This document shows, one piece after another, positions 1-64,000 of a stretch of DNA of 64,000 bases. Numbering within the stretch: the stretch's first letter is position 1; each line of letters starts with the position of its first letter. The notes under the pieces are model-generated. The model was given only the letters and a program-made list of their open reading frames with translations, had not been told where the DNA came from and made no database searches. Made by a program: the position numbers and the translations under genes. Origin of the DNA: an uncultured Chloroflexia bacterium. Lineage in GTDB: Bacteria; Chloroflexota; Limnocylindria; Limnocylindrales; CSP1-4. The stretch is from the NCBI GenBank assembly GCA_963763775.1, contig CAVXPZ010000001.1:1440001-1504000 (forward strand), given 5' to 3'.

Positions 1-487
1 GCTCGAAGCCGCGCCCGGTCGGCCAGTTCCGCCGGGTGGAGGCGAGGTTCATCTCGACGGTCGGGCAGAGGTGCCACTTGCCGACCGCGTAGGTGTTCCA
101 GCCCAGCTCGCCCAGGATCTCGGGCAGCATGCCGTTCTCGGGCGGGATGGTCCCGCTCGCGTTGGGGAACCCGCTGGCGCCCTCGGTGATGCAGGCCATG
201 CTGTTGCGGGTGTGGTTCCGGCCCGTGAGCAGGCAGGATCGTGTCGGTGAGCACAGCGCCGTCGTGTGCCACTGCGTGTAGCGGACGCCGTCGGCCGCGA
301 TCTTGTCGATGTTCGGTGTCGCGATCGGGCCGCCGTAGCAGGACATCGCGGAGAAGCCGACGTCATCGAGCACGACGTAGATGACGTTGGGGGCGCCGTC
401 CGGTGGCTGCGGAGCCACGAATGGCGTCCAGTCCTCGACCGAATCGCGGATGTCGACGTTGATCGTGCCGTTGAACGGACTGGTCAT
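1..487 (-). CDS. Arylsulfatase, N-terminal part (runs off the window start)
   Basis: Manual translation from ATG 487: MTSPFNGTINVDIRDS...PNVIYVVLDDVGFS...HTTALCSPTRSCLLTGRN...YAVGKWHL. It has the formylglycine CxPxR motif and the GKWHL sulfatase motif. Confidence 0.92.
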   Translation of the reverse strand, partial: MTSPFNGTINVDIRDSVEDWTPFVAPQPPDGAPNVIYVVLDDVGFSAMSCYGGPIATPNIDKIAADGVRYTQWHTTALCSPTRSCLLTGRNHTRNSMACITEGASGFPNASGTIPPENGMLPEILGELGWNTYAVGKWHLCPTVEMNLASTRRNWPTGRGFE

Positions 488-560
488 CAGGCGGTGCTCC
501 GAGAAGCAGGGGGGTGAAGGCCCAACGGTACCCGAACGCGGGCGAGCCGGCGTCGCCGAG

Positions 561-956
561 TCAGGCGCGCGGCGTCAGGTCGTCGGCTCCGGCACCCGGG
601 GCTTCGGCCGCCTCCGTCGCGCGCCGATGCCACGGGACGACCCCTTCGAGCTCGATCTCCAGGGAGAAGCTCAGGAACGTCCGGACCAGGACGATGACGC
701 CGAGCGTGATCGCGCTCTCGATCGTGGAGTCGATCGCGACGGTCAGCACGATATCGGCGACGATCAGGACCTCGAGGCCGAGGAGGATCGTGCGGCCGAT
801 GTTGCCGCGGAACCTGGTGTACGCGAGCGTCCGATCCATCCGACGCACATCACGGACGTAGCTGACCACGCCGATGAGCGACCCGGCCACGAGGATGCCG
901 ACGCCGAACGCCTCGAATCCCCTGACGACGAGGTCGAGCGCGTCTTCGAAGCTCAA
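561..956 (-). CDS. DUF1622-family membrane protein
   Basis: GRTILLGLEVLIVADIVLTV...LGVIVLVRTFLSFSLEIELEG is the DUF1622 pattern. Confidence 0.85.
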   Translation of the reverse strand: MSFEDALDLVVRGFEAFGVGILVAGSLIGVVSYVRDVRRMDRTLAYTRFRGNIGRTILLGLEVLIVADIVLTVAIDSTIESAITLGVIVLVRTFLSFSLEIELEGVVPWHRRATEAAEAPGAGADDLTPRA

Positions 957-1154
957 GGGCGGGGTCTCCGAGTGCGGGCGTCATCGTACGTCGCGGACCC
1001 GCGGTCCGGCGGGGTCACCCGGCGCCGACGCTCCGCCGGGGCCGGCGTCCGCTGATGCGGCCCGTTTGACACGCTTCGGGCGGCGCTCTGACACTTCGAG
1101 ACACCCCGTGGAGCGGTAGGGTCGTCCCCCGACCGGATGCGTGAAGGAGTGCCC

Positions 1155-1568
1155 ATGTCCCGACTGACCCGCTGGCTTGCCCCCAGCACCACCGCCCGTG
1201 CCCACTGCGACATCCCGTGCGGCATCTACGACCCGCACGAGGCCGAGATCGCCGCGCGCACCGTCGCCCGGATGGTCGAGCTGATCAACGGCCTCGACGG
1301 CAACGACACCGAGAGCCGCAACAAGTTCGTCCGCTGCGTCCACGTCAAGGAGGAGCACGCGGAGAAGGTGAAGCACGAGGTCCAGGTCATCTGGTCCGAC
1401 TACTTCAAGCCCGAGCACCTCGAGGCGAACCCGGACCTCCACGACAAGGTCTGGAAGCTCCTGAAGCTCGCCGGCAAGAACAAGCAGAGCGTCGACGCCG
1501 AGGCGGCCGCCCAGCTCGAGGCGGCGGTCAAGGAGTTCTCCGAGATCTTCTGGTCGACCAAGAAGTAG
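1155..1568 (+). CDS. sodN: Nickel superoxide dismutase precursor
   Basis: Nickel hook HCDIPCGIYDP after a short propeptide; KEEHAEKVKHEVQVIWSDYFK; SD AAGGAG upstream. Confidence 0.96.
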   Translation: MSRLTRWLAPSTTARAHCDIPCGIYDPHEAEIAARTVARMVELINGLDGNDTESRNKFVRCVHVKEEHAEKVKHEVQVIWSDYFKPEHLEANPDLHDKVWKLLKLAGKNKQSVDAEAAAQLEAAVKEFSEIFWSTKK

Positions 1569-1657
1569 GCCGACCCGCCCGCGCGGGCATCGACATCGAC
1601 GGTCCGAGGCGCTCGACGACGCTCGTCGAGCGCCTTCGCGGTCCCTGGCGGGTCGCC

Positions 1658-2047
1658 GTGGCCGAGGCCAGCATGCGGCCGGCCATCGAGGCCGGGGACT
1701 GGCTGCTCGTGGACCCGACCATCACGCGCTGGCCCCGACGGGGCGCGGTCGTGGTCGTCCGCGAACCCGACAGCGGCGAGCTCGCGGTCAAGCGCATCGC
1801 CGGGCGGCCGGGCGACCGCGTCCCGTTCGCGGACGGCTTCCTCGAGCTTGCCGAGGACGAGGCGTGGCTCCTCAGCGACGCCACGGCCGAGGTGACCGCC
1901 GAGGCCGGCTTCGGGGAGCCGATCGACTCCCGGCGGTACGGACCCGTCACGCTCGATCTCCTCGTGGGCCGGGCGTGGTTCCGCTACGCGCCGCTCCGAC
2001 GCATCGGGACCATCGGGGGAGGGTCGCGGTCCGACCGTCCAAGGTAG
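1658..2047 (+). CDS. sodX: S26-family NiSOD maturation protease (start uncertain)
   Basis: SMRPAIEAGDWLLV (Ser), VKRI (Lys), DSRRYGPV; directly downstream of sodN. Confidence 0.8.
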   Translation: MAEASMRPAIEAGDWLLVDPTITRWPRRGAVVVVREPDSGELAVKRIAGRPGDRVPFADGFLELAEDEAWLLSDATAEVTAEAGFGEPIDSRRYGPVTLDLLVGRAWFRYAPLRRIGTIGGGSRSDRPR

Positions 2048-2100
2048 GGTCGGTGGTGCATCCGCGCCACACGGCGCCCGTCACGCAAGAGGCTCACCCC

Positions 2101-2850
2101 GTGCCGACACGCTTTCCCGCCCGACCGGCCTTCGCCGGTCTCGCGATCCTCGCCTTCGCCGTCGCCGCATGCGGATCGACGTCCACACCGTCCGGAACGC
2201 CGGTCCTGGCCGCGACCGCCGCGCCCACGCCGGCGGCCTCCACCGCCGCGAGCGAGGCCCCGGCCGCGAGCGGGTCCGCCGCCGCCACCGGTCCACAGAC
2301 CGGCCACATCATGGTCGCCGACAAGGGCTTCGGGGTCACGCTCCCCGACGGCTGGCAGAGCCTGCCGGTCGACCCGGCCGCGCTCCAGGCCGTGGTGGAC
2401 AGCCTGCCCGCCGACTCCGAGATGCGGACCATGCTGGAATCGCAGATGGGCTCCGGGGCCCTGCAGGCCATCGGGTTCTGGGCGTTCGACGTCCGGCCGG
2501 AGACGAATGCCGCCGGCTTCACGCGGAACATGAACGTCATCGTCCAGCCCCCCACCACGTTCGACCTGTCCCTGGTGGAGTCGACCGTGAAGGCCCAGCT
2601 GGGGACGCTCAAGGGCATCGGCGAGATCACCAGCAAGACGGTGACGCTCCCGACCGGCGACGCGCTCCGCCTCGACTACGCGCTCACGGTGCCGGCGGCC
2701 GACGGCAGCACGACCTCGGTCGCGACGACGCAGTACTACGTGCAGCTGCCCAAGGCGACGCTCATCATCTCGTTCACCTCCGAAGCCGGTGCGGCCGACG
2801 CCCAGAAGGACTTCGACGCGATCATCGGGTCGCTCGAGGCGGTGTCCTGA
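2101..2850 (+). CDS. Hypothetical lipoprotein (PsbP/DcrB-like C-terminal domain possible)
   Basis: Lipobox AVAAC, Ala/Pro linker, GFGVTLPDGW...FDAIIGSL. Confidence 0.7.
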   Translation: MPTRFPARPAFAGLAILAFAVAACGSTSTPSGTPVLAATAAPTPAASTAASEAPAASGSAAATGPQTGHIMVADKGFGVTLPDGWQSLPVDPAALQAVVDSLPADSEMRTMLESQMGSGALQAIGFWAFDVRPETNAAGFTRNMNVIVQPPTTFDLSLVESTVKAQLGTLKGIGEITSKTVTLPTGDALRLDYALTVPAADGSTTSVATTQYYVQLPKATLIISFTSEAGAADAQKDFDAIIGSLEAVS

Positions 2851-2868
2851 CCGGCCGTTGACCGTGGA

Positions 2869-2888
2869 CGGCGCCCGCGTCGGGCGCC
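2869..2888. terminator. GC hairpin between convergent genes
   Basis: GGCGCCCG-CGT-CGGGCGCC stem-loop. Confidence 0.45.
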
Positions 2889-2901
2889 CGCCCGAGTCGT
2901 C

Positions 2902-3804
2902 TCAGGCCGGCGTCGCGCTCCTCGCGAGCTCGATCCCGGCCGCGCGGCAGTCGTCGGCGAACGCGGCCTGGCCCTCCAGGGTCGGGTTCCAACGGGCCGG
3001 GAAGCACACGATCCGGTCCAGGCCGACGGCCGCCAGTCCGGCGAGGTAGGCCACACGCTCCGGGCCGGCGTCACGGACCGCCTCGTCCCGCGTGTAGAGC
3101 GAGAAGCGCAGGGTCGACGGGTCACGGCCTTCGGCCTCGCAGCGCTGTCGGACGCTGACCATCCGCTCGGCGATCTCCTCGGCGTCGAGGAAGACGTAGT
3201 TCAGCTCGTCGGCGTACTTGATCGCGTAGCCGGCGGTCCGTCGGACACCGTTGCCTCCGACGATGATCGGGATGCGCGGCTGCTGGAGGCCCTTGGGGAC
3301 ATTGATGGCGCCGCGGACGTGGGCGAACGGACCCTCGTACGCCGCCCGACCGGGCGCGAACATGCGGCTGATCACCTCGAGGTGGTCGCCGAACGCGCCC
3401 ATCCGCTCATCGAGCGTCGGGAAGCCATACCCGTAGGCGCGCCACTCCTCCTCCTTCCAGCCGGCGCCGATGCCGAGCTCGAAGCGACCGCCGCTGATGA
3501 CGTCGATCGTCGACGAGAGCTTCGCGGTGAGGGCCGGGTTGCGGAACCCGGTGCACACGACCATGTGGCCCAGCCGGACTCGCGACGTCGCCATCGCGAG
3601 CGCGGTCAGGACGGAGAATCCCTCGAAGGTGATCTCGTCGGTCGGCGCCGGGACGGTGTGGAAGTGATCGAAGACCCACAGCGACTCGAAGCCCAGCGAC
3701 TCCGCCTGCTCGGCGAGGGCGACCGTGCGGGCCCACGCTTCATCGGCGGCCCAGCCGTCGAACTCGCCCTTCCAGCCCTGCGGTGCCATCAACCCGACCT
3801 GCAT
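2902..3804 (-). CDS. LLM-class (probably F420-dependent) oxidoreductase
   Basis: MQVGLMAPQGW...GFESLWVFDHFH...RNPALTAK...DVISGGRFELGIGAGW...PIIVGG. Confidence 0.9.
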   Translation of the reverse strand: MQVGLMAPQGWKGEFDGWAADEAWARTVALAEQAESLGFESLWVFDHFHTVPAPTDEITFEGFSVLTALAMATSRVRLGHMVVCTGFRNPALTAKLSSTIDVISGGRFELGIGAGWKEEEWRAYGYGFPTLDERMGAFGDHLEVISRMFAPGRAAYEGPFAHVRGAINVPKGLQQPRIPIIVGGNGVRRTAGYAIKYADELNYVFLDAEEIAERMVSVRQRCEAEGRDPSTLRFSLYTRDEAVRDAGPERVAYLAGLAAVGLDRIVCFPARWNPTLEGQAAFADDCRAAGIELARSATPA

Positions 3805-3944
3805 CCGTGCCTCCTGTCCCTGCGACCATCCCGCGCCTGACGGGTCGTCCATGGTGACGCCTCCGCGCCGAGCACGCTCCGGAACGCCGTCGCGTGGCAT
3901 GGGTCGCCCTTCCCTGACCCTCGGCGCGCGCCTATCCTCGACCG

Positions 3945-5141
3945 ATGACGACCGCCGACGCCTTCGATCCGACCGCTCCCCTCCCCGGCCCGCCGGACCC
4001 GTGGGCCTCGACCGATACCCCGAGCCATCGAGCCGGCCCGCCGTATCACATGACCGAGATGATCGCGGCCGAGCCGGGCCTCGCCCGACGGATCCTGGCG
4101 CGCCACGCAGCCGACGAGGGCGACGCGGCGGCCCTGGCAGCGGCGATCGCCGCGACGGCCAGGGCCGGTCAGCCGATCATCGTCACGGGCTGCGGCACGT
4201 CCGAGCACGCGTCGCTCGGCGTGGCCGACATCCTGCGCGAGGCCGCGGCAACGGCCGGCCTCCCCGGCGTCGGCGCGGTCAGCATGCAGGCGTTCGAACT
4301 GTCGCTGGATCCGCCGCGGTCCGGCCTCGTCATCGGGATCTCGCACGAGGGCGCGACGGCGGCCACCAACGCGGCCCTCGCGGCGGCTCGGGCGGCCGGC
4401 GCCCGGACCGCGCTCATCACCGTGACCCGGCGCTCGCCGGGCGCTGCCCTCGCCGACATCGTCGTCGAGACCGCCGAGCTCGACCAGAGCTGGTGCCACA
4501 CGATCGGCTACGTCAGCCCGATGCTGGCCGCCACCGCGGTGGGAGCGCACCTCTCGGGCCACGCGCTGGACGCCGAGGCCGTCGCCCGGATCCTCGCCGA
4601 GGGAGCGCGAGACGAGACCGGCGCCGAGCGCATCGCCGGGCACCTGGCCGACGCCGCCCACCTCATCGTCATCGCCTCCGGTGCCGATCGGACCGCCGGC
4701 CGCGAGCTCGTCCTGAAGGTCGAGGAGGCCTCGTGGCTCCCGTCCGCCTTCCGCGACCTCGAGACGTTCCTGCACGGCCACCTGCCGGCCACCGGCCCGG
4801 ACACCGGGCTGGTCCTACTCCTCGCGGAACGCGCGGCGCGCGCCGAGCGCCTGGCACGGGCGCGTGGCGCCCTGGCCGCCGCCCGCGAGCTGGGGATCCG
4901 CGCCGCGGCGATCGTCGCCGCGGACATCGATGCCGAGCTGGACCCAAGCCTCACGCCGGCCGGCCGACTCGTCGCCGCGGAGGCGCCCGGTATGCCCGGC
5001 GCGGTGGCGGCCCTGTTCGCGACCGCCACGCCGCTCCAGCTGCTGACCGAGCGGCTCGCCCGGGCTCGAGGCACCGACCCCGACCCGATCCGGCGCGACG
5101 ACCCGCGCTACCGCGCCGCGGCCGAGGCCGCCGAGGGCTGA
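3945..5141 (+). CDS. Double-SIS-domain sugar isomerase/deaminase-like protein (GlmS C-terminal-like)
   Basis: MTEMIAAEP, GCGTSEHA, GISHEGAT, ELVLKVEEA, ETFLHGH motifs. Confidence 0.85.
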   Translation: MTTADAFDPTAPLPGPPDPWASTDTPSHRAGPPYHMTEMIAAEPGLARRILARHAADEGDAAALAAAIAATARAGQPIIVTGCGTSEHASLGVADILREAAATAGLPGVGAVSMQAFELSLDPPRSGLVIGISHEGATAATNAALAAARAAGARTALITVTRRSPGAALADIVVETAELDQSWCHTIGYVSPMLAATAVGAHLSGHALDAEAVARILAEGARDETGAERIAGHLADAAHLIVIASGADRTAGRELVLKVEEASWLPSAFRDLETFLHGHLPATGPDTGLVLLLAERAARAERLARARGALAAARELGIRAAAIVAADIDAELDPSLTPAGRLVAAEAPGMPGAVAALFATATPLQLLTERLARARGTDPDPIRRDDPRYRAAAEAAEG

Positions 5142-5171
5142 CCGCCCGCCCGGCTCGAGCGCGTCCGGGCG

Positions 5172-6155
5172 CTAGACCTGTCCGATCAGGAGTTCGCCCA
5201 TCACGTCGATGTGGTCGAGGTCCCACGGGATGAAGTCCTGGAGCATGAGCCGCTCCACGCCGGCGTCGGCGAACCGCCGCACCATCGCGCGAGCCGACTC
5301 GCCCGTGCCCGCCACCCAGCGGTCGCGGCGCTCGTCGAGCCACGCCTCACCGACGTCGGCATCCTGGCCGAAGGCCGTGAGGATCGCGGCCTCACGGTCG
5401 CGGACCTCGGCCTCGGACCGGCCGACGAGGACGCCGGCCATCAGCGAGTGGACGATGGACCCGGGGTCGCGGCCCGCCGCGGCGCAGGCGGCGTCGAGCT
5501 TCGCGAACGTCTCGGCGACGGCCGTCGGTCCGGATGACAGCGTGTTGAACTCGTCGGCCCAGGTCACCGCCATGCGCAGCCCGCGAGGGGCCCCCGAGCC
5601 ACCGATGATGATGTTCGGGCGCGGCGAGCCATCGGCACCGACCGGCCGGCCGGGGACCGCCACCGGCTTCGGGTGGAACATCGCCTCCTCGATGCGGACC
5701 GTCTTGCCGTCGTACGACCACCCGTCGGGACCGCCCCACAGGCCATGGAGGACGGCGAGCTGGTCCTCGACCGCGTCCATCCGCTCGCCGAGCGCCGGGA
5801 AGGCCAGCCCGAGCTGCCGATGCTCGAGCTCGTTCCAGCCCGCGCCGACACCCACCTCGATGCGCCCGCCGCTCATCTCGTCGACCGTCGTGACCACCTT
5901 GGCGAAGACGCCGGGGTGCCGGAACGTGACCGGGGAGACGAGCGCCCCCAGGCCGATCCGATCGGTGTCGCGAGCCAGGCCCGCGAGGACGGCCCAGGCA
6001 TCGGTCGTGGGCTGGCCGGACGGCCCCGGGAAGCTCGCGAAGTGGTCCGACCGGAAGAGCGTCTCGAAGCCGTTGGCCTCGGCCCGCTTGGCGATGGCGA
6101 CCTGGTCCCCGTAGCTCAGGCCCTGCTGCGGCTCGATCATCAGCGCGAAGCGCAT
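5172..6155 (-). CDS. LLM-class F420-dependent oxidoreductase
   Basis: MRFALMIEPQQG...FRSDHF...TDAWAVLAGLARDT...VSPVTFRHP...SGGRIEVGVGAGW. Confidence 0.92.
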   Translation of the reverse strand: MRFALMIEPQQGLSYGDQVAIAKRAEANGFETLFRSDHFASFPGPSGQPTTDAWAVLAGLARDTDRIGLGALVSPVTFRHPGVFAKVVTTVDEMSGGRIEVGVGAGWNELEHRQLGLAFPALGERMDAVEDQLAVLHGLWGGPDGWSYDGKTVRIEEAMFHPKPVAVPGRPVGADGSPRPNIIIGGSGAPRGLRMAVTWADEFNTLSSGPTAVAETFAKLDAACAAAGRDPGSIVHSLMAGVLVGRSEAEVRDREAAILTAFGQDADVGEAWLDERRDRWVAGTGESARAMVRRFADAGVERLMLQDFIPWDLDHIDVMGELLIGQV

Positions 6156-6188
6156 GGCGACTCCTGCATCGGGAGCGAACCGTTCACG

Positions 6189-6237
6189 TTGACAGGATGG
6201 TTCGCAACGCTATGATAGTTGACGTGACACGAACTAT
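6189..6237 (+). promoter_or_regulatory. Sigma70-type promoter with overlapping palindromic operator (probable MarR site)
   Basis: TTGACA (6189-6194)-N16-TATGAT (6211-6216); inverted repeat ATAGTT (6215-6220)-N11-AACTAT (6232-6237). Confidence 0.7.
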
Positions 6238-6256
6238 AGCGTCGGTGGCGCCCCGG

Positions 6257-6811
6257 ATGGACGCCGCCGCCGTCTCGCCCCAGCGGGACGTGACCGACAA
6301 CATCATCGTCGACTTCCGCGCGACGATGACGCGCCTGAAGTGCGCATCGAGCGAGCGCCTGCTCCGCCTCGGGGTGAGCATGGCGCAGCTCAACATCCTC
6401 TACACGCTCCAGCGCAGCGGCGAGATGACGATGAGTCAGCTCGCCGATGTCGTGAACGTGTCGCTGTCGAACGCCTCCGGGCTCATCGACCGGCTGGAGG
6501 AACGCGCCTTCGTCGAGCGGACCCGGGTCCCCGAGGACCGTCGGATCGTCATGGTCCGGCTGACCTCCACCGGGAACCAGTTGCTGGAGGAGGTGGATGC
6601 GCTGAGCGATGAGCTCCTGCGATCCACCCTCGCCCGGCTCGACGCAGCCCAGCTTGCCGGCATCGAGGTCGCGGTCGCCGACCTTCGGCTGGCTGTCGAG
6701 GCCGCCACGGGCGGCACCCCGGATCGCCACGGCGCGTCCACGCCGTCTCCACGATCGCCGATCACCATCGCGGGCGTCGGCCACGCCCAGCACCACGCAC
6801 GGAGGGATTGA
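6257..6811 (+). CDS. MarR-family transcriptional regulator (start uncertain)
   Basis: SMAQLNIL...MTMSQLADVVNVSLSNASGLIDRLEERAFVER...EDRRIVMVRLT winged helix. Confidence 0.92.
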   Translation: MDAAAVSPQRDVTDNIIVDFRATMTRLKCASSERLLRLGVSMAQLNILYTLQRSGEMTMSQLADVVNVSLSNASGLIDRLEERAFVERTRVPEDRRIVMVRLTSTGNQLLEEVDALSDELLRSTLARLDAAQLAGIEVAVADLRLAVEAATGGTPDRHGASTPSPRSPITIAGVGHAQHHARRD

Positions 6812-6817
6812 CCCCAC

Positions 6818-8548
6818 ATGGAAGCATTCCCGGTCGCGGGCGAGGAATACGTCCCGACCCTCGACGAAGACCCAGCACTGGGCCTGAGTCATCGGGCGAA
6901 GATGGAGATCCTCTTCGCCGTCATGCTCGGCCTGTTCCTGGGCGCGCTCGACCAGACGATCGTCGGCCCGGCGCTCCCCACCATCGTGACCCAGCTGTCG
7001 GGCAACGACTACTACGTCTGGGCCATCACCATCTACCTGCTGACCAGCACGATCAGCGTGCCGTTCTGGGGCAAGCTGTCCGACATCTACGGCCGCAAGC
7101 CGATCTTCATGATCGGCATCGTGATCTTCCTGATCGGTTCCGCGTTGTCGGGCCTGAGTCAGAACATGGGGATGCTCATCCTCTTCCGAGGCATCCAAGG
7201 CGTCGGTGCCGGTTCACTGTTCCCGGTCGCCCTCGCGGTCATCGGTGACCTGTTCACGCCCCAGGAGCGCGGCAAGTACCAGGGCCTCTTCGGGGCCGTC
7301 TTCGGCATCGCGTTCGTCGCTGGCCCGCTCATCGGCGGCTGGCTGACCGAGAACCTCAGCTGGCACTGGATCTTCTACGTCAACATCCCGATCGGGATCG
7401 TCGCCCTGATCGTCATCCAGCGGCTGCTGCCGACGGTCAAGACGAAGTCGGCGACCCGCAACTTCGACATGATCGGCGGGATCATCTTCACCATCGCGAT
7501 GGTGTTCCTGCTGGTGGGGCTCACGAACAAGCAGTTCGGTGAATGGGCCGAACCGACCGTCGGTGGTTTCATCATCATCGGCCTCGTCGGGACCCTGCTG
7601 TTCATCCTGGCCGAGTCGCGCGCCAAGGAGCCGATCGTCCCGCTCGACCTGTGGAAGGGCCGGACCTACTCGGCGACGATGGTCGCGGTGTTCTTCGCGG
7701 CCTTCGCGTTCTTCGGCGCGATCGTGTTCCTGCCGCGCTGGTTCCAGGTCGTCGAGGGCTTCTCGCCGACGAACTCCGGCCTGGCCGCCCTCCCGCTCAT
7801 GGTGGGCCTGATCTTCAGCTCCATCGTGTCCGGACTCATCGTGTCGAGGACCGGCCGCTACAAGTGGCTCATCGTCGGCTCGATCGCGGTCATGGGCGTC
7901 GCCGTCTTGCTGATGACCCAGCTCACCAGCGACACCCCGGTGCCCGTCGTGTGGTTCTGGATGTTCCTCGCCGGCCTCGGCGTCGGCCCGACGTTCTCGG
8001 TCCCGACGATCGTGATCCAGAACGCCGTCCCGTTCCGCCAACTCGGCGTGGCGACGTCGAACCTGACGTTCTTCCGCCAGATCGGCGGCACGATCTCGCT
8101 CGCCTTCGTGGGCACGATCTTCGCGACGTCCTTCCAGGACAACCTCGTCCCGTCGATGACCGCCGCCGGGGTGCCGCAGCCCGTCCTCGACGGGTTCACG
8201 CAGGCGAGCAGCAGCGGGTCGTTCGACTTCAGCGCCCTGACGGGCGTCGGCGACCAAGGCGCCGCTCTCCTGGCCGCCATCCCCGCACAGTTCCAGGCCG
8301 CGGTCCAGCCGTTCATCGGCGCCATGGTCGAAGGGATCCACGGGGCGTTCAGCCTCGCGACCGCCCAGACGTTCTGGCTTGGTGTCGTGGGCGCGATCGT
8401 CGCGATGGTCGCCGCGGTCGCGATCAAGGAGATCCCCCTCCGGACCTCGAACGAGGCGCCGATCCCCACGCAGACCGTCGCCCAGGCGGCGGGTGGCGCC
8501 TCGGGCACGCCCGACACCGTCTCCGCCAGCACGGCGGCCGGCGACTGA
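6818..8548 (+). CDS. DHA2 (EmrB/QacA-type) MFS efflux transporter
   Basis: LDQTIVGPALPTI, GKLSDIYGRK, GPLIGGWL, WHWIFYVNIPIG; about 14 hydrophobic segments. Confidence 0.95.
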   Translation: MEAFPVAGEEYVPTLDEDPALGLSHRAKMEILFAVMLGLFLGALDQTIVGPALPTIVTQLSGNDYYVWAITIYLLTSTISVPFWGKLSDIYGRKPIFMIGIVIFLIGSALSGLSQNMGMLILFRGIQGVGAGSLFPVALAVIGDLFTPQERGKYQGLFGAVFGIAFVAGPLIGGWLTENLSWHWIFYVNIPIGIVALIVIQRLLPTVKTKSATRNFDMIGGIIFTIAMVFLLVGLTNKQFGEWAEPTVGGFIIIGLVGTLLFILAESRAKEPIVPLDLWKGRTYSATMVAVFFAAFAFFGAIVFLPRWFQVVEGFSPTNSGLAALPLMVGLIFSSIVSGLIVSRTGRYKWLIVGSIAVMGVAVLLMTQLTSDTPVPVVWFWMFLAGLGVGPTFSVPTIVIQNAVPFRQLGVATSNLTFFRQIGGTISLAFVGTIFATSFQDNLVPSMTAAGVPQPVLDGFTQASSSGSFDFSALTGVGDQGAALLAAIPAQFQAAVQPFIGAMVEGIHGAFSLATAQTFWLGVVGAIVAMVAAVAIKEIPLRTSNEAPIPTQTVAQAAGGASGTPDTVSASTAAGD

Positions 8549-8573
8549 CCACCGCTCCTCCTCCGCTCCTGGA

Positions 8574-8603
8574 CGACCCCGTCGGCTCCGCCGGCGGGGT
8601 CGT
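8574..8603 (+). terminator. Stem-loop after the MFS gene
   Basis: ACGACCCCGTCGG-CTCCG-CCGGCGGGGTCGT. Confidence 0.55.
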
Positions 8604-8633
8604 TCGCTGTCCCGCCGCTACGATGGGACCGAC

Positions 8634-9116
8634 ATGACCGACAACCCCGCCCCGTATCCGCCACACCTCCGGGCCCCCGGCACCGAGCCCGCGTCCTTCG
8701 AGGCGGTGCTCGATCTGGCCGACCTGCCGCTCGGCACGATGCGCCGGGTGAGCCGCGGCGACCTCGACGTCCTGCTCGCCCACACGCCTGCGGGGGTCGT
8801 CGCGACCGAGGACCGCTGTCCCCACATGAGCGCCCCGCTCTCGATCGGGGGACTCGACGGGTGCGTCGTGTCCTGTCCGCTGCACGAGGGCCGCTTCGAC
8901 CTCTGTTCGGGCGACACGGTCCAGATGCCCACGACCGGCGGCCTCGACGCCGACGGCGTGTATCACCCGACGTGGTCGCCCGCGGGCCGGGAGCCCAAGG
9001 TGGACCCGCCCGGCACGAAGGCCGAAGCGCGGCGTCTCACCCGCGTCCGCCGACTCCGCTACTACCCCGTCCGCGTCGTGGACGGCCGTATCGAGGTCGC
9101 GTTCCCCGGCGCCTAA
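8634..9116 (+). CDS. Rieske [2Fe-2S] ferredoxin-like protein
   Basis: DRCPHM...SCPLHEGRFDL ligand motifs; C-terminal LRYYPVRV. Confidence 0.88.
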   Translation: MTDNPAPYPPHLRAPGTEPASFEAVLDLADLPLGTMRRVSRGDLDVLLAHTPAGVVATEDRCPHMSAPLSIGGLDGCVVSCPLHEGRFDLCSGDTVQMPTTGGLDADGVYHPTWSPAGREPKVDPPGTKAEARRLTRVRRLRYYPVRVVDGRIEVAFPGA

Positions 9117-9194
9117 GGCAGCCGGACGCCTTGGTCGGCCGGGGCGACGCCGGCCATCACCTGAGCGCGGCGCGTGCGACGCACACCGTCGATG

Positions 9195-9220
9195 CCATCC
9201 AAACGTGGCCCCGTCCCGAA
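9195..9220 (+). promoter_or_regulatory. SigK-type ECF promoter
   Basis: CCATCC (9195-9200)-N15-CCGAA (9216-9220). This matches the mycobacterial SigK consensus as I recall it and lies upstream of an MPT70-like gene. Confidence 0.65.
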
Positions 9221-9368
9221 CTCCTGTCTGGACGACGCCGCCGGTCGGCACCCGTCGACGTGACGGTGGCGTGAACTCCCACTCGCGGATCCATCACCCG
9301 GGCAGACCCTTGGTGACCCGTCACCAGGTCGCGTCCGGATGGGCGCGACCGGAACACAGGAGCAACGC

Positions 9369-10043
9369 ATGATCGGTTCCAGACTCACCAGGACCCTCGC
9401 GGGCGTCGCGTTGACCGCCGTCGTCGTGGTCGGCTGCAGCAACAGCGCCGCGAGCTCGGCGCCGTCCGCGGCCGTGGCATCGGCCGCCCCGTCGGCTGCC
9501 GCCGAGTCCATGACCCCGTCCATGGCCCCCTCCATGGCCCCGGAGACCAGCCCGGCGATGACCGATGCCGCCTTCGGGCCCGCGTGCGCGTCGGTCCCGA
9601 CTGACGGCGCGGGAAGCCTGTCGGGGATGGCCAAGGACCCGGTCGCGACGGCCGCGTCGAACAACCCGGCGCTCAAGACGCTCGTCACCGCGGTCACGGC
9701 CGCCGGCCTCGGCGACACGCTGAACACCACCGACGACATCACCGTCTTCGCCCCGGCCGACGGCGCCTTCGCGGCGATGGACCAGGCGACCTTGAAGGCG
9801 GCCCTGGCCGACCCGAAGGGCCTGCTCACGGCCGTCCTGACCTATCACGTCGTTCCCGGCCGGCTCTCGCCCGAGCAGCTCGCCGGCACCCACAAGACCC
9901 TCCAGGGCGGTGATCTGACGGTCACGGGCAGCGGCGAGGACTTCACGGTCAACGGGACCGCCAAGGTCGTCTGCGGCAACGTCCAGACGGCGAACGCCAC
10001 CGTCTACATCATCGACGGCGTCCTCCTCCCGCCGGCGAGCTGA
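9369..10043 (+). CDS. Fasciclin-domain lipoprotein (MPT70/MPT83-like)
   Basis: Lipobox VVGC; FGPACA...DPVATAASNNPALKTLVTAV...TVFAP...LTYHVV...VVCGNVQTANATVYIIDGVL. Confidence 0.93.
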   Translation: MIGSRLTRTLAGVALTAVVVVGCSNSAASSAPSAAVASAAPSAAAESMTPSMAPSMAPETSPAMTDAAFGPACASVPTDGAGSLSGMAKDPVATAASNNPALKTLVTAVTAAGLGDTLNTTDDITVFAPADGAFAAMDQATLKAALADPKGLLTAVLTYHVVPGRLSPEQLAGTHKTLQGGDLTVTGSGEDFTVNGTAKVVCGNVQTANATVYIIDGVLLPPAS

Positions 10044-10049
10044 GCCTTC

Positions 10050-10076
10050 GGGCGGGCGGCCTCGGGTCGCTCGTCC
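10050..10076 (+). terminator. Stem-loop after the fasciclin gene
   Basis: GGGCGGGCGGCC-TCG-GGTCGCTCGTCC with G-U pairs. Confidence 0.5.
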
Positions 10077-10207
10077 ACCGTTCGGCCGGATGGCCGGGTC
10101 CGCGTCAGGTCCGCCTGATGTCGGATCCGGCCTTCCCGTCGTCTGGGGCTGCCTGCCGCCGCACGACGGCTGATGGATCTCCGCGGACCTCGTTCCTTGG
10201 CGACGAC

Positions 10208-11092
10208 TCAGATGTCGTTCGTGACCTCGACGATGCCGCCGGTGCCGGCATCTTGCGCGCCGCCGCGCCTCCAGAGCCAGCCGGCTTTCGGCGAGAACAG
10301 CAGGGCTAGCCCGAACAAGAACGTCTCGACGAGCACGATCGACGCGCCCGACGCGACGTCGAGGTAGTAGCTGAGATAGAGGCCGGTGACCGCCGCGACC
10401 AGCGAGACGGCGATCGCGACCCTCACGAGATCCCAGAACCGGTCCACCAGCAGCTGGCCGGTCGCGGCGGGCGTCACCAGCATGGCGACCACCATGATGA
10501 TGCCGACGGCCTGGATGCTGACGACGATCGTGATCCCGATCAGGATCAGGAGGAGCTCGTCGAGGCGGTCGACGCGCAGGCCAGAGGCCGCCGCTGCGCC
10601 CGGGTCGAATGACGCGTACAACAGCTCCTTGCGAAAGACGGCGACGACGAGCAGCACGATCCCGCCGAGGATGGCGACCTGGACGATGTCGGTGAGCGAG
10701 ATCCCGAGCACGTTGCCGAGGAGGTAGCTGAACAGGTCCGACACGTACCCGTGGATCGAGCTGAAGAGCACGATCCCGAGCGCGAACATGCCGGCGAACA
10801 GGACGCCGACCGCCGTGTCGAAGCGCAGGCCGCCACGCCTGGCGACGACGGCGATCCCGAGAGCGGTCGCCACCGCGGCGACGGAGGCGCCGATGTACAG
10901 CGGGATCCCGAGCATGTAGGCGATCACCAGACCGGGGAACGCCGCGTGGCTGACGGCGTCGCCGATGAACGCGAGGCCGCGCAGGACGACGAACGCCCCC
11001 ATGACCGCGCAGACGACCCCGACGAGGGCGGTGGCGACCAGGCCGCGCTGCATGAAGCCATAGGTCATCGGGTCGACGAGAAGGTCGATCAT
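10208..11092 (-). CDS. Zn/Mn ABC transporter permease
   Basis: FMQRGL...GAFVVLRGLAFIGDAVSHAAFPG...YLLGNVL...AVGIIMVVAMLVTPAA. Confidence 0.94.
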   Translation of the reverse strand: MIDLLVDPMTYGFMQRGLVATALVGVVCAVMGAFVVLRGLAFIGDAVSHAAFPGLVIAYMLGIPLYIGASVAAVATALGIAVVARRGGLRFDTAVGVLFAGMFALGIVLFSSIHGYVSDLFSYLLGNVLGISLTDIVQVAILGGIVLLVVAVFRKELLYASFDPGAAAASGLRVDRLDELLLILIGITIVVSIQAVGIIMVVAMLVTPAATGQLLVDRFWDLVRVAIAVSLVAAVTGLYLSYYLDVASGASIVLVETFLFGLALLFSPKAGWLWRRGGAQDAGTGGIVEVTNDI

Positions 11093-11904
11093 CGACCCGC
11101 CCCGCCGTCGTGGTAGTGGCGTTGCCCGGGCGGCGCTTCGTCGTGGTGGTGCGCGTCGTCGATCACCGTCCCGTCGCCGGTCGGCAGCACGATCACGTGC
11201 CCGCCGTACGTGGCCGAGAGGAGGTCGCGGTCCATCACGATGGCCGCCGGTCCCGTGGCGATGACGCGGCCGTTCACGAAGGCGGCCTGATGGAACCGCT
11301 GCGCCGCGCATGCCAGGTCGTGCGTCGTCGCGATGACGGTCCGGCCTGACCGCGCCTCCTGCTCGAGGACGTCCATCAGCTCCTCCTGGGTGGTGGCATC
11401 GACCCCGGTCACGGGCTCGTCGAGGAGGTAGAGGTCGGGCGCAGCCGCCAGGGCGCGGGCAAGGAACACCCGCCGTCGTTGCCCGCCGGAGAGCGCGCCG
11501 ACCTGCCGGTCGATCGCGTGGCGCATGCCGACGGTCGCGAGGGCCCCGTCGACAGCGGCCTTGTCGGCCGACGACGGCGACCGCAACGGGCCGATGAGCG
11601 GCACTCGGCCCATCATCACGACCTCGCCCACCGTCACGGGGAACGACCAGTCCACGTTTTCGGCCTGGGGGACGTAGGCCACACGCTTCGCCTGTCGGCC
11701 CGGCGGCGCCCCGAGGACCTCGACCGACCCGCTGAAGGGCCGGAGGAGCCCGGCGACGACCTTGAGGAGCGTGCTCTTGCCCGCGCCGTTCGGCCCGATG
11801 ACCGCGAGGAGGGAGCCGGCGGGCACGTTGAGGGTCAGGTCCGCCAGCGCGACGCGCGTGCCGTAGCCCGCCGAGACGTCCTGCAGGCGGACCGCGGCCG
11901 TCAT
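11089..11904 (-). CDS. Zn/Mn ABC transporter ATP-binding protein
   Basis: GPNGAGKS, AYVPQ, LSGGQRRR, LLDEP, THDL; His-rich tail. Confidence 0.96.
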   Translation of the reverse strand: MTAAVRLQDVSAGYGTRVALADLTLNVPAGSLLAVIGPNGAGKSTLLKVVAGLLRPFSGSVEVLGAPPGRQAKRVAYVPQAENVDWSFPVTVGEVVMMGRVPLIGPLRSPSSADKAAVDGALATVGMRHAIDRQVGALSGGQRRRVFLARALAAAPDLYLLDEPVTGVDATTQEELMDVLEQEARSGRTVIATTHDLACAAQRFHQAAFVNGRVIATGPAAIVMDRDLLSATYGGHVIVLPTGDGTVIDDAHHHDEAPPGQRHYHDGGAGR

Positions 11905-12153
11905 CGCAATGCCTGGACGATCTCCTGGACGTTCCAGGTCATCATCGAGAGGTAGCTGTCGTACGGCGCCGGTCCGACGGTGTCGTTGAACAGCGTGGTC
12001 ACGACGTTGGAGATCCCGGCCTCGTCGGCGAGGGTCTGGGCGAGCTTGGGGCTGAACTGCGACTCCGAGAACACGGCCTTGACGCCGGCGGCCTTGACCG
12101 TCTGCACGAGGTTCGCGAGCTCTGACGCCGTCGGCTCCTGTCCGACGTTGGCA
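11901..12153 (-). pseudogene. C-terminal fragment of a ZnuA/MntC-type metal-binding protein (N-terminus missing)
   Basis: PANVGQEPTASELANLVQTVKAAGVKAVFSESQFSPKLAQTLADEAG...DSYLSMMTWNVQEIVQALR. Upstream sequence is unrelated. Confidence 0.8.
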
Positions 12154-12770
12154 GGGTCAGCGTCTCGAGCAGCGATCGAAGGACCGCCTCGTCGGCGGCG
12201 TCGTCGTGCGCCGTCGACTCCATCGAGAGCGTGAGGCCCTCGCCGCCGTCGATGATCTCCACGTTCAGGTAGTGGATGACGTACGGGTCGATGTGGAGGT
12301 GGTAGCGCGTGAGCCGCGCGGTCTTGCCCGCGACCATCAGCAGGTCCGTGGACTCGACGGTCGTCTGATGGTCGGTCGCCAGATGCTGGCCGATCGCGCA
12401 CGACCACGTGTCGAGGGTCGCCCCGGGCGCCAGACGTCTCGCTCACGACGCTGAGGATCCGCCCGTCCTTGCCCTGGAACGTGTCGACACCGGGCTCGTT
12501 CGGGTGGAGGCCGCCGGCGCCCGGGCACCTCGGTGACGGTCCAGCCCGCGGGAACGGTCAGGCCGTAGCCGTAGCGGTCGGAGCGGAACGGCGTGCCGGC
12601 CACGGCGGTCGCGGCGTCGGTCGCCGTCCGCAGCGATCGGTCGGCCCTGCGGTGGGCGCGGGGCTCGGAACGACGGCTGCGGGGCCTGGGGCCGCCGGCG
12701 CCGCCACCGGCCTGACATGCCGCGACGAGCGAGAGGGTCATGGCCAGCGCGACGAGACCGCGACGCAGAC
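12150..12770 (-). CDS. Hypothetical lipoprotein (frameshifted; 3' end fused to the ZnuA fragment)
   Basis: LSLVAAC lipobox, YGYGLTVPAGW, ...GKTARLTRYHLH...LRSLLETLTLP spread over several frames. Confidence 0.55.
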
Positions 12771-12773
12771 CCG

Positions 12774-13556
12774 TCAGCGGACGGTGCGCTCCGTGGCGCG
12801 CGCGTCGGCGATCGGCGCCCGGAGGAGGGCCACGATCTCGTCGGGGTCGTCGGCGATCTGGATCAGGGCCAGGTCCGCGGGCGAGACGGCGCCGGCCGCC
12901 AGCGCCGTGTCGCGGATCCAGTCGAGGAGCCCGGCCCAGTACGCTCGCCCGACGAGGACCACCGGGAAGTGCCGGACCTTGCCCGTCTGGATCAGCGTCA
13001 GCGACTCGAACAGCTCGTCGAGCGTCCCGAAACCGCCGGGCAGGATCACGAACCCGTCCGCGTACTTCACGAACATCGTCTTGCGCGCGAAGAAGTAGCG
13101 GAACTCGACCCCGAGGTCGACGTACGGATTGAGGGACTGCTCGTGCGGCAGCTCGATGTTGCAGCCGACCGACAGCCCGCCGCCCTCCTGGCAGCCGCGG
13201 TTCGCCGCCTCCATCGTCCCCGGCCCGCCGCCGGTGATCACGGCGTACCCGGCCTCGGCGAGCTTGCGGCCGATCGTCCGCGCCAGCTCGTACCCCGGGT
13301 CCTCGCGCTTGGTCCGGGCGGACCCGAAGACCGTGATCGCCGGGCCGACCTCGGCCATCGCGTCGAAGCCGTCCACGAACTCCGAGAGGATGCGCAGCAC
13401 GCGCCACGGATCGGTGTCGAGGAAGGTGGGCGCAGGGTGCCGTTCGAGGAACCGCTGGTCCTCGGTCGCGCCGCCGTCGCGTCCGAGCCGCTCGGCGGCC
13501 TCGGGCGTGACGCGCATGCGTCCGGCGCGGCGCGTCCCGGGGCGTGTCGGTTCCAT
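12774..13556 (-). CDS. LOG-family (TIGR00730-type) nucleotide phosphoribohydrolase
   Basis: ITVFGSAR, ITGGGPGTMEAANRG, YFFARKTMFVKY, PGGFGTLDELFE. Confidence 0.95.
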   Translation of the reverse strand: MEPTRPGTRRAGRMRVTPEAAERLGRDGGATEDQRFLERHPAPTFLDTDPWRVLRILSEFVDGFDAMAEVGPAITVFGSARTKREDPGYELARTIGRKLAEAGYAVITGGGPGTMEAANRGCQEGGGLSVGCNIELPHEQSLNPYVDLGVEFRYFFARKTMFVKYADGFVILPGGFGTLDELFESLTLIQTGKVRHFPVVLVGRAYWAGLLDWIRDTALAAGAVSPADLALIQIADDPDEIVALLRAPIADARATERTVR

Positions 13557-13586
13557 CGGGGCTAGGATGCCACCGCGGAGGTAGCT

Positions 13587-13778
13587 GTGCGGAATCGCTT
13601 GATCATCGCGGGTGTGCTCATCGTCATCGGGCTCGTGTGGATGGGACAGGGCTCGGGCGTGATCCCGGGCTCGGGCTTCATGACCAACGACATGCGCTGG
13701 GCGATCATCGGGCTCGTGGTCTTCCTCGTCGGCGCCGGGATCGGGGCGTCCGCCGTCATCCGCCGCTCGAGGGTTTGA
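13587..13778 (+). CDS. Small two-TM membrane protein
   Basis: GLVWMGQGSGVIPGSGFMTNDMRWAIIG; SD GGAGG upstream. Confidence 0.7.
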   Translation: MRNRLIIAGVLIVIGLVWMGQGSGVIPGSGFMTNDMRWAIIGLVVFLVGAGIGASAVIRRSRV

Positions 13779-14118
13779 GCCAGGCGGTCCACACCGCCTC
13801 CGCGACACCGACGGTCACCGCGTTGCCGTGGCGGACGAGGGGCAGGCGGAGGAGCCGGGCGTCGGCGAGCACCCGCTGCGTGACGCCCTGGTCGTCCAGG
13901 CTCAGGTAGCCCAGACCAGCATCCGAGTACGCCTTCGACGTGTCGTCGAGGACGGCTCGGGCACCCAGACGCTCGGTGAACCGGCGGAGCTCGCCCGGCG
14001 CGATCGGGCGCTTCCGCAGGTCGACGTAGTGGACGACGATCCGGCGCTCCCGGAAGAAGCGGAGCGCGGCCCTCGTCGCGGACGAGTCGTCGCGCCCGAA
14101 GACCTGGATGTCGGGCAT
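13756..14118 (-). CDS. ArsC/Spx-family thioredoxin-fold protein (cysteine-less)
   Basis: IQVFG...TRAALRFF...VDLRKRPIAPGEL...LLRLPLVR. Confidence 0.8.
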   Translation of the reverse strand: MPDIQVFGRDDSSATRAALRFFRERRIVVHYVDLRKRPIAPGELRRFTERLGARAVLDDTSKAYSDAGLGYLSLDDQGVTQRVLADARLLRLPLVRHGNAVTVGVAEAVWTAWLKPSSGG

Positions 14119-14282
14119 CTTCTTCGTCGGGACCTTGCCGAGCGGCGCCGGCACGTCAGGACGCCTCCGCGGATCCGGCGCGGGTCCAGCGATCGTGGCG
14201 CAGCCGTCGTGGCAACGGTGTGGGCATCGGCGGAAGGGTAGCGCGACGACCGGGTACCATCGCGGGACATAGGAGGTGCCTC

Positions 14283-14570
14283 GTGACGGTCTGGTTCACG
14301 GTCCAGCTCGACGATCGGCCGGGTTCGCTCGCCCGCGTCGCGAACGCGCTCGCCGAGCGCGGCGTGAACATCACCGGGATCGTCGGCGTGGCCGAGGACA
14401 CCGACGGCGCGCTCATGCTCACCACCTCCGACGCGGCCGCGACGCGTGACGCGTTCGGCGGCCTGGGTCTGGCGTTCGAGGAGCACGACCCGACCGGCGG
14501 GATCGAGCCGAGCCAGCTGTCCGTCGACGACCTGCGCCCCGGGGCCGCCGGTCGCGGTTCGCTCGCCTAG
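14283..14570 (+). CDS. Stand-alone ACT-domain protein
   Basis: FTVQLDDRPGSLARVANALAERGVNI; SD AGGAGG at 14271. Confidence 0.88.
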   Translation: MTVWFTVQLDDRPGSLARVANALAERGVNITGIVGVAEDTDGALMLTTSDAAATRDAFGGLGLAFEEHDPTGGIEPSQLSVDDLRPGAAGRGSLA

Positions 14571-14579
14571 CCAGACCCT

Positions 14580-15258
14580 GTGCCCAGACGTCGCGCGGCC
14601 GAGACGGCCGCCATCCGCTTCGATGCCGTCGATCGTGCCGCGGCCATCACGACGATCATCGCGCGCCGCCGCGGAGCTCGGCGGCCGCGTCCGCAATCTC
14701 GCGACCGTCCGCCACATCGAGGGCGACCCGCCCCTCGTCGAGATCGAGCTCGAGGTGGAGGGCGTCTCCGAGGAGGCGCTCGCCGCCGCGCTGGACCGAC
14801 TCGAGGACGTGCACGCCGTCCACCTGACGCAGGCACTGGGCAGCGTCTTCGGGAAGCGGATCATCGTGGTCGGGGGCGGGGCGCAGGTGGCCCAGGTCGC
14901 GCTCGGCGCGGTGAGCGAGGCCGACCGCCACAACCTGCGCGGCGAGCGCATCTCGGTGGACACGATCCCGCTCGTCGGCGAGGCGCACATCGCGGCGGCC
15001 GTTCGGGCCGTGGCCGACCTGCCGCGAGCGAAGCTGCTGGTCCTCGCGGGCTCGATCATGGGCGGCGACATCAGCGTCGCGGCCGAGGAGCTGCGCGCGG
15101 TCGGGATCCCGATCATCGCGCTCAACATGGTCGGCTCGATCACCGAGCACGTGGACCTGGTGATCTCGGACCCGGTCCAGGCCGGGACGATGGCGGTGAT
15201 GGCGGTGGCCGACACGGCCACGTTCGACCTGGAGCGGCAGCGCGGCCGCCGGTACTGA
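14580..15258 (+). CDS. ACT + DUF5612 protein (AF1403/COG1707-like); frameshift near 14665
   Basis: FGKRIIVVGGGAQVAQVALGAVSEADRHNLRGERISVDTIPLVGE...LVLAGSIMGG...DPVQAGTMAVMA...RGRRY. Confidence 0.85.
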
Positions 15259-15291
15259 CCGCGGGCGCGGGCCGGGTCAGCGGCTCGCCCG

Positions 15292-16998
15292 TCAGCGACC
15301 GGCGGCGATCTCCTCGGGCAACCAGAACCAGCGCAGCGACTCGAAGTCCGTGCCGACGGTCATCGGCTCGGGCGCCGGCGGTGGGCCGAGCGCCGCGACC
15401 GGGTCGGCCATGATCCGCTCGGCCTCGGCGAGATAGCCCGCGAGGCTCGATTCCGGCTCACGGTGGCGGTGCGCCGGGTAGTGCAATCCGGACGCGTCGT
15501 ACGTGATGTCGTCGAGGGAGAGCGGCGGCTCCGGGGAGCCCGCGGCATGGCGCCACAGCCCGGTGGCAGGCTCGAAGCGGTACCACGGCACGAGCCGCCA
15601 GCCCTCGCGGGCGACGAGCGCGACGGCGCGCACGAGGAAGTCGAACACCGCCTCACTGATGAAGTAGTTGAAGTTCACCCGGATCCAGCCGGGTTTGATC
15701 CCCTCGCAGCCGCGCGAGATCTCGCGCTCGAAGGCGTGCGACGTCTCGATGTCGATGCCGAGCAGGCGATGACCGTACGGCCCGGCGCACGAGCAGCCGC
15801 CGCGCGACTGGATCCCGAACAGGTCGTTGAGCAGCGCGACGACGAAGTTGTGGTGCAGGTAGCGGCCGTCGTGGCGGATCGTGAAGGACACGATCGAGAG
15901 TCGTGGCAGCGCCGGGTTCCCGAGGAGGCCGATCGCCGACTCGTCGGCCCACGCGGCCATGGCCCGACCGATGAACGCTTCCTCGAGCTCGCGGATGGTC
16001 TCGCTGCCGACCCGCTCCTTGAGCTGGAACGCGAGCCCGGCACGGATCGATTCGACGATGGCCGGCGTCCCTCCCTCCTCGCGATGCTCCGGGTCGGCGA
16101 GGTACACGTGCTCGAGCGGGTTGACGTAGGCGACCGTGCCACCGCCCGGTGCCGCGGGCACGCGGTTGCGGAACAGCTCGCGCCGGGCCACGAGGACGCC
16201 GGGCGTGCCGGTCCCGCCGATGAACTTGTGCGGGCTCAGCACGATCGCGTCCTTGTAGTCGAGCTCGGCGTCCGGCCCCGGGCGGTGCGGGGCCATCTCG
16301 ATGTCGACGTACGGCCCGGCGGCGGCGAAGTCCCAGAACGACAGGGCGCCGTGCCGATGGAGCAGGACCGAGATGGCGCGCGTATCCGAGAGGATCCCGG
16401 TCACGTTCGATGCGGCCGAGAACGACCCGATCCGGAGCCGGCGGTCGGAGGTCTCCTCGAGCGCCCGCTCGAGTCGGGCGAGGTCGATCCGCCCGTCGGC
16501 GTCCTCGCCGATCGTGACCACGTCCGCGATCGACTCGCGCCACGGCAGCTCGTTGCTGTGATGCTCGTACGGCCCGATGAAGACGAGCGGGCGCTCGTCG
16601 AGCGGGATGTGCGAGCGGAGCGCGTACCGGTCGTCGAGGTCGTTGGGGATCCGCAGGTTGAGGACGTCGACCAACTTGTTGATCGCCGCCGTCATCCCGG
16701 AGCCGCAGAAGATGACGGCGTGATCGGCGGTGCCGCCGACCGCATCGCGGATGATCCGCCTGGCCTCCTCGCGGAAGCGGCTCGTCTGGAGCCCGGTCCC
16801 GGACGATTCGGTGTGCGTGTTCGCATAGAGCGGCAGGACGGCGTCGCGCAGGTAGTCCTCGATGAACGACAGGGCGCGGCCCGACGCGGTGTAATCGGCG
16901 TACGTGACCCGCCGGATGCCGAACGGGCCAGCCACGGCCTCGTCGTCACCGATCACCGAGTCGCGGATGAGCTCGACCAGGGCGTCGGGGTCGGTCAT
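15292..16998 (-). CDS. Class-V PLP aminotransferase / cysteine desulfurase-like protein
   Basis: YADYTASGR, YANTHTE, GPYEHHSNELPW, SAASNVTG, SPHKF, RGGCSCAGPYG. Confidence 0.92.
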   Translation of the reverse strand: MTDPDALVELIRDSVIGDDEAVAGPFGIRRVTYADYTASGRALSFIEDYLRDAVLPLYANTHTESSGTGLQTSRFREEARRIIRDAVGGTADHAVIFCGSGMTAAINKLVDVLNLRIPNDLDDRYALRSHIPLDERPLVFIGPYEHHSNELPWRESIADVVTIGEDADGRIDLARLERALEETSDRRLRIGSFSAASNVTGILSDTRAISVLLHRHGALSFWDFAAAGPYVDIEMAPHRPGPDAELDYKDAIVLSPHKFIGGTGTPGVLVARRELFRNRVPAAPGGGTVAYVNPLEHVYLADPEHREEGGTPAIVESIRAGLAFQLKERVGSETIRELEEAFIGRAMAAWADESAIGLLGNPALPRLSIVSFTIRHDGRYLHHNFVVALLNDLFGIQSRGGCSCAGPYGHRLLGIDIETSHAFEREISRGCEGIKPGWIRVNFNYFISEAVFDFLVRAVALVAREGWRLVPWYRFEPATGLWRHAAGSPEPPLSLDDITYDASGLHYPAHRHREPESSLAGYLAEAERIMADPVAALGPPPAPEPMTVGTDFESLRWFWLPEEIAAGR

Positions 16999-17057
16999 CG
17001 CCGCATCGTAGCCCCTTGCGCGGTCCGCCACCCCATCGACCGGGTACCCTCATGGCC

Positions 17058-17972
17058 ATGCGCATCGCGACCTGGAACGTCAACTCCCTCAAGGCCCGGC
17101 AGGAGGCGGTCGAACGCTGGCTGGAGCGGGCCGCCCCGGACATCCTGCTCATGCAGGAGACCAAACTCACCGACGACGACGCCCCGGTCATGGCGTTCGC
17201 GATGGCCGGCTATCAGCTCGTCCACCACGGGGAGGGCCGCTGGAACGGGGTCGCGATCGCCGTCCGGGACGGCCTCCCGGTCTCGGACGTGGTCACGAAC
17301 TTCGGCGACGGTCCGGTCCGCGACTCGGGGCCGGGCTCGTCGGCGGCCGACGGCGGCGAGGACGACTTCGACCCGTTCGACGAGGCGCGGATGCTGGCGG
17401 CGACCGTCGGCGGCATCCGGGTCGTGAGCCTGTACGCGCCGAACGGACGGGTCGTCGATTCGCCCTTCTACACCGGCAAGCTCGCCTGGTTCGCCCGTCT
17501 CGCGCGGTGGATCGGGGACGATCTGGCTGCGGGCGCCGGCGGCGCCGGTGGATCCATGGTGCTCGGCGGGGACCTCAACGTCGCGCCCACCGATGTGGAC
17601 GTGTGGGATCCGAAGGCCGCGCACGGGGGCACGCACGTCTCCGAGCCGGAGCGGGCGGCCTTCCGGGCACTGCTCGCGGCCGGGCTGACCGACGCCTACC
17701 GGGCTCGGCACGAGGAGCCGCGACGGTTCACGTGGTGGGACTACCGCGCCGGCATGTTCCACAAGAACTTCGGGATGCGGATCGACCACCTGCTCGTCAC
17801 GCCGGCGATCGAGGCAAGGGTCGTCGACGCGGAGATCGACCGCCAGGCACGGAAGGGGCCGCCCGTCCCCTCCGACCACGCGCCACTCTCGATCGACCTC
17901 GACGAGCCGGGCCGACCGTTCGATCCCGACTGGGACGGGGCGCTCGCACGGATCGCGTCGCGCAGCCGCTGA
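17058..17972 (+). CDS. xth: Exodeoxyribonuclease III (AP endonuclease)
   Basis: MRIATWNVNS, QETK, YAPNG, GDLNVAP, FTWWDYR, RIDH, SDHAP. Confidence 0.95.
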   Translation: MRIATWNVNSLKARQEAVERWLERAAPDILLMQETKLTDDDAPVMAFAMAGYQLVHHGEGRWNGVAIAVRDGLPVSDVVTNFGDGPVRDSGPGSSAADGGEDDFDPFDEARMLAATVGGIRVVSLYAPNGRVVDSPFYTGKLAWFARLARWIGDDLAAGAGGAGGSMVLGGDLNVAPTDVDVWDPKAAHGGTHVSEPERAAFRALLAAGLTDAYRARHEEPRRFTWWDYRAGMFHKNFGMRIDHLLVTPAIEARVVDAEIDRQARKGPPVPSDHAPLSIDLDEPGRPFDPDWDGALARIASRSR

Positions 17973-18305
17973 ACGGTCGTCGGCCGGGCTTGGTCTCGTC
18001 ACGCGGTGCGAACCTCGCGGCACGGCATCCCATGTCGCGGTCGGGCATGATCATCTGCCGGTAGTCACCAGTCGACCCGGTGTGCGGCGACCGGACGCGG
18101 ATACGCTTCGCGGATCAGTCACTCGGGTGACGTCGCGGACCGCGCGAACGGCCGATCAGGCGTTCTGCCGACCTCGGATGCCGTCCTCGACGCTCCCCAG
18201 GGCTCGACGGCCGGAAGCCGAGGCAGGATGCGGAGCAGGACGGCGGGTGCTCGGGACGGCGGGCCGGATGTCGGCGAGGCGGCGAGAGTGCGCGCGCGCC
18301 CGGCG

Positions 18306-19887
18306 CTACGCGATCGTGTGGCGCGGGATCCAGCCGACGGTGCCGTCGGGCGTGCGGACCTGCAGGAAGCCCTCGTAGGAGTCGACCAGCTCCACCTCGT
18401 CGCCCCGGTCGAGCCGACCGAGTTCGCGTGAGCTCACGTCGTCCGGGGCGTCGCTGAGGCGGACCCGGCGGTACCCCATCTTGAGGCGTTCGACGCCCTT
18501 CGCCGGCGGCTTGTCGAAGACGACCGGCCCGGTCGCGGTGGAGGCCGAGGCCGCGGTCGCGGCGGCACGAGCGGCGGCGGCCGTGGTCACGGCAGCCAGC
18601 GGCGCATCGTCGTCGATGGCTTGCGGCGCGGCGGCGATCGTGCTCTTCGCGGTGCGCTTGCCACCCTTCGCCTTCTTCGGGTTCGCATCAGCGTCCGCGG
18701 CGGCGGCCGCGACAACGGCCGGCGCGATGGGCGTGGGCGGTGGCGCGGTCTCGACGGCCGGCGCCTTCGGGACGGCGGCCGCCTTCTTCGGCTTCGGGGC
18801 GTTCTTCGGCGCCGTCGGAGGTGCGGTCGGCGGCATCCGCATCGCGTCCCCGCCCCCGGTCGGGAACGGTGCCGCCAACGCGAGGGCACCCTGGCCATCG
18901 GGCTCGCGGTCGCGCTGCCGGCGCATCAGGAACATGAAGAGCAGCACCCCGCCAGCACTGGCGATGAGCCAGGCGAGGAACGGGTTGGGGCTGGTGACGA
19001 AGCCGAGGTCGAGTGAGGCCGTGGGCGACCCGTTGCCCGGGCTGCCGTCGTCACCGCCACCGGTGGTCGCCGCGCCGGCCGCCGAGGGCGAGCCATCGGG
19101 GTGCGACGCGCTGCCGGGATCGGATGACGTCGGACCGACGGGCACGATCACGACCGCTTCGGCCGTGGCGGACGGGCTCGGGGACGCCGCGTCCACGATC
19201 GCCGTGCTCGGCGAGGACGTGGGCGTCGGATGGACCGTCGAGAGGGCCTTCACCGTCGGTTTCGGCGTGGCCTTGACCGTCGGCCTGGCGGTGGCCTTGG
19301 CCGTCGGCTTCGGTGTCGCCTTCGCCGTCGGCTTGGGGGTGGGTTTGGGCGTCGGCTTCGGTGTCGGCTTGGGGGTGGGGGCTCGGCGTGGGCTTGGGCG
19401 TCGGGGTCGGCGTCGGGACAGGGGTGGGGGTCGGGACCGGTGTCGGCGTCGGCGGCGGTGACACCGTGATCGAGCCGCCGGAGACCTCGCAGGTCAGGGG
19501 CGGCGTGACGGTCTGCGTCCCCGGCGTGACCCGGAAGGTCACGGCCCAGGTGCCCGCCGGCCGGGTGAACGTCCGCGAGTACACCGCGCCGGTCGTCAGG
19601 TTGCCGGAGGCAGGATTGAGCCGCCGCGACGTCCCGTCGGAGAAGTAGACGCGGATCGAGTCCGGCACATCCCCCGCGTTGTCCTGGTAGGTCACCGAGA
19701 ACGTGAAGTTCGTGGTGGTCGTGCCCGAGCCGGGTGAGACGCTCGGGTTGGTCAGGCTGCCGTTGTCGGGGCAGCTGACGGCCAGGACCGGGACCACGAA
19801 CAGCGGCAGCAACGCGAGCACAGAGAACGCGACAGCCAGGGCTGCCGCGCGATCCAGTCTTCGTCGATGTCCGCTGGTCTTCGTCAA
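18306..19887 (-). CDS. Membrane-anchored protein: signal peptide, Ig-like domain, Pro/Thr stalk, TM helix, C-terminal SH3 (frameshift near 19380)
   Basis: Two ORFs join within a PTPK repeat; TM LAWLIASAGGVLLFMFLMRR; C-terminus LGRLDRGDEVELVDSYEGFLQVRTPDGTVGWI. Confidence 0.75.
19250..19455 (-). repeat. Coding low-complexity PT/PKPT tandem repeat
   Basis: Repeated cggcgtcgg / gtcggctt units encoding PTPTPKPT. Confidence 0.8.
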
Positions 19888-20039
19888 AGGTCCTCTCCGA
19901 GGGTGCCGCTCGACCGTAGGCGATACACGCGCAGGCGTCCTCGGTCCCAATGGCCTGAGCGGCCGGTACTTTGGTCTCGGTGCGGGGTGGCACCCCTGTG
20001 GCGACCATCAGGCGAGTCGGACTCCGCACTTGGCAGACC

Positions 20040-21665
20040 GTGCCCGATCACCTCGCCGAACCCGTCCCGGCGCATGACGTCGCGACCGCAGAGAGCATCC
20101 GCCGCCGGACCACCCGGGTCCTCGCGGTGCTCTTCGTCGCGCTCATGGGCATCGCGGCGATCGAGGGATTCTGGCCGGGCGGCCCGGATCGCCTTCTGGC
20201 GATCGTGTTCCTCGTCGCGGCGGCCATCGTGCTGCCGATCGTGATGGCGCGCCTCGCCGAGCCGATCCTGCGCGACGTCCAGCGGCTCGAGGACGATCGC
20301 ACGCGCCTCGTCGACATGTACGGACGCGCGCGAGAGGACTCCCTCATCGACGCCCTGACCGGGCTCGGCAACCACCGCGCGTTCCAGGAGGAGCTCAGCC
20401 GGCAGCTCGAACAGGCGACGCGCCACGGCACGACGCTCTCGATCCTGCTCGTCGACGTCGACGACCTCAAGAAGGTCAACGACGAGCGCGGTCATGCCAA
20501 CGGCGACGAGCTGCTCGCCGGTCTCGGGCGGATCACCACGAACGCGATCCGGCGCGGCGACCGCGCCTTCCGTGTGGGCGGCGACGAGTTCGCCGTGATC
20601 CTCCCGAACGCCGACATCGAGACGGGGCTCGTCGTCGCCCGCCGGATGCTCGCGAGCGCCTTGAACGGTGGCTACGCCGGCGGCGGGCCCGTCGAGCCGT
20701 TCTCGCTCTCGATCGGGATCTCGGCGTACCCGACGCCGAGCACCCAGGGCGGCCTGCTCTATCGACATGCCGACGCCGCCTTGTACTGGTGCAAGCGCCA
20801 CGGGCGGACCAATGCGGTCGCGTACGACCCGGGCCGCCACGGCGTCTCACCGGACGAGCGGTCGATCGAGGACGTCTCGGCGGCCCTCGGGACCATCCTC
20901 GCGGAGCGGTCGCTGCGGCCCGTGTACCAGCCGATCTTCTCGATGACGACCGGCGCCGTGATCGGCTACGAAGGGCTCATCCGACCCACCGATGGGTCAC
21001 CGATGGCCGATGCGAGCACGCTGTTCGCGGCCGCCGAACGCGCCGACCGGACCGTCGAGCTCGACATGGCCTGCCTGTCGGTCGTCGCGGACGGCCTCAA
21101 CGGCCTCGACGACGGCGTCTACCTGAGCGTGAACCTGTCGCCGCGCACCCTCGAATCCGACCAGTTCCACCCGATCGAGCTGACCGCGATCTTCGGCCGT
21201 CGCGGGATCAAGCCCGAGCAGCTCGTGATCGAGCTCACCGAGCGCGAGGAGGTCCAGGACCTCCAGCAGCTCCGACGGAATGCCGCCGCCTGCCGGCGCG
21301 CCGGGATGCGCCTCGCCGCCGACGACGTCGGGGCGGGCAACGCGGGGCTTCGCCTCCTGAGCGAGATCCACTTCGACATCGTCAAGGTGGACCTGTCGCT
21401 GGTGCAGGGCGGGATCCTGCATGACCCCTCGCACGGCGTGCTCCGCGCGCTCCAGGAGCTCGCCGCCCGCTGGAGCGCGACGATCATCGCGGAGGGCGTC
21501 GAGACCAGCGAGCAGCTCGCGGTCATCCGCGACCTGGGCATCACTGCCGGTCAGGGCTATCTGCTCGGTCGACCCACCCGCGAGCGCCACGTCGAACCGC
21601 TCGACCTCGACGCCCTGATGCCCGAGGAGCCCTGGGAAGCCGAAGAAGGCTCGCCCGCCGCCTGA
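20040..21665 (+). CDS. Membrane-bound GGDEF-EAL diguanylate cyclase/phosphodiesterase
   Basis: Two TMs; [25 protein letters not shown]; then YQPI, EGL, VNLS, IELTE, DDVGAG, VKVD, AEGVE, QGY. Confidence 0.95.
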
Positions 21666-21703
21666 ACGCGGCGTGGCCCGGCCGAGCTCGCCCCGGCCAC
21701 GCC

Positions 21704-23332
21704 TCAGCGCGAGACGCCGGCCTCGTCGACGCCGCACAGGTGGACCGCGACGCCCATCGCGTCGAACATCGCGGCCTTCGCGGCGAGTGCGGTCGGCCGC
21801 CGCCTCGGCACCGTCCGCGTACGCGACCTGGATGTGGTTGGCCCGGTGGCGGGCCATCATCTGGTCGCGCGTGATGCCGTGGAGCACGGCGTGCATGATC
21901 GGCCACTGCGGCGTGGTGGCCTGCCAGCGGCGCTCGGTCTCGGCGGCCGGCAGCTCGACGACCGTGCCCCGACCGATGTCGACGTGGAGCCCGCCGTCCA
22001 TGACGAAGACGCGGCTCCAGACGATCTCGCCGGGCCGGCTGACGCCCTTGATCGTCCCGCCGCCGAGCCCGAAGTACATCGGCGGCTGGCGCTCGCTGAC
22101 GGCGCCGGCATAGCCGCCGACGAGGTGCGCCGGCGGGACGGCGCCGGAGATCTCGAACACCCACACGTAGTCGTCGCCGTACGGCGCGCCCCAGCGCACG
22201 TCGTGGAGCGTGGTCGCCGGGTCGAGACCCAAGCGCCGTCCAGACGCGGTTCGTCACCAGCGCGTCCACCGCGGACCCCTCGTCGACCTCGTTGAAGTGC
22301 GGCAACGGCCGGCCTTCGTACAGCACCGCGGCCGCCGTCGGCGGCGCGGACCGGCGGCCGGTCGGCGTCGTTGAGCAGGCCCTCGGCCAGGTCCGACGCC
22401 GGCGCCATGTCCTTGAGGCCCTGCTGGTACTGGATGCCGATCGCGTCGCAGCCGAACCGGTCCGCGATCCGCACCGCGGCGGTGTACAGCCGCAGCTGGT
22501 CGAGCACCTGGTCCTCGGTCAGCTCGGTGGCGCCGTCCTTCCCGAATCGGAACGTCATGCCGCGGTCGAGCAGCCACCGGTAGGCGGCGCGTGCCTCGCC
22601 GTCGCTCGACCAGCCGCATCTCGGCGACGAGCGCGGACTGGCTGAGCCGCTCCTTGTAGAGGCCCATCGGGTTGAGGTACTCGTCGTCGATGATCGCGTT
22701 GTACATCCCCATGCAGCCTTCGTCGAAGACGCCGAGGATGGCCATACCCGCCGCGAGCTCGCCGGCCAGGCGCCGCCCGAGCGCCGCCGCGTCCGCATCG
22801 CAGGGCGGCGCCGTCCGAGGTCGCGGACGTGCGACGTGTCGTGCTCGATCGTGCCGGTGCGGATCCAGCGGTCCGATCGCGTCGTCCGCGAAGTCGTCGG
22901 TGAGGTCCTCGCTCCAGATCGAGCTGTAGGCGCGGCCCATCTTGGTGAGCGACGCGTTGATGTTGAGCATCCCGACGAGGCCGGGCCACTCGCCGCTCCA
23001 GTTCGCGACGGTCAGGATCGGCCCGCGGTGGCGACGCAGGCCGGCGCAGCACGTGGTGGCTGTACTGCCAGACCGCCTCGGCGACGATCAGCGGCGCGTC
23101 CCGGTCGATCGAGCCGAACACGTCCATGCCCATCCGCTGGCTCGAGATGAACCCGTGGCCGGTCGCCGCGTCGACCGGGATGCCCGCGCCGGACGGTGAC
23201 GCCGTGGCGCGCGAAGGCCGTCTCGACGTGGCCCTCCAGCTCGGCCTGCGCCGGCCAGCCAAGCCGATTGGCGGTCTCGCGCAGGTCGCCGCTGGCGACG
23301 AGGACGGCGTCCCGGATCTGGCGGTCGGTCAC
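21704..23332 (-). CDS. L-fucose/arabinose isomerase-like protein (multiple frameshifts)
   Basis: Fragments [102 protein letters not shown]. Confidence 0.75.
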
Positions 23333-23353
23333 GGGTCGCCCTCCTCGATGGTG

Positions 23354-24682
23354 TCAGCGCGCGGCGGTCGCCTTCGTGCGGGCGGCCTTGCGCGCCGCAT
23401 TCGCCGTCGCCTCGGTCTCGACGTCATCGCCCTCACCGGGCGTCGGCGATCCATCGTAGCGCTCGCGCACGATGCGCTCGCTCCAGGTCGACTCGCCGGC
23501 GTAGCGATCGGCGACCATCTGGTCGAAGGCGTGGACCGAGGACTCCTGGTTCGAGTACCGGCCGGCGACCCATGACGACGACCGCGTCCCCTGCTGCTGG
23601 AGCTCGCAGACGTGCCAGTCCTGCTGGTTGGTCAGGTCCCAGAACGCGATCGCGTCCGACGGGTCGAAGCCCGGCATCGCGATGGTCGACGCCTCGAAGA
23701 GCCAGTCGCAGACGATGGTCGTCCGGTCCGGGCCCTGCGGGACGAGGCGGTGGACGAGCAGGTAGTCCGGGTGGATCGAGAGGAAGGCCATCGGCCACAG
23801 GACGAAGTAGTAGATGCGTCGCTCGTCGAGCGGCGTGATGCCGCGCATCGACGGGCGGCCGTTGGCCGAGCCGTGGCCCGCCTCGGCACCGAGCGACATC
23901 GTCTCGGCCGTCTCCACGAGCTCGTTCCAGCCGCCCTGCCATGCCCCGTTCGGGTCGAAGTCGCCCCCGAGGTCGTACGGCGTCAGGCGGTTCAGCTGCG
24001 GATGGACGCCCGGGCAGTGGTAGCACTCGGAGTAGTTCTCGGCGATGAACTTCCAGTTCGCCTTGACGTCGTACTCGACGCGCTTCGCCGAGCGTAGCGA
24101 GGTGAAATCGAACCGGTCCCAGAGGTCGACGAGGTCGCCGAGCTGCGCCGCGAGCGGTGCCGCCTCGGGATCGAGGTTCAGGAAGATGAACCCCTGCCAC
24201 GTCTCGAGCCGGATGGGCGCGAGCCCGAACTGCTCGAACGAGAAGTCCTCGAGGTCCTCGGTGTGCTTGGCCCGGATCAGGGAGCCATCGAGGTCGTAGA
24301 TCCAGGCGTGGTACGGGCACTGGAACCGGACGACCTTGCCGCACGCCTCCTCGGCGACGGCGGTGCCGCGGTGCCGACAGACGTTGAAGAACGCCCGGAG
24401 CACCTGGTCGCGGCCGCGCACGACGATGACGTTCTCGCCGTCGAGCTCGACCAGGGTGTAGGTCCCCGGATCCCGGACCTCCTCCTCGCGGGCGACCATC
24501 ACCCAGTCCTGGCGCAGGACGTGCTGCCGCTCCCAGTCGAAGATCGCCGGGTCGTGATAGGTGCGCTTGGGCAGCAGCGAGGCGGCGCGGTACTCGCGCC
24601 GGACGGTCGCGAGCTCGTCGGCGGTGATCGGCGCAGCGGCGCCCGTGGTGATCGGCGCAGCGGCGCCCGTGGTCGGGGTCAA
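23354..24682 (-). CDS. Rieske non-heme iron oxygenase alpha subunit (GbcA/choline monooxygenase-like N-demethylase clade)
   Basis: NVCRHRG...CPYHAWIYDLDG; ANWKFIAENYSECYHCPGVHP; FWDLTNQQDWHVCE; probable TTG start. Confidence 0.93.
   Translation of the reverse strand: MTPTTGAAAPITTGAAAPITADELATVRREYRAASLLPKRTYHDPAIFDWERQHVLRQDWVMVAREEEVRDPGTYTLVELDGENVIVVRGRDQVLRAFFNVCRHRGTAVAEEACGKVVRFQCPYHAWIYDLDGSLIRAKHTEDLEDFSFEQFGLAPIRLETWQGFIFLNLDPEAAPLAAQLGDLVDLWDRFDFTSLRSAKRVEYDVKANWKFIAENYSECYHCPGVHPQLNRLTPYDLGGDFDPNGAWQGGWNELVETAETMSLGAEAGHGSANGRPSMRGITPLDERRIYYFVLWPMAFLSIHPDYLLVHRLVPQGPDRTTIVCDWLFEASTIAMPGFDPSDAIAFWDLTNQQDWHVCELQQQGTRSSSWVAGRYSNQESSVHAFDQMVADRYAGESTWSERIVRERYDGSPTPGEGDDVETEATANAARKAARTKATAAR
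24623..24670. repeat. 24-bp tandem duplication at the oxygenase N-terminus
   Basis: GGTGATCGGCGCAGCGGCGCCCGT twice (TGAAAPIT x2). Confidence 0.85.
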
Positions 24683-24700
24683 GGGAGGAACCTCCGGTCT

Positions 24701-24726
24701 GACCCCCGGCACCGAAGCCGGGGGTC
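24701..24726 (-). terminator. Intercistronic stem-loop
   Basis: GACCCCCGGC-ACCGAA-GCCGGGGGTC, a perfect 10-bp stem. Confidence 0.6.
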
Positions 24727-24732
24727 GGTGCT

Positions 24733-25905
24733 TCAGCCGAGCGGGACGGCCTTCTTGGGGTCGAGGAACGGGATCGCCGCCGAGCGCGCCGGGTAGTGGC
24801 CGCCGTCGGGGGCGACGATCTCGAGGGGCGTGCCCGGCTCGGCCAGGCCGATGGGCAGCCATACGTAGCCGATGTTCTTCTTGAGCCGAGGCGACCAGAT
24901 GAGGTCGGTCACGGTGCCCACCGGCTTGCCGTCGTGGAGCGCGTCGCACTTGCGAGAGAGCTCGAACGGGTAGGCGTCTCCCTCGGCCTCGATGCCGACG
25001 AGCTTGCGGTCGACGCCCTTGACCCGGATCTCCTCGAGCGCCGCCTTGCCGATGTAGTCCGCGTCCTGCGTCTCGACGAGCCGCTCGAGGCCCATGACGT
25101 GGAACGGCGTGTCCTTGATGGTGATGTCCGAGCCGTAGTTGAAGATGCCGGCCTCGATGCGGCGCGCCTCGCACGGCGCGATCGGGCGGATCTTGTGCGG
25201 TTTGCCGGCTTCCATGACGCGGTCCCACAGGTCGCCGCCACGGGACGGGTCGCGCAGGTAGATCTCGTAGCCGACCTCGCCGGTCCAGCCGGTTCGGCTG
25301 ATGACGACGGGGATCCCGTCGACCTCGGTCGTGAGCGTCCAGTAGTACTTGATCTCGTCGATGGCCGGGCCGAAGATCGTCCGCATCGTGTCGCGGGACT
25401 TCGGCCCCTGGACCTGGATCGGGTAGACCTCGGGCTCACGGACCGTCACGTCGAGGCCGCTATGGACCGCGACGCCGCGCGCCCACAGGCCCGCGTCGGA
25501 GTCGGCCAGCGCCATCCACCAGCGGTTCTCCTCGATGCGCAGGAGGACCGGGTCGTTGACGATGCCGCCGTCCTCGGCCGTCACCAGCATGTACTTGCCC
25601 TGGCCGACCGCGCACTTGGTCAGGTCGCGCGAGGTCAGCGAGTTCGTGAACGCCGACGCGTCGGGCCCGGTGATCTCGACGATGCGCTCGACCGAGACGT
25701 CCCAGACCGTCACGTCGTTGAGCAGCGCCCAGTACTCCTCGACCGGGTCCGCGTAGTAGCCCGGGAGGTACATGTGGTTGTAGATGTCGTACGCGCTGCA
25801 CCCGGCCTCGAGGGTCTTCTCGAAGAACGGCGACCGCCGATACCACGGCCCGAAATACAGGGTGGACGCGGCTGTGGTCACGGGCGTCGGGTTGGTCTCG
25901 GGCAT
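24733..25905 (-). CDS. GcvT-family folate-binding aminomethyltransferase/demethylase (DmdA-like)
   Basis: YNHMYLP...EEYWALLNDVTVWDVSVER...DGGIVNDPVLL...SRTGWTGEVGYEI...RRIEAG...WSPRLKKNIG. Confidence 0.92.
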   Translation of the reverse strand: MPETNPTPVTTAASTLYFGPWYRRSPFFEKTLEAGCSAYDIYNHMYLPGYYADPVEEYWALLNDVTVWDVSVERIVEITGPDASAFTNSLTSRDLTKCAVGQGKYMLVTAEDGGIVNDPVLLRIEENRWWMALADSDAGLWARGVAVHSGLDVTVREPEVYPIQVQGPKSRDTMRTIFGPAIDEIKYYWTLTTEVDGIPVVISRTGWTGEVGYEIYLRDPSRGGDLWDRVMEAGKPHKIRPIAPCEARRIEAGIFNYGSDITIKDTPFHVMGLERLVETQDADYIGKAALEEIRVKGVDRKLVGIEAEGDAYPFELSRKCDALHDGKPVGTVTDLIWSPRLKKNIGYVWLPIGLAEPGTPLEIVAPDGGHYPARSAAIPFLDPKKAVPLG

Positions 25906-26051
25906 CGCGGTTCGACCTCCTGGCTGGGTTCCGCGATGGTCGGGCATGGGATTCCTATTGCCTCTCACGTTCCATCAGGCGGACCACCATCGCACCGGAC
26001 GCGACGTCGTCGACCACGGTTCGGGGGCGGCCATGGCCGTTCGCAGCCACC

Positions 26052-26253
26052 CCGGACGGATCTCTGCCAGATGCCAACCAGGCCGGCCAACGGCAACGGA
26101 TCGGTCTCGGATCACGCGGAACGACGCCCGACCTGCGCGACCAAGGCCTCCTTCCCGCGGATCCTGAGCGTGGACTCGATGGCGTCGGCACGGACGCGCC
26201 TCCGGGCCGGCGACTCCGGCTGTCCTGGTTGGCAGATGGCAGGATCCCACCGG
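26052..26253. repeat. Nested imperfect inverted repeat (~200 nt), possible structured RNA or MITE remnant
   Basis: Arms 26052-26082 and 26224-26253 (perfect core TGCCAACCAGG/CCTGGTTGGCA); inner stem 26106-26121 with 26152-26168. Confidence 0.6.
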
Positions 26254-26279
26254 ATCGGCGAAGGATCGGCCTTCAGGGC

Positions 26280-26912
26280 TCAGTCGACCGCGAGGGTGCC
26301 GGGCGCCAGGCCGAGCTCGACCTCGGCCGCGCCGGTCGCCCAGGCCACCACGTCCGCGCGCGAGATCGTCGTGCCGTGGGCGACCACCTGGAGCGCGAGC
26401 CCGTCGAGCAACGACAGGATCCGCCACGCCGCGCCGGCAGGGTCGCTGCACCGGAACATCGCGGTCGCGACGCCGTCCCGCACCGTCCCCTCGAGCAGTC
26501 GCTGCCACTCGAGGTTGAGCGTGCGAGAGATGGCCTGGATCGCCGGCCGCCGCGCGGCCTCCGCCCAGGCGTCGAGCCACAGCTGGAACGCCCAGTCCTT
26601 GTCCGCCGGGGTATACGTCTGGAAGAAGAGGCGCAGCGCCTCGACCGGGTCGCCCGCCTCCCCCATCGACCGCGCCGAGATCGCGAGGTCCTGCCGGGCG
26701 ACGCGCTCGAACGCCGCAGCCAGGACCTCGTCCATGGAGTCGAAGTAGTGGTGGATCAGCCCGCTCGACGTGCCCATCTCGGCCGCGACGTCGCGCACGG
26801 TGGTGGACGCCAGGCCCTTGCGGACCGCGACGTCCAGGGCGGCGCTGACGATCGCGTCGCGTCGTCGGTCTGGGGCCATCCGGGTTCGGGTGTGCGTCGC
26901 GATGCCGGTCAC
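26280..26912 (-). CDS. TetR-family (BetI-like) regulator (start uncertain)
   Basis: RRDAIVSAAL...GLASTTVRDVAAEMGTSSGLIHHYF...LWLDAWAEA...LLDGLALQ. Confidence 0.92.
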   Translation of the reverse strand: MTGIATHTRTRMAPDRRRDAIVSAALDVAVRKGLASTTVRDVAAEMGTSSGLIHHYFDSMDEVLAAAFERVARQDLAISARSMGEAGDPVEALRLFFQTYTPADKDWAFQLWLDAWAEAARRPAIQAISRTLNLEWQRLLEGTVRDGVATAMFRCSDPAGAAWRILSLLDGLALQVVAHGTTISRADVVAWATGAAEVELGLAPGTLAVD

Positions 26913-26930
26913 GCCCGCAGGGTAGAACGA

Positions 26931-26961
26931 TATTGCGCACACGTCCAACAACGGCTATCGT
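26931..26961 (+). promoter_or_regulatory. Putative promoter with overlapping TetR operator
   Basis: TTGCGC (26933)-N17-TATCGT (26956); imperfect palindrome ATTGCGCACACGTCCAAC. Confidence 0.5.
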
Positions 26962-27000
26962 GGCCGCTCGGCGTAGCCACCGATGGAGAGGCGCGAGCGC

Positions 27001-28200
27001 ATGATCCGGACGACCCCGTTCCACGAGCGCACCTCGGCGCTCAACAAGACGCATCTGTGGAGTCACTGGTCAGGGACGCTGGCCGCCGACCGGTACCAGA
27101 TGTCGGACAAGTTCGAGTACTTCGCGGTCCGCAACGCGGCGGGGCTGTTCGACTCGAGCCCGCTCTACAAGTACCGCATCACCGGCAAGGACGCCGAGGC
27201 GTTCCTGAGCGGCATCCTCGCCCGGGACATCCGGTCCTGCGAGGTCGGCAACGCCCAGTACACGTGCTGGCTCGACGATCGCGGCTTCGTCATCGAGGAC
27301 GGGGTCATCCTCCATCCGCGGTCGGACGAGTACCTGCTGACGTCGGCCGAGCCGAACTTCGCGTACTTCGCGGACCGCATCGGCCGGATGGCTGTCGGGA
27401 TCGAGGAGGTCAGCTCGGATATCGGCACGCTCGCGCTCCAGGGCCCGCGGTCGCGGGCACTCCTCGCGAGGCTGGTCCCCCAGATGGAGCACATCCCCTA
27501 CTTCGGGGTGGCCCACGGCGAGATCGGCGGGGCGGCGGTCACGGTCAGCCGGACCGGCTACAGCGGCGACCTCGGCTACGAGGTCTGGGTCGACGAGCCG
27601 GACGCCCTCCACGTCTGGGACACGATGTGGGACAGCATGGACGGCTACGGCGTCCTGCCCTTCGGGCTCGCGGCGCTCTACATGCTCCGCATCGAGGCCG
27701 GTCTGCTCCTCCTCGACGCCGACTTCGACTCGAGCCGGTTCGCCTGGAACGACGCCCACCGCTCGACGCCGATCGAGCTGGGCTGGGCGTGGATGTTCCG
27801 GGACCTCAAGAACGACGACCGCGCCTTCATCGGCCGCAAGGCGCTCGAGCACGAGATCGCGAACAAGACCTCGCGCTGGGCGATGCGCGGGCTCATCGTG
27901 GACTGGAAGGATTACGACCGGGTCTACAACGAGGCCGGGCTGATCCCGCCCAAGGACCACACGCCGATCGTCGAGGACTGGATGCTCTACGACGAGGACT
28001 ACGAGCGCGTCGGGTACGCGACGAGCTTCATGTACTCGCCGATGCTCCAGCGCCACATCGCCATCGCGAGGGTCCGACCGGACTTCGCGGCGTTCGGCAC
28101 CAAGGTGGACCTGGAGTTCACCGTCGACCACCATTACGAGCGGGTCGCAGCGCATGTCGCCCGGCTGCCGCTCTACAACCCAGAGCGAAAGACGGCCTGA
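27001..28200 (+). CDS. GcvT-family aminomethyltransferase
   Basis: RTTPFH...EYFAVRNAAGLFDSSPL...SRTGYSGDLGYEVW...RIEAGL...YSPMLQRHIAIA. Confidence 0.93.
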   Translation: MIRTTPFHERTSALNKTHLWSHWSGTLAADRYQMSDKFEYFAVRNAAGLFDSSPLYKYRITGKDAEAFLSGILARDIRSCEVGNAQYTCWLDDRGFVIEDGVILHPRSDEYLLTSAEPNFAYFADRIGRMAVGIEEVSSDIGTLALQGPRSRALLARLVPQMEHIPYFGVAHGEIGGAAVTVSRTGYSGDLGYEVWVDEPDALHVWDTMWDSMDGYGVLPFGLAALYMLRIEAGLLLLDADFDSSRFAWNDAHRSTPIELGWAWMFRDLKNDDRAFIGRKALEHEIANKTSRWAMRGLIVDWKDYDRVYNEAGLIPPKDHTPIVEDWMLYDEDYERVGYATSFMYSPMLQRHIAIARVRPDFAAFGTKVDLEFTVDHHYERVAAHVARLPLYNPERKTA

Positions 28201-28201
28201 G

Positions 28202-29908
28202 ATGACGATGACTGCCCCGAAGACCAAGTCCGCCGGCAAGGCCAAGTCGCCCGCGAAGGGCGCCGGCAAGGCCGACCGGTCCACCTCGACCCGCTCGACG
28301 AAGTCGACGTCGAAGGCCGACCGCACCTACGACGCCATCGTCGTCGGGGGCGGGCACAACGGCCTCGTCAACGGCGCCTATCTCGCCAAGGCCGGGCTCA
28401 AGACGCTGATCATCGAGCGCCGCCACCTCGTCGGTGGTGCGGCGATCACCGAGGAACTCCGGCCCGGCTTCTGGTTCACGACGTTCTCGTACGCCCTGAG
28501 CCTGCTGCGACCCGAGATCATCCACGACCTCGAGCTGACCAAGCACGGCTTCATGCCGCTGCTGATGTCGTCGACGTTCGCGCCCGACGGTGAGGGCGAC
28601 TACCTCCTGATGGGCCAGGACCACGGCGAGAACCTGAAGGAGATCGCTCGGCACTCGAAGCACGATGCCGACGCGTACGACCAGTACAGCCACGACATGG
28701 AGATGGTCTGCCAGGCCATCAAGCCGTTGATGGACATGGTCCCGCCCGACATCTTCAGCGACGACCCCGAGGAGCTGATCGCGCTGGCATCGCTCGGTTC
28801 GCGCTTCAAGAAGCTCGACAAGCGGGTGCTCCACAACGCGGTCCGGCTGCTGACCGGCAGCGCGGCCGACTTCCTCGACGACTACTTCGAGGACCCGCTC
28901 CTCAAGGGGTATCTCGCCTCGTCGAGCATCATCGGCACGAAGGTCGGCCCGCGCTCGCAGGGCTCCGGTCTCGTCCTGCTGTACCACTCGATCGGCGAGC
29001 ACGACGGCGAGTTCGGCGCGTGGGCCTTCCACAAGAAGGGCAACGGCGGCTTCACGCAGGTGCTCAAGCGAGCGGCGGAGTCGTTCGGCGCCGAGATCGT
29101 CCTCGAGTCCCCGGTGGACTCGGTCATCACGAAGGACGGCCGCGCGACCGGCGTCGCGCTCAAGGACGGCACCGAGTACTACGCCGACACCGTCGTCAGC
29201 GCTCTCGACCCGCGCCGCACCTTCCTCGAGCTGGTCAACCCGCGGGAACTCCCCGACGACCTCGTCGAGAACATCCAGCGCTTCCGGTTCCAGGGCACGT
29301 CGTCGAAGGTCAACTTCGCGCTCGACGGGCTGCCGCAGTACGGCGACCTCGACGGCAGCCAGTTCCGCGGCTTCACGAACATCGGGCCGTCGATGGACTA
29401 CCTCGAGCACGCCTACGACGACGCCAAGTACGGCTGGTACAGCCAGAACCCGTACATCGACATGGCGATCCAGTCGACGATCGACGCCGACATGGCGCCT
29501 CCCGGCAAGCACGTCCTGTCGTGCTTCATCCAGTACACGCCGTACCAGCTGCGCGAGAGCGACTGGGACACCGAGAAGGACAACCTCGGCGACACCGTGC
29601 AGCGGACGCTCGAGAAGTTCTTCCCGGGCTTCGGCAACCTGGTCTTGCAGCGCGAGGTGGTCACGCCGCTCCACATCGAGCGGACCGTGGGCCTGAGCGA
29701 GGGCAACATCTTCGCGGGTGAGTTCTTCGCCCCGCAGATGTTCTTCTTCCGCCCGGCCCCCGGCTGGTCGCAGTACCGGACCCCGATCGACGGCTACTAC
29801 CAGTGCGGCTCCGGCACGCACCCCGGTGGTTGCGTGATGGGCGCACCGGGCAAGCTGGCCGCCGGCCAGATCCTCAAGGACCGCGCCAAGGCGAAGCGCC
29901 TCGCCTGA
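28202..29908 (+). CDS. Phytoene-desaturase-family (PYROXD2-like) FAD oxidoreductase
   Basis: YDAIVVGGGHNGL...ERRHLVGGAA...APPGKH...YRTPIDGYYQCGSGTHPGG. Confidence 0.92.
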   Translation: MTMTAPKTKSAGKAKSPAKGAGKADRSTSTRSTKSTSKADRTYDAIVVGGGHNGLVNGAYLAKAGLKTLIIERRHLVGGAAITEELRPGFWFTTFSYALSLLRPEIIHDLELTKHGFMPLLMSSTFAPDGEGDYLLMGQDHGENLKEIARHSKHDADAYDQYSHDMEMVCQAIKPLMDMVPPDIFSDDPEELIALASLGSRFKKLDKRVLHNAVRLLTGSAADFLDDYFEDPLLKGYLASSSIIGTKVGPRSQGSGLVLLYHSIGEHDGEFGAWAFHKKGNGGFTQVLKRAAESFGAEIVLESPVDSVITKDGRATGVALKDGTEYYADTVVSALDPRRTFLELVNPRELPDDLVENIQRFRFQGTSSKVNFALDGLPQYGDLDGSQFRGFTNIGPSMDYLEHAYDDAKYGWYSQNPYIDMAIQSTIDADMAPPGKHVLSCFIQYTPYQLRESDWDTEKDNLGDTVQRTLEKFFPGFGNLVLQREVVTPLHIERTVGLSEGNIFAGEFFAPQMFFFRPAPGWSQYRTPIDGYYQCGSGTHPGGCVMGAPGKLAAGQILKDRAKAKRLA

Positions 29909-29933
29909 GCGTCCCGTCGAGGCCGGACACAGT

Positions 29934-29966
29934 TCGAGGGCGGCTCGCCAGGCGAGCCGCCCTCGA
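29934..29966. terminator. Bidirectional terminator-like hairpin
   Basis: TCGAGGGCGGCTCGC-CAG-GCGAGCCGCCCTCGA, a perfect 15-bp stem between convergent genes. Confidence 0.75.
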
Positions 29967-29983
29967 TGCTCCCGCGGAACGGG

Positions 29984-30481
29984 CTACTTGATGGGCTCGC
30001 CGTCGGCCCCGACGACGAACCAGATCCCACCGACCCCCTGGCCGTTGGTATCACCGGCGGCCTTGTCGGCGGCGAAGAAGTAGAGCGGGTACTCGCCGGC
30101 CTTGACCTGGTTCCCGCCGTCGGTGCGGGCCACGGTCGCGACCGCGGCGGTGACGCCGTCACCCGCTGACGCCGACCCGGTCACCGTGTAGGCGGGCCAG
30201 TTCGTCGCGCAGTCCTTGTAGCAGGACGGCGTGCCGCCCTGGTCCTTCATGAACATGTAGAGCGTCTTGCCGCTCGGGTCCGTGAGGATCTTGCCGAGCG
30301 CCGAGTCCGCGAGGACCACGGTCGCGCCGGTCGCCGGGGCCGCACTCGGCGCCGCGGCCGACGGGGCTGCCGCGCTGGGGGCCGCCGCGGACGGGGCTGT
30401 GGTCGCGCCCGAGCTCGAGCAGGCGGCGATGACGGCCGTCAGGCCGATGGCGAGGGCGATGAGTCGTGCGTGTGTCCGCAT
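29984..30481 (-). CDS. Secreted-repeat lipoprotein (Lipoprotein_15/COG4315-like)
   Basis: IAAC lipobox, PSAAA x3, GKTLYMFMKD...CYKDCATNWP, PLYFFAADKAAGDTNGQG. Confidence 0.88.
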   Translation of the reverse strand: MRTHARLIALAIGLTAVIAACSSSGATTAPSAAAPSAAAPSAAAPSAAPATGATVVLADSALGKILTDPSGKTLYMFMKDQGGTPSCYKDCATNWPAYTVTGSASAGDGVTAAVATVARTDGGNQVKAGEYPLYFFAADKAAGDTNGQGVGGIWFVVGADGEPIK

Positions 30482-30522
30482 CCCGATGGTTCCTCCTGGT
30501 GGTTGGCCGTCCCACCCCCGAC

Positions 30523-30550
30523 TACGCTCGGTCGGGTCCCATCGGTTTCC
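30523..30550 (-). promoter_or_regulatory. Putative ECF promoter
   Basis: Minus strand GGAAACC-N17-CGTA upstream of the lipoprotein gene. Confidence 0.4.
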
Positions 30551-30570
30551 GGCGGTCGCGCGGACCGCGC

Positions 30571-32184
30571 TCAGTCGAGCGTGACGCGCTCGTGCCAGTG
30601 CGGGACGTGCGTCGCGAACCCGAGGTCGCGCACCTTCGGCTCCAGGGCGATCTGCGCCTCGGGATCGCCGTGGACGAGGAACACGCGGCGCGGATAGCCG
30701 GCGTCACCGGGGTGCTTGCCCGCCGAGAACGAACGCAGCCAGTCGAGCAGCTCGCTCTCGTCGGCGTGCGCCGAGAACCCGCTGATCGAGCGGATCTGGC
30801 AGCGAACGGCGCGAGCCTGGCCGTCGAGCTTCACCGTCTTCGCGCCGGCCTGGAGGTGCGAGCCGAGGGTCCCCTCCCCCTGGTAGCCGACGAAGAGGAT
30901 CGTGGCCGCCGGGTCGTCGATGAGGTTGCGCAGATGGCCGACGACGCGGCCGCCGGTCAGCATCCCGTTCGAGGCCACGATCATGTACGGCCGCGGCGCC
31001 CGGGCGATCGCCTGCGATTCCTTCACGTTCTGCGTGATGATCTGGTTCGGGTAGTCGAGCGGCGTCGCCCCGTCCCGCAGGAGCTTCGCGGTCTCCTCGT
31101 CGTAGTAGTCCGGGTGGTGCCGGTAGATGTCGGAGGCCTTCGAGGCCATCGGCGAGTCGAGGTAGAGCGGGAGCAGCGGGATCTCGCCGCGCTCGATGAG
31201 CCGGTCGAGTTCCCAGACCACCTCCTGCGTCCGCCCGATCGCGAACGAGGGCACCAGCAGCACGCCGTCCGCGGCCGCGACCATCCGGATCGTCTCGGCG
31301 AGGACGCGGATCGACTCGGCCTCGGGCTCGTGCTCGCGTCCGCCGTACGTGGACTCGACGAGGACGTAGTCCGCGGCCGGCATCGGCGTCGGATCGCGCA
31401 GGATCGGGGTCCCCGGGCGACCGAGATCCCCGGAGAACACGATGACCCGCTCCTCCCCGCCGGGCTGGTCCACGACTCGCAGCCGGATGATCGCCGAGCC
31501 CAGGATGTGACCGGCGTCCACGAACAGCGCGTGGATCCCGGGGGCGACCTCGACCTCCTCGCCATAGCCGACGGGCCGGAACGACGCGAGCGACGCCTCG
31601 GCGTCCTTGGCCGTGTACAACGGCTCGTCGAGGTCGATCTGGAGCTCCGGGGGTTGGGCGCGCAGGTCTGCCTCGGGATCGCGCGGCCAGGTGGCGGGCG
31701 CGCTCGGATCGCGGGCCGGCTCCACGGTCGTCTCGACGTGCTGGCCGCCCTCGGCGTCACCCTCCGCGGCCAGCGCGATCGCCGCGGCGTACTCGTCGGC
31801 CTCCTTGCGGTCGTCGGCGGCGACCTGGTCCGGATGCCGCTTCTCCCAGCGGGCCTCGCGCTTCGCGAACTCCTCGTGGAGCTTGCCCGAGTCCAGGAGC
31901 ACCAACCCCGCGAGTTCGATCGTGCCGGCCGTCGCGTGGATCGGCCCGGTGTAGCCAGCCTTCACGAGCAGCGGCAACAGCCCGCAGTGGTCCAGGTGCG
32001 CGTGGGTCAGGAGGACGGCATCGAGCGTCGCCGGGTCGAAGGCGAACGGGACCCGGTTCCGGATCGACTCGTTCGGGGATCCCTGGAACATCCCGCAGTC
32101 GATGAGCACCCTGGCCTGACCGGTCTCGAGCAGGTACTGCGACCCGGTCACGGTGGTCGCACCGCCGAGGAAGTGGAGGTCCAT
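30571..32184 (-). CDS. Beta-CASP MBL-fold ribonuclease (YSH1-like)
   Basis: GGATTVTGS, DCGMFQG, THAHLDH, AGHILGS, SGDLG, ESTYG, FAIGRTQE, FSAHAD, VHGD. Confidence 0.94.
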   Translation of the reverse strand: MDLHFLGGATTVTGSQYLLETGQARVLIDCGMFQGSPNESIRNRVPFAFDPATLDAVLLTHAHLDHCGLLPLLVKAGYTGPIHATAGTIELAGLVLLDSGKLHEEFAKREARWEKRHPDQVAADDRKEADEYAAAIALAAEGDAEGGQHVETTVEPARDPSAPATWPRDPEADLRAQPPELQIDLDEPLYTAKDAEASLASFRPVGYGEEVEVAPGIHALFVDAGHILGSAIIRLRVVDQPGGEERVIVFSGDLGRPGTPILRDPTPMPAADYVLVESTYGGREHEPEAESIRVLAETIRMVAAADGVLLVPSFAIGRTQEVVWELDRLIERGEIPLLPLYLDSPMASKASDIYRHHPDYYDEETAKLLRDGATPLDYPNQIITQNVKESQAIARAPRPYMIVASNGMLTGGRVVGHLRNLIDDPAATILFVGYQGEGTLGSHLQAGAKTVKLDGQARAVRCQIRSISGFSAHADESELLDWLRSFSAGKHPGDAGYPRRVFLVHGDPEAQIALEPKVRDLGFATHVPHWHERVTLD

Positions 32185-32234
32185 GCCGCGCATGGTGACA
32201 GGGCAACGCGTCGGGCGCCGGGTAGCATCGCGTC

Positions 32235-33765
32235 ATGCAGCAGAGCCACGCATCGTTCGAGCGGCTCGAGGCCGACTGGCTGGCGCTGCGGCGCAGCTTC
32301 GAGGCGCGGATCGTGAACGAGCACCGCGGCCTGCCGGTCGAGGACGACTATCCCGGACGGCGGCGCGCGTTCGACGCGGGCGCTCGGCGGCATCGACCCC
32401 GATGGCCTCGACGACGAGGAGCGAGCCGGCCTTGCCTGCATCCGGTCGGCGCTCACGTTCTTCGACGAATGGCAGCCGATCGACGGCGCCGCCCAGGCCG
32501 AGTCCGGGCCGCTGGAGTCGCCCGTGATGGCCGCGCTCCGGGCCGCCACGCTCGAGGCCTACGCGACCGCCTCGAGCTCGATCGAGGTCGGCGGCGAGAC
32601 CGTCGACCGCCTGTCCGCGTTCGCGCGCCTGACCGTCGTCCCCGACGCGGCCGAGCGCCGGGCCATCTTCGAGGCGATGGCGCCGACGTGGCGATCCATC
32701 GACGGCGACGGCCGGGCGATGAGCCCGTACCGCCAGCTCGTCACGGCGTCCGCGGAGCGGTTCGCGCGGGACGGCTCGGTCATCGACGCGAACACGGCCG
32801 TCCTCGGGATCGCGCCGGCGGCACTCGAGCCGATGCTGCACCGCATCCTCGCCGCGGGGCGGCCGGTCATCGCGTCGGTCGCCGGCGTCCGGGCCGGGCA
32901 GCGGGTCGAGCCCTGGGACTACCGCTACGTCACCGGCGCGGCCGACCGCCGGTTGCTGGCCGAGATCCCGGTCGAGCGCCTCCGGACCATCAACGACGCC
33001 CATCTCCGGGCACTGGGCGCCGACCCGGAGGTCCTGCGGATCGGCTACGACATCCGGCCGCGCCCGGGTCGTCCGCTCATCCCGGTGGCCTTCGCGACCG
33101 GCGGCGAGCCCGGTCCGTGGGTGTTCGCGACCTACTCCGACGGTGGCCTCGGCAATCTGCTGGAGCTGCTCCACGAGAGCGGGCACGCCCTCCACTACGC
33201 GGCGATCCGGACGCGACCGGCTTTCGGCGAAGCCCCGGCGGACTTCGCGGCGTTCTTCGAGGCCATCGCCGACGTCGTCGGCTGGGACGCCGACGAGCCC
33301 GCGTTCCAGGCGCACCATCTCGGGACGAGCGTCGAGCCCGCCGTCGCGGTGGTGTCCCGCTACGGCAGCGTGCTGCTCGATGTCTGCTGGGCCCTCTTCG
33401 AGATCGAGCTGCACCGCGCCCCCGGTCGGCGGCCGAACGACGTCTGGGCGGAGATCGTCGCGGACGGACTCGGCATCGAGCCGCATCCCGAGTGGTCGTG
33501 GTGGGCGGTCCGCGGCCAGCTGGTCGAGAACCCCGGCTACCTCGCGAACTACGGCCTGTCGGCGATCACGGCGGCCGCCCTTCGGGCACGGATCCGCGAG
33601 GTCCGCGGCGACTGGTCCACGGGCGACCCGGGCTGGTACGCCTTCGTGTCGGAACGCCTGCTGCGTTACGGCGGCGAGCGGGCGCCGGCGTCGCTCATCG
33701 CGGACCTGCTCGGTGGGCCGCTCACCGAAGAGCCGCTCCTCGCGGACCTGGCCCGAGCCGGCTGA
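32235..33765 (+). CDS. M3/M2-like zinc metallopeptidase (frameshift near 32380)
   Basis: PWDYRY, LLHESGHALH (HExxH), downstream Glu in FFEAIA, PGYLANY. Confidence 0.7.
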
Positions 33766-33841
33766 CCGTCGGGCGACCCCCGGCCGCGACCCGCGATACG
33801 ATCGTGCGGCTGATCCGTACGGTCCCTGAGAGCGAGGTCAC

Positions 33842-34864
33842 GTGAAGAAGATCGGGTTCCTGTCCTTCGGGCACTGGTCGGAGGCGCCGTACTCGCAGGT
33901 GCGCTCCGGGGCGGACGCGCTCGTGCAGTCCATCGAACTCGCGGTCGCGGCCGAGGCGCTCGGCGCGGACGGCGCCTACTTCCGCGTCCATCACTTCGCC
34001 CGACAGCTCGCCTCGCCATTCCCGCTCCTGGCCGCCGTCGGGGCCCGGACCAGCCGCATCGAGATCGGCACGGCCGTCATCGACATGCGCTACGAGAACC
34101 CGTTCTACATGGCCGAGGACGCCGGGGCGGCAGACCTGATCGCGGGCGGCCGGCTCCAGCTGGGGATCAGCCGCGGCTCACCCGAGCAGGTCATCGACGG
34201 GTTCCGCTTCTTCGGCTACGTGCCGCCCGAGGGCGAGACCGACGCCGACATGGCGCGTCGGCACGCCCAGGTCTTCCTCGATCTGCTGCGCGGCGACGGG
34301 TTCGCCCCGCCGAACCCGCGACCGATGTTCGCCAACCCGCCCGGGCTGCTCCGCCTGGAGCCCTACTCGGCGGGCCTGCGCGAGCGGATCTGGTGGGGCG
34401 CCGCGACCGACGCGACGGCGGTCTGGGCCGCGGAGCTCGGCATGAACCTGCAGAGCTCGACCCTCAAGTTCGACGAGAGTGGCGAGCCGCTGCACATCCA
34501 GCAGCGCAAGCAGATCGAGGCCTACCGCGCGGCGTGGAAGGCCGCGGGGCACGAGCGAGAGCCCCGGGTCTCGGTCAGCCGCAGCATCTTCGCCCTCGTC
34601 GACGATCGCGACCGGGCGTACTTCGGCCACGAGACCAACGACCAGGACTCGATCGGGTACCTGGACGCCCAGACGCGGGCCGTCTTCGGGCGCTCGTACG
34701 CGGCCGAACCGGACGTGCTGGTCAAGCAGCTCGCCGACGACGAGGCCATCCAGGCTGCCGACACGCTCCTGCTGACGGTGCCGAACCAGCTCGGCGTGGA
34801 CTACAACGCCCACGCCATCGAGAGCATCCTGCGCTACGTGGCGCCCGACCTGGGCTGGCGCTGA
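33842..34864 (+). CDS. LLM-class flavin-dependent oxidoreductase
   Basis: [12 protein letters not shown]...FRVHHFARQ...IDMRYENP...[13 protein letters not shown]. Confidence 0.93.
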
Positions 34865-34896
34865 ACCGCGCGCGCCGAGCGGCCGAGGCGGGCCGT

Positions 34897-36751
<1,855 letters not shown>

Positions 36752-36812
36752 GAGGCGGCCATTCTATCGCGCCGACGGCGCTTCCCCGCCCATCGCGCTA
36801 CCCTTGCCGGCG

Positions 36813-37802
36813 ATGCGTCCCCACCGTCTGCTGCTGGCCCTGGCCTCGGTCGCCCTCGTCGTCGCGGCGTGCGGCTCGAGCACCGCGCCGAGCCCGTCGG
36901 CGGCCACGGCCTCGGGCTCGGCGAACGCCCGCTGTGCGACCTCGCCGGAGCCGTCGTCGATGGACGGCTGGTCGGGCACCCAGCAGACGCCGACGGTCTT
37001 CCCGCTGCTGATCTCCGACCACATCACCTGCGGGCCGGCGCGGATCCTCCTGTCGCTGCTCGACTCGAAGAATGTCCCGGTCGCGGCGCCCGATCGCCCG
37101 CTGTCGGTGGCGTTCTACGACCTGGCGAAGGACCCGAACACCCCGGTCTCCACGGTCGACGGCACGTTCACCTGGGCCATCGAGGGCCAGCGCGGCCTCT
37201 ACATCCTCGACGCGGACCTGCCGACCGCCGGGATCTGGGGCGCCGAGATCCACACGCAGGCGCCGGGCGGCCCGCCCGAGACCATCCGCGCGACGCTCCA
37301 GGTCCTCGACAATTCGTCGGTGGTGAAGGTGGGCGACACGGCGCCCGCGAACCCGACGCCGACGCTCGCGGACGTGGGCGGTGACGTGACGAAGATCTCC
37401 ACCGACACGACCCCGGACAAGGCGTTCTACGAGACCTCGGTCGCCGACGCGCTCGCCGCGCACAAGCCGTTCATGCTGGTCTTCGCGACGCCCAAGTTCT
37501 GCACGAGCGCCCAGTGCGGCCCCACGCTCGACCGCCTCAAGCCGCTGGCCGCGGCGAACCCCGGTGTGACCTTCATCAACGTCGAGCCGTACCAGCTCCA
37601 CGACGTCGACGGCCAGCTCCAGCCGGTCCTCGACGCCAACGGGGCGCTCCAGGCCACGGATGTCACGAACGCCTGGGGCCTGTGGACGGAGCCGTGGATC
37701 TTCGCGGTGGACGGCAAGGGCGTCGTCCAGGGGTCCTACGAGCTCATCGCCACCGACGACGAGATCCAGCACGCGATCGACACGATCACGTCCGGGAGCT
37801 GA
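36813..37802 (+). CDS. Thioredoxin-fold lipoprotein with a CxxxxC motif
   Basis: VVAAC lipobox; KPFMLVFATPKFCTSAQCGP; WTEPWIFAVDGKGVV. Confidence 0.75.
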   Translation: MRPHRLLLALASVALVVAACGSSTAPSPSAATASGSANARCATSPEPSSMDGWSGTQQTPTVFPLLISDHITCGPARILLSLLDSKNVPVAAPDRPLSVAFYDLAKDPNTPVSTVDGTFTWAIEGQRGLYILDADLPTAGIWGAEIHTQAPGGPPETIRATLQVLDNSSVVKVGDTAPANPTPTLADVGGDVTKISTDTTPDKAFYETSVADALAAHKPFMLVFATPKFCTSAQCGPTLDRLKPLAAANPGVTFINVEPYQLHDVDGQLQPVLDANGALQATDVTNAWGLWTEPWIFAVDGKGVVQGSYELIATDDEIQHAIDTITSGS

Positions 37803-37808
37803 CGGGCC

Positions 37809-38177
37809 CTACGGCGCGGGTTCGTCCTCGAGGAAGATCGCCTGGTCGACCCCGTCCACCGTCCGGTAGTAGACGCGGACCGGCGATGCCGTCGTCATGT
37901 GCTCGCTCAAGTGCCCGGGCGGGAAGGCGACCCCGTTCTCGAGCTTGGTGAGCCCGAACGTGCGGACGCCGCCGCCGCTCGCGATCCGCAGGTCGAAGCT
38001 CCGGACGTCGGTCAGGGTCCGAGCATCCACGGCGACCACGACCCCGTCCGCGAACGACGCGTCCGACGGCGGGGACGGCGCCGCCCCGCTCCCGCCCAGC
38101 AGCAGGGCCGCGCCGCCGGTGAGCGCGATGACGACGACGAGGATGACCGCGAAGACGTTCCTGGTCCGCCGGTCCAC
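37809..38177 (-). CDS. Membrane-anchored small beta-barrel protein with an HLxEHM motif
   Basis: N-terminal TM; DGVVVAVD...FPPGHLSEHM...PVRVYY. Confidence 0.65.
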   Translation of the reverse strand: MDRRTRNVFAVILVVVIALTGGAALLLGGSGAAPSPPSDASFADGVVVAVDARTLTDVRSFDLRIASGGGVRTFGLTKLENGVAFPPGHLSEHMTTASPVRVYYRTVDGVDQAIFLEDEPAP

Positions 38178-38180
38178 GGA

Positions 38181-38855
38181 TCAGGCGCCGGTCCCGCTGC
38201 TGCCGGGGGCGTGGAGCGGGGTGCCGTCCGCGCACCGCGGGCACGTCGCTGCGCCCGGCTCATACGTCGGCAGGTCGAGCTGCCACAGCGAGCGCAGGGG
38301 GTAGACCCGGCCGGTCGTCGGCGACGTGAGCGTGGGCCGCCCCCCGCCGCGGTCCACGAGGACCGCGCACTCGATGATCTCGCCGCCCATGGCCTCGACC
38401 GCGGGGATCATCGCGAGCAGCGAGCCACCCGTGGTGAGGATGTCGTCGACGAGCAGGACGCGCTCGCCGGGCTCGATCCGGAAGCCGCGCCGGAACGCCC
38501 GACGGGTCGTGCCGTCGTCATCGTGGACCTCTTCGGCGAACAGGCTGCGGACACCGAGCTGTCGCGCGGTCTCGAAGGCGAGGATCACGCCGCCGGTCGT
38601 CGGCCCGGCCACGAGGTCCGCCATCGGGGCGCCGTCGTGGTCCCGCACGGCCTCGGCCCAGAAGGTGCAGAGCTCACTGGTCGCGGCCGGGTCGGAGAGG
38701 ACCGCGAACTTCTCGACGTAGGCGTCGCCGTGCCGTCCGCTCTTGAGCTGGAAATGGCCCTCGCGGAACGCGCCCGAGGCACGGAACAGCGCCTCGGTGC
38801 GCATCGCGATCGCGGTGCGCGCGGCGGCATCGATGGCCGGTCGGACGGTGGTCAC
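38181..38855 (-). CDS. pyrE: Orotate phosphoribosyltransferase
   Basis: GHFQLKSGRH, VLLVDDILTTGGS (PRPP site), LVDR, C-terminal CPRC. Confidence 0.93.
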   Translation of the reverse strand: MTTVRPAIDAAARTAIAMRTEALFRASGAFREGHFQLKSGRHGDAYVEKFAVLSDPAATSELCTFWAEAVRDHDGAPMADLVAGPTTGGVILAFETARQLGVRSLFAEEVHDDDGTTRRAFRRGFRIEPGERVLLVDDILTTGGSLLAMIPAVEAMGGEIIECAVLVDRGGGRPTLTSPTTGRVYPLRSLWQLDLPTYEPGAATCPRCADGTPLHAPGSSGTGA

Positions 38856-38941
38856 CCGGTCAGTCTACCGGGCGGACCCGGTCGTGACCGGCGGGCGAGC
38901 CGTGCCGTCGGCGGACTAGACGATCGGCGGTCCCGCCGGGC

Positions 38942-39613
38942 TCAGAGTCGACCGAGCACGAGCTTCGTCAGCGCGTAGCGTTCCCCCGTGATGACGGTCG
39001 GGTCGTAGATCTCGCCGAAGATGGTCGTGGTGACCATCTCGTTGTCGTCGCCGAGGTCGACATGGATGGCCCCAAGGCCGATCCATGCCTCGGAGCCGAG
39101 GCCATCGACCTGGTCTACGGCGACACCCATGGCCTGCTTCTCCTCGGCGTAGCCGATCCATCCCTCGTCGAAGGTGATGCTGACGATCTGCGGGGTCGTG
39201 GCGGCGTAGTCCTTGAGGAGCCCATTGCCGTTCGTGACCGAGAACGAGCACGAGTTGTCCTCGTCGTCGTCGTTCGGGACCGGCTCGACGGTGCCGCCGA
39301 AGATCCCCTGGACGTCGGCCTCGGTGACCACGGAGCACGCGTCATCCGGTGGCGTCCGGCTGCCCGACGAGCCCGAACCGCCATCGGACGAGGCGGCGCT
39401 CGCGGGCGCCCCGGACGGGGCGCTGGACGACGAGATCGACGGCCCCGACGAGGCACCGCCGCCGCCGCCGCCGATCGCCTTGGCCGTCGGGGTGGGGCTC
39501 ACCACGACGCCACCGCCGCCGCCGCCCCCGCTGGCGCACGCCGCGACCAGGATCGGGATCACGAGGAGGACGGCGCGGATCGCCGAGGGCCGGTAGGGTC
39601 GGATCTTGGACAC
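38942..39613 (-). CDS. Hypothetical lipoprotein (DUF3558-like)
   Basis: LVAAC lipobox, Gly/Ser linker, DACSVVTEADV...SCSF...VDGLGSEAW. Confidence 0.65.
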   Translation of the reverse strand: MSKIRPYRPSAIRAVLLVIPILVAACASGGGGGGGVVVSPTPTAKAIGGGGGGASSGPSISSSSAPSGAPASAASSDGGSGSSGSRTPPDDACSVVTEADVQGIFGGTVEPVPNDDDEDNSCSFSVTNGNGLLKDYAATTPQIVSITFDEGWIGYAEEKQAMGVAVDQVDGLGSEAWIGLGAIHVDLGDDNEMVTTTIFGEIYDPTVITGERYALTKLVLGRL

Positions 39614-39694
39614 GTGGGCCTCGCGTCGAGATGGAGCGACCTGTCGCGCGGATGATACCGCCCTGTCCGCAGCCCGCGAGGGGACCCGACACGG

Positions 39695-40834
39695 TCAGGG
39701 ACGGTACTCGACCCCCTTGGACGACGGCGTCGACGGGCGGCGCGGCAGGGCCGTCCCGATGAACGGCCGGTAGGACGGATGGCCGGCGCGCCGGCACGCG
39801 TCCGCCAGCTCGTCGACCAGGCGCACGGGCAACGTCGGGTCCGCGAAGATCGCGGTGCCCACCTGGACCGCCACCGCTCCGACCGCCAGGAAGTCCAGGA
39901 CGTCGGCGAGGTCGGTGACGCCGCCGATCGCGACCACCGGGATCTTCACCGCCTGCGCCGCCTCGTAGACGATCCGGAGCGCGACGGGCTTGACCGCCGG
40001 CCCCGACAGCCCGCCGTAGACGTTGCCGAGCAGCGGTCGGGCGCGGTCCGGCGCCACCGCGATCCCGGAGAGCGTGTTGATGGCCGTGAGGGCGTCCGCG
40101 CCGGCGTCCGCGATGGCCCGCGCGATCGGCCGGATGTCGGCGACATTCGGGGACAGCTTGACGAGGAGCGGCAGATCGGTGGCGCGGCGGACGGCCGCGG
40201 TGACCTCGCCGGCGGCGCCGGCATCGATGGCGAACTGGAGGCCGCCCTTCCCCACGTTCGGGCACGAGATGTTGAGCTCGATGCCGGCGATGCCCGGCAC
40301 GCCGTCGAGCCTCCGCGCCACCTCCACGTAGTCCTCGACGGACTCGCCGGCGACGTTGACGATCACCGGCACCCGCCAGCCGGTCCAGGTCTCGGCGTAC
40401 TTCTCGATGACCGCGTCCACCCCGGGGTTCTGGAGCCCGATCGAGTTGAGCATGCCGCCGGGGGTCTCGGTGACCCTGGGCGTGGGGTTGCCGATCCGCG
40501 GCCGCAGCGTCGTGCCCTTGCAGCAGATGGCACCGAGCCGGTCGACCTCGACCACGTCGCCGTACTCCACGCCATACCCGAACGTGCCGGACGCGACGAG
40601 GATCGGGTTCGGCAGGACCAGGCCGCGACCGAGGTCGACGGTCAGGTCGACCGCGGCTCCGGCCGCCATGGGCTCGGGACGCGCTGGCGGCCTCGTCGTC
40701 GAGGGCGAGCCGGACGGTGCCGGTCGCGACGGCGTGGCCGGCGTGATCGCCCCCTGGGTGCGGCGCGGCGTCGGCGTCCGGTGGGACCCGGCCGGGCGAC
40801 CCGTGCTGGTCACGACCCGCCGCTTCGGCTTCAT
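39695..40834 (-). CDS. pyrD: Dihydroorotate dehydrogenase, family 1B catalytic subunit (alternative start 40669)
   Basis: NPILVASGTFG, GNPTPR, NSIGLQNPG, ELNISCPN, VKLSPN, INT, GGLSG, VQVGTA. Confidence 0.96.
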   Translation of the reverse strand: MKPKRRVVTSTGRPAGSHRTPTPRRTQGAITPATPSRPAPSGSPSTTRPPARPEPMAAGAAVDLTVDLGRGLVLPNPILVASGTFGYGVEYGDVVEVDRLGAICCKGTTLRPRIGNPTPRVTETPGGMLNSIGLQNPGVDAVIEKYAETWTGWRVPVIVNVAGESVEDYVEVARRLDGVPGIAGIELNISCPNVGKGGLQFAIDAGAAGEVTAAVRRATDLPLLVKLSPNVADIRPIARAIADAGADALTAINTLSGIAVAPDRARPLLGNVYGGLSGPAVKPVALRIVYEAAQAVKIPVVAIGGVTDLADVLDFLAVGAVAVQVGTAIFADPTLPVRLVDELADACRRAGHPSYRPFIGTALPRRPSTPSSKGVEYRP

Positions 40835-41505
40835 CGGGTCGCTCGCCGCCAGGCGAAGGCCGTCAGGAAGACCCACGCGACGATCCCGATGATGAGGGCC
40901 CACTCGAGCGTCGGGACGATCCAGAACGCCCGCCGCTCGTCCGGTGCCGCCAGCCCGTCGCCCGTCAGGAGGCCCTCGGTCTGGAGCGAGACGAGGAAGC
41001 CGACGAACGCGACGACCGTGGCGGCCCCGATGGCCGCGAGCCAGCGCGGGAACCGCGGATCGGGATGGCGGACGAAGTCGATCGAGGCCAGCCCCACCAC
41101 GATCCACCCGAGGTTGAAGAACGTCAGCGCGACGAGGGCGTGCTTGTCGAGCTCGTTCATCGGGAAGATGCCGACCCCGGTGCCGGCGACGCCGGCGGCG
41201 ACGCCGAGGACCCCGTAGACGTACCGCAGTCGGCCGGTGCCGGTCACGGCGAGGCCGACCATGAAGACCGCGAACAGCAGCCCGCCGATGACCAGGCCGA
41301 GGTTGAAGACGGGCGCGAGCGCCGAGACGCCACGCTCCCCGAGCTCGCTGACCCAGTGGCTGAACGTGCTGTACGGCTCGCCCTCCGTGCCGCTGTACCG
41401 GAGCGCCGTGACCACCGAGCCGAGCGTGAGGATCGCGCCGCCGACGAGCCCGGCCCAGATCGCGGCGAGGTCAAGGGTCGTGCGCGGCGCACGCGTCAGC
41501 CCCAC
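40831..41505 (-). CDS. DUF998-family membrane protein
   Basis: YSTFSHWVSELG, FNLGL, GVGIFPM, HALVALTFF, LEW. Confidence 0.8.
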   Translation of the reverse strand: MGLTRAPRTTLDLAAIWAGLVGGAILTLGSVVTALRYSGTEGEPYSTFSHWVSELGERGVSALAPVFNLGLVIGGLLFAVFMVGLAVTGTGRLRYVYGVLGVAAGVAGTGVGIFPMNELDKHALVALTFFNLGWIVVGLASIDFVRHPDPRFPRWLAAIGAATVVAFVGFLVSLQTEGLLTGDGLAAPDERRAFWIVPTLEWALIIGIVAWVFLTAFAWRRATR

Positions 41506-42359
41506 GCGCCCTCCCAGACCAGTTCCTCGGCCGCGAAGACCGGCCCCTCGCGGCACACGCGCTGCGGGGTGCCCGTGACGCTCATCACGACGCAGCCCAG
41601 GCAGGCACCGACCGCGCAGCCCATGTTCTGCTCCATCGAGACCTGGAGGTAGGCCTTGCGACGGGCGGCGGGTGAGCCGATCGGGTCGCCCTTGCCGGCC
41701 CCGCGCTTGCGTCCCAGCTTCGCGACGCCGAGCCGGTCACGTCGACCGGCGGCCTGTCGGGCGAGCGCGGCGAGCATCGGTGCCGGGCCGCACGAGAACG
41801 CCTGGTCGGCCCATGCCTCGTAGTGCGGCACCAGCTCCGTCACGAAGCCGTGGTGGCCCAGCGATCCGTCATCGGTCGCGACGATGTACTCGACCTCGTC
41901 GGGGAGCAGGCTCGACGGATAGACCTCGCGCGCCGAGGCCGCCCCGAACAGCATCGTGACCTGGCGGCCGTCGCGGATCGCCTCATCGGCGAGCATCCGG
42001 ACGCCGGCCATGCCCAACCCGCCGGCGATCAGGAGCAGGTGCTGGCTGCGCGGATCGACCTCGAACGGCCGGCCGAGCGGCCCGAGCATGTCCACCGTGT
42101 CGCCGGGGCGCAGGCGCCGGAACCACTCGGTGCCACGCCCGATCACCCGGAAGTGGATCGTCACGATGCCGGTGGCGGCGTCGGTGGTGTTCAGCGAGAA
42201 CGGCCGGCGCAGCACCATCCCGGAGAAGTCGCCGGCCCGGACGTGGACGAACTGGCCGGCTCTCGAACCGGTCGCGATCTCCGGGGCATGGAACGCCTGG
42301 AGCCACTGGCCCGGCAGGATCTCCCGACTCTCGACCAGCTCCGCCGCCGCGAGGCGCAT
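41496..42359 (-). CDS. pyrK: Dihydroorotate dehydrogenase electron transfer subunit
   Basis: AGQFV, LRRPFS, GPLGRPF, AGGLG, TDDGS, CGPAPM, MEQNMGCAVGACLGC...VCREGPVF. Confidence 0.95.
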   Translation of the reverse strand: MRLAAAELVESREILPGQWLQAFHAPEIATGSRAGQFVHVRAGDFSGMVLRRPFSLNTTDAATGIVTIHFRVIGRGTEWFRRLRPGDTVDMLGPLGRPFEVDPRSQHLLLIAGGLGMAGVRMLADEAIRDGRQVTMLFGAASAREVYPSSLLPDEVEYIVATDDGSLGHHGFVTELVPHYEAWADQAFSCGPAPMLAALARQAAGRRDRLGVAKLGRKRGAGKGDPIGSPAARRKAYLQVSMEQNMGCAVGACLGCVVMSVTGTPQRVCREGPVFAAEELVWEGAWG

Positions 42360-42361
42360 GC

Positions 42362-43240
42362 TCACGCGGTCGGCTCGCCCTCCGCCTCGTCGGCGGCCGC
42401 GTCGCGCGCGAGTTCCGGGGCCACGGTCGGGTACGCCTCGGCCAGCGAGTCCGCGAGGTCGCCGAAGACGTCGGTCGGGTCGTAGAACTCCACCAGCTCG
42501 TCGGCGCTCGTCAGGGTGCGCCACTCGCCGTCGGCATCCTCGGGGATGACCTCGGCGCGGAACGTGCCCTGGGCCGTGAGGCTCAGCCGCTCGTCGTCGT
42601 CGTCCACGATGATCAGCTCGCCGACGACGCCGCTCAGCCCGGTCGCGGCCGCCTCGAACTCCTCGAGGAGGCGCGCCTCGCTGCGCTGGCTCCGCTCCTG
42701 GTACTCGAGCGCGAGGTCGTAGAGGCGATGGGCGGCGGCCTCGTCGTCGTCCGCATCGAGTGGCACGGTCTGCCCGGCGGCCCACGAGTCGGCGGCGGCG
42801 GCGTACGGGTCCTCGCCGCCACTCAGGACCACGGTCTCCTCGGGCGCGATCCCGGCCGCGTCGAGGACGTCGCCCTCGGCGGTCGGCTCGGCCGTCATGC
42901 CGGCCGCCTCGCGGGCGGCTTCCGTGAACGCGGCGTAGATGTCAGCCGGGTTGTAGAGCTCGACGAGCTCGGACGCGTGCTCGATGACCTCGGTCTCGCT
43001 GACCCATTCGCCGGTCGCGTCGTCGAGGTAGCGGCTGCGGCTGCGGAACGTGAGGTCGGGCGCGATCGAGAGGTAGTCCGGCTCCTCGTCGATGAGGGTC
43101 AGGCCGCCGATGACCGCGATCCGCTCCTTGTGGCGGTCGAGGAACTTGCGCAGCTGTTCGGTCGCCTGGACCAGGGCGTCGGAACGTTCGAGCGCGGCAT
43201 CGGCCGCCAGCTCACCGAGCAGGTCGTTGTGGCCGTCCAT
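42362..43240 (-). CDS. Acidic hypothetical protein with an internally duplicated domain
   Basis: GC-biased ORF; its two halves share G.L...D....LS.....TFR...D..GEW....A.ELVE.Y.P.D. Confidence 0.8.
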   Translation of the reverse strand: MDGHNDLLGELAADAALERSDALVQATEQLRKFLDRHKERIAVIGGLTLIDEEPDYLSIAPDLTFRSRSRYLDDATGEWVSETEVIEHASELVELYNPADIYAAFTEAAREAAGMTAEPTAEGDVLDAAGIAPEETVVLSGGEDPYAAAADSWAAGQTVPLDADDDEAAAHRLYDLALEYQERSQRSEARLLEEFEAAATGLSGVVGELIIVDDDDERLSLTAQGTFRAEVIPEDADGEWRTLTSADELVEFYDPTDVFGDLADSLAEAYPTVAPELARDAAADEAEGEPTA

Positions 43241-43312
43241 GGTCGTTCTCCCGTTCGGCTCGTCGCCTTGTGGTCGTGCGTCGCGTCGCATGCTCATCGG
43301 ATGCTCCTTGGG

Positions 43313-43639
43313 TCAGGGATGGTATTCGAGGTCGGGTCCCATCCGTTCACGCAGGAACATCGAGTGATGGCGCTCGAAGATCCATTCGCCGGCCCGATGG
43401 CCGAGCGCGCGCGTGGCTTCGTCCTTTTCCAGCTTGTCGAGGGTGGCGTAGTCCGGCAGGTCGAGCAGGATCACGTTGTCGAAGTCCCAGCCGTGCGCGA
43501 CGTTGTACCAGCCGATGAACTTGATGCCGAACCGCTCCTCGTAGTCCTTCACCTGCTTGGGGAAGATCGTGCGCATGAAGAACTTGAAGAACGGGTCGCG
43601 GCCGCGGCGGACGGAGAAGTAGGTCGCGAGCACGGGCAC
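43313..43639 (-). CDS. Small alpha/beta protein (GYD/NIPSNAP-like ferredoxin fold possible)
   Basis: SD GAGGAGGA then GTG; FGIKFIGWYNVAHGWDFDNVILLDLPDYATL. Confidence 0.75.
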   Translation of the reverse strand: MPVLATYFSVRRGRDPFFKFFMRTIFPKQVKDYEERFGIKFIGWYNVAHGWDFDNVILLDLPDYATLDKLEKDEATRALGHRAGEWIFERHHSMFLRERMGPDLEYHP

Positions 43640-43706
43640 GGCGGGCGATCCTCCTCGGCGAACGATCCGGGCGAACGGTCCGGGCCGGCTCGCGCCGTCC
43701 CGAGGC

Positions 43707-44198
43707 CTATTGTCGCACGGGGCCCCCATCGTCCGAGTCCGGGACCGCATCGGGTACCGCTCCTCCCGTGGCCGGCGCCTCCGCATCGGCCGCCTCTCCG
43801 GTGCGGGCCTCGTCCTCGAGCTCGCCGACGGTCCGGGTCTCGCTCGCGAGCGGTCGGCGTCGTCCGCGGCGGTCGGCGGACACGAGCCGGAGCAGGAAGA
43901 TGATCGTCTGCCCGGTCAGGAGGAGCAGCAGGATCACGGCGAACAGCAGGGCGGCGCTCGTCCACGCCGGCCACTCCCAGACGACGCTGAGCGGCGTGAG
44001 GATGATGAACACGACGAGGACGACGAGCTGGAACCGGAAGCAGCCGAGGCCGGGACCGCGCTCGGCGGCCAGCTCCTCGCCCTTGTACTGGACGGGTCCG
44101 GTCGGGCGGGGCCGGCGCGGCGGGGTCGGGTCGGCGGCGGGGTCCGGGGCGTCGGTGGGCGACGGGTCGGTCGACCCGGTCGGCGGTACGTCGGTCAC
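43707..44198 (-). CDS. Hypothetical two-TM protein
   Basis: RGPGLGCFRFQLVVLVVFIIL...LLLLTGQTIIFLLRLV. Confidence 0.65.
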   Translation of the reverse strand: MTDVPPTGSTDPSPTDAPDPAADPTPPRRPRPTGPVQYKGEELAAERGPGLGCFRFQLVVLVVFIILTPLSVVWEWPAWTSAALLFAVILLLLLTGQTIIFLLRLVSADRRGRRRPLASETRTVGELEDEARTGEAADAEAPATGGAVPDAVPDSDDGGPVRQ

Positions 44199-44247
44199 GA
44201 GGGGCAACGATACGGGAGCGCCGCCGGATCCGCCTGTCGCGTGTCGC

Positions 44248-44760
44248 CTACTCGGCGGCTCGCGGCTCCGTCGCCAGGCCCTCCACCACTTCGACGTTGG
44301 GCAGCGCCCGCAGGATCGCGGGCGTCGAGACCACCTTCCACGACCGCGACCCGCCGCCCAGCACGATGCGATCCCGCGCCATGACCCGCGAATCGACCCA
44401 GACGGGAAGGTCCGGCGGCAGGCCGAAGACGGTGACGCCGCCCATCTGCATGCCCGTGAGCGCGGCCGTGTCGTCGGCCGGGGCGAACGACGCCTTCCGC
44501 GTCCCGAGCCGGTCACGGACGACCCGGTTCACGTCGAGCCGGAACGGGGCGAGCGTCACGCACGCGGCGTATCGCGGCGGATCGGCCTTGCCGATCACGA
44601 CGATCGTGTTGGCCGAGTCCATCGGATCGAACCCGTACGCCTCGCAGAAGGCCGCCGTGTCGGCGAGGGCCGGATCGCACGGGAAGAGCTCGTACGGCAC
44701 GCCCAACGGGCGAGCGCCGCACTCCAGGCGGGCGCGACCGGCCGCATCGTGATCGTCCAT
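44248..44760 (-). CDS. YbaK/ProX-family aminoacyl-tRNA editing protein
   Basis: CDPALADTAAFC...SANTIVV...RKASFA...TGMQMGGVTVFG...GGGSRSWK. Confidence 0.88.
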   Translation of the reverse strand: MDDHDAAGRARLECGARPLGVPYELFPCDPALADTAAFCEAYGFDPMDSANTIVVIGKADPPRYAACVTLAPFRLDVNRVVRDRLGTRKASFAPADDTAALTGMQMGGVTVFGLPPDLPVWVDSRVMARDRIVLGGGSRSWKVVSTPAILRALPNVEVVEGLATEPRAAE

Positions 44761-44793
44761 GGCGCGAAGGGTAGCCGCTACCATCGAGCGGCG

Positions 44794-46418
44794 ATGACCG
44801 ACCGGCCGCCCATCCAGCACCCGACCGTCCCGCCCGACATCGACGCCTACCTCACGAGGTTCGACTGGCACCCCGAACCCGAGCTGGTCGGCTATCGCGA
44901 GGAGGCGAGCGTCCCGCGAGTCCATGCATCGGCTCGGCGAGGCCACCTGGGCGGCGGCGCTGGACTTCCTGTACGAGCGGGCCACGGATCGGGCGATGGG
45001 CGACGCGGCGTCGTACGACGACCTTCGCCGGTCGTACTTCGGGCCGACCGGGGTCGCCGTCCACCGCCCCCGACGCTCCGACGCCCTCGGCCGACATCCT
45101 CGCGGAGTTCCGCGACCGGATCGCCGGCGGCCAGATGGCGGCGCAGCATCCGCGCCAGTTCGGCTACTTCACCCCGCCCCCGCTCCCGATGTCGATCATG
45201 GGCGAGCTGCTCGCCCAGATGACGAACCAGGGGGTCGACGTCTGGCATGCCGGCCCGGTCGCTGCCTTCGTCGAGGAGGAGGTCGTCCGCTGGCTGTGCG
45301 ACCTCATCGGCTTCGGTCCGGGCTCGTTCGGCCTGCTGACCTCGGGTGGCGTGATGGCCAACTTCATGGGCATGGCGATCGCCCGCGACCTCCATCTCGG
45401 GCGTCGGCGCGGGCTGGACCAGCCGCCGCGCGGCCGCGACCTCGAGGGGGCGCGTGTCTATGCCAGCGACCAGACGCATTTCTCCGTCGCGCGGGCCCTC
45501 GACCTCCTCGGCTTCCCGGCCGAGACCCTCGTCGTCGTCCCGTCGGATGCGGACTTCCGGCTCCGGGGCGACGCCGTCGCGCGGGCCGTGGAGCGTGACG
45601 AGGCCGCCGGTCTGACGCCGTTCGCGATCTCGGCCGTGGCCGGGTCGACGAACACGGGATCGGTCGACGCCGTGGGGGAACTGGCGGACGTCGCCGCGGC
45701 GAACGACCTGTGGCTCCACGTCGACGCGGCCTACGGCGGTGGCGCGAGGCTGTCGCGTCGCGACGCGAGCCGGGTGCCGGACCTCGAGCGCGCCGACTCG
45801 GTCACCGTGGACCCGCACAAGTGGTTCTTCCAGGCCTACGACATCGGCGGCCTGCTCGTCCGGGACGGCGATCACCTCGCGGCCACCTTCGGTGGACGGA
45901 GCCCGGAGTACTACCGGGGCGGCGAGTCGACCCCGGGCCATCACGCGGCCGACGATCACGACGCGCCGGCCCACGGCGACCAGCTGAACTTCTACCAGCT
46001 GGGTTTCGAGGGCACCCGTCGATGGCGCGCGCTCAAGCTCTGGATGTCGTGGAAGCACCTGGGCACCACCGGCTTCGGGCGCCTCATCGACGCCAACGAC
46101 GACCTGGCGGCCCACCTGGCACGGCGCTGCGCCGAGGCCGACGACTTCGAGGCCGTGCCGGCCGAGCCGACCCTGTCGGTCGTTTGCTTCCGCCACCTCC
46201 CCGGGGGGCGTGCAGCCGCACTCGCCATGCCTGCGGGCGACCTGGATGCCCACCAGGACCGACTCCAACGCGCGCTCGAGGTGTCCGGCGATGGGTGGCT
46301 GACGACGACACGCTTGCGCGGAGCGACCTACCTGCGGGCCGGGATCGTGAACTACCTCTCGACCGAGGACGACATCGACCGCCTGCTCGACACGCTTCGG
46401 CGGCTCGCGACGTCGTGA
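44794..46418 (+). CDS. Group II PLP-dependent amino acid decarboxylase (frameshifts near 44910 and 45052)
   Basis: HPRQFGYF, TSGGVMAN, QTHFSV, AGSTNTGSVD, WLHVDAAYGG, DPHKW, RALKLW. Confidence 0.9.
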
Positions 46419-46421
46419 GGC

Positions 46422-46829
46422 TCAGCGCCGAGCGTGAAGCAGGACGCCAACGTGCTCCAGGAGCTTCCACGCGACCTCTGCGTCACCCTGGACGAACGCC
46501 CGGAAGTCCGTGAGCATCATGACGAGGCAGCGGAGGTCGGTCGCGGCCGTGACCGTGGCCGTGCGGACGCGGTCCCCGATGAGCGCGACCTCGCCGAAGT
46601 AGCTCCCGGGCCCGAGCCGCGCCTGCTCCACGCCGGCGATCGTGACGACCGCCTCGCCGTCCGCGACGATGAAGAACCCCATCGCGTGATCCTCGCCCTC
46701 GCGGATCACGGTCGCGCCGGCGGCGAAGTCGCGCTCGCGGAAGTCCCGGGCCAGGCGGGTCAGTTGCCCGCGATCGAACCCGGAGAACAGCGGCACCGTC
46801 GCCAGGACATCCGCGATGGCATCCGTCAT
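46422..46829 (-). CDS. Stand-alone cyclic nucleotide-binding domain protein
   Basis: VPLFSG...IREGE...LGPGSYFGEVALI...RTATVTA. Confidence 0.9.
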   Translation of the reverse strand: MTDAIADVLATVPLFSGFDRGQLTRLARDFRERDFAAGATVIREGEDHAMGFFIVADGEAVVTIAGVEQARLGPGSYFGEVALIGDRVRTATVTAATDLRCLVMMLTDFRAFVQGDAEVAWKLLEHVGVLLHARR

Positions 46830-46945
46830 GGGATCTCGCTCCTTGTCTGGTACCCGACGTCGACGCCGGCTGACGGTCGGCACCCCGTCATGAGGCGCCG
46901 GTCGATGGGGATGACCGCGTGATCACGGTTCGGTCCGCGATGGTG

Positions 46946-48034
46946 TCACCGATCGCCCGTCGCTGACAAGGCGTCGGGGCGTGCGGTGGTGCTGTCGATC
47001 CGGACCGTCCGACCGTCCGCGGCCGCCTCCTCGGTCGCGAGGAGCACGTCGAGGACGTGGTAGGCGAAGGCGGCCGACGCACGTGCCGGCCGGTCATCGC
47101 GGATCGCCTCGATCATGTCGGCCAGGCCGATGCCACGACCGATGCTCCCGTCGAACCGGAGCGGGACGTCGGTCCACTCGCCGTCGATCGAGTGGCGACG
47201 GACGTGGCCGTCGAACCGATTCGGGTCGCCCAGCTCCAGCGAGCCGGCCGTCCCATGGATCTCGAGGTGCGGGGACGTGCTCGCGGCGACGTCGAACGAC
47301 GCCTGGAGCCCGCCGACCGCGCCCGACGCGAAGGTGTAGGCGGCGATCACCGTCGTGGGCGCGACGACCGGGAAGCCATCACCCGCACGCGGGCCCGTGG
47401 CGATGCGACGCTCCCCGCCGGCGCCGCGCGCGACCGCCGCGACGCTGGTGATCGGCCCGAGCAGGCTGACCAGCGCCGCGACGTAGTACGGCCCCACGTC
47501 CAGGAGCGGGCCACCGCCGCGCGCGTAGAAGAACGCCGGGTTGGGGTGCCAGCGCTCGGGGCCGAGGTGGAGCACCGCGGCGCTCGCGCCCGTCGGCTCG
47601 CCGATCGCGCCCTCGTCGAGGAGCGCTCGCGCCGTCTGGAGCCCGCCACCGAGGAACGTGTCCGGTGCCCCGCCGACCCGGACGCCCGCTGCGTCCGCCG
47701 CGGCCAGGATCGCCAGCGCGTCGTCGCGGGACGTCGCGAACGGCTTCTCGGTGTACACGTGCTTGCCGGCCTCGATCGCGCCGAGGGTGACCACCGCGTG
47801 CGCGATCGGCGGCGTCAGGTTGAGCACGACCTCGATGGACGGGTCGGCGAGCAACGCGTCGACGGGCATCGCCGGGAAGCCGCCCTTGGCGGACAACGCG
47901 GCGGCACGCCCCGCGTCGAGGTCCGCGCACGCGACCAGTTCGATGGCGGGGAACCGCGCCGTCCCGGGGAGATACAGGCCGGTGACGTCGCCGCAGCCGA
48001 CGATCCCGACGCGTGCGGGCCGCACCGCGGTCAC
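46946..48034 (-). CDS. Gfo/Idh/MocA-family oxidoreductase
   Basis: VGIVGCG, NLTPP, GKHVYTEKP, APDTFLG, WHPNP, GGPLLDVGPYY. Confidence 0.93.
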   Translation of the reverse strand: MTAVRPARVGIVGCGDVTGLYLPGTARFPAIELVACADLDAGRAAALSAKGGFPAMPVDALLADPSIEVVLNLTPPIAHAVVTLGAIEAGKHVYTEKPFATSRDDALAILAAADAAGVRVGGAPDTFLGGGLQTARALLDEGAIGEPTGASAAVLHLGPERWHPNPAFFYARGGGPLLDVGPYYVAALVSLLGPITSVAAVARGAGGERRIATGPRAGDGFPVVAPTTVIAAYTFASGAVGGLQASFDVAASTSPHLEIHGTAGSLELGDPNRFDGHVRRHSIDGEWTDVPLRFDGSIGRGIGLADMIEAIRDDRPARASAAFAYHVLDVLLATEEAAADGRTVRIDSTTARPDALSATGDR

Positions 48035-48836
48035 GTGGCGCGACCTCGGGCGAGCCCGCGGGCGACCAGGTTGTCGTGGCTCTGCCGGGCGGCCGCCATC
48101 GGCGACCCGTCCACGTGATCGAATTCGACGATCAGCCACGCGATGCCGGGGAGGGCCTCGGCGGCGGCCACGGCCCCCGCCACGTCGACCACCCCGTCGC
48201 CGACCGGCACGTTCACGAACGCCTCGGCGCCGTACGCCCTGGTCGGCAGGACGACCCCGTCCTTGACGTGGAGCGAGACGAGCCGGTCGCCGAGCTCGGC
48301 GATCACCCGGGCCGGATCGGCACCGCCGACCGTGACCCAGAAGATGTCCAGCTGCAGGGCGACGGCCGGGTCGAGCCGGTCGAGCATCCGGCGGTACGCG
48401 GGGACCCCGTCGACCGGACGCATCTCGGCGTCATGGTTGTGGTGGGCCACGCGCAGCCCATGCTTCGCCGCGATCCGCGCGGCGGCGTTGAGCCGGTCCG
48501 CGTAGGCCTCCGTCGATGCCGCCGTCGCGAAGTCGTTCGCCGAGACGATGATCGACCGCGACCCCGAGCTCGGCCGCGGCGGCGGCGGCTCGGTCGAACG
48601 CGTCAGCGTCGCCGATGCTGGCCCAGGTGTGGGCGCTGGTCGCCGTCAGCCCGGCGTTCGCGAGCGCCCGCTCGCGCGGCCACCGGGTCCCCGCCGGGCA
48701 CGTCCACGGTCTCGACGCCGGCGTAGCCGATCGCCGCGATCGCCTCGAGCCCTTCGGGGTCGAGACCCAGGCCGGCGCCGCCGAACCGCGCGGGATCGCG
48801 GAACGTGTAGAGCTGGACGGCGAGGGGTTTGGGCAT
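48031..48836 (-). CDS. Sugar phosphate isomerase/epimerase (IolE/AP2Ec TIM barrel); frameshifts near 48550-48680
   Basis: AVQLYTFRD, GYAGVE, HHNHDAE, QLDIFW, LHVKD, PVGDG, IVEFD. Confidence 0.85.
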
Positions 48837-48837
48837 G

Positions 48838-50175
48838 TCAGTCCGCCGGACCGGCCGGCGCGGATCCGCGCGACCGTGCGGCGAGGCGATCCCGAAGCCG
48901 GTACCACTCCCCGGCCACCGGCATGAACCACGGCCGACCCTCGTACGGGGCCGGCACCAGCGGGAACTTGAGGCGCGCGATGGCCGGCGCCTCGCCGCCG
49001 GCCATCCAGGCGCCCATCTGCGTCCCGAGGTTCGTCATCAGCGCCACGCCCGTCCCGCAGCATCCGAGCGCGAAGGCGATCCCGTCCTTGGTCCGGCCGG
49101 CGTGCGGCATCCGGTCGAAGGTGAACCCGACGTTCCCGCCCCAGGCATAGTCGATCCGATAGCCGGCGAGCTGCGGGTGCACCTCGAGGAGCCCCTTGTG
49201 CAGGATCGCGGCGGAGCGGTCGATGTTCGTCGGGAGGAAGCTCGCCCGGCCGCCGAAGATCATCCGGCCGTCGGCGGACACGTGCCAGTAGTACAGGAAG
49301 TTCTTCGTGTCGAAGAACGCTCGGCCCTTCGGGGAGAGCTCGTGCACGAGATCCGGGGGCAGCGGCTCGCTCGCGATGATGTAGCTCCCGATCGGGATCA
49401 CGCGTCGCCGGAGGCTCGGGGCCACCGCATCCGTATAGCCGTTCGTCGCGACGAAGACGTCACGGGCCAGGATGGCGCCGCGCTCGGTCTCGACGACGAA
49501 CCGCCCGTCGCCCTGTCGGCGGATCGTGCGGGCGCGCACACCCTCGTGAAGGTCCGCCCCGGCGCGGTCGGCGGCGGCCGCGAGCCCCGCGAAGTACCGT
49601 CCCGGGTGCAGGAGCCCGCTGCCTTCCACGGCGAGCGCCCCGAAGTAGGCGTCCGTCCCGATCTCCTCGCGGATCCGCTCGCGTGGCACGACCGTCGACG
49701 TGACGCCGACCGTCGCGAGGCTGTCGCGGGCGTGGGCGAGCTCCGGGACGTGCGATGGCGCGTAGGCGAGCTCGAGGTGCCCCACCTCGCGGAAGTCGCA
49801 GTCGATGGCCTCCTCCGCGATGAGGCGCTTGACCAGGTCGTAGGAGTCGAGCGTCTCGCGATACAGGGCGCGGCCGGTCTCGGCCCCGTACCGATCGAGG
49901 AGCTCGGTCGGTCCCCACTTGTAGCCGGCGTGGACGATGCCCCCGTTCCGCGTCGACGCACCCCAACCGAGCGTGTTCGCTTCGAGGAGCGTGACGGCGA
50001 CCCCGCGGCGAGCGAGCTCGCGGGCCGCGTTGATCCCGGCGTAGCCACCACCGACGACCACCACGTCCGCGGTGTCGGGCAGGGCTCGGCCGGACCGGTC
50101 GGGCAGCGCCGGCATCGTGGCCTGCCAGTACGCTCGGCGCTCGTAGTCGCGGTTCAGTGACGGGGCTGACGCCAT
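48838..50175 (-). CDS. FAD-dependent amine oxidase (DAO/PuuB-like)
   Basis: VVVVGGGYAG, GWGASTRNGG, LHPGRY, ATNGY, YAWGG, PHAG, GTGV. Confidence 0.9.
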   Translation of the reverse strand: MASAPSLNRDYERRAYWQATMPALPDRSGRALPDTADVVVVGGGYAGINAARELARRGVAVTLLEANTLGWGASTRNGGIVHAGYKWGPTELLDRYGAETGRALYRETLDSYDLVKRLIAEEAIDCDFREVGHLELAYAPSHVPELAHARDSLATVGVTSTVVPRERIREEIGTDAYFGALAVEGSGLLHPGRYFAGLAAAADRAGADLHEGVRARTIRRQGDGRFVVETERGAILARDVFVATNGYTDAVAPSLRRRVIPIGSYIIASEPLPPDLVHELSPKGRAFFDTKNFLYYWHVSADGRMIFGGRASFLPTNIDRSAAILHKGLLEVHPQLAGYRIDYAWGGNVGFTFDRMPHAGRTKDGIAFALGCCGTGVALMTNLGTQMGAWMAGGEAPAIARLKFPLVPAPYEGRPWFMPVAGEWYRLRDRLAARSRGSAPAGPAD

Positions 50176-50207
50176 GCCCGCGAGCGTAGCGGAGCGCGAG
50201 GCCGCTC

Positions 50208-51332
50208 GTGGCGTCCGACGGACCGCGGTACCCTGTCGGCGGGACGATCACGGCACCGCGAGGCCGATCCGTGCTCTTCGAGCCGACACCCATCGAGACA
50301 CCCGGTTCCGGCGGCTGGCGCCGGCTGGCGGCCGTCGCCCTGCCCGTCGCGATCCTGGTCGCGGTCGTCGGCGCGAGCGTGGTCGCGAACGGTCCGGACC
50401 GTGCCACGACACCGGACCTGGCCGATGCGTCGCCGGCAGCCATCGCCCGGGCCGGCGAGGCCTCCGCGCCGGCACCGTCCGCGTCGCCGGGACGGCCGGC
50501 GTCGGCGGCGACCGCGGTCCGGTATCCATCCGCCACGTACGGGCTCCCGGTGCGAGGCGTCGGCGCAACGCTCGACCGGATCGACGGCGGCCTGGCGCTC
50601 GCGACCGACCTCGTCGCGGTCCGCGGCTGGCTGACCATCCGCCCGGACGGATCCGCCTGTGCGTCGAGCTTCGGACCGCCTGCCCTCGAGGACGAGCTCT
50701 GCCGGGAGACCGGCGTTCTGCGCGACGACCCGACGCCGGTCTTCGAGTGGGCCGGCACGGGCGTGCAGCGCACGTCCGCCAGCGGCCCCGAGCTCGACCC
50801 GCTGATCCCGCCCGGGGTCGCGCGCTGGGGCATCGACGTGAACAAGGTCGCCCCGAATGGCGACGGCGACCTCGCCGGCCCGATCGTGCCGATCCCGGTC
50901 GTGCTCGTCGGCCGGTACTCGGTCCCGCGGCTGGCGGCGTGCCTTACCGAGCCGGGCTGCGGGCTCCAGTTCACCACCGAACGGATCGTCTGGGTCGACG
51001 GCTCGTGGCAGACCCAGCCGGTCGTGCAGGCCGTGGCCCCGGAGCGGACCGGCCTGGATGTCGCGGGGAGCCGGCAGATCGCCCTCGATGCGTTCCCCGG
51101 TCCGACCATCCTGCTCAGCCAGGCGCTCGTCCCGGGCTCGATGCTCGGGCGCCTCGACCCGGATGCGGCGGCGGCCATGCTCGGCACGCAGGCATCCCGG
51201 GTGTCGGTCCGGGTCTGGTACCTGCGCGTCATGAGCCCGGCCGCGACCGGGCCGGGCATGAGCCCCGCCATCGGCTGGATCGCCATCGATGACGCGACCG
51301 GCCGGATCCTCGGGCGGCGCGACGCGGCCTGA
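50208..51332 (+). CDS. Hypothetical membrane-anchored protein
   Basis: Long GC-biased ORF with an N-terminal TM, paired Cys and C-terminal WIAIDDATGRIL. Confidence 0.6.
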   Translation: MASDGPRYPVGGTITAPRGRSVLFEPTPIETPGSGGWRRLAAVALPVAILVAVVGASVVANGPDRATTPDLADASPAAIARAGEASAPAPSASPGRPASAATAVRYPSATYGLPVRGVGATLDRIDGGLALATDLVAVRGWLTIRPDGSACASSFGPPALEDELCRETGVLRDDPTPVFEWAGTGVQRTSASGPELDPLIPPGVARWGIDVNKVAPNGDGDLAGPIVPIPVVLVGRYSVPRLAACLTEPGCGLQFTTERIVWVDGSWQTQPVVQAVAPERTGLDVAGSRQIALDAFPGPTILLSQALVPGSMLGRLDPDAAAAMLGTQASRVSVRVWYLRVMSPAATGPGMSPAIGWIAIDDATGRILGRRDAA

Positions 51333-51375
51333 CGGCGGCCGCCGGGCACGCCCGCCCGACCTCGAAAAGCGACGG

Positions 51376-52752
51376 TCAGGCGTCCGGCGCCTCGTAGGCG
51401 AGGCGGCCGTCGGCCAGCGTCAGCACGACCCGACCCGGCAGCGACATCCCGAGCAACGGCGAGTTCTTGCCGCGCGACGCCAGCGATCCGGGAAGCACGG
51501 TCCAGGGCTCGGAGCGGTCGAAGACGACCAGGTCGGCGGGTGCGCCTTCGACGAGCCCGACGGCCGAGCGCCGGCGCGTGCGGTCACCGAGGATCGCCGC
51601 CGGACCGGTGGTGAGGGCCGCGATCGCCGTCGCCAACGGCAGGCACCCCGCGTCCACGGCGGCGAGCAGGAGGCCGAGCGCCGTCTCGATGCCGCTGATC
51701 CCATTGGCCGCCAGCCCGAACTCGACGTGCTTGTCGACCTCCGTGTGCGGGGCGTGGTCCGTGGCGACCGCATCCGCGGTGCCATCCGCGAGCGGCGGCG
51801 AGGACCGCCGCCGCGTCTGCTGCCGACCGGAGCGGCGGGTTGACGCGCAGCGACGGATCGAACGGCGGCGCCACGATCCCGCCATCGGCCCACGGGTCGT
51901 CGTCCGCGTCCCAGGCATAGCGACGCCCACCGGCGATCCACGCGTCGGTCAGGGCGAGGTGGTGCGGCGTCACGTCGCAGGTGACCGGGAGACCGGCCGC
52001 CTTCGCCCGCCGCACCTGCGCCAGGGCTCCCGCGGTCGACACGTGGGTCAGGTGCAACCGGGCGCCCGGGACATCCCGGGCGACATCCGCGAGCAGCGCC
52101 AGGTCGCGGGCGACGGCCGCCTCCTCGGCCGCCGCGGGCCAGCCGCGAAGCCCGAGGACGGTCGCCACGAACCCGTCGTTCGCTTCCGCGCCCACCGTCA
52201 GCGACCCGTCCTCCGGGTGGTCCACGATCGGCAGCCCCAGCGCGCCGGCGTAGGCGAGCGCCGAACGCAGGATCGCCGCCGAGGCCACCGGCGACCCGTC
52301 GTCGCTGAACCCGACGACACCCGCGTCCGCGAGCTCGCCGAGCGCGGCGAGCGTCTCGCCGCGTCGTCCGACGGTCACCGCGCCATGCACGAGGAGCTCG
52401 ACCGGGGAGCCCGACGCGGCGCCCGCGGCCCGTACCGCGGCCAGCACCCCGGGCTCGTCGATCGCCGGGGTCGTGTTCGGCATCGCGCATACGGTCGTGA
52501 ACCCGCCGTGGGCGGCCGCAGCCAGCCCCGTCGCCACCGTCTCGGCGTCCTCGTTGCCGGGCTCGCGCAGGTGCGCGTGCAGGTCGATGAAGCCAGGGGC
52601 GACGACGACGCCGTTCGCGTCGACATCGTCGGCTTCCGCGCCGGACAGCCAGGTGACCGCCTCGAGGATCCCGCCGCGGACGACGATCTCGCCCGGCCCC
52701 TCGCGAGCGGCCGCCGGGTCGACCAGCCAGGCGCGGCTGATCTCGAGGTCGA

Positions 52753-52756
<4 letters not shown>
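51376..52756 (-). CDS. pyrC: Dihydroorotase (frameshift near 51795)
   Basis: PGFIDLHAHLREPG, GGFTTVCAMPNT, FSDDG, HVST, VTPHHL, VNPPLR, ATDHAPH, SRGKNSP. Confidence 0.95.
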
Positions 52757-54437
<1,681 letters not shown>

Positions 54438-54480
54438 TCGGGAGAAGGATACGCCGTCGGCGGGACCGGTGGACCCGCGC

Positions 54481-55038
54481 TCAGTAGACGTAGACGGTCA
54501 CCTGGGTCGTTCCGGACCAGGAGGCGCAGCCGCAGATCTTGAAGAAGTCCTGCTTGTCGAGGTCGATGATCCGGCTCGGCGTCTGCGGTCCGTAGTCCGT
54601 GATGATGCGCTCGAGGCAGCCCGCGCCGCCGCACACGATCACGGTGGTGCCGCGTGGCAGACGCATGGCCGTCAACCCCTCGTTGTAGAACGTGGCCGTC
54701 CCGGTCAGGTGGTACCTGGCCGGCTTCCGCGACGAGCCGGCGCTGCCGTCCGGCTGGTCCACCTTGGCCCGATGGCCCTTGGCGGTCTTGGGGGGCGTCC
54801 CGGGCTCGATGAAGACGTCATCCGCGGTCACGGCGCCCTCGGCGCGCTGGGCATCGTCGAGCCCGTCGACGGCGCCTGCCGATCGAACCGGATCCGCGAT
54901 GTCACGCGTAGGCTGGAACGCACCGACCGGGACCGGTTCGATGGGATGGGGAGCCCGCGAACCAGCCAGACCCGGGAGTGCGACCAGGGCGAGGGTGGCA
55001 GTGAGGGCACACCCTACGACCATCGTCCTGGGCCGCAT
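54481..55038 (-). CDS. Secreted RlpA-like double-psi beta-barrel protein
   Basis: Signal peptide; TGTATFY...LPRGTTVIVCG...ITDYGP...RIIDL. Confidence 0.75.
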   Translation of the reverse strand: MRPRTMVVGCALTATLALVALPGLAGSRAPHPIEPVPVGAFQPTRDIADPVRSAGAVDGLDDAQRAEGAVTADDVFIEPGTPPKTAKGHRAKVDQPDGSAGSSRKPARYHLTGTATFYNEGLTAMRLPRGTTVIVCGGAGCLERIITDYGPQTPSRIIDLDKQDFFKICGCASWSGTTQVTVYVY

Positions 55039-55201
55039 TGGGACGAGGAATCTACGCCGGATCGCCGTCGAGCGCCAGATGGTTTCGCGGACGGCCGCCC
55101 GGCGGCCCGGTCGCCGACCGCCCGTCGGGCGTCTGGCGGGGCGCGTACCCTTGTCCGGCGCGCTGACATCGCACCTCGACCGCACGAAAGGAGCCCGCCC
55201 C

Positions 55202-55890
55202 GTGGGCCTCAGCGACAACCTCATCGCGAACGAGCAGATCGTCTTCGAGAGCGAGAAACACTGGATCGCGCCGCTGCGCGACTCGCTCGTCCCGATCCTG
55301 CTCCTCCTCGGGGCGTACTTCCTCGGCTGGCTCGCACCCGACAGCAAGAGTGGGATCGCCGGGGCGTTCGGGAACCTGCTGGACCTGATCCGCAACGGCC
55401 TGCTGATCGTCGCGGTGGTCTGGATCGGCTACAACATCATCGTGTGGCGGACGGCCAAGTTCGCCGTCACCAACCTGCGCGTCATCCGCGAGGAGGGGTT
55501 CATCTCCAAGCGCCAGTCCGCGACGCTCCTCGCCAACGTCACGGACGTGAAGACCCGGGTCCCGTTCCTGGGAGGTCCGCTCCATTTCGGCGATCTGACG
55601 ATCTTCACGCAGTCGGGCAACGCCGGGGCGGACCGCTTCACGACGATCACCAAGCCGATCGACTTCCGGGACAAGATCATGGACAAGAAGATGGCCGATG
55701 CCGGCAGCCGCCGCTGCGACCGCCGCAGGCCCCGACGGCTCCTGCCGCCCCGACCGCGGCCAGCGCTGCGACGCAGCAGGCCAACGCCGATGCGGCCACG
55801 CTCGCCCGGCTCGCCGAGCTGCGCGACAGCGGCGCGATCACGGCCGCGGACTACGAAGCCAAGAAGACGGAGATCCTCGCCCGGATGTAG
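55202..55890 (+). CDS. Bacterial PH-domain membrane protein with a C-terminal SHOCT domain (frameshift near 55710)
   Basis: FAVTNLRVIREEGFIS...FGDLTI; LARLAELRDSGAITAADYEAKKTEIL. Confidence 0.85.
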
Positions 55891-55908
55891 CCCGGACGGC
55901 GCCGGGCG

Positions 55909-57765
55909 CTAGCGAACGACGACGACGTCCTCGCCGGGCACGCTCTCCACGCCGCCGAGACTGTCACCGGACCAGGCCACGACCTGGACCTTGCTGCCTT
56001 CGGCGTCCTGCCCGTGCGGCGTGACCCACGCCAACCGTCCATCGCCGATGGAGAAGCCCGGCAGGGCCGGGACCTCCGTCGGCGCGCCCTTCGGTCGTTC
56101 GAGGGTGCCGCTGCCGCGGTCCAGCCGGAACAGCGAGAGCCGGCCGATCGCCGGGTCCGCCGGCTCCGCGGTCCAGATCGCGAGCCATTGGCCGCTCTCG
56201 TCCCATCGGGCGTCGAAGTCCGCGATCTCGCCGTCCATGCCCGCGATCTTCGACCGCGTCGCCGCGCTCGTGGCGTCCGGCTGCCAGCTGGTCAGGATGA
56301 GTTCGCCCTGGTCGGGGAGCAGCCGCGTCGCGCCGTCGGCCGTGGCGACCGAGCCGGTCCACGCCACGGCGAACCGGTCGGTCGGGTCGACCACCGGGCG
56401 CCACAGGTCGATCGGATCGCCGATCGCCTTGCCACCCTTCGGGTCAAGGATGAAGCTGCGTGCGACCGTCGCATCCGCCGCGGCCGGGTCGGCCTCCAGC
56501 CGGCTGCCGACCACCCGATCCCCGGACCACGACGCGAAGACGCTGGCCCCATCGGTCGTCAGGCGGCGCGCGGCATCGTCGCCCATGCGCCAGACGTAGA
56601 TGTCCGGGCCGCCGCTCGAGTCAGCCGGCTTGGCGGTGAAGGCGAACCACTCGCCGTCCGCGGAGAACGCGGCTGACTGGCCCACGACCGTCACGCCGGT
56701 GGCGATCGCGATGGCCGTCGCGGTGGCCTGGGGCGTGGCCGCGGTGGTGGGCTCGGGCGTCGGGCTCGGCGTCGCCGCGGCGGTCTCGGCCGGCGTGGGC
56801 TCGGGGGTCGCGGTCTCCGGGCTCGCGGACGGCTCGGTGGACTCGGTCGGGCTCCCCGAGGGCTGGGGCGAGGCCGGCTCGGTGGGGGACGACGCGGGCG
56901 ACGCCGAGGGCGTCGCCGCCGCGGTCTCGGTCGGCGTGGGCGCCGGCGTGGCGGTGGTGCCGCTGTCGCTCGGGGAGGCCGTCGGCGTCGCCGTGGGGGC
57001 GGTCGCCCGGATCTTGGCCGGGAGCGACATCACGTAGATCTTGTCAGCGCCCGATCCATCGGATCCGACGACGACTGCTCGGTCGTCCGTCGGCGAGCCG
57101 AAGACGGTCTTCGGGGTCGCCGTGAGATCGACGGCCTTGGCGGCGCGCTCGTCGAGCGTGGCGCAACCCGGCTTGTCGCCGGCCGGGCAGACCTGCTGCA
57201 CGGCGTTGTCGTTGTAGGCGTACTTGCCGTCGCCGACCGAGCGGAACCAGCTGACCGAGTCGGCGACCACGTTCATCGGGGTCGCCCCCGGGAAGGCGCT
57301 CGCCAGGGCGATGTCGGGACTCGCCGCGGGTGCCGTGCTGGCGGTCCCGACCGCCGGCTGATCCAGCCAGCCGCCCGACAGGGCCGTGGCGCCGACGACG
57401 ATGACGACGATCGCGATCCCGGACATCGCACCGATCGGGAGCCGCGGACGACCCGTAGCGGTCCGGCGCCGCGCCCGCGGGCCGTGATGGGCCGCCTCGC
57501 GCTCGATGCCGGCCGCCGTTCGCGCCCAGAGGTCGCGCGGCGGCTCGATCGGGACGTCCCGAAGCGAGCGGAGCGCCAGCCGGTCCGTCTCGTAGGCCGC
57601 AGCCACCGAGCGACAGGCGGCACACTCCTCGAGATGGGCGTCGAGCCACGCCGCTTCGTCTGCATCGAGCGGCGAATCGAGCTGCTCCGCGGCGCGGGCG
57701 CGGGCGCGTTCGTGGGGCGACGACCAGCCGTCGGGCCGTCGCGGCACCCGCCAGGATCCGGTCAT
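55909..57765 (-). CDS. Zinc-binding anti-sigma factor with TM, Pro/Thr linker and beta-propeller-like sensor domain
   Basis: WLDAHLEECAAC (HxxxCxxC); TM; AFSADGEWFAF...DIYVW; overlaps the sigma gene stop. Confidence 0.88.
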   Translation of the reverse strand: MTGSWRVPRRPDGWSSPHERARARAAEQLDSPLDADEAAWLDAHLEECAACRSVAAAYETDRLALRSLRDVPIEPPRDLWARTAAGIEREAAHHGPRARRRTATGRPRLPIGAMSGIAIVVIVVGATALSGGWLDQPAVGTASTAPAASPDIALASAFPGATPMNVVADSVSWFRSVGDGKYAYNDNAVQQVCPAGDKPGCATLDERAAKAVDLTATPKTVFGSPTDDRAVVVGSDGSGADKIYVMSLPAKIRATAPTATPTASPSDSGTTATPAPTPTETAAATPSASPASSPTEPASPQPSGSPTESTEPSASPETATPEPTPAETAAATPSPTPEPTTAATPQATATAIAIATGVTVVGQSAAFSADGEWFAFTAKPADSSGGPDIYVWRMGDDAARRLTTDGASVFASWSGDRVVGSRLEADPAAADATVARSFILDPKGGKAIGDPIDLWRPVVDPTDRFAVAWTGSVATADGATRLLPDQGELILTSWQPDATSAATRSKIAGMDGEIADFDARWDESGQWLAIWTAEPADPAIGRLSLFRLDRGSGTLERPKGAPTEVPALPGFSIGDGRLAWVTPHGQDAEGSKVQVVAWSGDSLGGVESVPGEDVVVVR

Positions 57766-58400
57766 CGCGGTCGCTCCGCGGCGGATTCGGCGGCCTGCTC
57801 GGCCGCGCGCTCGGCGGCGAGGGCCTGGCGGAGGCTCTCTCGTGCGCGCGTCAGGAGCGCTCGGGCCGCCACGTGGCTGACACCCAGCGCCGCGGCAAGC
57901 TCGAGCCCCGTGAGGTCGTGCAGCTCGGCGAGGAGCAGCGCGGCCCGCTGGCGCTCCGGGATCCGCCCGAGGGCCCGCTGCATGTCACCGGAGAGGCGGG
58001 CCTCCATGACCAGGTGCTCGGCCGAGGGCGCAGACCCATACGATTCGCCGGTCCACGGGAAGAACCGGATGATCTTCCGACGGCGGATCTCGTCGAGCGC
58101 GACGCGGTGCGCGATCTGGTAGAGCCAGGCCCGGGCGTTCTCGGGCTTCTCGAGCGTCTCGTAGTTCTTGTAGGCCTTGATGAAGGCGTCCTGCGTCATG
58201 TCGGCGGCGACCTCCGGGTCGCGCATCATCCGGAGCAGGTACGCGTAGATCTCGTTCTGGTGCTTGGCGAAGAGCGTCTCGACGAACGCGGCCGCCTCGT
58301 CCCGATCCCACGCGCCGGTCATGAGACGTCCGGGACGCCCGGCGATGACCGGGACGCCGAGGGGTTCGCGAGGTCGCTCGAACGAACGGTCGATGGCCAC
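57762..58400 (-). CDS. ECF sigma-70 factor (start uncertain)
   Basis: AADMTQDAFIKAY, AWLYQIA, IPERQRAALLL...ELAAALG...LTRARESL. Confidence 0.94.
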   Translation of the reverse strand: MAIDRSFERPREPLGVPVIAGRPGRLMTGAWDRDEAAAFVETLFAKHQNEIYAYLLRMMRDPEVAADMTQDAFIKAYKNYETLEKPENARAWLYQIAHRVALDEIRRRKIIRFFPWTGESYGSAPSAEHLVMEARLSGDMQRALGRIPERQRAALLLAELHDLTGLELAAALGVSHVAARALLTRARESLRQALAAERAAEQAAESAAERPR

Positions 58401-58518
58401 TGAGACTCCGAGCAGAGAGGATCGCGGGACGCGCGGGGTGAGCGCGACGCGCTTGTCGGCCCAATGACGCCGGGCCTCCCTCCGGTGTGACGCCGCTCGG
58501 GACCGGACACGCGACCGA

Positions 58519-59517
58519 TCAACCCGTCGCGCCCGTCGGCGCGTCGGTGCGGCCGAGCAGTTCCTCGACCGCATCCTCGGGCGAGACGGGATTCACCGGG
58601 AGTCCGGTTCCCAGCTCGAGGCCGGCGATCTCCCGGAGGCGCGGGTGGATCTCCCAATGCCAGTGGTACGTGGCGTCGACCTGCTCGCGCAGCGGTGCGG
58701 TGTGCAGCACCAGGTTGTACGGCGGTCCGTCGAGGCTCGTCGCCAGCCGCGACAGGACCTGCCGCAGGGCCTCGGCCGTGGCGGCGATGTCCGGCGTCCC
58801 GGCCCGGCCGAAATCCGCCTCGTGCCGGCGTGGGACGACCCAGACCTCGAACGGGGAGCGGGAGGCGTACGGGGCGAACGCGACGCTCTCGGCGTCCTCC
58901 CAGACAAGGCGGTCCGGCCGACGGACCTCATCGCGGACGAGCCGGCAGAACGGACACTCGCCCTCGCGGATGACGAACCGCGCCGCGCCGCCCAGCTCCT
59001 CTGCGATCCGATGCGGGATCTGCGGGAGGTCGTACAGGTCCAGGCACAGATGGTTGGTTCGCGCGCCGGCCTGCGCGCCCCAGTTCTGGACGACCGTGAG
59101 GTACTCGGTCTGGCCGGTGGCGCGGGCCCCGACGATCGCGTCGCGCGCCCCGGTGAGCAGCGCCTCGATCACCTGGTTCCCCACGGCGTGCAGCGGTCGG
59201 TGCTCGCGCGGCGGGGCGACGACCGTGCGCCAACTGCCGGTGGCGCGGGCCTGGGCGAGCGCGACCTGCCCGAGTCCGTTGTCGAGCGACCGCGCGTCCT
59301 CGCCTGTGCCCACGACGTGGAACGCGAAGTCCTTGAGCATCCGCGTCCGGACACCCTCGCCGGGCGGCGTGGTGCAGTTCGCGCAGCCGAATACGTGGTC
59401 GTCGACCGGCTCGGCCGCTCGGGCGAACCGATCGAGGTGGAAGGCGCGGTCGACGACGGTCGCGACCCACCACCCGGTGATCGGGTCCTTGCGCAGCTCG
59501 AAGAGCCCGGCGGCCAC
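58519..59517 (-). CDS. GalT-fold (HIT-like) protein with a non-canonical active site
   Basis: ELRKDPITG, CANC, NWGAQAGARTNHLCLD, CPFC, PYASRSPFE, PYNLVLH, YHWHWEIHPR, AGLELGTG, NPVSPE. Confidence 0.88.
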   Translation of the reverse strand: MAAGLFELRKDPITGWWVATVVDRAFHLDRFARAAEPVDDHVFGCANCTTPPGEGVRTRMLKDFAFHVVGTGEDARSLDNGLGQVALAQARATGSWRTVVAPPREHRPLHAVGNQVIEALLTGARDAIVGARATGQTEYLTVVQNWGAQAGARTNHLCLDLYDLPQIPHRIAEELGGAARFVIREGECPFCRLVRDEVRRPDRLVWEDAESVAFAPYASRSPFEVWVVPRRHEADFGRAGTPDIAATAEALRQVLSRLATSLDGPPYNLVLHTAPLREQVDATYHWHWEIHPRLREIAGLELGTGLPVNPVSPEDAVEELLGRTDAPTGATG

Positions 59518-59525
59518 GGTCCCGC

Positions 59526-60243
59526 CTAGCGTCCGCGGTCCAGCGGCGCGTCGAGGACCGCGCCGAACCTCTCGGCGAAGATCCACGCCGCACGCTCGAC
59601 CGAGTCGGTCGACGGCCTCGCCGGCATCGTCACCGCGCTCGCGGGCGATCGACGTCGACACGACGTCCGGCATCCCGCATGGATCGATCAGCTCGAAGTC
59701 CGCGAGGTCGACGGTGATGTTCAGCGCGATCCCGTGGTACGTGACGCCGCGCTCCACCCGCAGGCCGAGGGCGCCGATCTTCCGCGGCGACGGGCCGTCC
59801 GGGTCGCACCAGCAGCCGGGATGGCCGTCACGACGTCCGGCGACGACGCCCAGCGCCGCGCACGTCTCGGCCAGCGCCGCCTCGAGGGCACGGACGAACG
59901 GCCGGACGAGCAGGCCCCGCTCGTGCAGGGCGACGATCGGATAGGCGACCAGCTGCCCCGGGCCGTGATAGGTCACCTCGCCCCCGCGCTCGATGCGGAT
60001 GACCTCGATGCCGCGCTCCTCGAGGTCGCGTTCGCTCGCCAGGATGTGGCCCGGGTCGCTGTTGCGTCCGAGCGTGAGGACGGCCGGATGCTCGAGGAGC
60101 AACAGGCGGTCGCCGATCCGCCCGTCGGCGCGTTCCGACGCCAGCGCACGCTGCATGGCGTGCGCTTCGCGATAGTCGATCCGGCCGAGCCAGTCGACCC
60201 GGATCGGGGCCGATCCGATGGGGGTGAGGACCGTCGCATCCAC
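59526..60243 (-). CDS. lipB: Lipoyl(octanoyl) transferase (frameshift near 59615)
   Basis: LEHPAVLTLG, RGGEVTYHGPGQLVAYP, KIGALG, HGIALN, PCG; the shifted frame ends AERFGAVLDAPLDRGR*. Confidence 0.94.
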
Positions 60244-60397
60244 CTCCGCACGATAGCAGGGCGGACGGGGCTGGCCCGTCGGAGCGCCTCGTCGGACCGG
60301 CGGGTGTGGTCGATATGCAACGACTCCGTTGGATGGAGTTCCGGGTGCGAGGCGCGAGGCGGCATAATCGGCCCTGCTTGACGGAGGCGTCGTACCG

Positions 60398-61124
60398 ATG
60401 ACGGACGACGAGCCGAGACCCATCGAGCCTGAGGTCATGCTGTGTTGTCCTGGTTGAATCGCGCGGGACCATTCGCGATCCCGCGCTTCATCTGGGTTCT
60501 CCTCGCGATCGACGCTGCCCTGGGCATCGTCTATCTCGCCGACTACGCGATCGGCCACCCCGTCAGCCTGTTCGCCAAGTTCATCGACCTCGACGGTGAG
60601 CGCAACCTTCCGACGTGGTACTCGTCGATCCAGTGGTTCGCCGTGTCCGCGCTGCTCTTCGGGGTCGCGGACCGGTTCGCCGAGCGACTGGCTCCGCGGT
60701 CCTGGCTGTTGTACCTGCTCCCGCGATCTTCCTGGCGTTCTCGATGGATGAGGTCGTGCAACTCCACGAGAAGGTGGGCGACGAGACTGACGCCCTTCTA
60801 CCTGGCGCGACTCGGGCGGCCACCCTCGTCCATGTGACCGGTCTCTACATCGTCGTGCTCGGCCTGCCGTTCCTGATCGCGTTCGGCGCCGTCATCCTGG
60901 CCGTTCGGCCGTACTTGCGTCGGCCGCCCGGCGGCCTCACGAAGGTCGTGGTCGGCATGATCATGATGATGACGGGAGCCTTGGGCTTTGACTTCCTCTC
61001 GAACTTCCTCACTCCTGGCTCCTGGCCGGCGACGATGGAGATCTACATCGAGGAATCGCTGGAGATGGTCGGGTCGACCGTCATCCTGTGGGGAAGCTTC
61101 CAGCTCCTGACGGACGTGGTCTAG
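60398..61124 (+). CDS. Multi-pass membrane protein (frameshifts near 60440 and 60720)
   Basis: IDLDGERNLPTWYSS, FSMDEVVQLHE, IEESLEMVG. Confidence 0.7.
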
Positions 61125-62524
61125 CGTTCGCGGCCCAGACGCCGGTCTCGGCGGCGATCCGACCGGCCTTGACGGCGGCCACGAGGGCGGCGTGGTCGCG
61201 CTCGGTCTGGTCGGCGTACGCGTCGCCGAAGTCCGCGATGGCGTCGTCGAAGACCGGGCCGGCCCCAAGGTACCCGGCGATCTCCGCGGGATTGCCCGAC
61301 CGTGAGTGTGCACGGGCCAGCGCCCACGCACACACCTTGCGCGTAGAGGTCCATCCCCGGTGGTGCGAAGACCCGGTGATATCGACGCCGTACTTCATGT
61401 CGTGGAGCTGCCGCGACGTAGTACTCGGTGCCGGTGATCGGCGACTTCGTCCAACCAAGGAAGCTGTCCGACACGGCCTGCATGATCCGCTGGCCGGTCA
61501 CGACTCGCTCGCCCTGATGCCGCGGTTTGCGGACCGGATGTAGCGGAGCGAGCACGGACTCCGTCGCTTCCTTGACCTGGAGCACCAGCGGTCCACCGGC
61601 GGGTCCCGCGAACAGGGCGACGTAGCATCGCGTCCCGACGCTCCCGACACCGACAACCTTGAGCGCGACGTCGAGCAGCCGGTGCTTCTCGACGAGGACC
61701 CGACGGTCCGGGGCGAGTGACCGTACATAGGACCGGTGCATCTGGTCGAGGACGGCACGGCCAGGGTCGTCATCGGGTAGTCGCCGCAGCAGTGGCGGAC
61801 GGTCGCGGATCAACCATCCGCCGCCGGGCACCGTCACCGAGAGCTTGCCCAGCGCCGAGATGTGGTCACGCTTGTCGCGCCGTGTCGACATCGGAGAGGA
61901 TGTCCGTGCGGAGTCGCTCGCGCTCGACGCGTTCGAGGATGCGTCTCGATGGGGATCGCGGCGTACCAGACCTGCAATGCCCGCATTCCCGCGTAGGTGC
62001 GGACCCATCGGCGGTACTCGGCAGCCGACGACCCTGGCGGTGTCCCGGGCTGTCGCCTCGCTGTACCCGTTTTCCCGGGACGCGACGACGAAACTGGCCG
62101 CCAGACGCTTGACGTCCCACTCCCAGGGCCCTGGATGGGTCTCATCGAAGTCGTTGAGGTCGAAGACAAGACGGCGCTCCGGGCTGGCGAACACCCCGAA
62201 ATTCGAGAGGTGCGCGTCGCCGCAGAGCTGGACGCGCGACCCGGTCGTTCCGGTCGAGGCGAGATCGCCGGCCATCACCGCAGCCGACCCACGCAGGAAC
62301 GCGAACGGGGACGCGAGCATGCGCCCGATCCGGATGGGCGTGAGCTCCTGGATGCGCGCTGCATTCGAGGCGATCAACGTGACAACGGGGTCCGCCCGGC
62401 CGGTCGGGGGCGACCAGGTCGCCTGACTCCGACGTGGCGTCGCCTTTCGGAGGCCGACGCCACGCGCGAGCGAGAGGGCGGCGCGGCTGTCCGGTGGAAG
62501 GGTGGCCTCAGGGTCGGGGATCAC
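61121..62524 (-). CDS. DUF2252-family protein (several compensating frameshifts)
   Basis: RMLASPFAFLRGSA, CGDAHLSNFG, FDLNDFDE, PWEWDVKRL, KVVGVGSVGTR, LQVKEA, YADQTERDH. Confidence 0.88.
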   Translation of the reverse strand: MIPDPEATLPPDSRAALSLARGVGLRKATPRRSQATWSPPTGRADPVVTLIASNAARIQELTPIRIGRMLASPFAFLRGSAAVMAGDLASTGTTGSRVQLCGDAHLSNFGVFASPERRLVFDLNDFDETHPGPWEWDVKRLAASFVVASRENGYSEATARDTARVVGCRVPPMGPHLRGNAGIAGLVRRDPHRDASSNASSASDSARTSSPMSTRRDKRDHISALGKLSVTVPGGGWLIRDRPPLLRRLPDDDPGRAVLDQMHRSYVRSLAPDRRVLVEKHRLLDVALKVVGVGSVGTRCYVALFAGPAGGPLVLQVKEATESVLAPLHPVRKPRHQGERVVTGQRIMQAVSDSFLGWTKSPITGTEYYVAAAPRHEVRRRYHRVFAPPGMDLYAQGVCVGAGPCTLTVGQSRGDRRVPWGRPGLRRRHRGLRRRVRRPDRARPRRPRGRRQGRSDRRRDRRLGRER

Positions 62525-62639
62525 CGGCCAAGGCTACCGCGTCCAGCCCGATCGGAACCGTGGCCCGCCGTCCACCGAGGTGCCCGAGCGCAACGAGGTC
62601 GCACGTGTCGTCGTGACAGGTCACCGGCACTGCGCGACG

Positions 62640-63575
62640 ATGCGACCGTCGAGCGGCATCATCACGACCGCGATCAACACGGAGGCAGGGCGGATTCGTT
62701 CCCCAGTCGAGATCCAAGGTTCTGTCACGCGATGGCTCGCGCGTCGAGACGTCTGGCTCGTCCTCTCTGCCGTCGGGTTCGCGATCCTCGTCTGGAACAT
62801 CTACCGAAAGGTGCCCGAGGCGGAGATCTTCGGGATGGACGCGCGCGCCTATTGGCTGATCGACCCGGCCTCGCCATACGGGCGGGTGGTGGGTGCCGAG
62901 AACGCCTTCCTCTACGCGCCGCCGTTCGCGTCGTTGTTCGGGTTCGCCGGCTCGTTGTCATGGGAATCGTTCCGCCTCATGTGGTTGGCGATCGAGCTCG
63001 CCGCGCTGGTCTGGCTCGCGCGCGGGTGGACCCTTGTGGTCCTGGCCTTCCCTCCGGTGATCAACGAGCTCTTCTTCGGCAACATCAATCTGCTCATCGC
63101 CGTCGCGATCACGGTCGGCTTCCGCTGGGCGGGCGCCTGGTCGTTCATCATCCTCACGAAGGTGACGCCCGGCGTCGGTCTGATCTGGTTCGCGGTCCGG
63201 CGGGAGTGGCGAGCCCTCGCCACCGCGATCAGCGTCACCGCAGCGATCGTCGCCGTCTCGTTCCTGGTGGCGCCCGGGCTATGGCGCGATTGGTTCACTG
63301 TGCTGGCGACGAGCGATCCCATGGGGACGGTGGAGGCGATCCCGGTGCCGCTACTCCCGCGCGTCATCGTGGCGGGCCTGATCATCGGGTGGGGAGGGCT
63401 CACTGACCGCCGCTGGACCGTTCCCGTGGGATCGGTGCTGGCCCTCCCCGTGATCTGGTCCGCTGGCCTAAGCATCCTTGTCGCCCTTGTGCCCCTCGCT
63501 CGAGAGGCCATCGCGCAGTCACGAACGGACGTCGGTCTCAGCAGACCCCTCTCGATCGCCGACCGCACCGCCTGA
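62640..63575 (+). CDS. GT87 (DUF2029) polytopic glycosyltransferase (start uncertain)
   Basis: DARAYW, FLYAPPF, ELFFGNINLL, LTKVTPG...RREWR. Confidence 0.85.
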   Translation: MRPSSGIITTAINTEAGRIRSPVEIQGSVTRWLARRDVWLVLSAVGFAILVWNIYRKVPEAEIFGMDARAYWLIDPASPYGRVVGAENAFLYAPPFASLFGFAGSLSWESFRLMWLAIELAALVWLARGWTLVVLAFPPVINELFFGNINLLIAVAITVGFRWAGAWSFIILTKVTPGVGLIWFAVRREWRALATAISVTAAIVAVSFLVAPGLWRDWFTVLATSDPMGTVEAIPVPLLPRVIVAGLIIGWGGLTDRRWTVPVGSVLALPVIWSAGLSILVALVPLAREAIAQSRTDVGLSRPLSIADRTA

Positions 63576-63599
63576 GGACCGACCCTGGTCGGTAGCGTC

Positions 63600-64000
63600 T
63601 TAGGTACGGCGCATCTCGCCGATCGCGTCCACGAGCGCCGCGACTTCGTCGTCGGTGTTGTAGTAGTGGACGGACGCGCGGACGACGGATCCCAGCCCCC
63701 GGCTCTCCAGGCCCAACCGGTGGTAGGCGACATCCGAGACCGAGACGTTGATCCGCCGCGCCCGCAGCTCGGCTTCGACCGACGACGCGTCTCGGCCCTC
63801 GACGGTGAACGTCACGATCGCCGATCGGCGGGCGCCCGGGTCGTGGACGGCGACCCCGTCTGTGGCGGTCAGGCCGGCTCGCATCCGGTCCGCGAGGGCC
63901 ACGACCCGGGCCTCGATGGCCTCGAGCCCCCAGCCGAGGGCGTAGTCCACGGCCACGCCGAACCCGAGCTTCGCGGCGATGTTCGCCTCCCAGTTCTCGA
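63600..64000 (-). CDS. Class-V PLP enzyme (cysteine desulfurase-like), C-terminal part
   Basis: ENWEANIAAKLGFGVAVDYA...SAIVTF...VRASVHYYNT. Confidence 0.88.
   Translation of the reverse strand, partial: ENWEANIAAKLGFGVAVDYALGWGLEAIEARVVALADRMRAGLTATDGVAVHDPGARRSAIVTFTVEGRDASSVEAELRARRINVSVSDVAYHRLGLESRGLGSVVRASVHYYNTDDEVAALVDAIGEMRRT

Follow-up and report, generated by a model that had tools for sequence, protein, structure and literature searches.

Can a protein that keeps the GalT fold but has lost the catalytic histidine of the family still act as a nucleotidyl transferase, and if it cannot, what is it kept for? This question is raised by galTL, a gene in a 64,000-nucleotide stretch of DNA (the window) from a member of the Limnocylindria, which are abundant, uncultured Chloroflexota of soil and freshwater. 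The gene occupies positions 58519-59517 of the minus strand as an open frame of 332 codons, with a GTG start at 59517 and the stop codon inside the span. The frame and its motifs, a match to 1z84 and an AlphaFold model identify the 332-aa product as a GalT-fold paralogue. In this protein H156-L157-C158 (59044-59052, minus strand) replaces the H-x-H of the GalT motif HXHXQ, and D160 replaces its Gln. A first-pass annotation of this DNA had described these features; its frame, strand and motif coordinates were all correct, and all lie on the minus strand. According to the parts of bioRxiv 10.64898/2026.09.13.751320 drawn on here, the second His of HXHXQ is the nucleophile and the first binds Zn, while in E. 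coli GalT the alpha-phosphate is bound by S161 and the beta-phosphate by Q168.

The two-half-barrel GalT fold is present in galTL. The AlphaFold model, computed from a 68-row alignment, reached pLDDT 92.8 and pTM 0.91, and Foldseek searches with it returned 1z84 first (E 3.3e-25, TM 0.75-0.80), then 6k5z (E 1.5e-20) and the E. coli and human GalT structures (1gup, E 5.3e-20; 1gup/1hxq, E about 1e-19, TM 0.75-0.78). Among relatives of solved structure, the best HMMER matches were At5g18200 of Arabidopsis (1z84, E 3.8e-31) and 6k5z, a GalT from Pyrobaculum (E 1.2e-24); the alignments placed NHLCLD of galTL opposite SHSHSQ of At5g18200, with C158 facing H186, and opposite HP[H/F]SQ of 6k5z/6k9z. 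A search of the ESM Atlas yielded GalT-family clusters only. By curated profiles, galTL is no GalT. TIGR00209 scores it at 36-37.9 bits against a cut-off of 102.1, PF02744 at 22.2 bits, below the cut-off of 29.2, and PF01087, the N-terminal GalT domain, has no match in galTL, whereas the short canonical relatives do match it (the cut-off was passed by 10/10 of them and by 0/6 subfamily members scanned). DUF4921 (PF16268) reaches 24.8 bits against a gathering cut-off of 28.5, and only over profile positions 220-394 of 425. Pre-computed tables give PF16268.11 for many relatives of galTL. A canonical galT, for which the first-pass annotation had proposed a check, is indeed present elsewhere in the genome (G000:C1:1188400-1189410); it scores 443.4 bits with TIGR00209 and reads NPHPHGQ. 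galTL is a paralogue belonging to the short bacterial/archaeal GalT or ADP-glucose-phosphorylase-type family.

The best match in sequence and in fold is the ADP-glucose phosphorylase At5g18200 (1z84, 1zwj, 2h39), a protein of similar length. Common to the two are a CxxC in each half and the C-terminal G[FL]E.GTG..NPV.PE. Where At5g18200 reads S-H-S-H-S-Q, galTL reads T-N-H-L-C-L-D, and so galTL has other residues in place of the nucleophile (which we take to be the second His of H-S-H), of the Gln and of the Ser that comes before them; at their N-terminal ends the two proteins can be aligned only over ELRKDP.T..WV. The GalT of Pyrobaculum aerophilum (6k5z, of which 6k9z is a mutant) falls in the same family as galTL by HMMER and by tree. 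The short class I GalT-like proteins share with galTL both CxxC pairs, H232, N268, H272, YHWH.E..PR and the C-terminal motif; however, HxH[S]Q occurs in 47/47 canonical rows, and CPFCxGNE..TP, RxxRP, NKxP and HEV in most of them, and galTL has none of these. E. coli-type GalT (TIGR00209) has the fold, the N-half Cys2His2 and the C-half E174/H272/H287 positions in common with galTL, but is only 25% identical over 287 aligned columns, and the genome's own protein of this type lacks the C188/C191/H232/H285 set that galTL has.

Losses and retentions were read from a 68-row alignment, A1, in which 20 subfamily rows were compared with 47 canonical short GalT-like rows; P0252 and P0266, described below, and several other rows were left out of it. 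Of 87 columns with a conservation of 75% or more among the canonical rows, the subfamily has kept 52 and altered 35. The N-half holds 26 of the altered columns, among them those of the catalytic and nucleotide-binding motifs, and changes in the C-half are mostly conservative. All 47 canonical rows have His at the C158 column and Gln at the D160 column; in the subfamily the nucleophile-column His has become Cys or Asn at position 158, Ser has become Leu at 159, and Gln has become Asp or Glu at 160. Column 153 is Ser in 34 and Thr in 10 of the 47 canonical rows, as against Arg in 15, Leu in 3 and Met in 2 of the 20 subfamily rows. Given the roles that the cited parts of bioRxiv 10.64898/2026.09.13.751320 assign to them, the three catalytic residues His, Ser and Gln have all been replaced in galTL. 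Surrounding motifs are altered too: RxxRP is changed at R27-P28 (galTL has RAFHL, R24-L28, at 59434-59448, minus strand), CPFC of the N-half at P46 and F47, and HEV (HEVI) at H96 and E97, with H96 becoming Trp (WRTV, W96-V99, at 59221-59232, minus strand). The G.E..TP (GNE..TP) loop is deleted. A change of NKFP to KDFA had also been noted in the first-pass annotation; the motif is changed, at N61 and P64, but its position was one residue off, as NKxP aligns to L61-K62-D63-F64 and N61 has become Leu.

The presumed metal ligands are kept. In the N-half, C45-A-N-C48 (59374-59385, minus strand) together with H105/H106 and H156 would form a Cys2His2 Zn site; C45 and C48 are both found in 20/20 subfamily rows and 44-46/47 canonical rows of A1, and H156 in 20/20 subfamily rows. 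A mirror-image set in the C-half consists of C188-P-F-C191 (58945-58956, minus strand; 19/20 subfamily and 47/47 canonical rows), H232 and H285, again presumed Zn ligands. Also retained is a Glu/His site of the C-half made up of E174, H272, H287 and E289, whose columns we take to be the iron-ligand positions of E. coli GalT. The C-half positions fall largely within LVLH272...H285-W-H287-W-E289-I-H291 (58651-58713, minus strand), where LVLH (58702-58713) ends in H272, HWHWE (58651-58665) corresponds to H285-E289, and H291 is specific to the subfamily. None of the twelve presumed ligands has been lost, and the C-terminal half is preserved, as is the C-terminal AGLELGTG..NPVSPE motif. From the E. 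coli structure we take this motif of GalT to complete the sugar site of the partner subunit, and since it is kept, part of a ligand site may survive in galTL. That scaffold and metal-ligand positions persist, as the first-pass annotation had it, is borne out by the AlphaFold and Foldseek fold match and by the ligand positions in A1. The iron site of E. coli and Pyrobaculum GalT is described as non-essential in the cited parts of bioRxiv 10.64898/2026.09.13.751320.

Besides losses, the subfamily has residues of its own. At 31 positions, several of them polar, conservation is at least 90% in the subfamily and below 35% in the canonical relatives; W16, L61, W96, L157, Y162, Q166, H169, D281, T283, H291 and R295 are among the subfamily-specific conserved residues. 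By a manual count, the gains Y162 and H291 lie equally far from where the H-x-H of their respective half begins.

The Cys at the nucleophile position could suggest that galTL is a nucleotidyl transferase with Cys158 as its nucleophile, an option offered in the first-pass annotation. We translated 109 orthologues. H156, the adjacent Zn-binding His, is invariant in them, and position 158 is Cys in 104, exactly where the nucleophile would be; none has H-x-H. In the window's own family (f1) the motif is H-x-C in 100/100 (99 HLC and 1 HTC) and in a second family of the same order (f2) HLC in 4/4, but in a family of the sister order (f3) it is H-L-N in 5/5 loci, and P0142, like these loci, has Asn at position 158. 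Position 160 is Asp or Glu in all 109, a substitution for Gln that would repel phosphate. The Ser for the alpha-phosphate has given way to Arg, Met or Leu, and there is no longer an RxxRP, an NKxP or a GNE..TP loop. With Asn in the sister order, and with the Ser, the Gln and the nucleotide-binding motifs gone, a Cys nucleophile is in our view very improbable.

The wider family was sampled through the 150 best cluster representatives of 4738 matches, 79 of which, of 280-420 aa, were aligned. Of the full-length rows below about 46% identity, all read H-x-H-[SCTW]-Q except P0252 (H-S-I-S-E) and P0266 (H-V-R-S-Q). These two are full-length proteins, 32-38% identical, that are likewise without the second His. 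Unlike galTL they keep the CxxCxG.E..TP loop, and by identity they fall outside the Limnocylindria-type clade. From the sequences, the second His appears to have been lost more than once in the family.

In a quick IQ-TREE analysis the 20 subfamily rows were set apart from all others by a branch with an SH-aLRT support of 100, the stem length being 1.33 changes per column. Of 8000 candidates scored in a word-indexed search, 2884 proved to be relatives; the top 120 were all 85-99% identical and 332-336 aa long, the length at which relatives of galTL are called. Distribution was examined across 401 sampled genomes of the phylum (the sample includes the unpublished G227, on which no claim rests). 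galTL was present in 20/23 genomes of the window's own family, in 4/4 of f2, which have genomes of 1.1-1.4 Mb (49-51% identity), and in 16/16 of f3 (44-50% identity). It was found in 0/2 genomes of a fourth family (f4), and in a further sample 0/19 genomes of f4 had any match to TIGR00209, even of the weak kind that galTL gives in the other three families. Outside the class, full-length matches in the 401-genome sample were at most 37% identical. We place a single origin of galTL in the ancestor of the class. A canonical galT above the cut-off was found in 19/61 genomes of the class, and galTL occurs in the three families with or without it, independently of the Leloir pathway; G261, G333 and the f2 genomes have galTL only and no protein above the GalT cut-off.

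Selection on galTL was compared with that on its neighbours. Over 14 loci of the family, median pairwise dN/dS was 0.164 for galTL, 0.168 for the sigma factor gene, 0.301 for lipB and 0.469 for the anti-sigma factor gene, and 90 positions of galTL are invariant across the three families. These values bear on whether galTL could be a pseudogene in decay or a product of sequencing error in this strain. Frameshifts do lie nearby in this assembly, in lipB and in a DUF2252 gene, but the frame of galTL is intact, the fold is predicted with confidence, the motif is conserved in 109/109 orthologues of three families, and dN/dS is 0.164. This refutes decay or artefact, a reading to which we give practically no weight. 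As the first-pass annotation proposed, the changes are coordinated and in frame; close homologues, with H-x-C in f1 and f2 and H-L-N in f3, give no sign of strain-specific decay. The changes in galTL are ancient, coordinated and under selection.

The neighbours were correctly named in the first-pass annotation: profile matches place LipB upstream and an ECF sigma factor and a zf-HC2 anti-sigma factor downstream, all on the minus strand. A one-base frameshift near 59623/59624 interrupts the octanoyltransferase gene lipB (59527-60240 with a provisional start, minus strand; NF010925, 184.8 bits), whose true tail runs to a TAG at 59527-59529, 9 nt before the start of galTL. The tail, ..PSTDSVERAAWIFAERF.., lies in another frame and matches the tails of relatives, in 73/78 of which the lipB stop precedes the galTL start by 1-12 nt. 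Such spacing fits co-transcription and coupled translation. The 679-aa frame at 58519-60558 could be taken for a fusion of LipB with galTL, a reading rejected because the LipB tail is in the other frame and LipB stops before galTL in relatives. In a near-identical environmental contig assembled from the reads of a public run, 59479-59623 agree save for one mismatch, and one G is then missing at about 59623/59624. Together with the other-frame tail and the stops of the relatives, this indicates a one-base insertion in the lipB of the window. The DUF2252 neighbour is split in the same way, with profile positions 1-322 in the frame 61121-62524 and 314-392 in the frame 61081-61458, and this suggests that both breaks are assembly indels and not biology. 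In a search for reads of the same strain no public run rose above 0.22 of the sampled words, and the contigs were short pieces of relatives.

Gene order upstream differs among the families. All four reduced genomes of f2 keep lipB-galTL, as the window's own family does. In f3 the gene directly upstream is a GNAT acetyltransferase in 4/6 genomes; in one it is about 1.2 kb away, and in one of the 6 it was not found. This count weakens the notion of a protein acyltransferase as the constant upstream partner (LipB in f1 and f2, GNAT in f3). As no gene partner is constant across the three families, context gives no clue to the ligand of galTL.

Downstream, the order galTL-sigma-anti-sigma was conserved in 80/80 close loci and in 21/21 loci of f1; the sister order has the sigma gene after galTL in 5/5 loci and the anti-sigma gene in 4/5. 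The sigma factor (57762-58322, minus strand; 186 aa from ATG 58322) matches Sigma70_r2 with 63.9 bits and r4_2 with 40.1 bits. The anti-sigma factor (55909-57765, minus strand; 618 aa) has an N-terminal zf-HC2, followed by a linker rich in Pro, Thr and Ala and by a C-terminal part that is PD40-like, and H44, C48 and C51 of its zf-HC2 (H-x3-C-x2-C) are invariant. This adjacency, the similar constraint on galTL and sigma, and the combination of an invariant H-x3-C-x2-C in the anti-sigma factor with several predicted metal sites in galTL are what one would expect if galTL were an accessory sensor of the sigma/anti-sigma pair, the signalling role suggested in the first-pass annotation. Three observations weigh against such a role. 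The conserved block also includes pyrR (53805-54377) and pyrB (52753-53808), both on the minus strand, and the sister order shares the arrangement sigma, anti-sigma, pyrR, pyrB, pyrC, so that gene order here is frozen generally. Secondly, the intergenic region from galTL to the sigma gene contains a promoter-like motif that would be the sigma gene's own, CGTCACA-N16-CGTC (58466-58492, minus strand); as CGTCACA-N15/16-CGTC it is kept in 19/19 intergenic regions aligned for f1, and was absent before lipB. We take it to resemble ECF promoters, in particular those of the ECF41 type. It occurs once in the window and twice in the genome, against 0 for a reversed control; a scan of 58150-60800 for consensus promoters and terminators found none. 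Thirdly, the four f2 genomes, which keep lipB-galTL, lack a clear orthologue of the sigma gene: they have no sigma gene within 1.5 kb of galTL, and their best sigma matches elsewhere are 29-35% identical (E about 1e-9), compared with 38% (E 1e-31) for the sister-order orthologue. The lipB-galTL-sigma neighbourhood that the first-pass annotation had proposed to examine is thus conserved in part: galTL-sigma holds in f1 and f3 and fails in f2, while lipB holds in f1 and f2 and is replaced by GNAT in 4/6 genomes of f3. We consider a role of galTL as sensor of the sigma/anti-sigma pair improbable.

A third reading is that galTL is still an enzyme, with a chemistry that does not pass through a histidine-nucleotide intermediate. 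Its site could be the N-half pocket (D/E160, Y162, Q166, H169 and C/N158) or the C-half centre (H272, H287, E289, H291, D281, T283 and R295). Strong purifying selection (dN/dS 0.164), the 31 subfamily-specific conserved positions, many of them polar, the paired gains of Y162 and H291 and the retention of the gene in genomes of 1.1-1.4 Mb all speak for an enzyme. The C-half was examined for a relocated active site with PF01230 (HIT), which scores residues 201-287 of galTL at 25.1 bits against 21.5; the motif there is HWHWE, not H-phi-H-phi-H. Canonical relatives have an HWHWE-type motif at the same place, and in them this is not the catalytic half. HIT scores of the C-half were 22.6-26.6 bits in the subfamily and 17.7-38 bits in canonical proteins, and with scores so similar there is no sign that the active site moved to the C-half. 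The idea that the C-half has grown more HIT-like gains no support from the scores, which are no higher than those of the canonical relatives. An enzyme is further disfavoured by a C-half ligand set that is the same as in canonical relatives and hence looks structural, by a gene context that yields no substrate clue, and by the alternation of Cys and Asn at the central position. An enzyme of this kind seems to us rather unlikely, although the strong selection and the 31 conserved residues of its own could equally belong to one with a new chemistry.

The explanation that we favour is as follows. galTL keeps the GalT fold, a presumed Cys2His2 zinc site in each half, the Glu/His site of the C-half and, at the C-terminal end, GLELGTG..NPVSPE. 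By alignment to known motifs, the N-half has had its nucleotide-sugar active site dismantled and re-lined with the new invariant residues W16, L61, W96, L157, Y162, Q166 and H169. With that site dismantled, galTL cannot, on the evidence of its sequence, perform ping-pong nucleotidyl transfer through a His-nucleotide. The protein would then most likely serve as a non-catalytic, metal-stabilised module that binds a ligand or a protein. By operon position it would be the partner of the upstream gene, here lipB, with the ECF sigma and anti-sigma genes forming a unit under a promoter-like motif of their own. Judged by sequence, the loss of GalT chemistry is well supported. We hold with fair, not firm, confidence that galTL is a selected paralogue without GalT-type chemistry, with a re-lined pocket, and most likely a non-catalytic metal-stabilised binding module. 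The "catalytically dead ligand/metal sensor" of the first-pass annotation is a possible form of such a protein. More tentatively, the re-lined pocket, to which C/N158 and D/E160 would also belong, perhaps together with the enlarged C-half His/Glu cluster (H272, H287, E289 and H291), may constitute a new site for a non-nucleotide ligand or reaction.

These data have consequences for annotation. One source labels proteins of the galTL type UDPglucose--hexose-1-phosphate uridylyltransferase, and the public GalT annotations of the group are probably wrong. In genomes with galTL only (G261, G333 and those of f2), metabolic reconstructions would wrongly assign the Leloir pathway. Full-text literature searches returned no paper on a GalT or histidine-triad pseudoenzyme, none on DUF4921 and none on a variant of this kind. 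Found across the class and under selection as strong as that on the sigma factor, galTL offers a clean case of the reuse of a disarmed HIT/GalT scaffold. It is a core gene, kept even in the most reduced genomes of the class, and merits experiment. If a new site does exist in galTL, the protein would be the first of a functional class of its own among GalT-fold proteins, and one essential enough to be kept by genomes of 1.1-1.4 Mb.

The lipB gene immediately upstream of galTL, the GalT-fold paralogue in which H-L-C replaces the H-x-H nucleophile motif, lies on the minus strand within window positions 59527-60558 and carries a one-base frameshift near 59623/59624. Because of this frameshift LipB and galTL can be read as a single 679-aa ORF; the true tail of LipB is in a different frame, where a TAG codon (59527-59529) ends it. 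At the break, one G is missing from a near-identical contig of environmental origin. A DUF2252 gene on the minus strand (61081-62524) is likewise divided between two frames, with profile positions 1-322 matching the ORF at 61121-62524 and positions 314-392 the ORF at 61081-61458. Two frameshifts less than 2 kb apart suggest that the source assembly, consisting of 4 contigs, contains indel errors.

The ECF sigma gene is preceded on the minus strand by a conserved promoter-like motif at 58466-58492, CGTCACA-N16-CGTC. Its sole further copy in the genome was found on the plus strand (G000:C1:560390-560416). The anti-sigma factor (55909-57765, minus strand) has a membrane segment joined to a PD40-like C-terminal part by a long Pro/Thr/Ala-rich linker. 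The ORF at 56600-57037 on the plus strand has a GC3 of 0.99 and seems to be the antisense shadow of this low-complexity linker stretch.

Two contigs filed under Saccharimonadales/Patescibacteria, L033 and L069, encode galTL proteins with 84-87% identity in an unchanged gene order; both probably belong to Chloroflexota and were mis-binned. Among the more distant members of the family, the full-length proteins P0252 and P0266 retain the CxxCxG.E..TP loop and read H-S-I-S-E and H-V-R-S-Q, respectively. Since the nucleophile His is absent from both of these as well, the wider family of galTL seems to have given rise to nucleophile-less paralogues on more than one occasion.

One public source names galTL relatives UDPglucose--hexose-1-phosphate uridylyltransferase. 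Several genomes of the class (G261, G333, G133, G269 and G309) have a galTL-type paralogue alone, with nothing above the threshold of the curated GalT profile TIGR00209, and the Leloir pathway may therefore be inferred for them in error.
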